Assembly: GCA_977017645.1 (NCBI GenBank) | Contig: OZ360247.1 | Coordinates: forward strand, 43,958,001-44,022,000 | Length of the DNA: 64,000 nucleotides | Reading direction: 5' to 3' | Origin: Torpedo marmorata | Taxonomy: Eukaryota | In this document: one piece after another, positions 1 to 64,000 of the stretch | Position numbering within the stretch: position 1 is the stretch's first letter | Layout: every line of letters starts with the position of its first letter | The notes under the pieces: model-generated | The model's database searches: none | Seen by the model: the letters and a program-made list of their open reading frames with translations, nothing else | Told to the model about the DNA's origin: nothing | Made by a program: the position numbers and the translations under genes

Positions 1-105
1 AAGGATAACTTGCTTCGACTCTGATTCCTTTGGCATTGAGGTGACACAATAAGTCAACGTGGGAATTGTTAACGCTTCCACAGATGGGTCAGGAGTGCCC
101 AAAGG

Positions 106-3100
106 TTTAAAATACAATCTGTGGTTATAGATGTGGTAGGTAGATATGTTTTAATACATTGTCAGATATATTCAGAAATGTGGACACTTATGAATATATA
201 TGTACCAAACATGGAAGATGAACAATTTATTCAAGATTTATTAATGCATTTATCAGAAGCTAACGATAATATTTTAATTGGTGGGGATTTTAATTGTTGT
301 TTAGATCCGATAATGGATAAAACATCAAAATCAGTTGTTAAAATTAAATTGCTAAAAGAATTCTTATTTTGATGAAAGATTTAAATTTAATAGATATTTG
401 GAGAAAGTTGAATCCAAGAGAAAAAGATTACTCTTTTTATTCTTTTAGGCATGATTCATATTCTAGGATAGATTTATTTTTATTGCCCTCACAAGTACAA
501 GATAGGGTAACTCAAGCATATTATAAAGCAAGAATAATTTCTGATCATTCGCCGTTATTAATGTCTTGTATAATTTCAGAAAAAGAAAAAACTATATATA
601 GGTGTAGATTTAATTCTTCTTTATTAAAAAGAATGGATTTCTGTAATTATATAAGAAGAGAAATTCAAGAATTTTTACAGATTAATTCTAATTCGATTGA
701 TAATAAATTTATTATTTGGGAAGCTTTAAAGGCTTATTTAAGAGGTCAAATAATAAGCTATTCAGCAAAAGTTAAGAAGGAATATGTTTGTGAGGTGGAT
801 AATTTGGAGAGGGAGATTGAAGTCCTGGAGAAGGACTTGCAAAAAAAGAGATCAAAAGAAAAGAGGAAAAATTTAATTGGAAAAAAATTGTATTGTAATA
901 CGTTACAAACTTATAAAATGGAAAAATTAATTGAAAGAACGAAGCAAAGATATTATGAATTGGGAGAAAGAGCGCATTAAGTGTTGGCGTGGCAATTAAA
1001 GAAAGAACAAACCTCTAGAACTATAAATGCTATAAAAAAGAATTCCAAAAAAATAACATAAACCTCGAGAAATAAATGATTCTTTTAAGGAATTTTATTT
1101 GAATTTATATAAATCTCAAATTGATAAAGATGACTCTAAAATTAATGAATTCTTATCTAAAATTAAGTTACCTAGATTAAATACTCAAAGTAAAGAATTT
1201 TTGGATTTGCCTTTTTTGATGAGGGAAGGTTCTTAGCTCTTTAGCGAGTGGAAAATCTCCAGGAGAAGATGGTTTCCCATCAGAATTTTATAAGGAGTTT
1301 AAAGATTTATTGATACCTCCATATATGGATGTGTTGAGGCAAATAACAGAAACTCATTCGTTACCAGAAACATTTTCGAATGCAATAATTACAGTTGTAC
1401 CTAAAAAAGATAGAGATGTGTTGAAAACAGAATCATATAGACCAATTTCATTGTTAAATGTGGATTATAAGATAATGGCAAAAATTTTAGCAAATAGAGT
1501 GGCTAATTATTTACCAGATTTAATTCATGAAGATCAAGCTGGTTTTATTAAAAATAGATATTCAAAAGATAATATAGCTGGATTCATTAGTTTAATTAAT
1601 GTGGGGAAAAAAAAGATGATTTACCATTAGTATTAACTTTAGATGCTGAAAATGCTTTTGATAGATTAGAGTGGAATTATTTATTTAAGGTATTGGAGAA
1701 ATTTGGTTTTGGAACTACATTTATTAATTGGATCAAAATTATATATAAAGAACCATCTGCTCAAGTGGTGACAAATGGACAAATTTCTTCAAAATTTTCT
1801 TTGACTAGGTCAACTAGACAGGGATGTCCCTTGTTGCCAGCATTGTTTATTTTAGCAATAGAACCTTTGGCAGAATTAATTAGACAAGATATTAAGTTTG
1901 TAGGTATTAAAGTTGGAAGAGAAGAACATAAAATTAGTTTATTTGCAGATAATGTATTGATTTATATGACAAACCCTATTATTTCTTTATTACAATTGAA
2001 TGTTTTATTGAAAGAATATGGGGAAATATCTGGTTATAAGATTAATTCTGATAAAAGTGAAATTATGGCATTGACACAAGGGGATTATAGTAAATGTAAA
2101 GAAATTACACAATTTAAATGGTCAAAGGAAGGAATTAAATATCTGGGAATAAAGATTGATACAAAATTAGCTAATTTATATAAATTAAATTATCTACAAT
2201 TATTTACGAAAATTAAAAAAGATTTAGAAAGTTGGAAGGATTTACCTATAACTTTAATAGGAAGGATAAACTGTATTAAAATGAATGTCTTTCCAAGAGT
2301 TCAATATCTTTTCCTATCAATTCCTTACGAAATTCCTTTGAAATTCTTTAAGGATTTAAATTTAATTATTAGGAAGTTTTTGTGGAAAGGAAAGTTGGCT
2401 AGAGTAAGTGTGGAGAAATTAACTTGGAACTATGAAATAGGTGGTTTACAACTTCCTAATTTTCAAAATTACTATAAAGCAGCTCAATTAAAATTTGTTA
2501 ATGAAATGTTTGATTTAGGTAAGTCTTCTCCTTGGATTAGAATAGAATTAAATAATATAGGAGAAGATTTGAAAGAAGAAGTTATTTATAAATGGAATTC
2601 TAAATTAATATTAATAAGAGGGAAGAATTCTCCTATTTTTAAACATTTGTTAGAAATATGGAATAGAGTGGATAGTGAGATTGGAGGGAAAGGCTCAATT
2701 TCTCGAAAAATGCCTCTATATCAAAATAAACTTATTCCATTTACTGTTGATAATCAATTATTTAAAATTTGGTTCCAAAAGGGAATTAAGAAAATAAATG
2801 ATTATTTTGAAGCCAGTAAATTTATTACTTTTCAAAGAATGAAAGATAAGTTTAATGTATTGAATAATACACTTTTTGCTTATTATCAAATTAGAGCATT
2901 TTTAGTTGGGAAGTTGGGTTATAGTTTGATTCTACCAAGACAGAGTGAACTAGAATTATTAGTTACTAATGGAGGTGTAAATAAATTTATTTCTCAAATG
3001 TATGGATTGTTTCAGAGAAAAATCCCTAAAGTAGGAATTCATAAATCAAGATTAAAATGGGAATCAGATTTGAATGTAACAATAGATGAAGAACATTGGA

Positions 3101-3983
3101 AAGAATTATGTAAATTAAGTATGACGAAGATTATTAACATTAGATATAGATTAGTTCAATATAATTTTTTTCATCAATTATATTTAACGCCTAAAAAATT
3201 AAATAAATTTAATTCGACATTATCAGGTTTATGTTTTAGATGTAATAGAGAGGAAGGTTCTTTTGTACATTCTACATGGTTTTGTCCAAAGATATATGAT
3301 TTTTGGTTGAAAGTTAAAAACTTTTTAGATAAAGTATTGAATATTACACTTCCATTGGACCCTATGATATTTTAGTTTGGAGATATTAAAAGAATTAGTA
3401 TTAAGATGAAATTAAATATGTATCACATAGAATTTTTGTGAATTGCTTTAGCTGTTTCTAAGAAATGCATTGCTATTACATGGAAATCTGATGTAGATTT
3501 AGGGTTAGAGAGATGGCATGCAGAATTTCGTTCATGTATACCACTTGAAAAAATTACTTATAATTTACGTAATAAATACCATTTCTTTTTGAAAATATGG
3601 AGCCCATATATAAAAGCTGTTGGTTTAAGGATTTGAATCTCTAGACATCGGATCTGACTGGCGAACCTATCCTCCACAATAAAATCAGTTTATAGATGTA
3701 CTTTTTAGATTGACATTATCTTTTTCTTTCTTTTTTTTATTATTTTAGTAGATTAGTATGGGCTCCCTGTGTTTTCGGCGTGGTTGTCGGCTGGGCCGTA
3801 CAGTGTACTGTGCGACTCAGCTGCACCTCATCGGTGAGTCGGTGTGAGTCAGGGGGGTGGGAGGGTTAGGGAGGGGAGGGAGGGAGGGGGATTGAAAATG
3901 TATCACATGTATTTTGATAATTTTATATTTTAATTTATGTACTTCGTGATTTAAAATTTTAAATAAAATATTTTTTTTTAAAA
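106..3983 (+). mobile_element. 5'-truncated L1-clade LINE (broken ORF2: end of APE endonuclease, RT, C-terminal Cys motif; 3'UTR with G-rich tract and A tail)
   Basis: ORF fragments contain IGGDFN, YSRIDLF, SDHSP, YRPISLLNVDYKI, TRQGCPL, LFADN and CFRC..HSTWFC, with several stops and frameshifts. A 15-bp TSD AGGAGTGCCCAAAGG lies at 91-105 and 3984-3998. Confidence 0.93.
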
Positions 3984-4399
3984 AGGAGTGCCCAAAGGGC
4001 CAGGCACGTGGGTAGTTTATGAGAAAGACTACTCTTTCCATTACTTTTATTTGGCTTCTGTGCTCCTGACACATGGACTCAAGGTTCTTAAGACCAAATG
4101 CTCCATCTTTGAGCAGTCAAGGACACTCTGAGCTATGCTGACTGAAGTGGCCACTCAGTTCAGAGGGCATGACAGATACATAACACGTTAAACGATGATC
4201 AGTTAACAACTAAAGATGCCATTATCTTATTTATGACCTGCATATCACTTGAAGCATATTTCTGGAGGATAAGGATTTGTGCTTTTCCCTAATTCAGCAC
4301 AACAAGTCCATTGAACATAGTTGATAAAGTTTTTTAATGACAGAGAATGAAGAAAGAGCAAGCAAATGTTTTCAGGATGGACAAGATGCTTCATAGCCA

Positions 4400-4625
4400 A
4401 TGAAATACTACTGAATTGCATGTTAGAAGCATAGAAAACTATGCACAATGATGTTCAACAAACAGATCGTGAATGACAATATAATTTGCATTGATGATGG
4501 TGGCTGAAAAATTATTGCTGTCAAGAATACTGATGATTTCCAAAAAAATGCTGTGTGAACTTAGGATCGATTGAACAGGCAGCTAAGGCAATAGGTTAAA
4601 ATTTCATCGTGAAGGGGGCACTGAA
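4400..4625 (-). mobile_element. Very degraded DeuSINE-like fragment
   Basis: Loose similarity by eye to the reverse complement of the Deu core seen at 17560-17850. Confidence 0.3.
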
Positions 4626-4659
4626 AGAATAACCTAAATACATTTGGCAATAAAAAATT

Positions 4660-4822
4660 GGGGCAGCACAGTGAGCGCAACGCTGTTACAGCACCAGTAA
4701 CCCGGGTTCGAATGTGGCACTAGTCTGTAAGGAGTTTGTACGTTCTCCCTGTGTCTGCGTGGGTTTCCTCCGTGTGCTCTGGTTTCCTCTCACCCTCCAA
4801 AAAAACGTACGGGGATTGTTAA
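4660..4822 (+). mobile_element. tRNA-derived V-SINE (HE1-like elasmobranch SINE), tail missing
   Basis: GGGCAGCACAG head, B-box GGTTCGAAT and V-core GGAGTTTGTACGTTCTCCCTGTGTCTGCGTGGGTTTCCTCC; related copies at 13.8, 30.6 and 60.5 kb. Confidence 0.85.
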
Positions 4823-4899
4823 AACATTTAGAAAGAATTTTAATACAAAAGGCACAAAATATGCACACGTAGGGACTCTGAATAGTTTGTTATGTTACG

Positions 4900-7093
4900 T
4901 ACATGAACTGGGAGCAGGAGTAAGCCACCCATCCCCTCAAGCATGCTCGGCCATTCCATAAAGCTATGGTTGTAACATCAATTCTGTGTTCCTGCCTACC
5001 CACAGAAAACTTTTACTATCTTGCTTATCAACTATCTATCTCTGCCTTAAAATATTCAAAGATTCCATTCCACTGCCCTTTGAGAAAAAGTTCCAAGAAC
5101 TCATGAACATTAGAGAGGATAAATTCGTCTCATTTCTGTTTAAATGGGTGACCCTTTATTTTCAAATGGTGATTTCTAGTTGTATATTTCCCACAGCAGG
5201 AAACATCGTCTTTACATTATACCCTGTCAAGTCCTCTCAATCACTCTTCTAAACTCCAACAGACATATGCCTTGCCTGTTCAATCTTTCTTCATAACTTG
5301 GCCATTCCAGGCATTAGTCTAGAAACCCTTCTCTGAACTGCTTCCAACACATTAGATCCGTCCTTAAATAAGGAGATGAATGTTCTACACAATGCACCAG
5401 ATGTGATCTCACTTAACTGAAGCAGAACATCTGTAATGTTATATTCAATATTCTTACCAATAAATAACTAATAAAATTTTTATCTTCCCTAATTACAAAC
5501 TTGGGCGGCACGGTTAGCAAAGCGTTAGCGCAACGCTGTTACAGTGCCAGCTTGTCCTAGACTCTCCCATCATGGGAAACAACCTTTCAAAATTTACTCT
5601 GTCCATGCCTTTCAACATTCAAAATGTTTCAATGAGATCCTCCTCATTCTCCTAAATTCAAGAGCTGTCAAACGCTCCTCATATAATAAGCCTTTCATTC
5701 CCGGAATCATCCTCGTGAACCTCCTCTGAACCCTCTCCAACGTCAGCACATCCTTTCTTAAATGAGGAGCCCAAAACTGCTCACAATACTCCAAGTGAGG
5801 TCTCATCAGTGCCTTATAAAGCCTCAACATCACATCCCTGCTCGTATATTCTATTCCTCTTGAAATGAATGCCAGCATCGTATCTGCCTTCTTAACCACC
5901 GACCCAATCTGCAAGTTTACCTTCAGGCTATCCTGCACGAGGACTCCCAGGCCCCTTAACATTTGGGTATTTTCAATTTTCTCCCCATTTAGAAAACAGT
6001 CTGCCCATTTATTTTTTCTACCAAAGTGCATGACTGTACAATTTCCAATATCGTACTTCATTTGTCACTTCTCTGCCCATTCTCCTAATCTGTCTAAGAC
6101 CTCAACACAACCTGCTCTTCCACCTACCTTTGTATCATCTGCAAACTTGGCAACAAAACCATTTATTGCATAATCTATTCTAAATCATTAATATACAACA
6201 TAAAAAGAAGCAGCCCCAACACCGACCCCTGTGGAACACACTAGAAACTGGCAGTGAACCAGAATATGATCCCTGTATTCGGACTCTCTGCTTCCTGCCA
6301 ACCAGCCAATGCTCTACCCACACTAGTATGTTTCCAGTTATACCATTGGCTCTTATCTTGTTAAGTAGCCTCACGTGCATCACCTGGTCAAAGGACTTCT
6401 GAAAATCTAAATACACAACATCCACTACATCTCCTTTATTAGCCTGCTTGTCACTTCTTCAAAGAATTCCAATAGGTTTGTCAAGCAAGATTTTCCCTTA
6501 AGGAAACCATGCTGGGTTTGCCCTATTTTGCCATGAGCCTCCACGTACTCTGTAACCTCATCCTTGACAATCACCTGCAACATCTTCTCAACCACTGACG
6601 TCAGGCTAACCTGTAATTTCCTTTCTGCTGTCTCCCTCCCTATTTGAATAGTAGGGTGACATTTGCAATTTTCCAGTCCTCCGGGACCACACCAGAACCT
6701 ATTGATTCCTGAAAGATCATTACAAATGCCTCCATAATCTCAACCGCTACTTCTTTCAGAACCCGAGTGTTCAATCCATCTGGCCTGGGAGACTTAGACC
6801 ATTCAGCTTTCTGAGCACCTTTTCCCTTGAAACAGTAACTGCACTCACTTCCCTTCCTTCCCTGATACCCTTTGACATCTGGCACACTACTAATGTCTTC
6901 TACAGTGAAGAATGATGCAAACTACTCATATAGTTCCTCTGCCATCTTCTTGTCTCCCATTATTATTTCTCCAGCTTCATTTTCTAGTGGTCCTATATCT
7001 ACTCTCATCTTTGTTTTACTCTTTATATACTTTAAGAAGCTTTTTGTATCCTCTTTGATATTATTTGCTGGCCTACTATCATACTTCATCTTT
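4900..7093 (-). mobile_element. CR1-clade LINE fragments (RT region), with a SINE head at about 5502-5551
   Basis: Minus-strand ORFs with [37 protein letters not shown] and LERVQRRFTRMIPG. Confidence 0.88.
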
Positions 7094-7182
7094 CAGATCA
7101 AGACCCTGACAAAAAGCAGATAGAGAGGTATGTGGGTGACAGACAGATAGAACCAAGTGGGCGAGAGTTATGGCTCTCAGAA

Positions 7183-7599
7183 CAGTGGTTCTCAACCTTT
7201 TTTTCCACTCACATACCAACTTAACATAAGAACATAAATAGGAGCTGGAGCAGGCCATCCGGCCCGCTGAGCCTGCTCCGCCATTCAATAGGATTATGGT
7301 TGATCTGATGATAGGCTCATCTCCACCGACCTGCCTTTTCCTCAAATCCCTTAATTCCCTTACTATGTAGAAATCTATCCAACCTTGTCTTAAATATATT
7401 TACTGAGGTCGCCTCCACTGCTTCAATGGGCAGCAAATTCCACAGATTCACCACCCTCTGGGAAAAGCAGTTCCTCCTCATCTCCGTCCTAAATTTACTA
7501 CCCTGAATCTTCAGGCCATGTGCCCATAGGATGGCACAGGTGCTCTCTAAGTTAGTAAGGTGGTATGTGAGTGGAAAAAAAAAAGGTTGAGAACCACTG
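7183..7599. mobile_element. hAT (Charlie-type) MITE interrupted by a CR1 3' fragment (about 7224-7525, minus)
   Basis: TIRs CAGTGGTTCTCAACCTTTT / AAAAGGTTGAGAACCACTG; imperfect 8-bp flanks TCTCAGAA/TCCTAGAA. Confidence 0.8.
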
Positions 7600-7935
7600 T
7601 CCTAGAAGGATGAAAAAGGTGAACAAAAGGAAAGATAAACTGGGTGGACATAGCAACTAGAAAGGGTGTGGGTAACCAGGAATGGGAAAATACAATGTTC
7701 ATACCAGCGGAGTGGAGGCTACCCAAAAAATACTCTGTGCTTTCCGCCTTAGTAATTAAACCTAGATCAGTTCAATCCTGAACGTTATGTAAGTGACAAA
7801 TTGTACACTCAAACTTGGCCACACCAGTAACAGAAGATTCTGCATACAGCCACCATATCAAAAAAACAAACATCAGACTCAATTATCAACACTTCATCAG
7901 AATCACTCATGACCATCCTCAAATGGTCAAAGATG

Positions 7936-9049
7936 ACTGTTTTGAAGCTGGGAAATTTATTACTTTTCAAAGAATGAAAGATAAATTTAATATATTGGAT
8001 AATACACTTTTTGCTTATTATCAAATTAGAGCATTTTTGGTTGGGAAATTAGGTTATAGTTTGATCTTACCAAGACAGAATGAATTAGAATTATTAGTTA
8101 CTAAAGGAGATGTAAATAAATTTATTTCTCAAATGTATAGATTGTTTCAGAGAAAAACTCCTAAAGTAGGAATTCATAAATCAAGATTAAAGTGGGAATC
8201 AGATTTGAATGTAACAATAGATGAAAATCATTGGAAAGAATTATGTAAATTAAGTATGACAAAGATTATTAATGTTAGATATAGATTAGTACAATACAAT
8301 TTTTTTCATCAATTATATTTAACACCTAAAAAATTAAAGAAATTTAATCCGACATTATCAGGTTTATGTTTTAGATGTAATAAAGAGGAAGGTTCTTTTG
8401 TACATTCTACATGGTTTTGTCCAAAAGTTTATGATTTTTGGTTGAAAGTTAAAAAATTTTTAGATAAAGGATTAAAGATCACATTCTCAATGGATCCTAT
8501 GATATTTTTGTTTGGAGATATTAAAAAAGTTAGTATTAAGATGAAATTAAATATGTATCAAATAGAATTTTTGCGAATTGCTTTGGCTGTTTCTAAGAAA
8601 TGCATTGCTATTACTTGGAAATCTGATATAGATTTAGGGTGAGAAAGATGGCATACAGAACTTCGTTCATGTATACCACTTGAAAAAATCACCTATAATT
8701 TATGTAATAAATATCATTTTAAAAAAAAAATTTGGAGCCCATATATGAAAGTTGTTGGTTTAAGGATCTGAAGATCTCTGGATATCGGATCTACTGGCGA
8801 ACCTAACCTCCATAATAAAATTAGTTTATAGATATATATTTTTTAGATTGACATTCTCCTTACTCTATCTTTTTCTTTCTTTTTATTTTATTTTTATTTT
8901 TTATTTTATTAGATTAGTAGGGATGGGAGGGTTAGGGAGGGGAGGGTGGGAGGGGGGGGGTGAAAATGTACCACAAGTATTCTGATAATTTTATATTTTA
9001 CCTTATGTATTTTGTGATTTAAAATTTTAAATAAAATATTTTAAAAAAT
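7936..9049 (+). mobile_element. L1 3' fragment, same subfamily as 106-3983
   Basis: ORF nearly identical to the C-terminus of the 1693-3375 ORF; G-rich 3'UTR and A tail; 14-bp TSD AATG(G/T)TCAAAGATG at 7922-7935 and 9050-9063. Confidence 0.92.
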
Positions 9050-9099
9050 AATGTTCAAAGATGCCCACCGTGTACATGAGGAAACTCCACACCGAATAC

Positions 9100-9640
9100 C
9101 AATGACGTTTGAAAGCTCCCACAGTGTTTGACAGTTCAGCAATAACGCCTGCACTTAGAAACTACAACGTCCAGGATGCAACAGGAAAGGCCCAGGGCTG
9201 GAGGAATGGCCAGTACACCTATCACTCAAGCTGTACCCCGCCCACCTCCACCAATCACCGATCGAGGAAACGCCTTCTCTCTTTGCGGCAACGGGACGTC
9301 AATCAAGGTCGTCATCGCTGCTGGTCAGATCACGTGGTACGTGACGTTAGGGGCGGGTTCAGGAGGCGAGAGGCCGAGAGCGAGCAGTGAAGAGCAAAAA
9401 AAAAAATTGATCCGCGAGGAAAACAAGTGTCGGCAAAATGGCTGACAAATTCGCTCTGGTTCAACGAGGAGCGGGAATTCCAGGTAAAAGAGAACAAGAG
9501 CGGCGGCCGCGGGAGGGCTGGCGCGGCGCGGCGGCCGTGACGGGAGGTGTCGGGCGGCTCTGGTGCCAGGGCTCGCTGCTGCTCGGCGCTGCCGCCTCCC
9601 CGCCCCCACTGCCTTCCTCTGCAGGGCAGAGGCCTGGGCA
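9100..9640 (+). promoter_or_regulatory. GPATCH8: CpG-island, TATA-less promoter and first exon region of GPATCH8
   Basis: CpG-dense. ZNF143/SBS-like ACTACAACGTCCAGGATGCA at 9161-9180, CCAAT 9251, CRE-like GACGTCA about 9295 and GTGACGT 9341, E-box CACGTG 9331, GC box GGGGCGGG 9350, and YY1-like AAAATGGC over the ATG. Confidence 0.8.
9438..9483 (+). CDS. GPATCH8: GPATCH8 coding exon 1 (MADKFA-R-FNEEREFQ; one extra base at 9456-9459 as assembled)
   Basis: ATG GCT GAC AAA TTC GCT [CTGG] TTC AAC GAG GAG CGG GAA TTC CAG|GTAAAA matches the recalled vertebrate N-terminus MADRFSRFNEDRDFQ. The exon is 46 nt where 45 is needed. Confidence 0.88.
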
Positions 9641-12366
9641 GCCTCGTGATGTCCCGGCCTCCCCCCCTCATCCCGACCCCCCCTCAGCCCGTGATGTCCC
9701 GGCCTCCCCCCTCATCCCGACCCCCCCTCAGCCGTGATGTCCCAGCCTCCCTTCCCTCATCCCGACACCCCCCCCCTCATCCCCGAACACCCCCCCCNNN
9801 NNNNNNNNNNNNNNNNNNNNNNNNNNNNNNNNNNNNNNNNNNNNNNNNNNNNNNNNNNNNNNNNNNNNNNNNNNNNNNNNNNNNNNNNNNNNNNNNNCGA
9901 CCCCCCCTCATCCCGACCCCCCCTCATCCCGACCCCCCTCATCCCGACCCCCCCGTCATCCCGACCCCCCTCATCCCGACCCCAGTCATCCCGACCCCCG
10001 TCATCCCGACCCCCGTCATCCCGCCCCCCGTCATCCCGCCCCCCCGTCATCCCGCCCCCCCCTCATCCCGACCCCCCCTCATCCCGACCCCCCCTCATCC
10101 CGATCCCCCCTCATCCCCGACCCCCCCCTCATCCCGACCCCCCCTCATCCCGACCCCCCCCTCATCCCGACCCCCCCCCTCATCCCGACCCCCCCTCATC
10201 CCGACCCTCCCCTCATCCCGACCCCCCCTCATCCCGACCCCCCCCTCATCCCGACCCCCCCTCATCCCGACCCCCCCTCATCCCGATCCCCCCTCAGCCC
10301 GTGATGTCCCGGCCTCCCCCCCTCATCCCGACCCCACCCTCATCCCGACCCCCCCTCATCCCGACCCCCCCCTCATCCCGACCCCCCCTCATCCCGACCC
10401 CCCCCTCATCCCGACCCCCCGCTCATCCCGACCCCCCCTCATCCCGACCCCCCCCTCAGCCCGTGATGTCCCGGCCTCCCCCCCTCATCCCGACCACCCC
10501 CCTCATCCCGACCCCCCGTCATCCCGACCCCCCGTCATCCCGACCCCCCGTCATCCCGACCCCCCCTCATCCCGACCCCCCCTCATCCCGACCCCCCTCA
10601 TCCCGACCCCCCTCATCCCGACCCCCCCTCATCCCGACCCCCCCTCATCCCGACCCCCCCTCATCCCGACCCCCCCCTCATCCCGACCCCCCCTCATCCC
10701 GACCCCCCCTCATCCCCGACCCCCCTCATCCCGGTCTAACCCCCGCACCCGGGTCCCTCCCTGCCCCTCACACCCGGGTCCCTCCTCCCCTCCCCCACCC
10801 CCGGGTCCCACCCACTCCCCCCCTCACCCGGGTCCCTCCCCCCACCGCTCCTGGGTCCCTCCCCCCCACCGCACCCGGGTCCCTCCTCCCTCCCCCCCAC
10901 CCCGCACCCGGGTCCCTCCTCCCTCCCCCCCACCCGGGTCCCTCCCCCCGCACCCGGGTCCCACCCATTACCCCCGCACCCGGGTCCCACCCACTCCCCC
11001 CCGCACCCGGGTCCCTCCTCCCTCCTCCCCCCCCCGCACTCGGGTCCCTCCCCCTCCCGCACCCGGGGCCCTCCCCACCGCACCAGGGTCCCCCCCCCCG
11101 CACCCAGGTCCCTCTACCCCCCCCCGCACCCGGGTCCCTCTACCCCCCCCCCCCCGCACCCGGGTCCCTCCGCACCCGGGTCTCCCCCCCCCTCCGCACC
11201 CGGGTCCCTACCCCACCCTCCGCACCCGGGTCCCTCCCCCTCCCCCCCGCACCCGGGTCCCTCCCCCCCCGCACCCGGGTCCCTCTACCGAACCCCCGCA
11301 CCCGGGTCTCCCCCCCCCCCGCACCCGGGTCCCTCCCCCCCCCCGCAACCGGGTCCCTCCCCCCCCCCCGCACCCGGGTCCCTTCCCTCCCCCGCACCTG
11401 GGTCCCTCCTCCCTCTCCCCCCCCCCACCCGGGTCCCTCCCCCCCCGCACCCGGGTCCCTCCCCCCCCCCTGCACGCGGGTCCCTCCCACCCCCCCGTAC
11501 CCGCGTCCCTCCCCCCCGGGTCCCTCCTCTCCTCCCCCCCCCACGCAATCGGGTCCTACCCAACCCCCCCCCCCCACACCCGGGTCCTACTCCCCCACCC
11601 CCTCCACTACACCGGGTCCTACCCCCCCAACCCCCGCACCAGGGTCCTACCCCCCCACCCCCAGGTCCAACCCCCCCACCCCCCGCCCCCGGGTCCCTCC
11701 TCCTCCTCTCCCCCCCCCCCGCCCCCGGGTCCTACCCCCCCACCCTCCCGCACCCGGGACCCTCCTACCTCCCCCTTCCCCTTGCACCCGGGTCCCTCCT
11801 ACCCCCCCTCTGCACCCGGCTCCTACCCCCCCCCGCACCTGGCTCCTACACCCCCCCCCTTGCACCCGGGTATCCCCCCCTACACCCGGGTTCTACACCC
11901 GCACCCGGGTCCTCCTCCCTCCCCCTCCCCCACTTCCCCTGCACCCAGATCCTCCTTCCCGCCCAGCACCTGGGACCCTTCTCCCCCCACCCTGGTACTC
12001 CTCCCACCCCCCCCCCTGCACCCAGGTCCCTTCCCCCTCCCCCAGCATCCGGGTCCCTCTCCTCCCGCGCCCCGGTCCTGCCCCCTCACCTCGATGCTCA
12101 CCCCAGACCTGCCCCGGGCCCACAGGCCCCGGTCCCCCTCCCCCGCGCCCCCTCCCCTGGTCCCCCTCCCCCGCACCCCGGTCCCGTGGTCCGGCCCCAG
12201 CTCCCCGGTCCCTCCCCCGCGCCCCGGTCTCTCCCCCACGCCCCGGACCCTCCCGCTCCCAGGTCCCTTCCCCGGTCCCTCCCCCGCGCCCGATCCCTCC
12301 CCCGCTCCAGGTCCCGCCCCTGGTATTGCCCCACACCCTGGTCCCGCCTCCCCTCCCCTCCCCCCA
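9640..12366. repeat. C-rich minisatellite array at the start of intron 1
   Basis: Unit about CCTCATCCCGACCCC(C)n over 9660-10730 with interspersed CAGCCCGTGATGTCCCGGCCTCC; then CCGCACCCGGGTCCCTCCCC over 10740-12100, degenerating to 12366. Confidence 0.95.
9798..9897. other. Assembly gap (100 N)
   Basis: Run of exactly 100 N inside the minisatellite. Confidence 0.99.
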
Positions 12367-13804
12367 ATGGGTTCCAGACATTTGGCTATAGGATGAGAAT
12401 ATTTAAAGGGATTTTCATATCCTAATCTCAATGCAGCTGAGGTTGGCATCAGGTTTCATCAAATAGTATGATGATCATATTTTAAACAGTTTCAATGAAA
12501 TAGCAGGTTGCTGAACTCTATAATGAGTACCTGCATGCAGTACAAGAGAGGTAAAGTAATGAGCATATCTGAAATCAAATAAATATCAAGGTCCAGTGCA
12601 TAGTGATCCTTGCAAAATTGCTGCATCAAAAAAGCACAAGCTGCATATGGGCTTGAGATTGCCACGTTATTCGATCAAGGATCACGGTAGGCTGGGAATT
12701 AGTTTTTAATATTCCTAGATTCCAACTATTCAGCAATCATAAATACAAGGATACTGTTCTAAATACAGTGCCCTCCATAATGTTTGGGACAAAGAAATTT
12801 TTTCCTTTATTTGCCCCTGTGCTCCACAGTTTTAAATTTGTAATCAAACGATTCACATGTGATTAAAGTGCACATTCCAGATTTTATTAAAGGGTATTTG
12901 AATACATTATGGTTTGACCATGTAGAAATTACAGCACTTTTTATACATCGTCCCCTCATTTCAGGGCACCATAATGTTTGGGACATTTGGCTTCACAGGT
13001 GTTTGTGAATACTCGGGTATGTTTAATTGCTTCATTGGTGCAGGTATAAGAGAGCTCGGCTTGGTTCTAAGCTTTTGATCACCTTTGGAGTCTGTAGTTG
13101 CCATTTTTCAACATGAGGGCCAGAGTTGTGCCAATGAAAGTCAAAGAAGCCATTATGAGGCTGAAAAACAAGAATAAAACAGTAAGAGATATCGCCCAAA
13201 CATTAAGATTACTCAAATCATCTGTTTGGAGCATCTTTAAGAAAGAGCTCAGTAATCGCAAAGGGACTGGTAGGCCAAGGAAGACCTCCACTGCCGATGA
13301 CAGAAGAATTCTCATCATAATGAAGAAAAATCCCCAAACGCCTGTCCGACAGATCAGACGCACTCTTCAGGAGGCAGGTGTGGATGTATCTATGACTACT
13401 GTCTGCAGAAGACTTCATGAACAGAAATACAGAGGCTACTCTGCAAGATGCAAACTACTAGTTAGCCGCAGAAACAGGATGGCCAGATTACAGTTTGCCA
13501 AGAAGTATTTAAAAGAGCCTGCAGAATTCTGGAAAAAAAAGGTCTTGTGGACAGATGAGACCAAGATTAACGTGCATCAGAGTGATGACAAGAGCATAAA
13601 GGAACTGCCCAAGATCCAAAGCATACCACCTCATCTCTGAAACATGGTGGTGGGGGTGTTATGGCCTGTGCATGTATGGTTGCCACAAGTACTGGCGCAT
13701 TTATCTTCATTGATGATGTAACTGCTGATGGCAGTAGCAAAATGAATTCTGAGGTGTATAGAAACATCTTATTTTAAATTTAAATTTTAAAATTTTTTAT
13801 TAAA

Positions 13805-14038
13805 AAAAATTAGACATGCAGCACGGTAACAGGCCATTTCAGCCCACGAGCCCGTGCTGCACAATTACACCCAATTAACCTACAACTCCTGGTACGTTTT
13901 GAATGGTAGGAGGAAACCCTTGCAGATACGGGGAGAACGTACAAAGGTCCTTGCAGACAGCGCGGGATTCGAACCCCGTACCCGATCGCTGGTACTGTAA
14001 TAGCGTTGCGCTAACCACTACGCTAACCGTGCCGCCCT
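13805..14038 (-). mobile_element. HE1-like SINE
   Basis: Reverse complement of the SINE head (CTAACCGTGCCGCCC, GATTCGAACCC) plus a CR1-like tail. Confidence 0.85.
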
Positions 14039-14950
14039 CAAGTTCGAGCAAATGCCTCCAAACTTATTGGCTTCATGTATACTCACATGTCTGTCCATGG
14101 CCTCATGTAACCCATTTCAGTTCTGTCACACTCCCATACTCATGTCTGTCCATGGCCTCATGCACTATCCCACCAAGACCACCCACAAATTGGAGGAACA
14201 ACACCTGATTTTCCATCTGGGCACTCTCCAGCTGAATGACATTAATATCAACTTTTCTGGTTAGTGCTAACCTGCTCTCCTTTCCCCCTCCCTTCCCTTC
14301 CCCATGTCAGCTCTTGTATCAGATTCGGTGGGTTCACAGAGAGACGAGTCTGGACACAAGGGTTTGCAATCACACGTAGCTTTTATTAACACACAACAAT
14401 TTATAGAGGAGCATGGGAAAATTAACGGGAATAAAACATGCGCACAATTTATAAAGGAGTGGGAAAATGTTACGGGAATAAAACGCGCACAATTTATAAA
14501 AGCGTGGGAAAACGTTACGGGAATAAAACACAAGCGCACAATTTATAAAAGAGCGTGGGAAAACGTTAAACAGTACACAATTATTAATTCACACAGGTGG
14601 TGCCGACATTTGCACACTATAAGCAGGGGTAATACACAGCGTCCCGGACCCCTGATAGTCGGGAGGCAGCTCTGGTACAAACGGTACCCACAGGGGTATA
14701 CACACATTCCCGGACCCCTGATCGTTGGGAGGTGCGGCTCTACTGCGAGTATCGATCTATAGCAATTTGAACTATAGCGATGCTATGGCTCAGCTTCAGT
14801 GCAGTGCACACCTTACCTGCGACCCTTCCAAGCGACATCCACGGTAGCGACCTGGCATGGAGCGGTGTCCGGGGCTATCACCACGAGGCAGAGAGAGAGA
14901 AATGTGCTCTGTACTAATGCTAAATAGGGTGCTAATTTGTGTGTCTCGCC

Positions 14951-15491
14951 CAGCGTTTCCTAAAATGGGTTCGGCGGAACCCAGGGATTCTGGAAAGGCA
15001 TAGGGATTCTGCGGAAGAAATGTGACGGAGTAATAACGATCTGCGCGGGTGAAGCCGGTGACTGTGGGCCAGAGTCAGCGCTGTTGCCGACGTGCGCTGT
15101 GGTTTCTGGGAGCTGGCGGTGGCGACATGAAGATTTGCGCCGTGTGCGAGGAGGGGGCTCCGAAATACAGCCTGTCACCTGCGGTAAAAGGGGTGCGCAG
15201 CCAGCGGTGTCTGATGCGGTGGGGGCGGACGGGGGTAGCCTGGGCCGCGGCGGGGAGCGAGGGGCGGCGGGGGTGACCCGGGCCCGTGGCGGGGCAAGGT
15301 CGGGGGGGGCCTTTCTAAAGCTCAGCCTAGGGCCGGGGTGGTAGTTAATCTGCTACTGGTGAGTTTAATTACTTTCTTACTATGCTTGTGTATATACCAG
15401 GTCTTTTAAACTGTAATTGACGATTGGGGTTCCGTGATTTCCAAGTGCTCCCCGAAAGGGTTCTGTGGGCTAAAAAGTTTGGGAAGCCCTG
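14951..15491. mobile_element. Non-autonomous hAT element carrying GC-rich, gene-like cargo
   Basis: TIRs CAGCGTTTCCTAAA / TTTGGGAAGCCCTG, subterminal GGGTTC motifs, 8-bp flanks GTCTCGCC/GTCTAGTC (6 of 8 match; Charlie-like target). Confidence 0.75.
15127..15191 (+). pseudogene. Captured first-exon fragment of a HIT-type zinc finger gene (ZNHIT3-like)
   Basis: GGCGAC-ATG context; MKICAVCEEGAPKYS then, after a net 1-nt shift, TCGKR. This gives the CxxC-x8-[C]xxC first half of zf-HIT, followed by GC-rich intron-like DNA. Confidence 0.55.
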
Positions 15492-17249
15492 GTCTAGTCA
15501 AAAGTGACGCTGAGTGATTTGAATTAGCCAACGGCAAGGTGTGCACTAATTAGTGGCCGGAGCCCAACGTTGACTGACAGGTGATGTAATTAGTGGCCGG
15601 AGCTCAACCTTGATTGACAGGTGATGTGACTTCCGAATAAGTTCCAGGGAGGGGAGGGGAGGGGAGGGGAGGGGGGGGGGGGGGGGAGGGAGGACACGTG
15701 ACCACCCGCAATACACACATCCCAGACAGGCAGGGAGGCCACATTTCCTCCACACACAACAGCTCTCCACCCCCTTCCCTCTCTATTCACTTAGCCAACC
15801 CTCATCCGCTTGCTTGCTGCTGTGCCCTCTCTCCCTTCTCCACCTATTACCTCCTGCCTTTGCGACCACATCTCCCCTTACCCTTTTATTCGGACACCTG
15901 GCGACATTTTTCCATACCTTGATGAAGGGCTCAAGCACGAAACGTCAGTTATGTATTTTTATATTTGCTATATAAAGTACACTGTTTGACCTGCTGAGTT
16001 TCTCCAGCATTGTGGTTTTACTCCAAACTTATTGGACGGCGCTTCATCCCAAGCATACAGCTAAAGCAATAAAAATTTTCAAAGCTAAAAACTGGAAAAT
16101 TCTTGAATGGCCAAGTCAGTCCCCCGATCTCAATCCAATTGAGCATGCCTTCCATCGGCTGAAGAGAAAACTTAAGGGGACAAGCCCCAAAACAAGCACG
16201 AGCTGAAGATGTCTGCAGTAGAGGCCTGGCAGAGCATCACCAGAGAAGATACTCAGCACCTGGTGATGTCTATGAATCACAGACTTCAAGCAGTCATTGC
16301 ATGCAAGGGATATGCAACAAAGTACTGAACATGACTACTTAAATATATATACCATTGCTATGTCCCAAATATTATGGTGCCCTGAAATGAGGGGACAATG
16401 TATAGAAAGTGCTGTAATTTTTACATGGTCAAACTAAAATGTACACATATACTCTTGAATAAAATCTGGAATGTGCACTTTAATCACATGTGAATTGTTT
16501 GATTTCAAATTTAAAACTGGAGCACAGGGGGAAGTAATGGAAAAAAATGTGTCTTTATCCCAAACATTATGGAGGGCACTGTGGAAAGGATCTACTGGAT
16601 AGTTCAAGGATGAGGTTGAAGAACAAAAGAGTTACTATTGCATTGGTTATTTTTAAAAATAAATGAGGATCCAAATAACTAAATCAAGGTAGATGAGCCA
16701 TTTCATGAGCAAATTTCAATAGCGAATAACAGAAAGTTTAAGTTATCTCCCATTTCGGAGAAATGATACCAACTGTAGGAAAGGAGATTTTTTGATGTGG
16801 AAAGGATGTTTTTGGTCTGTGTGTCGAAAGCCAAAAGAGGAAGGGAACAATAGTGATAAAACTAAAAAAGTGTAATGAATGTTATAATAAATACATAACC
16901 AGAAAGATTATGAAAGTGAGACTGATAAAGTTAATTTTTCAGACAAAGAATTCGATGGAAAAGATTGAGACAAAATTGAAGTGCTCTGGCACTTAAACAG
17001 CAGCTAAGACTTGCATATTTAAGCAAAAAATGAACAAATTTATTAACTCATGACATTCTCCATGTTGATGAAAGATGTGGCTAAATATGTACCGGTACTT
17101 TGCATCTGTCTGCAAAGAAGGCAGTTGATGTGATTGTTACACTAAAGAGGGAAGGCATGGATAGAGGATGCACGTTTTAAAAAGTAGGTAAGTTACCTTG
17201 ACCAAACAGATTGCTGAAAGGAACAGCAATCGATATTCCACTGAGACAC

Positions 17250-17420
17250 ACGAGAGACTGCAGATGCTAGAATCTGGAACAACACATAATCTGCTGGAGG
17301 AACTTGGGGGAGGGGGGGGGTGGTGGGTATTGAGCAACAGCAGTGGGAGAAAAACATTAATTGTCAACGTTGTAGGCTGGAACCATTCATCAGGACTGAG
17401 AGTGTAGAGGAGAGAGATTG
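17250..17420 (-). mobile_element. Penelope-type tail fragment
   Basis: CTGCAGATGCTAGAATCTGG..TGCTGGAGGAACT..TTCATCAGGACTG, the reverse of the tail at 15920-16025. Confidence 0.6.
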
Positions 17421-17559
17421 CAGTGAGATTGGCCACAAACTTCCAGTCATCATTAGATGTATACATTAATTTAGATCTATGTATTAGCTCTTTTTAACAA
17501 AATAAAATACCGTAATGTAATAATGTTACATTTTGCAGTTAACCTTTGACAGTGCCACT

Positions 17560-17850
17560 GCAGCTCAGTTATTAGCACACTTGTCTCTGACAAAGTCCAC
17601 TCCTGATACCAGAGCATAAAATTCTAGACTGATGCTCCAATGTGATACTGTCTTTCATGTGTGTGAGTGAAGCTTGGGCCCCAATCTCAGGTAGATGTAA
17701 ATGTAAAGGATGCCGTAGCTCTATTTTGAAGAAATCAAGAGGTATTACCCCTTGTGCGCTGGCCAGTATTTATACCACTCGAAGCTTAAAACTTTAACAA
17801 AGAAGCAGATGGGGGTCATCACACATTACTGTTTGTGGAAGCTTGTGGAA
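17560..17850 (+). mobile_element. Ancient DeuSINE (AmnSINE/SacSINE-like)
   Basis: Deu-core-like CTCAGGTAGATGTAAA..GATGCCGTAGCTCTATTTTGAAGAA..CTGGCCAGTATTTAT and tail CACATTACTGTTTGTGGAAGCTTG. Confidence 0.6.
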
Positions 17851-17989
17851 GCACGGTAGTGGGTTGTATAAAAAGGGGTGATGAGTCAGCATAGAGGAGG
17901 GAGATTGAAAACTTGGCTGAATGGTGCACCAACAACAACCTCGCACTCAATGTCACCAAAACCAAGGAGCTGATTGTTGGGGAAAGGGA

Positions 17990-18880
17990 TATTCTTAGAA
18001 TTGCCTTCTTCCATTCGCCATTTAATGGTCCACCATTGTTTATGCCTTGCTTGATGTGACAGGACTCCTGTGTTTCCCTCTAATCTGCTGTCATATCACT
18101 TGGCTGTGTTCATTAAATTGATGTTTTGGCTATATTTACATGCACATTTTCTGTGTTAAAGTTTGATTTGGCTGGGATATCTTCTTTAGCTATGCCAGGT
18201 GCTGTTTCTAATATGCTTTTCTGCACTCAATTACTAATGGTAGAATGGTACATTTCTGCTGAAAGTATTAGGCCACAATACTTCATGAAGGACCAGTTTT
18301 ATTGTGATTGTATTCTATTTAGTATGATTGGAATGCCACACATCATGAATGAATGATGGAGGGCATCCTCGATGTGAAGATTGGACTGTGCTATGACTTC
18401 TATCAATGATATCATGAACAGGTGGAATGGTGAGGATGCAGTCAAGGAGAATTTGTTCCTCATGTTGGATCACTCACTACCTGCTGTTAACCTAGTCTGG
18501 TAGATATGTCTTCAGGACTCTGCCATCTTATTCAATACTGACTGCTTCCAAGTCATTTCTGATCATGAATATTGAAGTCCCCAACCAGAGTACATTTTTT
18601 GCCCTTGGTACTTTCAGCTTTTGTTCCTAATGTTAGTTATCACAGAGGAGCAGGAATTCAACAGATGAACGAGGACGGGAGGTAGTAATCTGGCCCCTGT
18701 TTGACATGATGCCATGTGCCATCAGTATTGGGGACTCCAAGAGCTGCTTCCTCCTACCTTGGTATCACTCTGCTGCCACTGCTGACAAGACATACTCAGG
18801 GGTTATGATAGAAGAATCTGATAAGTAGTCATACTCACAAGATCATGCCTTCGACACTCAGTGGGATGAGATACCAAAAC
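17990..18880 (-). mobile_element. Old degraded LINE (endonuclease region)
   Basis: Minus-strand GDFNI motif (AATATTGAAGTCCCC near 18568); no intact ORF. Confidence 0.4.
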
Positions 18881-18974
18881 ATGAAAGCAGTTAGCTATTC
18901 CTTCTATTTGGTCCTTTCATAAGGCTTTACCCAAGTAAAAACAAAATGCTGGAGAAACTCAGCAGATCAAACAA

Positions 18975-21328
18975 ATCAAGTCACCTTTATTTGTCGTTCA
19001 TTACCATATACACAGTAAGACGAGATAGCGTTTCTCCAGGACCATGGGCAAATGTACATAAATATCATAATACAATAAAAAAACTATAACATGCTAATAC
19101 ACATATATATCTAAAAATTGAGGAGCCTGATGGCTTGGTGGAGAAAACTGTTGCACAATCTGGACGTACGAGCCCGAATGCTTCAGTACGTCCTTCCAGA
19201 TGGCAAAAAGGAAAAAAGTTTACAAAAGGGGTGTGAGAAGTCCTTCACAATGTTATTAGCCTTCCTCATGCATCGTGTGTTGTAGATGTCCGTCATGGTG
19301 GGAAGAGAGACACCAATAATTTTCTCTGCTGACCCCACTATCCTCTGCAGGGTCTTTCGGTCTGAGATGGTACAGTTTCCAAACCAAGCGGTGATGCAAT
19401 TGCTCAGAATACTCTCAATACATCCCCTGTAGAATGTAGTAAGGATAGAGGGTGGAAGATGAACTTTCCTCAGCCTTCGCAGGAAGTAAAGGCGCTGCTG
19501 GGCTTTCTTGGCTATGGAACTGGTGTTGAGGGACCAGGTGAGATTCTCTGCCAAGTGCACTCCAAGAAACTTGGTACTCTTTACGACCTCAACGGTAGGT
19601 CAATGGAGAATGATCTCCCCGGGCCCTCCTGAAGTCGACAACCAACTCTTTTGTTTTATTTACATTCAGATGCAGGTTGTTGGCTCCGCACCATTCCATT
19701 AGCGACTGCACCTCACCTCTGTATGCTGACTCGTCGTTTTTGCTGATAAGGCCCACCACAGTCGTATCATCAGCGAACTTGATGATGTGATTCGAGCTGT
19801 TTTGCTGCACAGTCATGAGTCAGCAGAGTGAACAGCAATGGACTAAGCACACAGCCCTGGGGAGCCCCCGTGCTCAATGTAATGACCTTAGAAATGCTGT
19901 TTCCAATCCGGACTGCCTGAGGTCTTCCCGTCAGGAAGTCTAGAATCCAATTACAGAGGGTGTTGTTTAGGCCTAGCCCGCTCAACCTCCCTATCAGGTA
20001 CTGAGGTATGATCGTGTTGAATGCCGAGCTGAAGTCAATAAACAGCATTCGAACATACGTGTCCTTATTTTCCAGGTGGGTGAGGGCTAGATGGAGGGTG
20101 GTAATGGTGGCATCATCTGTAGAGTGGTTTGATCTATATGCGAACTGCAGGAGGTCCAGTGACGGGGGCAGCAGAAGCTTGATGTGCCCCAGGACGAGCC
20201 TCTCAATGCACTTCATGACAGTAGATGTGAGTGCGACAGGGCGGTAGTCATTGAGGCAGGACACCATCGACTTCTTCGGCACGGGGATGATGGTGGCGGC
20301 TTTGATGCACGTTGGAACCACGGCACTGCTCAAGGAGATGTTAAAGATGTCGGTGAGAACATCTGCCAGCTGGGCCGCACATCCCCTGAGCACTCTGTCG
20401 GAATGTTATCTGCACCAGCAGCTTTCCGTGGGTTAACCTTGCTTAACACTCTCCTCACGTCGGCCACTGTAAAACACAGCACCTGATCATTTGGAGGAGG
20501 GGTGGTCTTTGCCGCTACACCATTTTTCGCCTCAAAACGCGCGTAGAAGTTGTTCCGTGCATCTGGGAGGGAGGCATCACCAGCACAGTCAGATGGTGTG
20601 ATTTTGAATGCTCTTCCACATGCGCTGCATGTCCTTGCTATCCTGAAAGTGACTCTGAATTCGCTGGGCATGTGCACGCTTTGCCTCCCTGATGGCCTTA
20701 GACAGCTTGGCTCTCGCAATAGCTAGGGTTACCTTGTCGCCCGCACTGAAGGCAGAGTTTCGGCTCCTCAGCAGCACACGCACCTCCGCAGTCATCCATG
20801 GCTTCTGATTAGAGCGAGTAATGATGGTCTTGGGCACAGTGACTTTGTCAGTGCACTTACTAATGTAGCTAGTAACTGATGCCGTATACTCCTCCAGGTT
20901 GATGCAGTCGCTAACGGTTGCTGCTTCCCTGAACATGTGCCAATCAGTATGCTCAAAGCAGTCCTGAAGTGCATGGATGGCTCCTGCTGGCCAGGTTTTA
21001 ACCTGCTTCAGAACTGGTCTGGAGCGTCTGGCGAGCGGTCTGTATGCTGGGGTTAGCATTACAGAGATGTCTGAGTATCCGAGGTGGGGGCAGGGCTCCA
21101 CCCGATACGCGTCGGAAATGTTCGTAAACACAAGGTCCAACGTGTTCAAGGTCTCATAGCAAAATCCACATACTGATGGAATTTAGGTAGCCCTGACTTG
21201 AGGTTCGCCTGGTTAAAATCCCTAGCGATAATCAACAGTCCATCAGGGTGTGCGGTCTGCAGTTCGCCTATAGCCCCACACAGTTCCCAGATCGCCTCCT
21301 TGGCATTCGCGCTGGGGGGGATGTACAA
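18975..21328 (-). mobile_element. Rex1/Babar-type LINE (endonuclease end and RT), frameshifted
   Basis: [76 protein letters not shown]. Confidence 0.9.
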
Positions 21329-21456
21329 GGGTTGAGAACAATTGCTCTAGACCCAATTGTTACTGAAATATTTTGCTTGAGAAAAATTGTCATTGGCCCA
21401 TTTCCTTTGGAGTTATGAAACCGTGCACATAACGAGTCAATTAGGTACGATTAAAA

Positions 21457-21560
21457 CAGTGGTTTTCAAGCTTTTTCTTTCCACTCACATACCACCTTAA
21501 GTAATCCCTTTCTAATCACAGGTGGTATGTGAGTGGAAAGAAAAAGTTTGAAAACCACTG
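21457..21560. mobile_element. hAT MITE (same family as 7183-7599), preceded by a partial sibling end near 21328-21347
   Basis: Palindromic CAGTGGTTTTCAA..TTCCACTCACATACCACC / GGTGGTATGTGAGTGGAA..TTGAAAACCACTG. Confidence 0.8.
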
Positions 21561-21584
21561 GTTTAAATGAATTGATTCATTCAT

Positions 21585-24500
21585 AGAAATAGAAACATAG
21601 AAAATAGATGTAGGAGTAGGCCATTTGGCCCTTCAAGCCTACACCGCCATTCGTTTTGATCATGGCTGATCATCCACTCAGTACCCAGTACCAGCTCTCT
21701 CTCCTTACCCCCTGATCCCCTCAGTCACAAGTGCCAAATCTAACTCCCTCTTAAATATAGCTAAGGAACCGGCCTCAACTACTTCCTGTGGCAGACAATT
21801 CCACAAATTCACCACCCTCTGAGTGAATTTTTTTTTTCTCATATGAACGCCAACGTACCATTCGCTTTTTTTTACTGCTTGCTGCACCTGCATGTCCACT
21901 TTCAATGACTGATGCACAGCGACACCCAGGTCTCTTTGCATATCTCCTTTTACTAATCGGATACCATTAAGATAATACTCAGCCTTCCTCAAAAATTCTT
22001 TAAAGATTTAAATTTAATTATTAGGAAATTCTTGTGGAAAGGAAAGTTGACTAGAGTAGGTATGGAGAAATTAACTTGGAATTATGAAATGGGTGGTTTA
22101 CAACTTCCTAATTTTCAATATTATTATAAAGCAGCCCAATTAAAATTTATTAATGAAATGTTTGATTTAGGAAAATCTTCTGCTTGGATTAGAATAGAAT
22201 TAAATAATATAGGAGAAGATTTGAAAGAAGTTATTTATAAATGGAATTCTAAATTATTATTAACAAGAGGGAAAAACTCTCCTATTTTTAAACATTTGTT
22301 AGAAATATGGAATAGAGTGGATAGAGAGATAGGAGCGAAAGGGTTAATTTCTCGAAAAATGCCTCTGTATCAAAATAAACTTATTCCATTTACTGTTGAT
22401 AATCAATTATTTAAAATTTGGTTCCAAAAGGGAATTAAGAAAATAAACGATTGTTTTGAAGCTAGTAAATTTATTACTTTTCAAAGAATGAAAGATAAGT
22501 TTAATGTATCAAATAATACACTTTTTGCTTATTATCAAATCAGAGCATTTTTAGTTGAAAGGTTGGGCTATAGTTTGACTTTACCAAGACAAAATGACCT
22601 GGAATTATTAGTTACTAATGGAGGTGTAAATAAATTTATTTCTCAAATGTTTAGATTGTTACAGAGGAAAATGCCTAAACTAGGAATTCATAAATCAAGA
22701 TTAAATTGGGAATCAGATTTGAATGTAACAATAGACAAAGAACATTGGAAAGAATTATGTAAACAAAGTATGATGAAGATTATTAATGTTAGATATAGAT
22801 TAGTGCAATATAATTTTTTTCATCAATTATATTTAACACCTAAAAAATTAAAGAAATTTAATCCGACATTATCCGGTTTATGCTTTAGTTGTAATAGAGA
22901 GGAAGGTTCTTTTCTACATTCTACATGGTTTTGTCCAAAGATATATGATTTTTGGTTGAAAGTTAAAAAGTTTTTAGATAAAGTATTAAGAATTACACTC
23001 CCAATGAATCCTATGATATTTTTGTTTGGAAATATTAAATGAATTAGTGTTAAGATGAAATTAAATATGTATCAAACAGAATTTTTAAGTTTGCTTTAGC
23101 TGTTTCTAAGAAATGCATTGCTATTACATGGAAATCTGATGTAGATTTAGGGTTAGAAAGATGGCATGCAGAACTTCGTTCATGTATACCACTTGAAAAA
23201 ATTACTTATAATTTACATAATAAATATCATTTCTTTTTGAAAATATGGAGCCCATATATAAAAACTGTTGGTTTAAGGATTTGAAGATCTCTGGATATTG
23301 GATCTGACTGGCGAACCTGTGTTCCACAATAAAATTAGTTTATAGTTGTTCTTTTTTAGAGTGACATTCTCCTTACTTTATCTTTCTTTCTTTCTTTCTT
23401 TTCGGGAGGGAGGGAGTGGGGTGAAAATGTATCACATGTAATTTGATAATTTTGCATTTTAAGCTATGTACTGTGTGATTTAAAATTTTTTAAATAAAAT
23501 ATAAAAAAAAGATAATACTCAGCCCTCCCATTCTTGCCACCAAAGTGGATAACCTCACATTTATCCACATTATATTGCATCTGCCATGCATTTGCTCACT
23601 CACCCAACCTGTCCAAGTCACCCTGCACCCTCGTAACATCCTCTACACAGCTAACACTGCCACCCAGCTTCGTGTCGTCTGCAAACTTGGAAATGCCGTT
23701 TTCTATTCCCTCATCTAGATCATTAATATATATTGTAAATAACTGGGGTCTTAGCACTGAGCCTTGTGGTACCCCACTAGTTGCTGTCTGCCATTCTGAA
23801 AAGTACCCGTTTATTCCTACTCTTTGCTTCCTATCTGTCAACCAATTTTCTATCCACCTCAGTACCTTACCCCCTATACCGTGTGCCTTAAGTTTGTACA
23901 CCAATCTCCTGTGTGGGCCCATATCAAAAGCCTTCTGAAAATCCAGGTATACTACATCCACTGGTTCTCCCCTATCCACTCTACTAGTTACATCCTCAAA
24001 AAATTCAATAAGATTCGTCAGACACGATTTTTCCCTTCATAAAACCATGCTGGCTCTGTCCAATGATTCCACCACTTTCCAGATGTGCCGTAATCACATC
24101 TTTAATAACTGACTCTAGCATTTTCCCCACTACTGATGTCAGGCTGACCGGTCTATAATTCCCTGTTTTCTCTCTCCCTCCCTTCTTAAAAAGTGGAGTT
24201 ACATTAGCCACCCTCCAGTCCTCAGGAACTACTCCAGAATTTAAAGAGTTTTGAAAAATTATCACTAATGCATCCACTATTTCATGGGCTACTTCCTTAA
24301 GCACTCTGGGATGCAGATAATCTGGCCCTGGGGATTTGTCTGCCTTTAATCCCTTCAATTTATCTAACACAACCTCATGACTTACATTTATTTCCCTCAG
24401 TCTTTCCGTCACATTAGACCCAGGGTCCCCGACTATTTCCTGAAGATTATTCATGTTTTCCCTAGTGAAGACCGAACTAAAGTAGTTATTCAATTGGTCT

Positions 24501-24610
24501 GCCATGTCCTTGTTCCCCATGATCAATTCACCTGTTTCTGACTGTAAGGTACCCACATTTGTCTTAACTAATCTTTCTCTTTACATATCTATAAAAACTT
24601 TTACAGTCAA
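21585..24610 (-). mobile_element. CR1 LINE (RT to 3' end), split by an L1 insertion
   Basis: [50 protein letters not shown]; ATAGAAAC-type tail near 21590. Confidence 0.92.
21990..23510 (+). mobile_element. L1 3' fragment (third copy of the same subfamily) nested in CR1
   Basis: ORF 22032-23042 closely matches 1693-3375; TSD AAGATAATACTCAGCC(T/C)TCC at 21969-21988 and 23509-23528. Confidence 0.92.
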
Positions 24611-25879
24611 ATGACAGATGAAAGACACTTGAGGTTGTTAACAATACAGCAAAGGACCAAAGATGGACAGCCATGATTAGTTGCTTGAATGAGACTGATA
24701 CTATTAAAATACTGTAATCAGATTATTTTATATTTATTTTGCATGAATGACAGTTACGGCAGTAACTATGAATATATTTGATGTTCAGCCATATAAAGGA
24801 AACAGAGTAAGTATGTAATGCTGTGATCTGGTCTTAATTTTACGTTCCTATTGATTGCAAATAGCCCCTGCAGACCAAACGTCTGTACATGTAAATCATG
24901 AATATGTTCATTGATTCAGCCACCTCTGCTTTCTGGGGTAGAGAAATCCAAAGACTTGAGAGAAGAAATTCTCTCTCTTCATCCCATTCGTCATTACCTT
25001 ATTCTGAATCTCTGCTCCTAGTTCTAAATTTCTCCACAAGGAGAAATATCCTCTCACCATCTGCATACTTTTGGAATGTTAATATGATTACCTCATTTTC
25101 CTCAAATAAAATTGTACACCAAGTCAGTTTAGCTTTTCCCTAGAAGGCAACCCCTTCATACCAATCTTGTCTGAACAGCCTTATTTCCCTCATAAAATAT
25201 GAAGACTAATTGGGAAAAGTCTCACCAATGCTCTATGTAGTTGAACCAAAGGTCCTGTTTGCAAAGTGAGTAGTAAACCCTGAAATCCAATATTTATTTT
25301 GCCTTCCTAATTACTTGTACTGAGCTGCTAACTTTATTTTTAAAAATATTGGGAATAAACGAGTTGTTGGATTCTTGTTGGTGTATCTGAGATTTTGAAG
25401 GATAACCCAAATGCTAAGGTGCACACACAAAACACTCTGATAAAACTTCTTCAATAAGTTCAGAAACGATATTCATTTCTCAAAATAAGTTTTCAGCTTA
25501 CTCTCAGAGGTTCTTAGCCAAGGTGTGTATTGTCCTTGAAGATGGTGTTGATGTGTCTCCAAGTACTTAAAACCAACATAATTCATTAATATATTTTCTG
25601 GAAGAAAATCCTGATGCAAGGTCTTGACCCGTAATATCAACAATTCTTTCTCCTTCATGGATGCTGCTCAATTCATTGATTTCCTCCAGCAGCATGTTTA
25701 TTATTGTTTTCGATTCCAGCATTTGGTCTCTTGTGTCTCAAAATCTTCTTTCCTGGTTTGACCCAAATGTGATACTTGACCTCCATCAATATGGTTGTTT
25801 TCTAGCTCTCAACGGACCTAGCTTGCCACACATTTGAGATCACCAAATCTCAGAACTGTGGCGGAATCCTGCTTGGTGT

Positions 25880-26115
25880 CGTAGGCAGTTCTACAGATGC
25901 CATAGGTGCTCTGTGGTTAGTAAGGGATTACTTAGGGTGGTACGTGAGTGAAAAGAAAAAGGTTGAGAATCATTGGACTAGAGCAGTGGTTTTCAGACTG
26001 CCCCTCTAGACTCACATTCCACCTTAAGCAATCCCTATGCCATAAGTGCTCTGTGATTAGTAAGGGATTGCTTAAGGTGGAATGTGAGTTTAGGGGGGCA
26101 GTTTGAAAACCACTG
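25880..26115. mobile_element. Two abutting hAT MITEs: partial 25880-25975 and complete 25984-26115
   Basis: The complete copy is a long palindrome with perfect 8-bp TSD GACTAGAG (25976-25983 and 26116-26123). Confidence 0.85.
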
Positions 26116-26639
26116 GACTAGAGCAATACAGAGGTACCTCACTTTTAACTCTTCAAATTAAACATTTAATTTTCTTGTAGGTACAATTTGCCTTGGTGAT
26201 TAAACAAAACATAGCCAGCCACATTCTACAATCTGCTCATAGTACAGTATGTGATATTTGTAATACTTGAATGAAATCTTTATGCTGTGTGTGTGTCTGG
26301 ATGTGATTGTCAAGGGATTGAATGTATTTTTCGAATGACGGACAGATTGCAACAGCTGCATGTTGATGTGAGTGCTCATAGAGATGTAATAGAAACAAAG
26401 AACTAGTATTGAAATTCTTTCATGATTTAAAAATGTTTTTGTCCCCAGTGACCACTCTTGTAAGGTTTCTTTGTATACTGTTCCATTCTACTCAAACAGA
26501 TTTGGATACAAAGAAAGCATTTGACCCACTTGTTAATTTGGCGCAGTGATAAAAAGCAGCTCTTGCTTACATGTCGATCAATGGTTCTGTTTAGTTTTGG
26601 AACAATTGCATCGTATCATGTAGGTACAATTATGAGATA

Positions 26640-26945
26640 CAGTGGAAGTCCAGAAATCTGGACCACCCAAGAATCCGGACTTTTCGAAGATTCTCAAACT
26701 TTTTAAATTTAGTGGGCTTTTGCGTGAGTGCGTGTGTAAGCACCACAGATGCACAGCGGAAATTTATTTTTCTTTAAAACTCCTTGTTTTGATAAATGAA
26801 GCATGCTGTATTTGCTAATGAATAAACTATCAAACTTTACCTGTTCATCTCTTCATTCCTCCTTAAATTTGAATTTGAAAAGTACTGCCTGAAAATCTGG
26901 ATTGACCCAATCCCCGAGCAGTCTGGATTTTCGGACTTCTACTTT
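26640..26945. mobile_element. Tigger/pogo-like MITE
   Basis: TA|CAGTGGAAGTCCAGAAATCTGGAC and the inverted GTCTGGATTTTCGGACTTCTACT end. Confidence 0.6.
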
Positions 26946-28069
26946 AGTCTGTATTTGAATCTTTGAAAGACTGTTTCTGTGTTCATTATTTGTCTAATGT
27001 AACATAAAAACTCAATTCTACCTACAATGCTAATCTAATATATTGGAGGATTAAGGAATTTGTGTCCATCAATACAAATGGATAGCAATCAAGAGTTAAA
27101 TTATTTTTAATATTTTTGCATGTTCGTGTTTGAAGACCCTTTGAAAATCATTTAATGGCAACAGTATATTGGGCTTTCAGTGAAAGTAACTCGTTATTTT
27201 TTAGAAATAATTTGCATTTGGTTATGAACTAATTGGTCTAAGTAGATTGTGGTTTATGTCATAGTTAACTTTTACATTGCGAATGAATTCTGATAAATGG
27301 TGCCGTCCAGCTGACTTGTCCAAAAGTTGATGTTTCACACTCACCCACTCCCTCTATTCTCTGATAGTTATTAATCAATTCTCCCTCGTTTTCTTCACAT
27401 TATCTGTCAGTGTATTGGGTTGTTTGGGTTTATTTTTTTTCCCTTTCATTACTGCTTGTATTTCAAAATTTCCACTGATTATTTTGCCTTGTTGTACTTC
27501 CTCCTGAGAAAATTTAGAAGGAACTTAAAATCTGCAAATTAATCAAGATTGGCAAATCCTTTGGCAGGGGTGAAACTTAATTGAAATTTTTCAATTCGTT
27601 ACTTTTTAAAAGTAACATGGTCATACATAAATGTACAGTTTTAATAAAATAAAATGTGCAGTGATTAAAATTAGATATGCAAAAGAAGTAGTGTCAGAGT
27701 TAGATGAGCACAGAAGGATAGTAGTGCAAAATACAACTGTAGGTAAAATTCATCGTTGTGAACCAGCTGTGTACCTAGTTTTATGAATAGTCATTGCTCA
27801 AATAAGATGTCAAATCAAATTGAACTGTGGTAGAATTTAAATCTTACCTTTGACAAATTCAGTAAATATACTGTTTCATTTCAGTAAAAACCCCATAAAT
27901 TAAAAGTAATGAAAATAAGGCATAATACACAATATTCAGTATCTCAGTTTATGAATTCTTTTGTATTTATTGATTGCATTTTTGTGCCTGAATTGTTGTT
28001 TCAAAGCCATCTTGCATAGTGAGGTCAAATACTGTTTTTCTTAGTTTATCTTTACTCTATAGACTTTTT

Positions 28070-28300
28070 TCAATCAGCGACACATTTAAGGACTCTTACT
28101 TTGCACAGTATTTATTACTGAATATTATTTTTTTTTTGGTAATACACAGTTTGTTTACATTTTTTACTTTGTTTACATTTCTCTCTTTTGTACAGTTTAC
28201 AGTTACTGATAAGTAGAAATTCTGCCTGGCCCGCAGGAAAAAGAATCTCAGGGTTGTATGTGATGTCATGTATGTACTCTGACAATAAATTTGAACTTTG
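28070..28300 (+). mobile_element. LINE 3' tail (Rex1/Babar-like) inserted in the exon 2 acceptor region
   Basis: The tail GAATCTCAGGGTTGTATGTGATGTCATG..CTCTGACAATAAATTTGAACTTTG recurs at 59876-59933; flanking direct repeat GACTTTTT at 28062-28069 and 28300-28307. Confidence 0.75.
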
Positions 28301-28309
28301 ACTTTTTAG

Positions 28310-28384
28310 GGGAATCACTTTGATCATTACGAAGAAGGACATCTGGAGATTGAACAGGCATCTTTAGACAAGCCAATAGAATCG
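28310..28384 (+). CDS. GPATCH8: GPATCH8 exon 2 (GNHFDHYEEGHLEIEQASLDKPIES)
   Basis: TTTTTAG| acceptor, |GTAAGA donor, 75 nt, phase 0-0; peptide matches the recalled GPATCH8 N-terminus. Confidence 0.95.
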
Positions 28385-29307
28385 GTAAGAATTTAAATTA
28401 TGATTTGAGAAATAATTTGGTGTAAACTGGTTAATGATTATGTGCACTAAACGAGGTGTGGAGAGAGCAGTTTTGAATAAATAGTCCACACAGTGTCTAG
28501 CAGTGAAAATTGCATAATTGGCCCAAACTACTACAGTATGTAGTGTTTAGAATATATCTTTAGTTTTAAAATTTTCAGGATTTTGTAATATTTATTAATG
28601 CTCTGCTGCTACTATATATACAGGACATGAAAAATGCATCTCAAGGTAAATCAACATTTTGTTTGTACTTCATGGATAAATAGTACACATGCTTCATTGC
28701 TACTTTAAATAAAACGCTTCGTAAATAATCCCACCATATAGAAGTCTCCTTTATACTTGTTCAATATTTAAGTAGATCTAATTCAGTTTTACTTACTTGA
28801 GTTAATCCAGTGCTTTGGTTTTACAGCATTTTGCTTTCGTGTGTAGCAATTGTCATTGCACTCACATGATAAAGGTTGGAATTTCATGTGCAATGTAAGA
28901 TGAGTGGCATGATTAAATTTACAAAAGGACTAGAAATATGTGATGATCTCCTTTACGTACTGGATATTTTGTACACATTTTGCAAGTTATACTTGTTGTC
29001 TTTTGTGTATTTGTTGTGCAGTTTGTTTTACTGCAGTGAAATTGCACTGTTTTAAATTGACCTTCCACTAAGGGGCAAGCTTACGACTAGAAATATTGTT
29101 CCAATCCAGTTGAAGCGAATGATGAGTGAACTAAGGAATCGTGAAGCCAACTCCACTGCCATCCTTCTTTTCTTTTAATATTCTCTTTTTTAATGGTGAC
29201 CAAAATTTTCTGTACGAAGTTATAATCATTGGTACAATTAGGCCAGTGTTTTTTAAAATAGTAACTGTCCTGTCACAGCATTGATTTTTATTTAAAATTA
29301 GTATTTC

Positions 29308-30590
29308 TGTGAGGGGCGCTGGACAAAGTAGCGACTCTCCGTCTGCCTTACAGTAGACAAAAATTAAAGAATTTCATGTATGTTACATTCTAAATGTAGA
29401 TTTACGTAGCAATAATGGAACCTTTACCTTTACCTTAATTCACTGTTGCAGCTTCAATATAAAATGAAGGTAAACTGCTTCAATTGAAGCTAAACAGTCC
29501 TACAATCAACAGATATCAGATAAAAAGTTTGTGGTCTTGGCCATATCCACTCATGGCCATGGACAGTTAAACAACAAGTGAATGGAGTGATTCCATAAAT
29601 ATCCCTATCCTCATGATTGTAGAACCTAAACATGAGTTCCCAAGTTGATGCTGAAGTGCTTAATTATATTCAGCTATAAAGTGCTGAGTTAGTGATCCAT
29701 CTTGGCTGCCTCTTAAGGTTCTTATCATCAGAGAAGTTAGGGTTAATTCATTTGTCAGCAAGAATGGCTGAGCAGAATTGATATGGCAGAGATAATGTAC
29801 CTTGTTGTGAAGAGCTTGTCTTCCAGCTCTAGCCAAACTGTGACTGTACAGCAACATTGGTATCCACAGGATTAAGTTTACATTTTCCAGGGGTCCCATG
29901 TTCATAAAATAGAACTTCTTCATTAAAATGCCCCATCGGTCTATTTCTGAGTAGTGCAGTGAAAGAGGCACCTCTGATGAATATCTTGGTGACCCATGAT
30001 TACTTCAATTTTTGGTAGAACCATTTGGCTCCAGACTATTTTGCAACATGGCCTATGTGTGAACCAGCAGCTTAAACCAGGGGCAAAAATGCTGGCACTT
30101 GATGAAATAGCAGTATTTGATCAAGTGTGGAATCAAGGATGTGTTTAAAATTGAAATTAATGGGAACGTTTGATTAGAAACTTAAAAAGCATCAGCCAAA
30201 AACATCATATGGCTGCAAGACAAGCCAGAGATTAGGTATTTTATGATGAGTGTTTCACTTAATTTCTCATCATTTGAAAGGAACAAGCTAAGAGTGTGAT
30301 GAAACATTTTATCTCCACTTGTTTGGATGAGTTCTGCTCCAGCAAGATTTGAGAAATTCAGTGTTGTGCAGGACAGAGCAGCCTATTTGATTGGCATTGA
30401 TATATCACCTCTATTGTGGTTGTAGTTTCTGTCATTAACAAGATGCACAGCATCAATTTGCCAAAGTTTATCAATACAGTAACTCTTCCCAAATCTTCAA
30501 CTACTCTGCCCAGGGGGGCCATGATAATAAGCAATTGATACCACTTCTTGTAAGATCGCATTCAGATTTCACATCATTCTCAAATAAATT
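29308..30590 (+). mobile_element. LINE tail (29308-29435) followed by a very old degraded LINE
   Basis: Tail ending AATAATGGAACCTTTACCTTTACC; the decayed LINE-like sequence downstream has no ORF. Confidence 0.4.
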
Positions 30591-30595
30591 TGGGC

Positions 30596-30960
30596 ATACA
30601 GGCCCTTCCGGCCCACGAGCCCGTGCCACCCAAATATACCATTAACCGATAAACCCCGTAAGTGTTTGGAAGGTGGGAGGAAACCGGAACACCCGGACGA
30701 AACCGATGCAGACATGGGAAGAACGTAAAAACTCTTTACAGACAGTGCCGGATATGAACCTGGGTCACTGGCACTGTAATACCGTTACGCTAGCCACTAG
30801 ACTGTGCTGCGCTTGGAATTATGACTTGGAAATACCACCATTCTTTCAATGTGGACTTCAATAACAGAAACAAAATGTTGGAGATACTCCGTAGGCCAAA
30901 TAGCATCTACAAAGAGAGAGAGAGACACACACACACACACACACACAGTTAACGTTTGGG
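30596..30960 (-). mobile_element. HE1-like SINE (30596-30812) and Penelope-type tail with (GA)n(CA)n
   Basis: GGCCCTTCCGGCCCACGAGCCCGTGCC..GGAGGAAACCGGA.., the reverse of the SINE at 60533. Confidence 0.75.
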
Positions 30961-33900
30961 TTAGTGATGCTGCATCAGCACTAGAATTCACTATCTTCTT
31001 ACTGATTGCTGCAGTTCATGATAGTTTAGCACAATTGTCTTGAGCAATTGGGAACAGACAAAATATTTAGGGCTTGCCTACAATTTCTATATCTCAGGAA
31101 TAAATTAATCACAAATTACCCGCATAAGTAGATAGTTAAAGGTAAACCGTTCCATTTGAATAAGGTTATGTTTTTAACAGCTATCAAGTTTACTTGTTCC
31201 CTTAAGGTGGAAAATGTATGGGAGATGGGGGAAAGTGTTTGAGCTGGTTTGCTATGTTTAAAATGTGTGCAAATTTCCATCCATTATAATTAAAATGTTA
31301 AAAATTGAGGAGATCATTATGTATTTCTGTTCTCATTCAAGATGTACCCAGGTTACCATGTAAGAAATTTTGCACACAACTTCGGGTGTCCACTGTTTCT
31401 CTTCTGCAGCAGTTGGGCCATAATTGCTAAGCAGCCATGAACTGGTTTGTATTGCACGCTCTGCTTTTTTTTTAGGGGTTTCTTGGTTCCTTTTCTTCTC
31501 CTTCCAACACAACAAATAGCTACTGTGAGACTTTGCTGGCATGAAATTTGTTTATGGAATGGCAATAGCCAATGATGCATGTTGATAATACTGCAGGATA
31601 AGTTTTCAATAAGTGATTTATTAACATTAATTGCATCATCCCTAACATTGCATTTGTTTCTTCTTTTCTCTTTAACAACAACATAACTGAAAATTTTATC
31701 ACCCACAAATTTGTTTTATTTTCAATTTTGCATGTGATTTTTGTTTGCATAAATTTGAAACATTTTTTTTGTTGGCCAGAGAAATAGTTGGCCAAAACCT
31801 CTTAAAAATTAAATAATGCACCAAAGCAAACCAATCTTCCTTCACAAAATGTATAATTCAGCAGGGAATGTTGGCATTTCAATATCTAAATTGCACAAAA
31901 TTACTGGAAATTCAGTAAATAGTATAAAAATACAAGCACCTATCTGTCTGTTTTCAAATTTGAATTCCTATGAACATGAACAAATATGTTGTCCTTTTAA
32001 AAAAATTGAGCACGAGTAAAGCATTTTATTTTACCCATTTTTTTTGTGTTCCAGTAGATAAAAGAAAAACAAAGGTGGGTAGCTTTAAATTAATACACTA
32101 GTTAACTTGAACACTCATATTGTCCAAAATTTATGTTCATTTGACCACCACCAGTATTTATCTTAAAATATTAATAATTTCCAGCTAGTTGATGATCCTA
32201 TTTTGCCTTCCCTTAGTTTTCAGAAGGTTTAAAAAAAATTGCAGTTACTTTGTTCTTCAGTTCAGAGTTTTATGAAAGTCACCCACGATAATTCATTCTC
32301 TATTCTGTGGAAGGGAACTCCTCTTGGGAGTCAGAGAGGTAATGTCACTTTTCTCGATTCATTCAATTCTGTTCCAGTATTATGACAATATTTTGCGGTG
32401 CTGCTATTCTCTTGGTCTCACACCTTAGCTTTTGAACCAGAAGTGTTTTAGTGGCTAGCAGACAGACTCGCCCTTTTCTGCCTTGCCGATGTTGACTCTT
32501 GCCTAAAACACTTCGATGCTGGATGGAGTAGAGTAGTTCTGCACTGCAGAATGCAATGTTGTGTCCTGGATCTAGAAGATGGGCAGCTGGTATGCAGGGC
32601 AGTCTCTTACCCACAAAAAAAACCTGACACATAGCTGAGCCATGTCCCTAAACTTTGCCTTGTGTCAAAGTTCTAAAGGATCTTGAATCTCCCTGACCTT
32701 AAGGTAAATCACAAAAATATTAACAATTAAACAGTTATTAACTTTTTAAAAAGTTGCTGAAGTATTTTAAACAATTAAGAACTTTGAAGCAAATTCTGTT
32801 AATTATAAATAAAGTAAATAATCTAAAACTCACCATTGCCCCACAATATTGTTATTCCACACTCATACTGAAAAGAATCACTTATTAGATCAAATTTAAC
32901 TAGTTCAAGTTAATATGCACATCTTCAGCAAGTTTGAAATCCACTGTTAGTCTCTCTATTGAATTTAAAATTGAAGGGAAGATAGGAAGTCCTCAATGGA
33001 AGTTGGAAAGCAAACCCAAGACTTGCATTTGTTCAGGAATCCTGAAATATCTTGATCTCTATGTTAATTCCAGCCGTATGGCATGGAACTACCTGATTTG
33101 GTCCATTGCTTTAGTAGAGATAATTGTTACTTTTATAATATTCCCATGAACCAAGAGCAGACATTTATTGTTGCACATTTTTTATTCTGCAGAACAATAA
33201 ATTCAGTAAGTTTTTTGAAAGTACCGGTATGTACAGTTATATTTCTGTAGTGAAGAACAAATTGGTAATTGTGTAAAGATTGAGATGTCTTTCCATCCAA
33301 AGCTTCAATGCCAAGAAACAGACAGAATTATTTTCAATAGCTAGCAAATGATTTCCATATATTCTAAATCAACAGCGTCCTGCAGCATTGTCTCGAGATG
33401 TGCTAAATGCTATGCTACAGTGTTCAGTCAGTGCAAATACCAAGTTTGGTTACATTATAGAGTCCACCGATTTTGAAATGATTTGTAGTGCAGATAATTA
33501 GTTTACATGATATTACTCAACTGCTGGGACATATCAAGGGTAAGCTGCCTGTGCACAATGAGATTAGTGCAGCATTTTACTGAGACTGGTGTTGAAGTTT
33601 ATTTTGTTCACCTGCAGCAACTGGGGATTCAATGTAAGAGAATGATGTGGAAATTTGTCTCCTCAGATCAGTCAGAGCGCAATCCCCAATATTAGCAACT
33701 ACTAAATTTGCACAATCCAGTCATCCAAATAGCCACTTTCTCACTAAGTTCAATGCAATTTAATAAATATTTAATACCAAATACAGAAGCAATTAATCAT
33801 CGAAAGAAAACCAGAAAATACTGTAAATGATCAGGAAGTAACTATGAAGAGAGAAAGTTGATTTTTTTATTTATTCCTGGCCTATCATTGGAACTGATTT

Positions 33901-34599
33901 TCATTACTTTTTGTTCATATTTCAGACTGCCAGCCTGTACAGTATTTTGATTATAAAAGTTGACATCTATTTTATAAAACAATTATTTTGGATTTATCCA
34001 AATAGTTCTCTATACTTCTATCTCCACTTTATAAACGACAAGCATTTAAGATGTTCCCCCAATTCAAATTTTCTTTTTCAATTTGTGGTCAATCCTTGAC
34101 GTGCAGAATGTGTAAACCTTGACAATTTTAGAAATTAACCATAATGTTCTAGTTTCATTGTTAATCTATAATATAAATTAACCAATTATTAGGCTAAATG
34201 ATATGTTTCAAGAACTGTTTAATTGGCTTGAGCTATTTATTTCCATTCTATTTATTGGTCTAATTTGAATACAACGATATGCACATTTACAATAATCAAA
34301 TCGTGCTTTCTCATTTCTCACATGCACAAGATCTGTGGACTCTTAAGCAGACAAAGGTTATGTTAATATGGCTGCTGATTTGACATTTAACAGTAGCCGC
34401 ATGTTCCCTGTACTTTCAATATTTCATATCTTGTAACTGTATGGTGTAGCATTACCATTTGGCTGTCCTATCCATCATCATGTGTCACCTAAAGTTAAGC
34501 ATAATGTTGGTTTTGGGAATCATTCTAAAGTGTTCTTGCATGTAACTGTAAAGTAGTGCCCACATTTTGTCACACTTTCATGATATATACATATATATA

Positions 34600-34633
<34 letters not shown>

Positions 34634-37600
34634 CTCACACATAATATATATTTTATATGCATAGAAATAATTAAAAAAAATTTTTTTTCTCCATTGTGTG
34701 TCATCATGGCACGCTGCACTGACTTACGGCAAGCTGGTCTTGAATCGTGGATTTACATTGTGCTTCACTATTACCTAATGTAGACATTACTTGCAAGCAG
34801 TGAATTGAACAGAAGCAGACCATTAGTGTTTGGACAGTTTCTTACTTTGTGTTACATTTAACTGTTCTTTTGACAGCCCAGTTTTTAAAGTCAGGTTCGT
34901 ATGGAAATGCTTTCACTCCACTTGCACTGCTTTGAAATAGCCTATTGCTTCATCTGTCTGTCTATTTTTTAATGCATTAATTAATATTGCAGTCAGGATA
35001 ATGTCTCACTTCCTTCATTGAAAATCTAAAGTGGCATAAATATTAATATCAACATTTCAAGATAAGATTTGAGATTATTGTTTTATATTTTCAAATGTAG
35101 AAAGAAAATAAATTCTCCACCAAAAGGATGAGAACGATGAGCCTTGTTTTATGTCCAGTGGTATTTAAGATTATAGGTTAAGTTCACTGACCTAATTGGA
35201 TAGGTTGTCATTAAGACAAATTTGTTTCTTTTATGAAGCCCTTCCACTCCATTGATGGCTTTCTTTGAATTTTGTATTTGAATAACAGCAATGTTCATTC
35301 TATGGCCATTATTACAATTTTTAAGTAGCATTTACATTTTCTTTTCTAGATACAGTTTTATAGATTTTCTTTTCTAGATTCAGTGTTGTGCTGGGCTATG
35401 ATTTTAAATTTACACATTTAAATATTTTTAATAGGAAAACGAGTCCTTTTTTAAACAAAGTCCCTTGAACAATAAGTTTAAAACTGCAATTTATAGGAAT
35501 AAAAAATACCTAGCTGTTTTATTCTTTATAACTTGTAGCTTTTTAGATCTCCACAATATTGCCATAGATTACAAATAATAGCCAAACATGTTATGAACTG
35601 AAAGCTCAAACCCAAGTAACATGGTTTAGGCAACATTTGAAACTAGCGACTGCCACGTGTTCTAATTCTTTTAGTGATAATAGAATGAAGTTACCGGTAT
35701 CTTTTAAGTCTGACCTGATACTGAAATAAAGCACATTGAACCATGTATTTTTTTTTTCCTTTAATAAATTTGATTGCAAAACAATACTGCAAGACAGCAA
35801 CTTTTATGGAGTGTTGTGACAGCATGGGATTTCTATAGGCTACTCGTTTGAATTAAAGTTGGCCATATCTGTTCAGCTGCAATATATGTACAGCTTGCCT
35901 GTTTGGCCTTCAAGCCCTGAAAAGGATGGAAATGTTGCAATGCAAATACCTCAACAAAGTGTTGTGCTTAGAATAGATCACTGCTGTCCATTGTGTGGAG
36001 TTTGACCCTGCGGCCAGGTTACAGGAAATATTTTTTGTGGGCTTGGCAGAGTTTTAACATTGACACTATGCCAGTCACATGCATTCCGAGAGTAATGGAT
36101 TTACATAGTGTTTAATAAGAAACAAACTTTATGCACAGCTTGACCTGTTGTTTTCTCTCCACGTGTTCCCCCCCACATTGTGTGTTATTTTTTAATTTAG
36201 CTTTACATTTTTTTACATTTTACTTGATCTATCAGTTATTTTACAAGAAACAGCTGATTTTAGGACATTCCACTTTTTGCATTTATCCTTTTTTTAAAAG
36301 CTTGAGCAAGCCTTTCCCTGATACCCACCATTTGTTTCCTCAATAGAAATGGTCAGATAATAGGACTAGCACCAATAGTTTTGAAATAAAGCCTTCCCTA
36401 AGGGGGCAGGTAAAACAATGTACAGTGTTCGTACTACAGCATTCATTGAAGTGCAAGTACTGTACAATCTTGCTACCTATGGTACAGTACAGTATAGGTA
36501 CTTACATATTCATATACTGTGTGCGTATGAGCCACGCACACACTGATTATCATAAATCCAACTCCCAAAATGTTTCCAAAGGTCAGTTTGACTGTAGTGA
36601 AGCAACTTGTGTGGAATAACTAATGTTTTTCTCATTATTATATGTAAACTTCCTCTAGTTGCTAAAATGGTATAACACAATTCACAAAAACTCTAGACTC
36701 CAGCATCTGCATATTATCTTGTTTACCTAGAAAATGTATGACACATTGATTAACAACAGGTCAAACCTTGTGTGAATTTGGCTTTTTGTAATAACTTTGC
36801 AAGCTGCTTATTTTTAGAATGTTACTAAAAAATTGTTTCAAAAGAGACTTCAGTAATGTTTTTGTATTTTTGGCCAAAATGAATGATGCAAATGAATATT
36901 GGTATGCAGAACATACAGCACACAGAAATACTGACTCCAGGGAGATTATTTGAATTAGAGAAACAACAGATTGCATGTCTGTTAAAATTCCCTTTGATTG
37001 CCAAATATTACACGATTTGTTTCAACCATTGTAACATTGCTTGTAAAATTGGAATAAAGTTCTCAAGTTTGCAGTAAATTGAAGCTAGTTAAGCAATCAG
37101 TGGTAAGGAAAATGAGACATTACGCTGCTGCTTTCCCACCTTCCCTCTATATGCACTAATGGTTCTTGCTTTTAAATCTGTTGCGAGGCCTGTTCCATTC
37201 TAATTTTCAGCATTTTTGTTATCCTAAATATGAAGTGCATCACAATCTGTGCTTGTGCTCATTTTGTAAATTACTAACTTCACTGTTTCATTTTACATTA
37301 ATAATGGCTGCATGCTGGTTATAAACCCAATCAAGTCTAGGCTGGATTTTGCTATGATCGTGTTTGGTTTCTAGTGGTGGGGCAGATTTTGCACTTAAAA
37401 TAATTTGCAAACATGAAGTTTAGCACGCAACATAACCAAATTTATAAGAAAACCATAAGTTTAGTTGTCTGTTGCAAATTGATGATGTGAAGGTGACAGA
37501 GATGGTTTCAAAAGAGCGCTATATTGTCAGTTTTTTTTCAGTTCATTTGTTTTACATTCCTTTTACCCTGCTTTTTCATTATTTAATTATTATGCATTGA

Positions 37601-37695
37601 AGATGCACAACACACCATCAAAGTAATTCCAAATTGTGTGAGCAGTTTATGACATTGTGTTCCTTAAGGGTGTCCATCTACCCCATTCCCATTAG

Positions 37696-37986
<291 letters not shown>

Positions 37987-40487
37987 TAATTTTAACTCAT
38001 TCTTCTTGTTTTCCTATTTTTTTCCCTCCTTGCATATTCTCTGGGTAGTTGTGTAATTTGGCTCCAAAGTTACAATTAGGAAGATTTGAGACCCCCAAAA
38101 ATTTTTTACTTTATAAATATTCTTCAGCATGCAAAGTTTATTTTTGTATATTGTGTATTGAATGTTTCAAAAAAATTGGCATTTTCTAAGGAAAAAGATG
38201 TAACTTTCTGACTTCCTCCCCGTTCCTCCTTCACTGCCCCAACTTCCACAACGTAGTTGTATACATTGTAGTCTGACACTGATCTTGAAAGATTGGTATT
38301 ATCATTTTGATGAGTGAGAGATATATTTGCATGGTATTTGATAAACTGTGGCAGGCAGTCCTTTTAAATTTAATTCGATTTCAGTTTTGTTCACTAATTT
38401 GAGAAAATTCTGTTTCTTAGAAAAATTCCTGGAGTTTCTGCGGAAAATTTTATTAAATATGTCACGTTGGTTATTTGTCATATTGCTCTTTGTATTTTAA
38501 GGATCTTGGCATTCATTGCATGAGCCTGAATATCTCAATGGTTATTTCTTAACTTTTAATAATCAACAAATTGCTGAGAACTTAAATACAGTACTCCGAT
38601 TTAGTGCAAGGCATGATAGAAGAATAAACATGGACCAAAGTGGATGTTTGGAGTGGAAATAAAGCATGTGAGTTGGTTTCAATGGGGTCCCTCCAGAATT
38701 TGCTTGTATATCTCCAACTATTCTATCCTAACCTTGAAACTAACTGGTGTTGGTTTCACCTTGAATACTCTTGTGTTTTCTGAGAGTGATATTGGAGCTG
38801 CTGGTTTCTATGCCCTGTTCAAGCAAAAGCAGAAGGACCTGTGCCATATCAGGTACAAACCTAATCTCATGTAGCAGGACCATTATAATTTAATATCCTC
38901 CATTAATCACACCAGATGTCCTTGAAAGTCCCTTTTGATATCCAGAACTAAGAGCAACTTTTGTGTTCTGGTGTGGACCACTATTCATTAAGAGAGGACT
39001 TGGAATAGTCCAAGCTCATGTTATTTTTAAAAATAACTTTATTATATTCTGACTGAAGTGAATACTAAAGCCGGCCAATAGAATAATTAATTTCATGTAT
39101 TCACATTGTATCTGGTGGAAAGCATGCTTTTTTGCCAAAGAATTAAAATCTGCTGTGGAAGTCGGATGTTCCAATCAGATCATTGAGAAATAATTTCTTT
39201 ATTTTGATCTCTTCATCAGACATAACGTATGACATTCAAGTGAAATACCTCGATTTGTTCCTTTTTTGTGTCTAAGACTTCTACAAACTACAACTATCCA
39301 GACCTGAGCTTTTTGAGCCGAATATCTTGTGTAGAGTTTGCCACCCATATCAGGAGCACTGATCCATCCCAGTTCCACCTTTTGCAGATTTAAAGACAAA
39401 AATACTTGCATTTATACTAAATCAGTTATGACGAAGACCATCCAAATGCTTGATGACTAGTGGTGACTGTTGTTAAATGTGACAGCTACTTTGCGCACAC
39501 CCAAGATCCACATATTGATTAGATGATTTGTGCCTGCATATCCTTCAGCCCCAGAATGCTTTTTAATGTCCACATGAGGCCAGAATTTCATTTGACTTTT
39601 ATTTCTTATAATAACCCTTTGTCATACAAGGCGGTTATTCAAAGTTCATTCTCGTATCAATAAAGTAGGAACTATCATGTGATCTTGTCCACCTATGATA
39701 GATGAGTGCAGCTTTTGTGATCACACTTATTTTTCTTCTTGTATGTATTTTTAATTAAAATGGATGTAGCAATTGACTTGCATAGCCTGAGGAATAAATT
39801 TTGTAAGCATTTTTCTCAATATTTTTAAAGGAAAAGTTATTCAAGTCTGGAAGATGCAGTTAGAACCTTTAGCTCCAGAAGCAGAGTTTGAAATCCGATT
39901 AATTGGCAGGAGTAAAAGTTTTTGTTTTGTACTTAATTTTAAAATTATTCAAAATGTTTGTGAGCACATTCTCTTGTTGGAGCAGTCCCATCGCAAAACT
40001 TGTCAGGATTATATTTTGGAGAAATGGAAATGTGCAGAGTTCAGTAGGATTCTTTTGAAATTTGAATTGGAAACTTGAACATTTACAATTTTGATAAAGG
40101 CATTGCTCACTTGTACGTATTCACCATATATAAATTTGGTGAAATATAGTTGTACTTACTGGTGAAATGACAGGTATTAATAGTGATGCAATGAAAAATT
40201 TTGTGTAATTTTTAATATGGTCAAAATTAGTTATAGGTACAGGTTATTTTTTATGTCCCCTCTACATGCTTGTGTGGGACTGAAAATTGTATTTAGTGTG
40301 GGATTCTGCCTATCCTTGCCAGTCTTTTTGCTGTCTGCATGCTTTGAATATTTTTCCTCAAATTTGATATTAACTTTGCACTGTGAGATCCTTGATTCTG
40401 TAATTTTTCTTTTGCATTAATTTATGTTTATTTTCCAGCATATTATAAATGTAAATACATAGAGGAATAGTGCATGACACTTAACAT

Positions 40488-40925
40488 TTTTTTTTGAATA
40501 TTTTATTTGTATTTTTTAAAGCTAAACATATTATCAATAACAAAAATAATACATCATCAAATATAATATTCGTCTGTTGACTGTTATATTAAAAAACAAC
40601 AACAAAACTATAAACAAAGGAAAACCCACCCACCCAATTCCCCCCAAAATGAAAGAAAAGAGAGGAATAGTATAAGAAAAGGTTGAAATAGAAAAGGAAA
40701 GAAGACGTTGGAGGCTCGTTGCCCACCCCGCAGGCTTAAATTACTTGGCATACTCGGATTTCTGAAGAGGAAATGGACATAGGTCCTGGGGGCAAGGGGG
40801 GGCCTGGTTATAGATTTACAGCCATGTGTTGTAAATATGGAGTCCAAATCTTTAAAAATATATCATATCTATTTCTAAGATTATAGGTAATCTTCTCAAG
40901 TACCAACTTGTAATGGCATCTTGTC
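40488..40925 (-). mobile_element. L1 3' end (different subfamily)
   Basis: LEKITYNLRNRYDIFLKIWTPY on the minus strand; T-run (A tail) near 40488. Confidence 0.8.
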
Positions 40926-42749
40926 TCAGCATCCAATTCAAAGTTTACAATTGGAGTTAGATTCATGTGCAAGATTACAAATAAAATTTCTTCCAACTAA
41001 TTTTTTCCTATTTGTGCAGTCTGAGATATTTTGGATAATTTGTTCAAATGGCCATGTGCCATGTGAGAGAAACTGTATTGCACAAGACATCAGAACTGGA
41101 CCTGATTCAGTTGTGTGTCCATATTTGTATGCTCACCTTTGGTTCCATAAACTCAGTGAAAATGAGGGCATTTGCTGTCTTATCTAAATGCCTATAGAAG
41201 ACCAAGAGTTAAAAGTAAGACCATTACAGTAATGGAAAATGAAATCTGAAAAATTATGTCGCCTTTCATTGTTGCATCCAAAAGTGTCCATGTAATCAAA
41301 ACGCTGCACCAATAATAGGAGTTGCACTTTTGACATCAGAAACTTATGGTTTCTGTGAGAATTTAGTCTCCCTCTTGCTCAAATCTGGTAAATTTCAGAT
41401 GTACTGACGAGCTTGTGGAGGAAGCCTTTGGATTGACTATGACTTCCTAATAACCAGAGTCAGGTTGGAAATGACCAGTTTATGAAAGAAGTTTTCATTC
41501 ATATGCTTCTTGGATGATATTAGGAAGTGCCAAAGCATTTTATAGCCAATGAAGTATGCCAGCCCACCTCAACAATGAAATCTAGCTGTTTTACTGGAAT
41601 TTTGAATGGAGGCCTGGCAATGTTGTGCATTTGTCAGGTGCACATTAAGTTTCTTCTGACCCCCTGTGTTAAGAGCTTTTGATTTGTGGTTTTAGTCTTT
41701 TTATATTTTGCTTCATAGTACAAAACATCTTTGAACATGCTTGTGCCAGAGAGAATTGTGTTCAGTTTTTGCTGCTAATGCAAATATTTTGGGTAATACT
41801 TTGAATTCTATATTTGATGGTGTTCTGGCTGTATGTTATATCGACATCATTTTGGATGTTTTGTGCTTTTAAAAAAAAGGCTATAGGTACTCGCTGTTTT
41901 AAATGGATATTAGTGTCTATCATGATACTTGTTTTAATTTGATTTGTGTGTCCTGATCTGTGGGATCAGATTAGTTAATTTTGTAGAGTTGGTGCACACA
42001 CCAAATGTGATAAATTGTTATTTGATTTTAGATAATTTACCAAATACGGAGCATTAATAACACAGTTTTAGTTCTTATTATAACTTCTAGTCATTTTATT
42101 GAATTGTTTTGATATTATGGCAGAGGAGATTGATTTCCATTCCAGCATGAGTTTGTTTCCAAGAAAATCAATTTTTAAAATGACTCAAAGTAACAAGATG
42201 ATCTTACCAAACAAAAACACACAAAACACAAAAAAAGACTCCATATGTTCATCAGGTCAGGTAACATCTGGAAAGAGAAGTGGAAGTTAACATTTCAGAC
42301 ATATGGCCTTACTGCAGGAAGCAAGGACGTGGACATCTAACTGCTGGAAGCTCACAGTTGGGGAAAATGGGGTGGCAATATTGGTAAGAGGAGAGGGAAT
42401 GAAGGATGTGGAAGGTAGGAGAGTAAATGATAAATGGATGATGGTGTAAGGCAAAAGGGAATAGTAGTGAGATAAGTAAAGAATGTAAAGATGGGTTCAG
42501 AGGAGCTGAAAACGGCAACAGAAACATTGCGCAATTGGGGTGGGGGGTCTAATTTTAATTTATTTGATTGAAAATGGACCAGACTTGCGTACTTTTGGTA
42601 ACTGAACAAAAAGAGAAACTAAAAATTTGTGTGCTAGGTTTCGGCAACTCTGATAAAAACCAGTTAGACGAATGTACCTGACAAAGAACCAATAGTGAGA
42701 TACCAAACATGTACCTCCTTAAATACTCTCTGAGAGGCTGTTTACAATG

Positions 42750-43280
42750 ACTAAGGATTTTTTGTTTTGGATGCTTCTGGAGGAAAAAGGAAAAACTGAC
42801 TTTATTAATCTACATTTGACTGAAGATTGAAGACAAAACATAATTACACTGGCTATGATATCATCAGGCATTGCTTCAACACATTTCACTGAGGGGAAAA
42901 CTGCACTTGGCTTTTAAACCCTTTAAATTTGACAGATGGAGACTACAACGTGTGACATGCACTGAAAAGGAAAAAATCTAAAAGATTATAAACTTGTTGT
43001 CTGGGATGACAGCAGCTCACAAAATAGCCACTGAAGCATGGGATTGAATGTTGCGTGGCCTTAGACACAATAAACTAATGGGAGGTGTTACTTTAGTGCT
43101 AGGTCGGATGCTATCAGTGATTCCACAAGCCACTGAAGCTGATGAATTGAAAGCCTGCATTAAAACATGTATTTGTGGAAAAAGTTAAACCATTATACTT
43201 GAAAGCCGATACGTGAGTGCATTTAACAAGTGATCCTTCTGCAATAGAGTTTCCTTCAAGTTACTCAAATTAGGAAATGT
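42750..43280 (+). mobile_element. Helitron RepHel PIF1-like helicase fossil
   Basis: Across frameshifts: FFVLDASGG-GKT (42758-42796), SSGIAST (42861), GKTA, KLVVWD (42990), LMGGVTLVLG (43075), VIPQATEADELKACIK (43117-43164), LLKLGN (43261). Confidence 0.8.
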
Positions 43281-43329
43281 CCGGAATCGGCCTCTCCTGT
43301 GCTGTAAATAAAATGTAAAAAGAATAAAA

Positions 43330-43825
43330 GTTAATTTCAGGGAACTCTATATTCTGTCCTTTTCTTTCCTGATCTTCCCAGGTCCTTTCGCATCCTTTTG
43401 TTTCCAACTCCCTCAGCCCCCATTACTCAGTTTCTTTGCCCTCCCCTACAGATTCCTCCCACTGGGTCTCTCCCCCCCCCCCCCCTTACAGTTGCCATAT
43501 GCCCATCATCCCTCTCTTATTTAGTTCATCTTTCTTATTAGATTCCATCATCTTCAGCTCTTTGTTGTATCCACTTATCACCTCTCAGCCTCTTGCTTTC
43601 TCCACTGTTCCCTCCTCCGCCTGACTATCTGCCAATCAGCCCCTCATCACCTGGAACTGCCCATCGTTTGTCACCTATTGTCTCCCTCATCTCTTTATTC
43701 TGGCCATCTGCCCTCTACTCTTTCAGGCCAGATGAAGCGTCTCGACCCAAAACATCGACTGTCTATTTCCCTTCACAGATGCTGCCAGCTCTGCTGACCT
43801 CTTTCAGTAGTTTGTTTTTTGCTCC
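43330..43825 (+). mobile_element. Penelope-type pyrimidine-rich tail
   Basis: GATGAAGCGTCTCGACCCAAAACATCGAC..CAGATGCTGCC..CTGCTGA tail motif. Confidence 0.6.
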
Positions 43826-43845
43826 TAACAGTTGGGCTACTTTTT

Positions 43846-45857
43846 TAATATTGTATTTTACATTTTTGAATTTTTCACACAGTAGTACAACATATGTAAT
43901 ATACATCATTAACTCCAGTAAACAAAAAACATACTTTGTATCACAGTGTATCTAACCCTTCCCTTAACCCACCCCCTATAATATTTCTACCCCACCCTCC
44001 ACCTCCCTTTAATTCCCTCCCCTTACTAAAAACTAAAAAAGAAAACAGAAAAGAAGGCATTAGTATTACTTATTAAAAACATCTGTACGGATCGCTGCTG
44101 GGTCCACAGCTCGACGCATGGTATTCAACAGTATTTTTATTCTTTAAATTTGAGAGAGTCAACAGGGTCTAGGATGTAGAGCAACACATTTAAATATTCA
44201 TACCTAATGATTGGATATATGGACGCCAAATTTGCAATAAGACCCCATATTTATTTCTCATATTATATGTTATTTTTTCCAATGGAATACAACTCCGCAT
44301 CTCTATATTCCATCTATCCATGCCTAAATTTGTATCTGTTTTCCAAGTTACTGCTATACACTTCCTTGCTACTGCTAAAGCAATTTTTACAAATTTCAGT
44401 TGATATGTTGATAACTTCAACTTTGGTCTAGTTCCTTCCACATTCCCTAATAAAAATAAATCAGGGTTCTGTGGAAATGTGACACTTGTAATTTGTTTTA
44501 ACAGATTCCCTAACTCTATCCAAAAATGTTTTACCTTAGAGCATAACCATGTTGAATGTAAAAAAGTTCCCACCTCTTCACCACATCTAAAACACTTATT
44601 TGATAATGTAGATTTTATCTTATTCAATTTTTGTGGTGTAAGATATAGTTGATGTAAAAAATTATACTGTACTAATCTATATCTTACATTAATAGTATAG
44701 GTCATGCTATCTTGACATAAATCCGACCATCCTTTTTCATCTCTGCAAAGATTGCATTTTAAATTGGAAGAATATGGGAAAGTTTCTGGTTATAAGATAA
44801 ACTGAGATGAAAGTGAAATTATGCCTCTTACAGAGGGAGATGATACTTTATGTAAAAGAAGTGCTCATTTTAAATGGCCACATAATGGGATAAAATATCT
44901 CGGGTTTCGAACAGATAATAATTTTAAAAATCTACGGTATATAAACGGCATTATCTACCACTACTTAAAAAGATTAAAGAAGATTTGGAAAAATGGATTA
45001 ATTTACCTATTACATTGATAGGAAGAGTTAATTGTATTAAAATGAATATATTTCCGAGGATACAGTATTTGTATCAAACTATACCTATTTTATTACCACA
45101 GGTTTTTTTTTCCAGGATTTAAATAAACAAGTGCGAAAATTTCTTTGGAAAGGTAAAATGTCAAGAGTTTCTATGGAACGTTTAACATGGAAATATGAAT
45201 TGGGAGGCTTACAACTGCCTAATTTTAAAAATTATTATCGAGTGGCACAAATGAGATTTGTTACTTCCTTTTTTGAAAGTGAAGGAAGACCTGCATGGGT
45301 TGGAATAGAGCTAGGAGAAATAGGAGAGAAAGTACCAGAAGAATTTATATATAAATGGAACTCAAAATTATTGATAGGAGTTAAAGAAACACCGATACTA
45401 AAACATTTGATTAATGTATGGAATAAGATTAATGATGAGATAGGGATGAAAGGAACTATATCACCTAAAACGTCATTGATACAGAATAATCTTATACCTT
45501 TTACAAAAGATAATCAATTTTTAAATATATGGTCACAGAAAGGAATAAAGAAGATAGAAGATTGTTATGAAGGGAAGCAATTGATGTCGTTTATACAGCT
45601 AAGAAACAAATATGGAATACCGAATAACACTCTTTTTTGTTATTTTCAATTAAGAGGTTATTTAAGGGAAAAATTAGGTCCGGATATGTTGTTACAAGAT
45701 TGTAGTGAGGTGAAACCCTTATTAGGAAAGGAAATATTAAAAAATTTACTTCTATAATATATTCTTTGTTACAAAGGGGAGCTTTAAAACAAGGACATAA
45801 ATCTAGACAAAGATGGGAACAAGATCTTAATGTTATAATTGATGAAAAAAGATGGTC
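43846..45857 (-). mobile_element. L1 insertion with 5' inversion: 3' part on minus (43846-44741), inverted part on plus (44740-45857)
   Basis: Contiguous ORF2 segments lie in opposite orientations within one TSD, GGGCTACTTTT (43834-43844 and 45858-45868). Confidence 0.88.
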
Positions 45858-45889
45858 GGGCTACTTTTAAACAGTCTGTAAGACTTGTA

Positions 45890-47215
45890 AAACTCTGAAT
45901 CATGGGGGAAAAGGAATTTAAAAAACTTTTGGACTAAAGGCAGACAAGTCACCACTACCCAATGACTTCTACCCTTAAGTTTCAAAATAATTAGCTACAG
46001 AGATAGTGGATCCATTTCATGGATTTTTTTTTTTTTTCAAATTCACAGAAGGGTATCGATAGATTGGAAAACAGAAAATATGACTCCCTTGTACAAGGAG
46101 GAAGACAAAAAGCATGAAACTAGAGTTCAGTTAGCGTATTGTTTCTTGTTGGCAAGATGCTAGAGTGCAAGATCAAAAGAGAATTAATGAATAATTTAGG
46201 AAAGCTTCATATCAAATCCAGTTGGTTTCATTAAAGGCAAATCTTTGACAAATTCTTTAAAAATGTAACAAGCAGAGAAGATGGAGGGCAACCTGATGAT
46301 ATGTATTTGGAGCAAAAACATTTGAAAGGTGCCGTATAAAAGATTCTTACGCAAGTTAAGAGCTTGCAGGAAATGTGTTAACATGGATTGAAAATTGGTT
46401 ATCACAGAAAAAGCACAGTTGGAATAAATAGGCCTTTTTCAGGTTGGAAGGGTGTAACTCGTGGTGAATCCCAGGGATCTGTTCTTCGTCCTCAATTATT
46501 TAATATTTCTATTATTACCCTGGAGCAGGTGGTGGAATGCACGCATCCAAACTTGCAGATGACCTGAAAATAGATGGAAGGGCACACAAAGATGAGGATA
46601 TTGTGTCCAGATAGATTGAATGTGGCTGAAAATTTGGCAAATGGAGTTTAATATGGGAAAATGCTAGTGTTAATGGACTCAGTAAGAGCAATCAAAGGGA
46701 AAATTATTATCTAAATGGAAAGAAACTGCAAATTATGAAGTATAGAGGGTCTAGGTGTTCTTGTGCATGAATCATAAATGGAAAACAAGTGAAGCAAGTA
46801 ATTAAGAGGATAAATTGAATATTGATCTTTATTTCAAAGGGGTTGGAGTTTAGAAATAGGGAAGTTTTGTTACAATAGTATACGATGTTAGAACACTGTT
46901 GGAGTACTGGCCACCGATTTGGTCCTCTTGCCTCAGAAAGGACAAAGTAGCATTGGAGGCAATCCAAAAGTGAATCACCACACTAATTTGTGGAATGAGA
47001 GGATTGTCCAATCAGGAGAGACTAAACCGTTTGGGCCTGTTTTCTTTGGAGTTTAGAAGAAAAAGGGGTGATCTTATTAAAACATAACATCGTAAGGGGC
47101 GTGACAGGGTAGATGTTAAGATGTTTTCACTGGTGGGAGAGTCTTGAATGGTGACATAATTTCAAGATGAGGGGCTAGAAATTTAAAATGGAAGTTTGTT
47201 GAAATCCCTTTCCAG
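45890..47215 (+). mobile_element. Degraded CR1 LINE
   Basis: Decayed [28 protein letters not shown] and KLADDLK motifs, plus a CR1 3' region. Confidence 0.75.
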
Positions 47216-47683
47216 TACACCTTGGGTCTGAAATGTAAAATGCCTTTTGGATGCTGCATTATCTGGCTGAGTTTCTCCAGTACTTTTGTGCCCTGCACTA
47301 GACTCCAGCATCTGCAGATTTCTTATTGCCTCCTTGTAGAAATTACTTCTTGTATTGAATCTCTGGAATTCTCTGCTATAGTTTTTGTCTGGCAGTTGAA
47401 TAGTTTTGGAGGATTTTGTAAGGCTATACTCTGAGACCAAGCAATACTAACCCACCTTCATGAACATTGCATCTCAATTTTTGGTAATTGGAGCTTCAGG
47501 TATATTTCCTCTGACAAACAAAACCCAGTCTTGAGACCACAATCAATACTTTCAAATGCTTTTGGATGTGGCTACATTATCTCATTCTCTTTCTCTTCTC
47601 TCTCTATTTTCACCCTCATCCCACTCTTCCCCTTTCTTTCCACAGTAACTCCATTCTTTTCTCTCTGCTTCTCTTTCGTTCAG

Positions 47684-47746
47684 CAGAACTTTGGTACTGC
47701 TGCACAGGGAGACTCAGAGATGGCAAGAGACACGTTGAATTGAGAG
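47684..47746 (+). other. GPATCH8: Candidate alternative exon in GPATCH8 intron 3 (in-frame AELWYCCTGRLRDGKRHVELR, or the start of a longer poison exon)
   Basis: About 100-nt polypyrimidine tract (47578-47680), CAGCAG acceptor, purine-rich body, weak GAG|GTTTTA donor; strong GTAAGT donors at 48241 and 48297. Confidence 0.45.
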
Positions 47747-50700
47747 GTTTTAACCTTTGCCATGTTCCACAGTTTGAGAAATACTTTCTTTTCTGTTACA
47801 TCAGTGTGAAATCTTGTTTTTCCAATACCTACTTCAATATCGTGCTATCAAAAATCTTCACCATAGCTGAGTCATTCTCCAAGGGCAATTTTACTAATGT
47901 AAATGCTTCAAGTATAACATCTTTATGCAATAAAATTTGAATGAAAATTTCATCACGAGCATAATTTAAACTTGTATGTGCTGTTTTATTCTGTAGAAAG
48001 AAAATTCCATACATCTGTACTGAAGTAGTTTTGGCTGTAAAGAATGACCCAACCTTGGTAGTGGAAAATGTCCTTTTTTTGAAAGATTTGGAACAACATA
48101 ATGCCAATGCTCTTATCCCATCCTATTTTAGCTGAAAGGGAAAGAATCACAGCCACAAACCCAGAGATTAATGATTTTTGCTTTTTTTTTAAATTTTTTT
48201 TAAATCATGAAAGAAAATTGCAACAAATGTACCTGTGATGGTAAGTGCTTTGAGATTAAGATGCAGCTTTGTTGTCTATTTGTTATTAAGAATCAGGTAA
48301 GTGCCTATTTTCATAGATTTAATCAGTTTTTGTTTGGAATTTGGACATTCAAAAACTGCTTAAGCAATGAGACCCTACACTTTAACAATGGCTTGTGTGC
48401 ATGTAGCTGTGGGTGCACTGTAGTTTTAAGTAAAACAATCATGATTAACATAGTACTTAAGAATTTCACAACTTCTGCTTCAGGGTAAATTTCATTTGTG
48501 CATTGAGTAGAACCTAGGTTCTCTTGTGTAATACAAAATTCAGGTAAGATATGAAGGTATATTCATTATTTTTGCATTGCATCCTATGAGTAACATTCCT
48601 AAATTGCATGCTGTTATGCTCCTGCTGATTTGATTAAAATACTTGTGTATCAGCTATTTAGTTTCCTTCCTTGTTGCTTGTGGTGTTTGCTCTTCCACTC
48701 AATTCACTCTTAATTTCTGTCAGATTAACTTTAACTCTATTTTGTGCGGAGGCAGGGGAGTGGGATAGATGGTGCATAAAGTGACCTGATCCTGACTTGA
48801 GCAAGATTTTTCCCACTGTAGTTTCCCAACATGACTTGTCAGAAAATTACCTATGGTAAAGCAATGAGTTTGTATTCTGATTACTTTATCATTCATTTAG
48901 TTGAAATTTAACATCAACAGAATAAAATGATGTTTATCCATGATTATCACCAAAAATTGCGCCTGGCAATTTTTGTTAAAACTTGGGTTTAATTTTATTA
49001 AAAGATGTCAGATGCAAAGCTCATCGCCAGAAGAGAGCTTCATTACAGATTTTGTTTAATTGCTGGTAATATTCAGCTATCCTCAGTGAATTTGACAATT
49101 TAATGCCACATTTTGTGCAGATTCATGCCAAAGTTGCTGAAAAGTTACTGCACAAATTATTCTCGTGGCTGCCTAATTCCAACCTAGAAATAAGTAAAAC
49201 AAAGTCTGGCAGGGTAGCTTTGAATTGTGAAATGTACATGTGCAACAAATGATGTTGCTCCCCTCTTCTGGCCTCTACTTTCCACTGCTGCTTCTGCTCA
49301 GTTGCCCCATTGCCTACCTCTTGTCCTCAGTAGCCACCACCTTTTCTTCAGCACACATTGGCTGTGCGTCAGCCTGCTTATCCTGCCCACCCATCTTCCC
49401 GGTCTCTTGTACTGCCTCCTGATAATCTTATAACTTGTATGTTTAACTGTGTACAATTCTGTGTAATGAAGTTGGAACAATATATTCAATTTATAGTGAG
49501 ATTTCAGAATAAAGTTGGCCTTATCTTGGGAATAAAAGTGTTTTTCTGCATGAAATCAATGGTGTAAGTAATTGGCTTAATTTTCAACACAGCTGTTGCA
49601 ATTCCTCAAGTCATATAACTCAATATTCTCCCAACCTAAATTATTATGGTGTAGATTCACCAGATCGGTGAATTCACCTGACTGTTGAATTTAGAGTTTC
49701 ATATTGACAGCAGATCAGATTAATTAAAGGTAAGACACTTTCCAAATTCAGAAATATTTTCAGATCTAAGCATGAAAAGAAACATGCATTTGTTCCAGAA
49801 GTTGTCCATTTGTCATCATGATTGTGTAGGACAACCTGAGTGAGATTAAGTGGAATTACCACAGTTATGTCGTGTTTGTTTAGCGTATTTTGTCTCATGT
49901 AGGTGCAAATTGATTGAAGTGCACCAAGTTTGTGCCAATACTATTTGGACAGATTCTAACCCATTAGGTTGCATAGATGACTTAACTTGCAATTAAATTA
50001 GACCATTAAATTATTTAAATTAATGGAGATGCTAGAAGCCTCTAAATTGTGTTTGTAATTGTCAGTTTAATTATAGCAGAACAATTTCACTCTCAATCCC
50101 TATATTTCATCAAAAAGTATTACAAATATAATTTCATCCTTAAATGCGAAGTGTCTAGTGGAAGGGTGCATTTTGACTCATTATGTTTGTGTTCGTTTTG
50201 TATTCCTTGAAGGCAAAAACCTTCCTAATGTAATGTGCACAAATAAAGCACGTTGTTATAATATGTTTTGGTTTGGTTCATTTTAAAAAGATGTTGCTCA
50301 TTTCTTTCCCTCTCCTTGTCATTTATTAGGCATGCCACCACACAGGATGGTGCATTTTGATAATCCTAAATTCTCTGGATAACAAATGATCCATCCAATA
50401 AAAATATACTTACCGGTAATTTTAACTCAGCAGAAAGTATTATTGCAAAATTTGATGAAATAAACTGTACATATATCAAGGAACTCAGCAAAAGTTTGAT
50501 TTCCATTGATTTTTTTTATTACAAGTGACAGGTGGTTAGCAATTAAATCCAGTGTTTTTTTCCTCCACATTTTCTCTTCTTTCATGAAAATAGAGTTACA
50601 CTCCTATGTGATCCTAATTATTTTAGGGTGCAGTCCCACAGCTAATGATAGTTCTGAATTATTGTTCAAATATAGGGAGTTAGCAGAGAATTTGTCCAGG

Positions 50701-53700
50701 ACAGTTTGGTGTATCCAAGGTTTACAAATCCCAATTTTTCTTCTTTCTTCTGGACCCAGGACCATAAATTCTAGTCCACACTTCTTAACATGACCAGCTT
50801 GTACTGTAATAGTTGGACATGCTATCATGTTACCAATCTATTGGGTAACATGATAACATGTGTATTGGGTAGCAGACAATTTTTAGTTGAACCTATTGAT
50901 GCCTTATGCCACATCAGTCTGATATTCTGTAATATTAACACATTATCACATTCATAAGAATTAGCATCAAGATATTTGCAGCTGATGTTCTGCTGTATTA
51001 TTTATTGCCAGAATGTTTTGTGAACTTTTGTCATCTTTTCATCTATTCTTGATTAAATTAAGTATAGAAATGCTTTGCATATTTTTAAAAATCCAAGTGA
51101 TTTATGATCATGCCTTGATGTTAAGCAATTATATTTAAACATTTTTCTTCCTGTGTTGTCTAGGGGGTGACTGGAACATTTTCACATGCAGTGTTTTACA
51201 ACGGCTCACTGTTCAAAACTAATTTATGTCTTGAAGTGTATGCCTTTTATAATGTAAGATAAATACAGACGGCTTTTGCTTGATTCATTAATATGCCTCT
51301 GTATTCTAGTGGTCTGTGCTGCTCACTTAAAACAAAATTGAGGTACAAGAATTTACAAAATCCTGCCTTGTCATTTGAAGAACTGTTTCATGCACATAAG
51401 AGCTGCAATGCTCGAGTTCTTCCTTGTAACTTTTCAAGCATAACCAAAATAAAATAGAAAATTTACGAATTGATTGCAGTGAAAAATTGCTGAAAATTAT
51501 CTCAAGCGCATCTGTTGATTTTCTATTCCACTAAGTACTCTTTCACTCTTGAGTATTGGCTATACGTTGAAACAAGTGATTGCATGAATCATGTTTTTCT
51601 ATATTCCCACTTCTCCCTGTCCCCAATCCCCATCCGTTAAGCCAGGTATATTTAAAAATATGTGTACAATTTTTGTGGGCAACATTTTAATTATGGGAAG
51701 ATGCACATAAAGCATATAATAATGCATTTGATTAGTGAAGTCTGGATGCAAGTGTTGCACTTTTTTAAAAATCAAAATATTTTCTTGAGTGAAACATTGG
51801 CTTTTTCCTAGCCTAATACAGTATTTTAAAATAAACCTTGCTTAAACACATGTAGAATTTTGGGTTGATATGGCAGGCTGCAGGACAAATGCCATAGTAA
51901 TTCTTGCATTAGCACCAAAGGTTCAGAAGTGGCACGTGTGCTGCATTAACTCCAAGCAAACCAGTAGACTTAAAAGTGGGCTATGCTTAATTGAGGGCAC
52001 GTACTACTAACACTAACCATTATTCTTGAATCAGACTTCTCCTCCTCCCCCCTCCTCCTCATATGCATAGACTCCTTTATAATTTATTGCTGACCCTCCT
52101 CATGAAAAAAGTCATGCTTTTGTACGCAGAAAAAGACACAATGTAAATGTGACAAATAACTCAAGTTATGAGTGTATAATCATTCCACTGTGATACAAAT
52201 GCTTTTCTGTGTAATTAATTGAGTTAATACTTCAAAGATGTAAAAAAAAGTGAAGTGAAAGACAATAATTAATTTTTAAGTAACTTGTGTTAATGTTGCA
52301 CAAAAATTAAGATGTTTTTCATTTCCCTAGTATGGAATGAGGGAGGGTCAAATTATAAGCTTTGAATTATAAATCAAATGTTTTGACCAACTTGACTAAA
52401 CTTATCTAAATTATTGTGGTTAAAGTGGAAGATTCAGATTAGGCTCATTTTTTGTCAGAACTCGAATACATTTTGAATATTTAAAATTTGTATTTGTGCT
52501 AAGTTCCATCAATCATTCATTGAAGATTATTTTAAGACATTTTGTTCCTTAATGTTCTGCGAGCAAAAATGCAGATAGTAATGTGATGACATGCATTTAA
52601 AACGAATAAACTTTTCTGTAATCAGTGCTTCTTGAAACTGAATGAGTGTTGTCTTTCTGTCAGAGATGTGTTAATGTTGCTTATTTTTCTAGTTTTAATA
52701 TTAAATTCTTTAGCTGCATTTAGAGTCCTGACTTAGAGCTTCATTTTGTAATTGCTTGTGCTGTTTTGTGTATTTTTTAATCTTGCTTTGTAATGCTGGC
52801 AAACTAAAATTTTGACTGCAATGTATGATTTAGCTGTTTAAATGTATTATGCCAGTATGAAATGTTAATTTGCTGTTCATGCATCTGCACTGTAAATAAT
52901 CAACCATCTTAATGAGGCTACTCAGACTAAAATTATGCAAATAATTAACTGAATTTCAAGCTACTGCAAGAATATTACCAGTGTGATTCTGCCACCCATG
53001 TCCATGAAGATGCTGCCAACTTTTCCGTAGGAGCCAACAATTATGCTACTCCAATGCAACGGTCTCCTTTCAGAGGTTTGAGTTGTAATCCTTATTATTT
53101 GTGAAATTTGCTTAAATTCCGTCCTTTCGTTATGTGGAAGGAAAAGTGAATCATTTAAGTTTTCTTTCCTAAAGGGATGGTTTTGCATTGTTAAAACCCT
53201 TTATGTGCAGTCAATCTGATAAGTTAATATATGCAGTTGTATTTGACTCGGGTGATGTTAACAGTAATAGCATATGTCGTATACATCATATTTTGATGGG
53301 TGTTCCAAAAAAGGTATTAAACGCAGTGTTCCCTTGGTTCTCTTTCGCTGTGGAGCTCAATTACTACATTAACTCATGATGAACACTGAAATTGTAATTG
53401 TGAGCATGATGTGTGTTGGTTCTATACTAACATTGGTTGCAGTTTTTACACAATGCCTGATTTACTTTGTTGAGCCAAGCCTGTGCTTTTATTTTTTTGT
53501 CCATATTTTATACATTGTAGTGATGAATAACAAAGAACCAATGAAGTTGTCAAGAAGAAGCTTTCCATTTTACTCCTTTCCCTGCATTTTCTTCCTATCC
53601 TCCATACCGCAAACAACAAAAATGCAAATAACTGAAAGTTAGGAATGTCAACATTTTGTATTTTCACTGATGTAATTTCATCTCAACAGAAGAGACATAA

Positions 53701-53934
53701 TATAGTGTATTACATGGTGTGGATCTTCTGTTTTCACAAAGCAATAGTTCAGAATTTACAATCAGCAACACAGTGGCATTGGTGTTTACCTTGTAGGAAG
53801 GTTTCTTTGCTGATCTGCCAGTTGCTTTGGTGTGAACTTTGCTCATGCAGATAACTGTTTAGTCCTAGTAGCAATAACATGAGTTCAATTGAAGAATTCT
53901 TGTACTGCAAATCAAAAAACAGAAAACCTAACTA

Positions 53935-54421
53935 CCGTATTTTCACTCATATAATACGCACACACATATAACACACACAAAATCATAAATTGTGTAAAAA
54001 TATTTTCGTATAGCGCGCACGCATATACCGCGCGGGTGTAGTATTCTAAATTCCGATTGACAAAAGCAATTTGCATTTAATTGGAACATGAGACAAAACA
54101 CATTCCATAGTCCCAGTATCTGCCACAGTTAATCTCCTGCTATTTACACCCATTCAACTTCCCTCAGTTGTGTCAATCGCCCATTATAGATGATATTCTC
54201 CTGCAACACATTAACAAGCTTTGGAGAGGAATCAATTAAATAGATCGAAGACAGGCTTCAGAGTTAAGCAGGATTTTAATTCTGTCATGATTTAAATTGT
54301 GCACATTGTTTCAACATGTAAAAATATTCTCGTATAGCGCGCACATGCATATAATGGGTGGGGGGGGGTACCTGGTTTGTAAAAAACGAATATAACACGC
54401 GCATAACGTGTAAAAATGTGG
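53935..54421. mobile_element. Non-autonomous Tc1/pogo-superfamily element (CCGTATTT-type ends)
   Basis: TA|CCGTATTTTCAC ... GTAAAAATGTGG|TA; internal repeat AAAATATT(T/C)TCGTATAGCGCGCAC present twice. Confidence 0.6.
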
Positions 54422-54574
54422 TAATAACTATTTTATTAGGATCTACAGCAAATAAAATCCTTTTGATAAAATAATTGTGATAAAATAGATGCTGAACAAT
54501 AGCTGTAGGTCAGCAAGCTATTAAAATCTCACTGGGACCTCAAAATCCAGAAGTGTAAGTTTTACTGGATAATT

Positions 54575-55335
54575 TACTGCACTTAGTAATGACAAGGCCA
54601 TTTCAGCCCATTATGTGTATGGTGACTCAAGCAATCCAAGTCCCCAATAAATTTCCCAGAGGGAACTACACAGTTACCAGGCAAATGTGCAAACTCCATA
54701 CAGATAGCCCGAGAGGTCAGGATTGAATCTGGGTCACTGGAGCTATGAAGCAGCAGCTTCACCAGTGTGTCATGCAGAAGTTGGACTATTTTACATTCAC
54801 TACAGTCCTAGTGCCTTCATGGTTTAGGCAATGAGCAAAATGGGCTGCAGAGGAATGCTGAATCACTGAGGCACTGTTGGGGTATAAACATTAAACAATG
54901 CACATGGGCAAATTCAAAAGTTGCTGTCAGTTTTGTGGAATAACACTTCAGCTTCAGTGTTGCAAAATCCAGGCCATGGGTGTAGAAATGGCTGGATATC
55001 CATCTATTTGTAGTTTATTTTAGGCACCCTTCAACTCGGAACATTGATGGAACTGAAAGATCCAGGGGTGGTCTGGGACTTTGGTCAATGACAGCACTAG
55101 CTATGGTGCATTTCCTTACCAACAATAAAGTTCAACTGCACAAAAACATGCCCTTCAATCCATTGATACACCATTTACACTGATAACATTATATTCCATC
55201 ATTCACCAACCCGTATGTCTTTGGGAAATGGGGAGAACGCTGGGGAATGTGCAAACTCCACAAAGGCAGCACTGGAGGTCAGGATTAAACCTGGGCCACT
55301 GGAGCTATGAGGCAGCAGCCCCACCTGTGCTGCCA
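54575..55335 (-). mobile_element. Two older V-SINE fragments (54575-54775 and 55200-55335)
   Basis: Both contain GTGCAAACTCCA..GAGGTCAGGATT..CTGGG..ACTGGAGCTATGA.GCAGCAGC. Confidence 0.7.
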
Positions 55336-58300
55336 AGTTATGAAATCTGGAAGAAAATGGGATACCTTTTTAAAAAAAAATAAATTGATTAATCATTGAA
55401 AGGCTCTTCACATGGTTATGTGCCATTCCTAATTTTGCAAGGTTTATATTGTTTATTCTTTGTCAGGAGATCTGTTTCTGTAAATTTAACTGAGGAGCAC
55501 TGCAAATTTTTCTGTGACTTGTGATTTGTAAATTACAAGGTTTATCTTCCTCACTAGAAATTGCTGGGATATTTGTACACTAATGGCCAAAATGTTAATC
55601 TCATACCTCTCAGCAAATTGTGGCTGAGGAGTTGCATCTTGTAATTTGCAATGAGTACTATAATTAGAGATCCCCAAGTAAGAAAATAAAAAATAACCTT
55701 GAAACTATTCCCTGAACATTTACTGTACAAGATTATTTGTATCTTTTAACAACACGTTGAATTGTTAGAATTGTGACATGTTCGGCACAACTTTGTGGGC
55801 TGAAGGGCCTGTATTGTGCTGTCGGTTTTCTATGATTCTAATTGTCAGTGTCATCCATGTTATTGTTAATATTGCCTGGTGCCAGCTGCATGATCTTGCC
55901 AGATACTCCTTCAACGGCCACTGAAACCTAACTCTTCAACCCTTTAGGTTATCTGTAGACCTGACTACTTCAATGTGCTTCAAGCTAACCTCCACGTGCT
56001 TCCGTTTTCTATAAAACAAAGCTCATCCAAAATTCTTTTGCCCACATGCTGATTTGTACCAAATCTCTTTCTCCCACCATACTTGGGTTCATTAGCTCCC
56101 AGTGACCAACATTTTCATTTTAAAGTTCTTAACCTTGTTTTCAAGTTGTTCTGTGCTGTACTGATCTTCATTTCCACAACCAGCTCCATCCAGACTCTTG
56201 TACACATCTTATTTCAATCACTTGCACCATTGCCAATTGTGTCTAGCTCTGAAGACCCCAAACTCTGGAACCTCATCTCTAAATTCTTCACCCTTCTTTC
56301 TTATAAGCTACACCATAAAAGCTCTTTCATCTGCCTTAATCTCTTATGACACTGAAACTTTTGTTTGCAAGTAATTTGAAATATTTTATGATATTAAAAT
56401 TATTATGTTAATGTTAAATCATTGGTACATATTTTCTTTTTTAGAGTGTTACTGGGGTAATATCCTTGAGCTTCTTAAGTGAGAGGTTAACTTAAAGTTG
56501 AAATGTTCAGCATTCAGATTTGGTCAGAACCACCTGGATTCTAAAGTCCAGGAGTTGTATTTCATTGATTACAAACATATTATATCTGATATCTTTCTAT
56601 CAAAGCATTCTAAACATTTCTGAAGTAGTTATTGAAGAAGTGCATGGTTACACATTTCTGTCTAGATTTATAGAGTGCAGGCTTAGAGTATATTTTATAC
56701 CTGGTATTACTCAAAAAACAAACATGGAGTGAAAGTGTACTTGGATGAAAAGAAGTCACATTATATCCCTATATATTGCCAAAAAATGAACCACGTGACT
56801 GGAAAGTAACTGCTCAAAGTGGACCCTAAAGCAGAAGCTGTCCCTGTTCTCACTAGTATCTTATACTGACCTCATTTGCTAAACAGCACTTGTTTCTTCA
56901 CTGTTCCCACCTAACAAGTGGTATTTCTTTTTTACAGCATTTTGATCGTGGCGATGTTGTGGTGATGGTAAACTTAGCAGTGGTAATTTTATTTCAGACT
57001 GAATTACTTTCCCTCTGTCATCAGTGCACCAATATGAAAGGCTTATTTTCCTTCTCTGTTTAGCGTTCATTCTGCTGCTTGATATTCATTACCTTTTTTT
57101 CTTAGTAAAATTATTTAAATGCATCTGTCCTGAGTGTTAATTGTTGTCCATTAGGGATTAAATGGTGCAAAGCGACTTTGTTATTTGTGCTATGTAAATC
57201 AAATATATTGAACATCAATGTATAATATTGTTCAAGAGTTGATTTTACCCATTTGCTGGGCACTTGCAAGCTGCTGCAAATATTAAAAATTTAAAAAAGA
57301 TCATTACTAATAATAATAATTGTAAAATATTCTTAATCTGTACAGCAACCTAATCTAACCCTTCACAATGTACCCAAATAAATTATACAAGTCAATGACT
57401 TGTATAACATTTTTTTAGTATTTGTCTTGTGCAGATTAAATCTGAGCCCATTGGCTAATCAGTATGCTATTTGCGAATTGGCTTGCTCCGAAATAAAAAT
57501 CAGTGTGGATGATTATTTTGGTAAATTTAAATTTTTAATTCAAATGACATCATTTTGCTGTGTAGAAATTAATTTGTATTCCACCAAATTTGTTGAGCAT
57601 CCAAGGTAAGTAGTTTGTTTCATCACACTCAGCAGACAGCTGCTGATTGTGTCTTGATTTAGATATGTGGTAGTAAAGTGCTAGGCTGTCACATTTGCTT
57701 TGTTTGGCTGGTTGAGTGGATTCAAACTTTCTGATTCTTAAACATAGTTCAATTAGTACAGTTGAAAGTTTAATTTTCTTTGCATAAGTCCTTTTCACAG
57801 CTTAGACTCCTGCATCAGCATGTTTGATCTAAACCTGAAAGTAATGGGTAAACACCTGTATTGCAAAGTTGATAAATTGTCTGTTGTGGCTTATATACAA
57901 TTATGTATATGTTATCTGAACTTCAATTTTTTGGGTAAGCAGGACTGAGGTTGGAAGTTCTGCTCTCGAAGGCATGTTTGTTCATAAAAGCCATAATGCA
58001 GGAAGGGTAAATTACTTCCTAAGCCCAATTTTTAAAAAAATGAAGTGCGGCTGCTATTTGTTGAACCCGTCATAACTATGTGCAGTATTCATGTACTTGC
58101 AACCAAAATGTGATTTTAAACTACTTAATCAGACTTTTTGTATTTTTACCTTCAAACGTGCTCTTTAATTTATTGTAAATGGTGATGGTTGAATTGTTGC
58201 TTTTTTTCTCGATCTCTTTAAAAAAAAATCTTGGAATATGTTATTCAATTTCACTTTTAAAGATTATTAATTTCATCTTCCTTTTCCTTCCCTATTCCAC

Positions 58301-58374
58301 TGTCATCTCCAAAACAAAAATAGAACTTCAATGTGATGTAACTTTCAAAAATCTCTCTCTGGTTCAGTAAAATA

Positions 58375-59080
58375 CCGTATATTTCGGCGTATAAGTCGAC
58401 CCTTGAAACCCTCAAAAATGTCTCAAAAAACAGGGGTCGACTTATACACCGAATATACTTTTGAGACCTTAAAATCAGCTCAAAATCGAGTTCACGCCGA
58501 TTCGGCGTATAAGTCGACCCCTGAAAACACGATTCGGCATATAAGTCGACCCCTGAAAACACGATTCGGCGTATAGGTCGACCCTGGAAGCGCCTCCCCA
58601 CCGCCGGCGCCGCCTCTCCACGACACCTCCCCACCGCTGGGCGCCGCCATAAACCACCCAGACATTCTACAATTGTAGAGCCCGAGGTCCCCGCTCCTAC
58701 CCGGGAGAACGAGCTCCCCACTCCTACCCGGGAGAACGAGCTCCCCGCTCCTGCTCGGGACAAAGACGTCGCCGCACCTGCATCTTCCCGGCCAGAAGCA
58801 AAGGTTTTTTTTTTTTACTGTTTTCTTTACTTACTTGCTTAATTTACAGCTTTGTTACTTGGCGATTGGGATGTTGTAACAAATTTTGGGTTGTCGCTGG
58901 GAGGCCCAGACAGCCTGAAAATTGGGGGTCGACTTATACGCCGGTCAATGCGCAACATCTCAGGCATCGCGATTTTTGGGGGTCGACTTATACGCCGGAT
59001 ATACCATAAAACCATTAAAATGAGGCTGAAAAAGGGGGGTCGACTTATCTGCCGGTCGACTTATACGCCGAAATATACTG
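58375..59080. mobile_element. Non-autonomous DNA transposon (Tc2/pogo-like) with multiple subterminal repeats
   Basis: TA|CCGTATATTTCGGCGTATAAGTCGACC ... GGTCGACTTATACGCCGAAATATACTG; the GGCGTATAAGTCGACCC motif repeats in both orientations; 27-bp tandem repeat at 58683-58760; CpGs are retained. Confidence 0.85.
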
Positions 59081-59469
59081 TGATTTAAATCCTTGGCCAA
59101 CCCATCAGCTAAATCTCTAGAATTTAAAATTTCAATTTTTACACCATTTGTTTGTACGGTCAAGCTGTATAAACACATCCTTTAGCATTTTATTGTAATT
59201 ACACAACAGCATATTTGCAACTTTGATTTTAAGCATGCTAAATGATATGAATAATAAATTATTCTCGTTTCCTACAAGTAAAATGATGATTAGTGTGCAA
59301 ACCTGTGTGTGTTACCTAATCTTCACTGTTCCAGAAAACTTACAATGAAAGTGCTGTTAAAACTAAGCTGTGAGAATGGCTTCTATTTGGTTCACTGTAG
59401 CTTTCTGACCTCTGCACTCAAGGCAAGATCTTTACCCACCAGTCCCTCTGAGCACGTAATTATAGCTGA

Positions 59470-59598
<129 letters not shown>

Positions 59599-60532
59599 TA
59601 ACAGCAAGCTTTTAATTAATTTTCTTTTCAAGTCTATAATTGATTTAGACAGTAAATTTAATTCTAACTTGTGTGTTGGTACACCAATCAATAGGTTGTC
59701 TCCAGTGTTGGAATAAATTACAAAACCCCTGAGGAAATAGTAAAAGAATAGGCTCTTCAAGTCTTTGCTAAAGTGTGCTGTTTTTGATAGGAACCAGAAC
59801 TAACTTGGATTCATTCATTGTCATTTTACATCTGTGGAGAGAACATACAAATTAAAATTTTATTGTGACTCTCTTGAATCTCAGGGTTGTATGTGATGTC
59901 ATGCATGTACTCTGACAATAAATTTGAACTTTGTGACGTTCCTTCCAATGGGGCATCCACAAGTGCACATTGATTTTCTTGTGTTTCCAGCATATCCTAT
60001 TATCAGATTTCCTTCATCTGCTTTTTTTGTTGACTATCTTCATATGAGCTTTCAGCCATTTGATCTGAATCCTGAAATTCTACCCAGCCCTGAAAACAAC
60101 TATATGGAAGTACATTTATCAACAGGACAGTAGAGGTTGAAGGTGGTTCACTTTCTCAACATCCTGGGAAAGGCAATAAGTAATGACTTTACCACTGACA
60201 CTGAGATCCTGAAAAATAAAGAAAATGATCATTTTTGAAACATTAAATTTCAATAATACTCGTGTTTTCAGAATGATTTATTGCATTACCAATGTGTTTG
60301 GGCTTTAAGAAATGTGATTCTACTTATTTCTACAATATCCAAAATTTGAAATGATTGCACTAACATTTAAAGTATTTATTTACTGATGGCTTAAAAATAC
60401 AAATAAATTGTTAGATTTTATTATGCAAGAGATTAAATGTAATTATTATACAATAATACAGAATAATGCTACTTTTGCTCTTGCATCAGTTTTCTATCAC
60501 TTCATTAGTTGGTATAAATCAGTTAGGATTTT

Positions 60533-60770
60533 GGGCAGCATGGTTAGGGCAATGCTTTTACAGCACCAGCGACCCAGGTTTGAATCTGCCACTGTCTATA
60601 AGGAGTTTGTATGTTATCCCCATATCGGCGTGGGTTTTCTTCGGGTGCTGTGGTTTCCTCACACATTCCAAAGATGTATGGGGTTAGTAAGTTAATTGGT
60701 CATGTGGGTGTATTTGGGCAGCACGGGCTTGTGGGCCTGAAAGGCTTGTTACCGTGCTGTATCTCAAAAT
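60533..60770 (+). mobile_element. HE1-like SINE, near full length
   Basis: GGGCAGCATGGTTAG head, V-core and CR1-derived tail GGGCCTGAAAGGCTTGTTACCGTGCTGTATCT. Confidence 0.85.
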
Positions 60771-61059
60771 ATCTTAAAAAATATTATCACAGCAAGCCAC
60801 TCCATCTAGTGTTCTGACAGCAAATTGAACACTTCAAAATAAAGCAAGAGATCCTAAAAATAGATATTCTTACCCCTGCATTCAGAGAACTTTAGGGGCT
60901 GATGATGAATGCTAGTGCATTTAAACCCATGATAAAATCTAATATGATTTCATTTATTAATAATTACTGCCATGTTGGAAAGCCAAATTATAATTATAAT
61001 TCTTCCAAACAATGTACAAATTGGGCAGTGAAGTTCTCAATTTTTCCCTCCATGGAGAA

Positions 61060-61410
61060 TAGTTATAGAGTCCTACAGCACGGAACAGACCATTCGGCCA
61101 AACGGATCCATGCCAACCAAGTTGGCATTCTGGACTGGTCCCATTTGCCTTAATTTGCTCCATATCCTTTGAAACCCTTTTTATTCATATATTTGTCCAA
61201 ATGTCATAATTGTACCGGCTTCCATAGTTTCTTCTGGCAGCTCATTCCAGATATGGACTACTATCTGAGTGAAAATGTTGCCCCTTAGATCCCTTCTTAA
61301 ATCTCTCTCCTCACCTTAAACCAATGCCTGTAGTTCTAGAATTGTCTACACTGGGGAAAAAGACTGACATTATCTTTATCCATGCCACTCATGATTTTAT
61401 ATACCTGTAA
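61060..61410 (-). mobile_element. CR1 3' fragment
   Basis: TACAGCACGGAACAGACCATTCGGCC..CTGGCAGCTCATTCCA..GAAAATGTTGCCCCT. Confidence 0.7.
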
Positions 61411-61944
61411 AAAGTCGAGTGAGGAAAGAGTCAAATTAGTTTGCTAATTATTTTGTGGTTATGCTATGTGTACTTGTGTAAAATTTGGTCTAATTCAACT
61501 CTTAAATAAAACTACTTATAAAATACAATCATTCTCTCCATCTTCAGAGCACCATGTGCAACATCTACAGAACACAGTATAGCATTTGCTTTCAGGCTTC
61601 TTTGACATTCCTCCCAAACTCTTGACCAGGAAGGCATTTGGAATCTCCAACCATAAGTTCCTCTCCCAGTTGCCCACAATTTTGACTTGGAAATACATCA
61701 TCATTTTATTGTCACTGGAACTTGCTGTATAATATTATTGGCTATCTACATCAGATTAGGACAGATGCACAACGCTGGCTTTGCCAGTATTACCTGATGC
61801 CATGAATGATTAAAAAACGATGCCAAGGAATGTCTTCCACATTTGGATTGAATAAAAGTGAGAGTTAATATTTGTTTTACAATATTTTTATTGGTGACCC
61901 ACTTTATTCAAGTATACAAATTTTATGATAATGTCTTATTATAG

Positions 61945-62076
<132 letters not shown>

Positions 62077-62799
62077 TAATCTAGTTTAAAATAATTATTA
62101 ATGTGTGCATGGAACATCATAAAACAAACATCGTAATATAGCAAGCAAAAGTTGGATTCATTAAGTCTCAAACTGCATGATTGTGATTTCATTTCCTTTT
62201 CAAAAATGTTCCTGAATATTCCGACTAACTTGCCATGAATATTGCTCTCAAGTATGTTTTCTGATTTTTCTTTTAATTTTACAACTGAAAATGCTACAAA
62301 TTAAGACTAATTTTTCAAGATTTGATTTGCTTAGCTGCATTTAGCTAGTATTGGGTTTATACTCAAGGATTTTTAAGCCACAAACATTTATAAAGTTGAA
62401 AAATTACATTTTGCGTTTTGTCTTCTGGGCTGATTCATTGAGAGAAAGGGGGTTCATAATGTTGAAATTTTGACTTTTAATGCTAACTGATTTGGAAGTT
62501 TTTTTATAAAATGTTTTCTCGTCCAGATGCACAGTTCATTGTTGGATTGTGGGTTTTGGCAAGACCAGCATTTAATCATTATTCCTGGTTGAACAATTGC
62601 TCTGAGATATAGAAATCTAGGATTTTGCCTCAATGCTGCCAGAGGAATGGCAATGATCGGTCTATAGAATTGGTGTATTACTTGAATGGTTGCTTCAAAG
62701 TGCTGTAATTGTCTCAATTATTACAAACTAGATTTGGGAGGTATTTCTGATCGCATCTGAAGGAGTGATATTAGGATTGTTATACAGTAGTTAGTTTCC

Positions 62800-63835
62800 A
62801 TGCCTTTAATTTTGGACGAAATAGACGATGGATATTCTGTTCATGATTGCTGTCCAGCTAGAATTGATCATGCAAGTAAGCGATAGAAACCACAGGATTA
62901 AAGAATCATTAATAGTTCATATATGAAATTGGCTAAGGAACAGGAAAAAGAGGCAAGGGAAGAGATTACTGGGTCTTTAAGATGTTTAAATCTTCACTGG
63001 ACACAAGTGAGGTACCAGGTAACTGCAGGTCAGCAAACATTGTCCGCCTTTTCAAGAAAGGCAATAGGGAAAAGCCTAGTAACAATAGACCTGTGAGCTT
63101 GATATCAGCGGTAAGGAAGATATCTGTAAAAACTTCTGAGAGACTGGGTTAATGGTCACTTGGAAAGGCAGGGATTAATCAGAGATAACCAACATGGCTT
63201 TCTGAAGGGAAATTCCTGTCTGACCATAGAACACTATAGCACAGAAACAGGCCCCTTCAGCCCTTCTAGTCTGTGCGGAACCATTTGTTTTGCCTAGTCC
63301 CACTGACCTGCACCCAGTCCATAGCCCTCCATACCTCTCCCATCCATGTACCTGTCCAAATTCTTCTTAAATGTTAAAATTGAGCCCACATTCACCACCT
63401 CAGCTGGCAGCTCGTTCCACACTCCCACCACTCTCTGTGTGAAGAAGTTCCCCCTCATGTTTCCCCCCCTAAATTTGATTGAATTCTTTGAAGAATTAAT
63501 AAAGTGTATTAATGAGGACAGGGCAGTAGATGTGCGTTATGTGACCTTTAGTAAAGTTTTTGACAAAGCCCCATGTGGGAGACTGGTTCAAAAAGTTAGG
63601 ACCCATGGGATCCAAATCAAGTTGGCAAGCTGAATCCAAGGTCAGGTTGATAGTATGAGACAGAGGGCAATGGCAATAGGAGATAGGAGGTTGTTTTTTG
63701 TGACTTGATGTCTGTGACTAGTGGTATCCCAGAGGATCAGTTCTAGGACCCTTATTGTTTGTACAATGCAAATTATTTAAATGTGGATGTGGGAGGCAAA
63801 GTCAACAAGTTTGTGGATGATGCAAAGATTGGAAA
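62800..63835 (+). mobile_element. Degraded CR1 RT region with a nested minus-strand CR1 tail (about 63225-63470)
   Basis: ANIVRLFKKG, RPVSLIS, NQHGFLKG, LIEFFEE, FSKVFDK and KFVDDAKIG motifs. Confidence 0.8.
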
Positions 63836-63839
63836 GTAA

Positions 63840-64000
63840 AACACGAAAATCTGTAGACACCGTGGTTGAAGTAAAAAACACAAATGCTGGAGAAACTCAG
63901 CAGGTCAAACAGTGTCTTTTATGTAGCAAAGGTAGAAATACATAACCGACGTTTCGGGCTTGAGCCCTTCATCAAAGTATGAGAAAATGCTGGTAGGCGT
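63840..64000 (-). mobile_element. Penelope-type tail
   Basis: ATGCTGGAGAAACTCAGCAGGTCAAACAGTG..GACGTTTCGGGCTTGAGCCCTTCATCAA, the reverse complement of 15920-16010. Confidence 0.75.

Follow-up and report, generated by a model that had tools for sequence, protein, structure and literature searches.

The 64-kb stretch of DNA analysed here (the window) contains, at positions 14951 to 15491 of the plus strand, a 541-bp hAT element with Charlie-type ends. The reading favoured in this article, held with good but incomplete confidence, is that this copy is a non-autonomous Charlie-type hAT which carries the first exon of a zf-HIT gene with its leader and the start of its intron, that ZNHIT3 was the likely source at the DNA level, and that the copy is likely silent and decaying within intron 1 of GPATCH8. 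It probably belongs, as a decayed copy, to a multicopy Pack-TIR family of a kind already known in animals but of unusual abundance. The Pack-TIR kind is known, the abundance and the cargo are unusual, and the new aspect is that the exon is not unique and occurs in many copies in two relatives.

The two ends of the element match each other as inverted repeats at 11 of 14 positions, and the 8-bp sequences flanking them are equal at six of eight letters. Taken alone, these values are modest evidence for a hAT element: 122 position pairs in the 64-kb window reach both. A CAG start combined with a CTG end occurs in four of the 122, and the other three of these share Charlie-type ends. Compared with the Anolis TIRs given in table 1 of PMC3014272, the ends agree with hAT-HT2 at 11/16 and 14/16 positions and with hAT-HT3 at 11/14 and 12/14; both open with CAG-N-G, fitting the YARNG start motif described in the same source, and the right flank agrees at five of six positions with the TCTAGA core (consensus from PMC3014272 and PMC2836564). 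The 8-bp target duplication with NTCTAGAN preference that marks the Charlie type is present, its left copy (14943–14950) having two differences from the right copy (15492–15499), which represents the original target. The 5' arm (14951–15025, inner limit approximate) includes the TIR at 14951–14964 and subterminal motifs at 14967 and 15004, and the 3' arm (15359–15491), common to a far more abundant family, has subterminal motifs at 15427 and 15458 and the TIR at 15478–15491. The interior of about 330 bp, part of which is a second repeat, falls inside the 100–5,000 bp range of the Pack-TIR definition. None of the 19 open frames of the element contains a transposase domain (Pfam), in keeping with a non-autonomous hAT. 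Neither the element nor the end found at 15358 occurs a second time in the window.

Contigs of four runs (X1, X2, X10 and X13) out of 13 were aligned to the window. The runs come from relatives and not from the window's own genome, because most of their contigs are less than 95% alike (1,485 of 1,907 in X1; 1,720 of 2,506 in X2) and the best run contains 22% of the window's words; all copy counts given below therefore refer to contigs of these relatives. That X10 and X13 are RNA runs is a guess. One X2 contig passes directly from 14942 to 15492, skipping 549 bases, and since this is exactly 541+8 bases it supports the insertion independently of the ends, the short side of the joint being only 25 letters long. 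Sequence resembling the left flank is joined straight to 15492/15493 in 20 X2, nine X1 and one X13 contigs, which are probably paralogous insert-free copies of the host repeat rather than the orthologous site. The insertion of a hAT with an 8-bp duplication is real, and the element predicted with TIRs at its two ends is borne out by the ends, the flanks and the skipping contig together.

The surrounding gene, which we take to be GPATCH8 on the basis of peptide motifs and a G-patch exon, lies on the plus strand, with coding exon 1 at 9438–9483, exon 2 at 28310–28384 (75 bases, phase 0), the G-patch exon at 37801–37873 (73 bases) and a further exon, marked by peptide motifs, near 59513. The element is located in intron 1 in sense orientation, as predicted. 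As assembled, exon 1 measures 46 bases, one base too many for the frame of exon 2; the probable cause is an error of assembly close to the gap of 100 N at 9798–9897, which is 315 bases away. The start of intron 1 (9640–12360) is occupied by about 2.7 kb of C-rich minisatellites, with the assembly gap inside.

The element forms the innermost of four nested levels. The outermost is a Tc1 element (12765–16582, plus strand; 225-bp TIRs, 90% alike), which also holds a SINE and within which an insert of about 1.95 kb is flanked by a 15-base duplication. This insert includes the repeat that received the hAT (14315–15715, minus strand, limits approximate), multicopy in X2, for which the TG..CA termini and a poly(A) signal in antisense suggest an LTR-like nature. 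The host repeat has two tandem arrays, at 14396–14568 (45-nt unit, 3.6 copies) and 15547–15627 (40-nt unit, 2 copies). Three other Charlie-type MITEs with 8-bp duplications occur in the window, at 7183–7599, 21457–21560 and 25984–26115; the first two share the same ends, and 7183–7599 holds about 310 extra bases of other origin.

The cargo begins with a CpG-rich leader (15026–15126; CpG o/e 1.15), multicopy in the relatives and likely a captured 5' UTR, which contains a candidate ZNF143-like motif with a partial match. It is followed by what is likely the captured coding part of a ZNHIT3 first exon (15127–15183), comprising an ATG, a first CxxC, an 8-base deletion behind 15167 and the last Cys of a second CxxC. 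The predicted ATG at 15127, its initiation context and the first 15 residues were confirmed, the first Cys standing three residues on. In the frame opened by this ATG, zf-HIT (PF04438) is the sole match among 24,736 Pfam families (E 0.055, 13.7 bits), and the score rises to 19.4 bits (E 0.00088) when the peptide is read across the break, the frame-corrected comparison that the original prediction had proposed. Both values are below the curated cut-off of 24.7 bits, the second because half the domain is present: only positions 2–16 of the 30 in the profile are represented, and the likeness is to a fragment, not a domain. The raw match is weak, being no better than matches of chance size. Among 17 control ATG-CxxC peptides of the window none matched zf-HIT and two matched unrelated families (E 0.011 and 0.07), as did two of the 19 frames of the element (E 0.02 and 0.073). 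The longer frame at 15037–15276 gave no zf-HIT match at E 1.

Proteins with a zf-HIT domain follow a rule of two CxxC pairs separated by seven to eight residues, and in the window copy this pattern is broken by the loss of 8 bases. These bases are present behind 15167 in four X2 contigs (108 of 857 in depth) and two X10 contigs (58 of 79); they are absent from the X1 rows listed (23 rows lie outside the list), several of whose alignments end at this place. With them the peptide gains Arg-Cys-Pro and the ATG frame passes into that of 15170–15184, so that the X2 and X10 contigs have both pairs whole, as CxxC-x8-CxxC. The contigs thus favour this frame over the one at 15177 (TCGKR) with which the original prediction had continued the peptide. 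Among the 65,536 possible 8-base inserts, 32 would give Tyr-(Arg/Lys)-Cys-Pro, a motif that was picked after the data were seen.

One X10 contig of 99 bases (depth 51.5; X10 is guessed to be RNA) keeps the frame unbroken from the ATG to 15184 and differs from the window by five substitutions and two gaps. Its leader has three extra bases, present also in one X2 contig of depth 10 and in none of the other contigs listed, which hints at a distinct allele, possibly that of the donor. The contig stops short of any second exon. A splice junction was weighed as the reason for its end at 15184 and discarded: a variant at 15162, 31 letters away, explains the break, and DNA depth falls there too.

The zf-HIT likeness ends at a GT at 15184, a candidate splice donor whose first six intron bases are those of the GPATCH8 exon 1 donor. 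An in-frame stop follows directly, and neither the second half of the zf-HIT domain nor a poly(A) is present behind 15184 in the element. Since the similarity ends at a GT, a stop follows and poly(A) is lacking, exon 1 would have been captured at the DNA level, with 15184–15221 as the likely captured start of the intron; two listed contigs align through 15187. A Pack-TIR should not be a retro-duplicate and should keep the intron; on this point the observations are confined to the GT end, the stop, the lack of poly(A) and two contigs aligned four bases past the GT. The predicted uptake, from DNA, of the start of a zf-HIT gene by a non-autonomous hAT is supported by the 8 extra bases, the GT end and the absence of transposase domains in 19 of 19 open frames; its description as a single event is not borne out, as the copy is one of a multicopy family.

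In human ZNHIT3, exon 1 ends one codon further on than the captured exon, and Pro-Lys-Tyr-Arg-Cys-Pro is the signature of the protein. The ZNHIT3 domain is reported at residues 11–42 (PMC10555848) and Cys14 as encoded in exon 1 (PMC11383450; also PMC9418376), a layout (N-terminal zf-HIT, first CxxC in exon 1) that fits the cargo. ZNHIT3 is the likely donor because the knuckle begins three residues after the ATG. Searches for a zf-HIT protein reference returned no matches among solved structures and no homologue in word-index searches; an unindexed protein search gave four matches, all to repeat-rich unrelated proteins, and Atlas scores were all under 0.9. A degenerate DNA pattern of the exon was found in zero stretches of metagenome and viral contigs, and the six Rfam matches at E up to 1 were all under the gathering score and all outside the hAT.

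Behind the putative intron start, the interior consists of two GC-rich 39-nt units (15222–15294), the number of which varies among related copies as seen from contig joints that go back, and of a segment of a second high-copy repeat (15291–15358) with its own TIR-like end at 15358, recognized from contig flanks. Before 15291, 43 X1 and 29 X2 contigs carry other sequence; behind 15358, 72 X1 and 39 X2 contigs continue into unlike flanks. The segment either arrived with the donor intron or was added later. Consequently, the interior that was predicted to be a G-rich first intron can be maintained as such for 15184–15221 only, the remainder being the 39-nt units and the second repeat. At 15357–15366, nine X2 and two X10 contigs have a different conserved sequence before the 3' arm. 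This sequence ends immediately ahead of a donor-like GTGAG and could be either the interior of the parent family or the end of a second captured exon.

The CpG richness noted in the original prediction is present (o/e 0.96–1.15 over 15026–15294, against 0.40 for the window), and as a marker of the cargo it was rejected, since the host repeat to the left is equally rich (0.94). At listed sites with T in the window and C in the relatives, seven of eight are TpG, and C>T plus G>A changes account for 49 of 88 variant places in X1 and 37 of 75 in X2. CpG decay is evident in this copy, which is probably silent.

In the relatives, the exon belongs to a multicopy sequence. The same letter, other than that of the window, stands at 15140 in 81 X1, 61 X2, five X10 and two X13 distinct contigs. 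Summed depth, which is not equivalent to copy number, reaches 5,226 (X1) and 3,734 (X2) over the exon, against 5–26 for single listed contigs, and 1,000–8,700 (X1) and 1,100–6,100 (X2) in the leader bins at 15037–15120. The region of the 5' subterminal motif (14995–15036) is covered at 550–2,700, near the level of the exon, and one X1 contig joins it to 15092; over the 5' TIR, at 14953–14994, depth is only 15–115. The 3' arm reaches 38,000 in X1 and 96,000 in X2, about 7 to 25 times the exon, which fits descent of the cargo-bearing form from a larger parent family. Behind 15491, 54 X1 and 37 X2 contigs run into diverse flanks, a diversity that concerns the 3' arm on its own rather than complete copies with the cargo. 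In X1, six single contigs connect the leader or the exon with 15229–15277, and four listed contigs (two X1, two X13) bridge 15358 into the 3' arm; no contig listed covers the whole element or connects the 5' TIR with the exon. Diverged copies carrying the exon can safely be placed at dozens in the relatives, and hundreds are plausible.

These data may be accommodated in the following scheme. An ancestral Charlie-type element would have taken up an open, CpG-rich gene start while keeping both arms, presumably by template switching during gap repair or replication as in the FoSTeST model (PMC8277862). The cargo-bearing element would then have been spread in trans by a Charlie-type transposase, and the window copy, once inserted in the LTR-like repeat, would have suffered the 8-base loss in the exon and the decay of its CpG sites. 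At present it would be removed together with the intron.

Alternatively, the exon may have been captured and spread by the repeat that ends at 15358, or the element may be a mosaic of small hAT families, the Charlie arms having moved a finished composite; mosaics of this type have been described for the Anolis hobo-N families (PMC3014272). This course of events is unlikely, although it accounts for the second end at 15358 with its unlike flanks, for the different conserved sequence preceding the 3' arm in nine X2 and two X10 contigs and for the thin coverage of the 5' TIR. It agrees poorly with the 15358 end, which has no inverted partner inside the element (best 8/14), and with the multicopy state of 14995–15036 and its junction to 15092 in one X1 contig. 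A different source of the cargo, either another zf-HIT gene (ZNHIT2, ZNHIT6 or other) or an RNA-templated patch instead of ZNHIT3 genomic DNA, is improbable. PF04438 covers the whole zf-HIT family, which leaves some room for such a source; the ATG three residues before the first Cys, the N-terminal position of the domain in ZNHIT3 (PMC10555848) and its Cys14 in exon 1 (PMC11383450) point to ZNHIT3 itself, and a similarity that ends at the GT, not continuing into the next exon, speaks against an RNA template. That the interior is ordinary non-coding MITE sequence with a zinc-knuckle likeness by chance is barely credible: the raw Pfam match is weak, controls gave chance matches of that size and any MITE interior would be multicopy. 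Against it, the second CxxC is found complete and correctly spaced in contigs from two further organisms, as only 32 of 65,536 inserts would make it, and the zf-HIT score rises across the break.

The original prediction also considered that the copy could offer GPATCH8 an alternative start or exon, and co-option as an alternative first exon is very doubtful. The orientation is sense, the candidate donor agrees with that of exon 1 over the first six bases of the intron, and with the 8-base loss the distance from ATG to donor is 57 bases, in phase 0 and in frame with GPATCH8 exon 2, which the longer form (65 bases) is not; in addition, the canonical exon 1 is out of frame at its assembled 46 bases. 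However, chance would give a matching frame in one case out of three, CpG decay is seen in the leader, three other repeats enclose the element, and the shift in exon 1, so close to the assembly gap (315 bases), is more simply put down to an error of assembly. Beyond the frame coincidence nothing argues for an alternative start, and the CpG decay argues against it. In its widest form, a hAT family would have scattered a housekeeping gene start to hundreds of sites as portable first exons, with the window copy supplying GPATCH8 with an alternative or replacement N-terminus; this is equally remote. The reading preferred here therefore remains that of a captured zf-HIT first exon in a decaying hAT copy, and a function of the window copy itself is unlikely.

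Capture of host DNA by cut-and-paste elements was presented in the original prediction as much less documented in vertebrates than in plants; vertebrate cases are on record among the Pack-TIRs of animals (Tan et al., 2021; PMC8277862). That survey reports 370 Pack-TIRs in 100 animals, of which 208 are hAT and four (1.4%) multicopy; host DNA in animal cut-and-paste elements is described as mostly single-copy and made without transposition, multicopy cases being rare and small. The elephant shark is given with zero Pack-TIRs, and ZNHIT3 goes without mention in the accessible text. A Pack-TIR is defined there by both TIRs, of at least 10 bp, and by a unique parental copy with at least 90% identity and without flanking TE; the present element has both ends of one TIR element (11/14 between them; 11–14 of 16 to a published hAT TIR). 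Pack-hAT-N8_XT of Xenopus tropicalis, which carries the 5' UTR of CAPSL in three copies (PMC8277862), resembles it in that the ends of a non-autonomous hAT enclose a few hundred bases of GC-rich 5' sequence from the host, and in a presumed spread by repeated transposition with target duplications. In contrast to that element, the cargo here extends over the ATG and coding codons to a candidate donor, and unlike the Pack-TIRs of the survey it is found in dozens of distinct contigs per species and is common to several organisms.

A high-copy cargo consisting of a gene start through its first donor is likewise present in HelibatN3-NUBPL (2014; PMC4224331), a Helitron with about a thousand copies and observed fusion transcripts, and elements of this type can give splice sites to other genes. 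That element is a rolling-circle Helitron with counted copies and fusion transcripts, whereas the one described here is a cut-and-paste hAT whose further copies are seen as contigs. The hAT-HT2N/HT3N families of Anolis (PMC3014272) are similar in their TIRs (11–14 of 16; 11–12 of 14) and in their NTCTAGAN-type 8-bp target; they differ in that no gene cargo is seen for them in the accessible text, and the family likeness is judged by ends only. Plant Pack-TYPE elements, including maize Pack-hAT with its large hAT clusters (PMC8903248), also capture and spread pieces of host genes, and the pieces captured by Xenopus Heli1Xen1 (PMC12001565) share the 5' bias, but these are elements of plants or Helitrons and not vertebrate hATs. 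HE1 SINEs are treated in PMC2911107. A hAT carrying zf-HIT sequence is not reported among the literature matches listed, subscription papers and repeat databases being outside the scope of the search; the family may be catalogued in repeat databases without its cargo having been noticed.

If this reading is true, a hAT family that carried a coding first exon into dozens or hundreds of sites and lasted through several related species would match, among cut-and-paste elements, the Helitron-NUBPL case of bats. The lineage, likely cartilaginous fish as judged from its SINE and LINE types, is one in which the survey of Tan et al. found none. The family would provide many replicates of one captured gene start, with which it may be asked whether such starts escape methylation, create transcript starts or draw silencing onto the donor.

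What the first reader, a model, noticed from the sequence alone, without database searches (positions are those of the whole stretch)
47570..48550. Candidate autoregulatory 3'-splice-site sensor inside the intron that splits the G-patch domain
Seen: a roughly 100-nt pyrimidine tract with two competing acceptors 38 nt apart, CACAG| (47645) and TTCAG|CAG (47683/47686), with a branch-like TAAC (47646-47649) between them. After exon 3 (phase 1) there are three outcomes. The downstream AG with the weak donor at 47747 gives a 63- or 60-nt in-frame insert (AELWYCCTGRLRDGKRHVELR) in the middle of the G-patch. The upstream AG shifts frame to TGA 47741-47743. Read-through to the strong donors ATG|GTAAGT (48241), CAG|GTAAGT (48297) or CAG|GTAAGA (48544) includes TGA 47938-47940 and predicts NMD. 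A further acceptor at 48131 defines a 109-nt frameshifting exon. Known: G-patch motifs activate the helicase DHX15, GPATCH8 is implicated in branch-site and cryptic 3' splice-site quality control, and splicing factors often self-regulate through poison exons. Inference: a feedback module in which branch-point or AG choice inactivates GPATCH8 by NMD or by breaking its helicase-binding motif.
Basis: partly seen in the sequence, partly recalled or inferred. Interest (0 to 1): 0.75.

Follow-up and report, generated by a model that had tools for sequence, protein, structure and literature searches.

The report
Unproven extra poison exon in GPATCH8
The flagged splice-like signals in a cartilaginous-fish GPATCH8 intron are really there and would stop the protein early if used, but they match none of the gene's known self-limiting "poison" exons, whose true counterparts sit elsewhere in the same gene, so this is likely a lineage-limited extra and not a new sensor.

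Summary
All motifs are at the stated coordinates. The tract is the window's most pyrimidine-rich 100 nt, and three of the five strongest donors of the 21.6-kb intron lie within 304 nt (post hoc p 0.006-0.04). The sensor reading is not supported. The in-frame insert needs a very weak donor (rank 671 of 1195), and 0 of 47 cartilaginous-fish GPATCH8 proteins carry an insert there. The 38-nt acceptor spacing is not the 10-30 nt of mutant-SF3B1 cryptic sites. The element has no match in 12.9 kb of the same intron from a bony vertebrate, whose middle is missing. Poison exons around the GPATCH8 G-patch are already published. The three catalogued in human introns 2-3 (35, 18, 45 nt) have same-length, stop-bearing counterparts here at 31410-31444, 34877-34894 and 56938-56982 (87-94% identical to the bony vertebrate). 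New but weak: a predicted hairpin (47655-47728, p about 0.01) buries the downstream acceptor. Splicing of the element is untested. Best reading: a lineage-limited cryptic poison-exon unit (0.45); neutral pseudo-exon 0.30.

The parts
37801..37873 (+). GPATCH8 exon 3 (73 nt, first part of the G-patch, ends in phase 1)
47582..47683 (+). Pyrimidine tract, 87% Y over 100 nt; 110-nt AG-free gap ends at 47645; branch-like CTCAT 47615-47619 and TAAC 47646-47649
   Evidence: branch use is inferred
47641..47645 (+). Upstream candidate acceptor (rank 2 of 1161 AGs); use would lead to TGA 47741-47743
47679..47686 (+). Downstream candidate NAGNAG acceptor (ranks 7 and 14); use with a strong donor would lead to TGA 47938-47940
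47655..47728 (+). Predicted hairpin (-31 to -32 kcal/mol) pairing the 3' tract and both AGs of the NAGNAG with the purine-rich exon start
   Evidence: prediction only, no covariation data
47744..47752 (+). Proposed in-frame donor at 47747; very weak, probably not used
   Evidence: -5.7 bits, rank 671 of 1195
48132..48296 (+). Candidate 109- or 165-nt exon (acceptor rank 57 of 1161) with in-frame TGA 48236-48238
48238..48549 (+). Cluster of three strong donors: 48241, 48297, 48544
48398..48610 (+). Two TGCATG (RBFOX-type) motifs at 48398 and 48605, each downstream of a strong donor; intron 3 holds 12 such motifs
56938..56982 (+). Conserved 45-nt poison exon of intron 3 (stop at its third codon; inner donor at 56968), in conserved block 56881-57306; counterpart of the catalogued human 45-nt exon
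   Evidence: 39 of 45 identical to L002:6568-6612
34877..34894 (+). Conserved 18-nt poison exon of intron 2 (in-frame TAA)
   Evidence: 17 of 18 identical to L003:1414-1431
31410..31444 (+). Conserved 35-nt poison exon of intron 2 (in-frame TAA, NAGNAG acceptor)
   Evidence: 31 of 35 identical to L001:8620-8654
59513..59580 (+). GPATCH8 exon 4 (68 nt, second part of the G-patch)

Best explanation
The flagged stretch is likely a lineage-limited cryptic poison-exon unit: a strong pyrimidine-tract acceptor and three strong donors that, if spliced in, would add a premature stop and send some GPATCH8 mRNA to decay, on top of the conserved 45-nt poison exon at 56938-56982. Shown: the motifs, their ranks, the stop in every acceptor/strong-donor combination, and the conservation of the three other exons. 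Inferred: that the unit is spliced, most simply as 48132-48240/48296 or 47646/47684-48296, and that NMD follows (stops lie far upstream of later junctions; established NMD rule). AG choice would not change the outcome, because both acceptors give a stop with every strong donor. The in-frame G-patch insert is probably not made. RBFOX control through the two downstream TGCATG is a guess by analogy. Feedback by GPATCH8 itself is untested.
For: Top pyrimidine tract of the window and donors ranked 1, 3, 5 of 1195 lie within about 950 nt; clustering p 0.006-0.04. Every combination of the four named acceptors with the three strong donors carries a stop, 12 of 12. The stretch is not a repeat within the window, and a related species' DNA covers 47624-48287 at single-copy depth. 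The gene is known to use poison exons around the G-patch (PMC6811834). Cartilaginous fishes do have extra GPATCH8 exons: a 22-nt intron-2 exon (28624-28645) explains the start of 17 of 100 relatives' isoforms and has no match in L001. No hit to the bony-vertebrate intron by blastn, Smith-Waterman or nhmmer, while the same tests find the 45-nt exon block at E about 1e-37.
Against: Splicing of these sites is untested. The statistics are post hoc and use a recalled matrix. Strong pseudo-acceptors are common in this intron (6 of the top 8 lie elsewhere), and two more strong donors (49730, 57606) have no strong acceptor. An exon ending at 48240 has a Met in frame with exon 4, yet 0 of 51 relatives' proteins with the exon-4 start show such an N-terminus; the 4 of 51 with another upstream exon match none of the element's donors. 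The real conserved poison exons here have weak donors (1.0-1.6 bits for the 18- and 45-nt exons), unlike this unit. 'Lineage-limited' rests on a partial intron with a middle gap of unknown size.
Confidence: 0.45

Rival explanations
1. Neutral pseudo-exon: a decayed CT-rich tract beside a repeat-rich zone plus a chance cluster of donor-like motifs, never spliced to a meaningful degree.
For: No conservation found; no trace in relatives' isoforms; many equally strong pseudo-acceptors; a donor triple somewhere on one strand has p 0.04. The tract begins about 230 nt after repeats that end near 47356, and its 5' edge weakly resembles 47235-47330 (local shuffle p 0.03; not significant by blastn). Stops in intronic sequence are expected by default.
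Against: The best tract and the donor triple occur together in the right order. Share of 31-mers held by relative X1 is 0.29 of 121 against about 0.17 expected from 5.6% substitution on 7 neighbouring pieces; this is a weak hint only.
Confidence: 0.3
2. A conserved jawed-vertebrate element (uncatalogued poison exon, or a decoy exon whose several donors promote retention of intron 3) whose counterpart lies in the part of the bony-vertebrate intron that I could not obtain.
For: The element lies mid-intron, 9.7 kb after exon 3. L003 and L002 do not overlap, so the middle is missing. The human intron is 27.9 kb.
Against: Two human catalogues each list exactly one poison exon in this intron, the 45-nt one (Lim 2020 supplement; Felker 2023 supplement); Mironov 2023 lists none there; Chapman 2019 found two exons in mouse brain clones.
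Confidence: 0.13
3. One reading: a sensor in which GPATCH8/DHX15 activity sets the choice between two acceptors, giving either NMD or an in-frame insert that breaks the G-patch.
For: Two strong acceptors with the upstream AG abutting the branch-like motif of the downstream one. A predicted hairpin buries only the downstream acceptor. GPATCH8 competes with SUGP1 for DHX15 and affects cryptic 3' splice sites (passages of PMC12434867 and PMC11874996).
Against: The only non-NMD outcome needs donor 47747 (rank 671 of 1195). 0 of 47 proteins carry an insert (members were read from 17 clusters at 90% identity). With strong donors both acceptors give a stop, so the choice has no differential output. 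Spacing is 38 nt against 10-30 nt for most mutant-SF3B1 cryptic sites. The hairpin signal depends on framing: z -4.0 for the window at 47630 but -0.8 at 47660, and 18 of 718 intron windows reach z below -3.
Confidence: 0.08

Closest known systems
Ultraconserved poison exons of mammalian GPATCH8 (Chapman et al. 2019, PMC6811834: abstract, passages and section 10 read, Fig. S1C not readable; coordinates from supplements of Lim 2020 PMC7347940, Mironov 2023 PMC10123112 and Felker 2023 PMC9882217, rows only)
   Same: Same gene, same intron, predicted premature stop, RBFOX-type motifs nearby. The window's exons at 31410-31444, 34877-34894 and 56938-56982 match the three human exons in intron, order, length and stop.
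   Different: The flagged stretch is not one of them: it lies 11 kb from exon 4 (the human exon lies 2125 nt from it), has other lengths (109-898 nt), far stronger splice sites and no detected conservation.
Mutant-SF3B1 / SUGP1 / GPATCH8-dependent cryptic 3' splice sites (PMC12434867, passages; Benbarche 2024 not held, seen only as cited)
   Same: Two AGs competing along one pyrimidine tract.
   Different: Spacing 38 nt, not 10-30 nt; the upstream AG lies 5' of the proposed branch A; neither AG belongs to a constitutive exon.
Decoy exons of SF3B1 intron 4
   Same: Cryptic exon with several strong donors deep in a long intron of a splicing-factor gene.
   Different: No conservation or intron-retention evidence here.
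Hairpin-masked splice sites in DDX5/DBP2-type helicase genes (seen only in earlier notes such as e1-7834323)
   Same: Predicted stem that hides a poison acceptor, in a gene tied to an RNA helicase.
   Different: Those stems are reported as conserved; here there is one sequence, p about 0.01 post hoc, and no covariation.

Membership tests
Conserved GPATCH8 poison exons (flagged stretch 47570-48550) | Lies in an intron flanking the G-patch exons of GPATCH8 | tested here: met
Conserved GPATCH8 poison exons (flagged stretch 47570-48550) | Inclusion gives a premature stop | tested here: met
   12 of 12 combinations with strong donors
Conserved GPATCH8 poison exons (flagged stretch 47570-48550) | Corresponds in length and position to a catalogued human exon | tested here: not met
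   The single catalogued intron-3 exon is 45 nt, 2125 nt before exon 4; its counterpart is 56938-56982
Conserved GPATCH8 poison exons (flagged stretch 47570-48550) | High sequence conservation in distant vertebrates | tested here: inconclusive
   No hit in 12.9 kb of L003+L002 intron 3, but the middle is missing
Conserved GPATCH8 poison exons (flagged stretch 47570-48550) | Flanking RBFOX sites | tested here: inconclusive
   TGCATG at 48398 and 48605; 12 in the intron; no GCATG within 300 nt of the donors of the conserved 18- and 45-nt exons in this species
Conserved GPATCH8 poison exons (flagged stretch 47570-48550) | Spliced into mRNA and NMD-sensitive | not testable with these tools
   Only a DNA-like contig set was laid
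Conserved GPATCH8 poison exons (exons 31410-31444, 34877-34894, 56938-56982) | Same intron, order, length and in-frame stop as the human exons; conserved sequence and splice sites in a distant vertebrate | tested here: met
   35, 18, 45 nt; 31/35, 17/18, 39/45 identity to L001, L003, L002. Human sequence itself not seen, coordinates only.
Mutant-SF3B1/GPATCH8-sensitive cryptic 3' splice sites | Cryptic AG mostly 10-30 nt upstream of a canonical 3' splice site | tested here: not met
   38 nt, and no canonical exon follows
Mutant-SF3B1/GPATCH8-sensitive cryptic 3' splice sites | Use changes with SF3B1 mutation or GPATCH8/SUGP1 loss | not testable with these tools
   needs a minigene or knockdown RNA-seq
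Hairpin-masked splice-site switches | Stable stem covers the splice site | tested here: inconclusive
   -31.7 kcal/mol, 1 of 200 shuffles; 10 of 1000 half-wise shuffles; frame-dependent
Hairpin-masked splice-site switches | Stem conserved with compensatory changes | not testable with these tools
   no orthologous sequence of the stem obtained
Decoy exons | Several strong 5' splice sites in a cryptic exon | tested here: met
Decoy exons | Promotes retention of the host intron | not testable with these tools
   needs RNA-seq or antisense blocking

The most novel reading that the evidence does not exclude
A helicase-gated poison acceptor: the stem at 47655-47728 hides the downstream acceptor until GPATCH8-activated DHX15 opens it, or redirects U2 to the upstream AG, so that GPATCH8 activity sets inclusion of a long stop-bearing exon in its own G-patch intron; conserved at least across sharks and rays and possibly in the unseen middle of the bony-vertebrate intron.
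Probability: 0.07. Interest if true: 0.7.

Novelty: new member of a known kind. Interest (0 to 1): 0.24.

Why it matters
GPATCH8 loss rescues part of mutant-SF3B1 mis-splicing (PMC12434867, PMC11874996, passages), so exons that lower GPATCH8 are natural antisense handles. The useful result here is that the three known poison exons keep their length, stop and splice sites between a cartilaginous fish, a bony vertebrate and (by coordinates) human, which argues they have been under selection since early jawed vertebrates. I found no test of GPATCH8 autoregulation in the searches. The flagged stretch itself would matter only if it is spliced and responds to GPATCH8/DHX15; otherwise it is one more cryptic exon.

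Tried and rejected
No genome is held for this window. Sequencing runs: no RNA holder listed. The one run laid, X1, behaves as DNA of a related species; its difference table was cut, so identity over the element could not be read, and lower depth over 48288-48951 proves nothing. The 84-aa frame 47686-47937 has no relatives in two word searches, the full HMMER scan (0 hits), metagenome contigs (0 of 378 candidates), Pfam or the Atlas (best 0.83); these are weak for a 21-aa insert. Rfam over 37000-62500: one chance-level hit. My first guess that 57566-57605 was the counterpart of the human 45-nt exon was dropped. Alternative upstream exons of elephant-shark and sawshark isoforms do not map to the element's donors (ranks 131-222 of 1185). 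The idea that the tract derives from the nearby repeat tail is too weak to claim. L001-L003 could not be extended. 10 of the 13 loci were other G-patch genes or weak matches and were not used. Kovalak 2021 supplements hold no GPATCH8 row. Two papers were not held. Chapman's Fig. S1C is in an unreadable file, so which two exons it shows is inferred. bioRxiv supplements of the 2026 G-patch survey (passages read) were not seen and may hold GPATCH8 self-splicing data. Earlier scan notes had nothing on this DNA.

Full report
Gene and organism. The window holds exons 1-5 of GPATCH8 on the + strand. A query covering exon 5 matched annotated GPATCH8 of sharks, rays and elephant shark at 91-100% identity, so the organism is a cartilaginous fish. 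Exon 3 is 37801-37873 and exon 4 is 59513-59580. No genome is held.

Observation. Every motif and translation in the finding reproduces. One correction: the 109-nt exon has its own stop at 48236. The tract is the most pyrimidine-rich 100 nt of the + strand (87%). With a matrix built from recalled consensus frequencies, the donors 48297, 48544 and 48241 rank 1, 3 and 5 of 1195 GT sites in the intron. Their clustering has p 0.006 given the top five and 0.04 for any triple on that strand of the window, both post hoc. The acceptors rank 2, 7, 14 and 57 of 1161, but six of the top eight AGs lie elsewhere in the intron. So the anatomy is real and somewhat more than chance, not overwhelmingly so.

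The three-outcome model. It depends on donor 47747, which scores -5.7 bits, rank 671 of 1195; the donors of the conserved 18- and 45-nt exons score 1.0 to 1.6. I listed the members of 17 clusters of cartilaginous-fish GPATCH8 (23 named species, 100 proteins over 1000 aa). Of 47 that hold both flanks of the intron-3 junction, 0 have an insert. Of 51 that hold the start of exon 4, 47 are canonical and 4 have other upstream exons, which do not map to the element's donors. An exon ending at 48240 would give a Met in frame with exon 4; no such N-terminus occurs. Twenty of the 100 start at the Met inside exon 4, which fits upstream poison exons in general but does not locate them. Without donor 47747, both acceptors give a stop with all strong donors, so AG choice has no differential output. 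The 38-nt spacing also differs from the 10-30 nt of most mutant-SF3B1 cryptic sites (PMC12434867, passage).

What is known. Chapman et al. [quoted passage not shown] Supplement rows give the human coordinates: a 45-nt exon in intron 3, 2125 nt before exon 4, and 18- and 35-nt exons in intron 2 (Felker 2023, which also lists one exon in a later intron outside this window; Lim 2020; Mironov 2023). Each of the first two lists one exon only in intron 3.

Conservation test. A metagenome scan gave three contigs, L001, L003 and L002, with GPATCH8 exons 2, 3 and 4-5 of another vertebrate (3 of 13 loci used). That they are one bony vertebrate is inferred from their collinear order, shared record prefix and exon-5 residues. 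Six non-coding blocks align with the window. Three hold exons of exactly the human lengths with in-frame stops and intact splice sites: 35 nt at 31410-31444 (31 of 35 identical), 18 nt at 34877-34894 (17 of 18), and 45 nt at 56938-56982 (39 of 45; 2531 nt before exon 4 here, 2093 in L002). The 18-nt exon also appears, read in another frame, in two relatives' annotated isoforms. The flagged stretch gave no hit by blastn, by Smith-Waterman in 500-nt tiles (scores 33-44 against shuffled maxima of 34-40; the 45-nt block scored 282) or by nhmmer (best E 1.3). The limit is that only 4.3 kb of the 5' end and 8.7 kb of the 3' end of that intron are in hand, with a gap of unknown size, and the element lies mid-intron. 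Absence is therefore not proven. Among close relatives, run X1 covers 47624-48287 at single-copy depth and holds 0.29 of the sampled words against about 0.17 expected, a weak hint of constraint.

47655-47728 folds into one hairpin of -31.7 kcal/mol (z -2.9, 1 of 200 shuffles). It pairs the 3' tract and both AGs of the NAGNAG, leaving the upstream AG and the branch-like motifs largely open. It survives shuffling the two halves separately (10 of 1000), and none of six real acceptors tested shows this. But the signal depends on framing and 18 of 718 intron windows reach z below -3. I looked for it after seeing an earlier scan note on hairpin-masked acceptors; that note is a lead, not support.

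Mechanism. Best reading (0.45): a cryptic poison-exon unit limited to this lineage that would divert some transcripts to NMD, secondary to the conserved 45-nt exon. Motifs, stops and the conservation contrast are shown; splicing, NMD and any regulation are inferred.

Novelty and score. Poison exons around the GPATCH8 G-patch are already known, and the flagged stretch is at best one more member, unproven. The extension of the three known exons to cartilaginous fish is a solid but modest addition; I did not find it stated in the searches, which cover open-access text only. Interest 0.24. The boldest reading not excluded, a DHX15-gated hairpin acceptor, has probability about 0.07 and would merit 0.7.

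Noticed in passing
window 56938-56982 (block 56881-57306); L002:6568-6612: The real conserved poison exon of intron 3: 45 nt, stop at codon 3, inner donor giving a 30-nt form; same length and similar distance to exon 4 as the catalogued human exon.
   Followed up: yes
window 34877-34894; L003:1414-1431: Conserved 18-nt poison exon in an 83%-identical 280-nt block, with several upstream AGs sharing its donor; human has 18- and 106-nt forms with one donor. This is the gene's conserved competing-acceptor arrangement.
   Followed up: partly
window 31410-31444; L001:8620-8654: Conserved 35-nt poison exon with a conserved NAGNAG acceptor.
   Followed up: yes
window 28624-28645: 22-nt frameshifting exon in intron 2 that explains the shared odd N-terminus of 17 of 100 cartilaginous-fish isoforms; no match in L001, so probably specific to this group.
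   Followed up: partly
window 57581-57805; L002:7811-8077: Second conserved non-coding block in distal intron 3, with a strong AAG|GTAAGT donor 60 nt (window) or 92 nt (L002) upstream; no catalogued human exon; function open.
   Followed up: partly
window 37106-37800 and 59364-59512: Conserved intronic sequence upstream of exon 3 (about 700 nt, 66%) and exon 4 (about 150 nt), unusual for constitutive exons and suggestive of regulated splicing; some relatives' isoforms skip exon 4.
   Followed up: no
window 47655-47728: Predicted hairpin burying the downstream acceptor of the flagged element.
   Followed up: partly
window 9438-9483: Exon 1 coding part has one base too many compared with relatives' proteins, likely an assembly error; single-base indels could also affect the frame sums at the flagged element.
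   Followed up: no
window 58370-58520 and 57350-57440: Strongest folding windows of intron 3 (z -8.7, -7.3, -6.4); probably inverted-repeat mobile elements.
   Followed up: no
window 49730: Fourth-ranked donor of intron 3, without a good acceptor upstream.
   Followed up: partly
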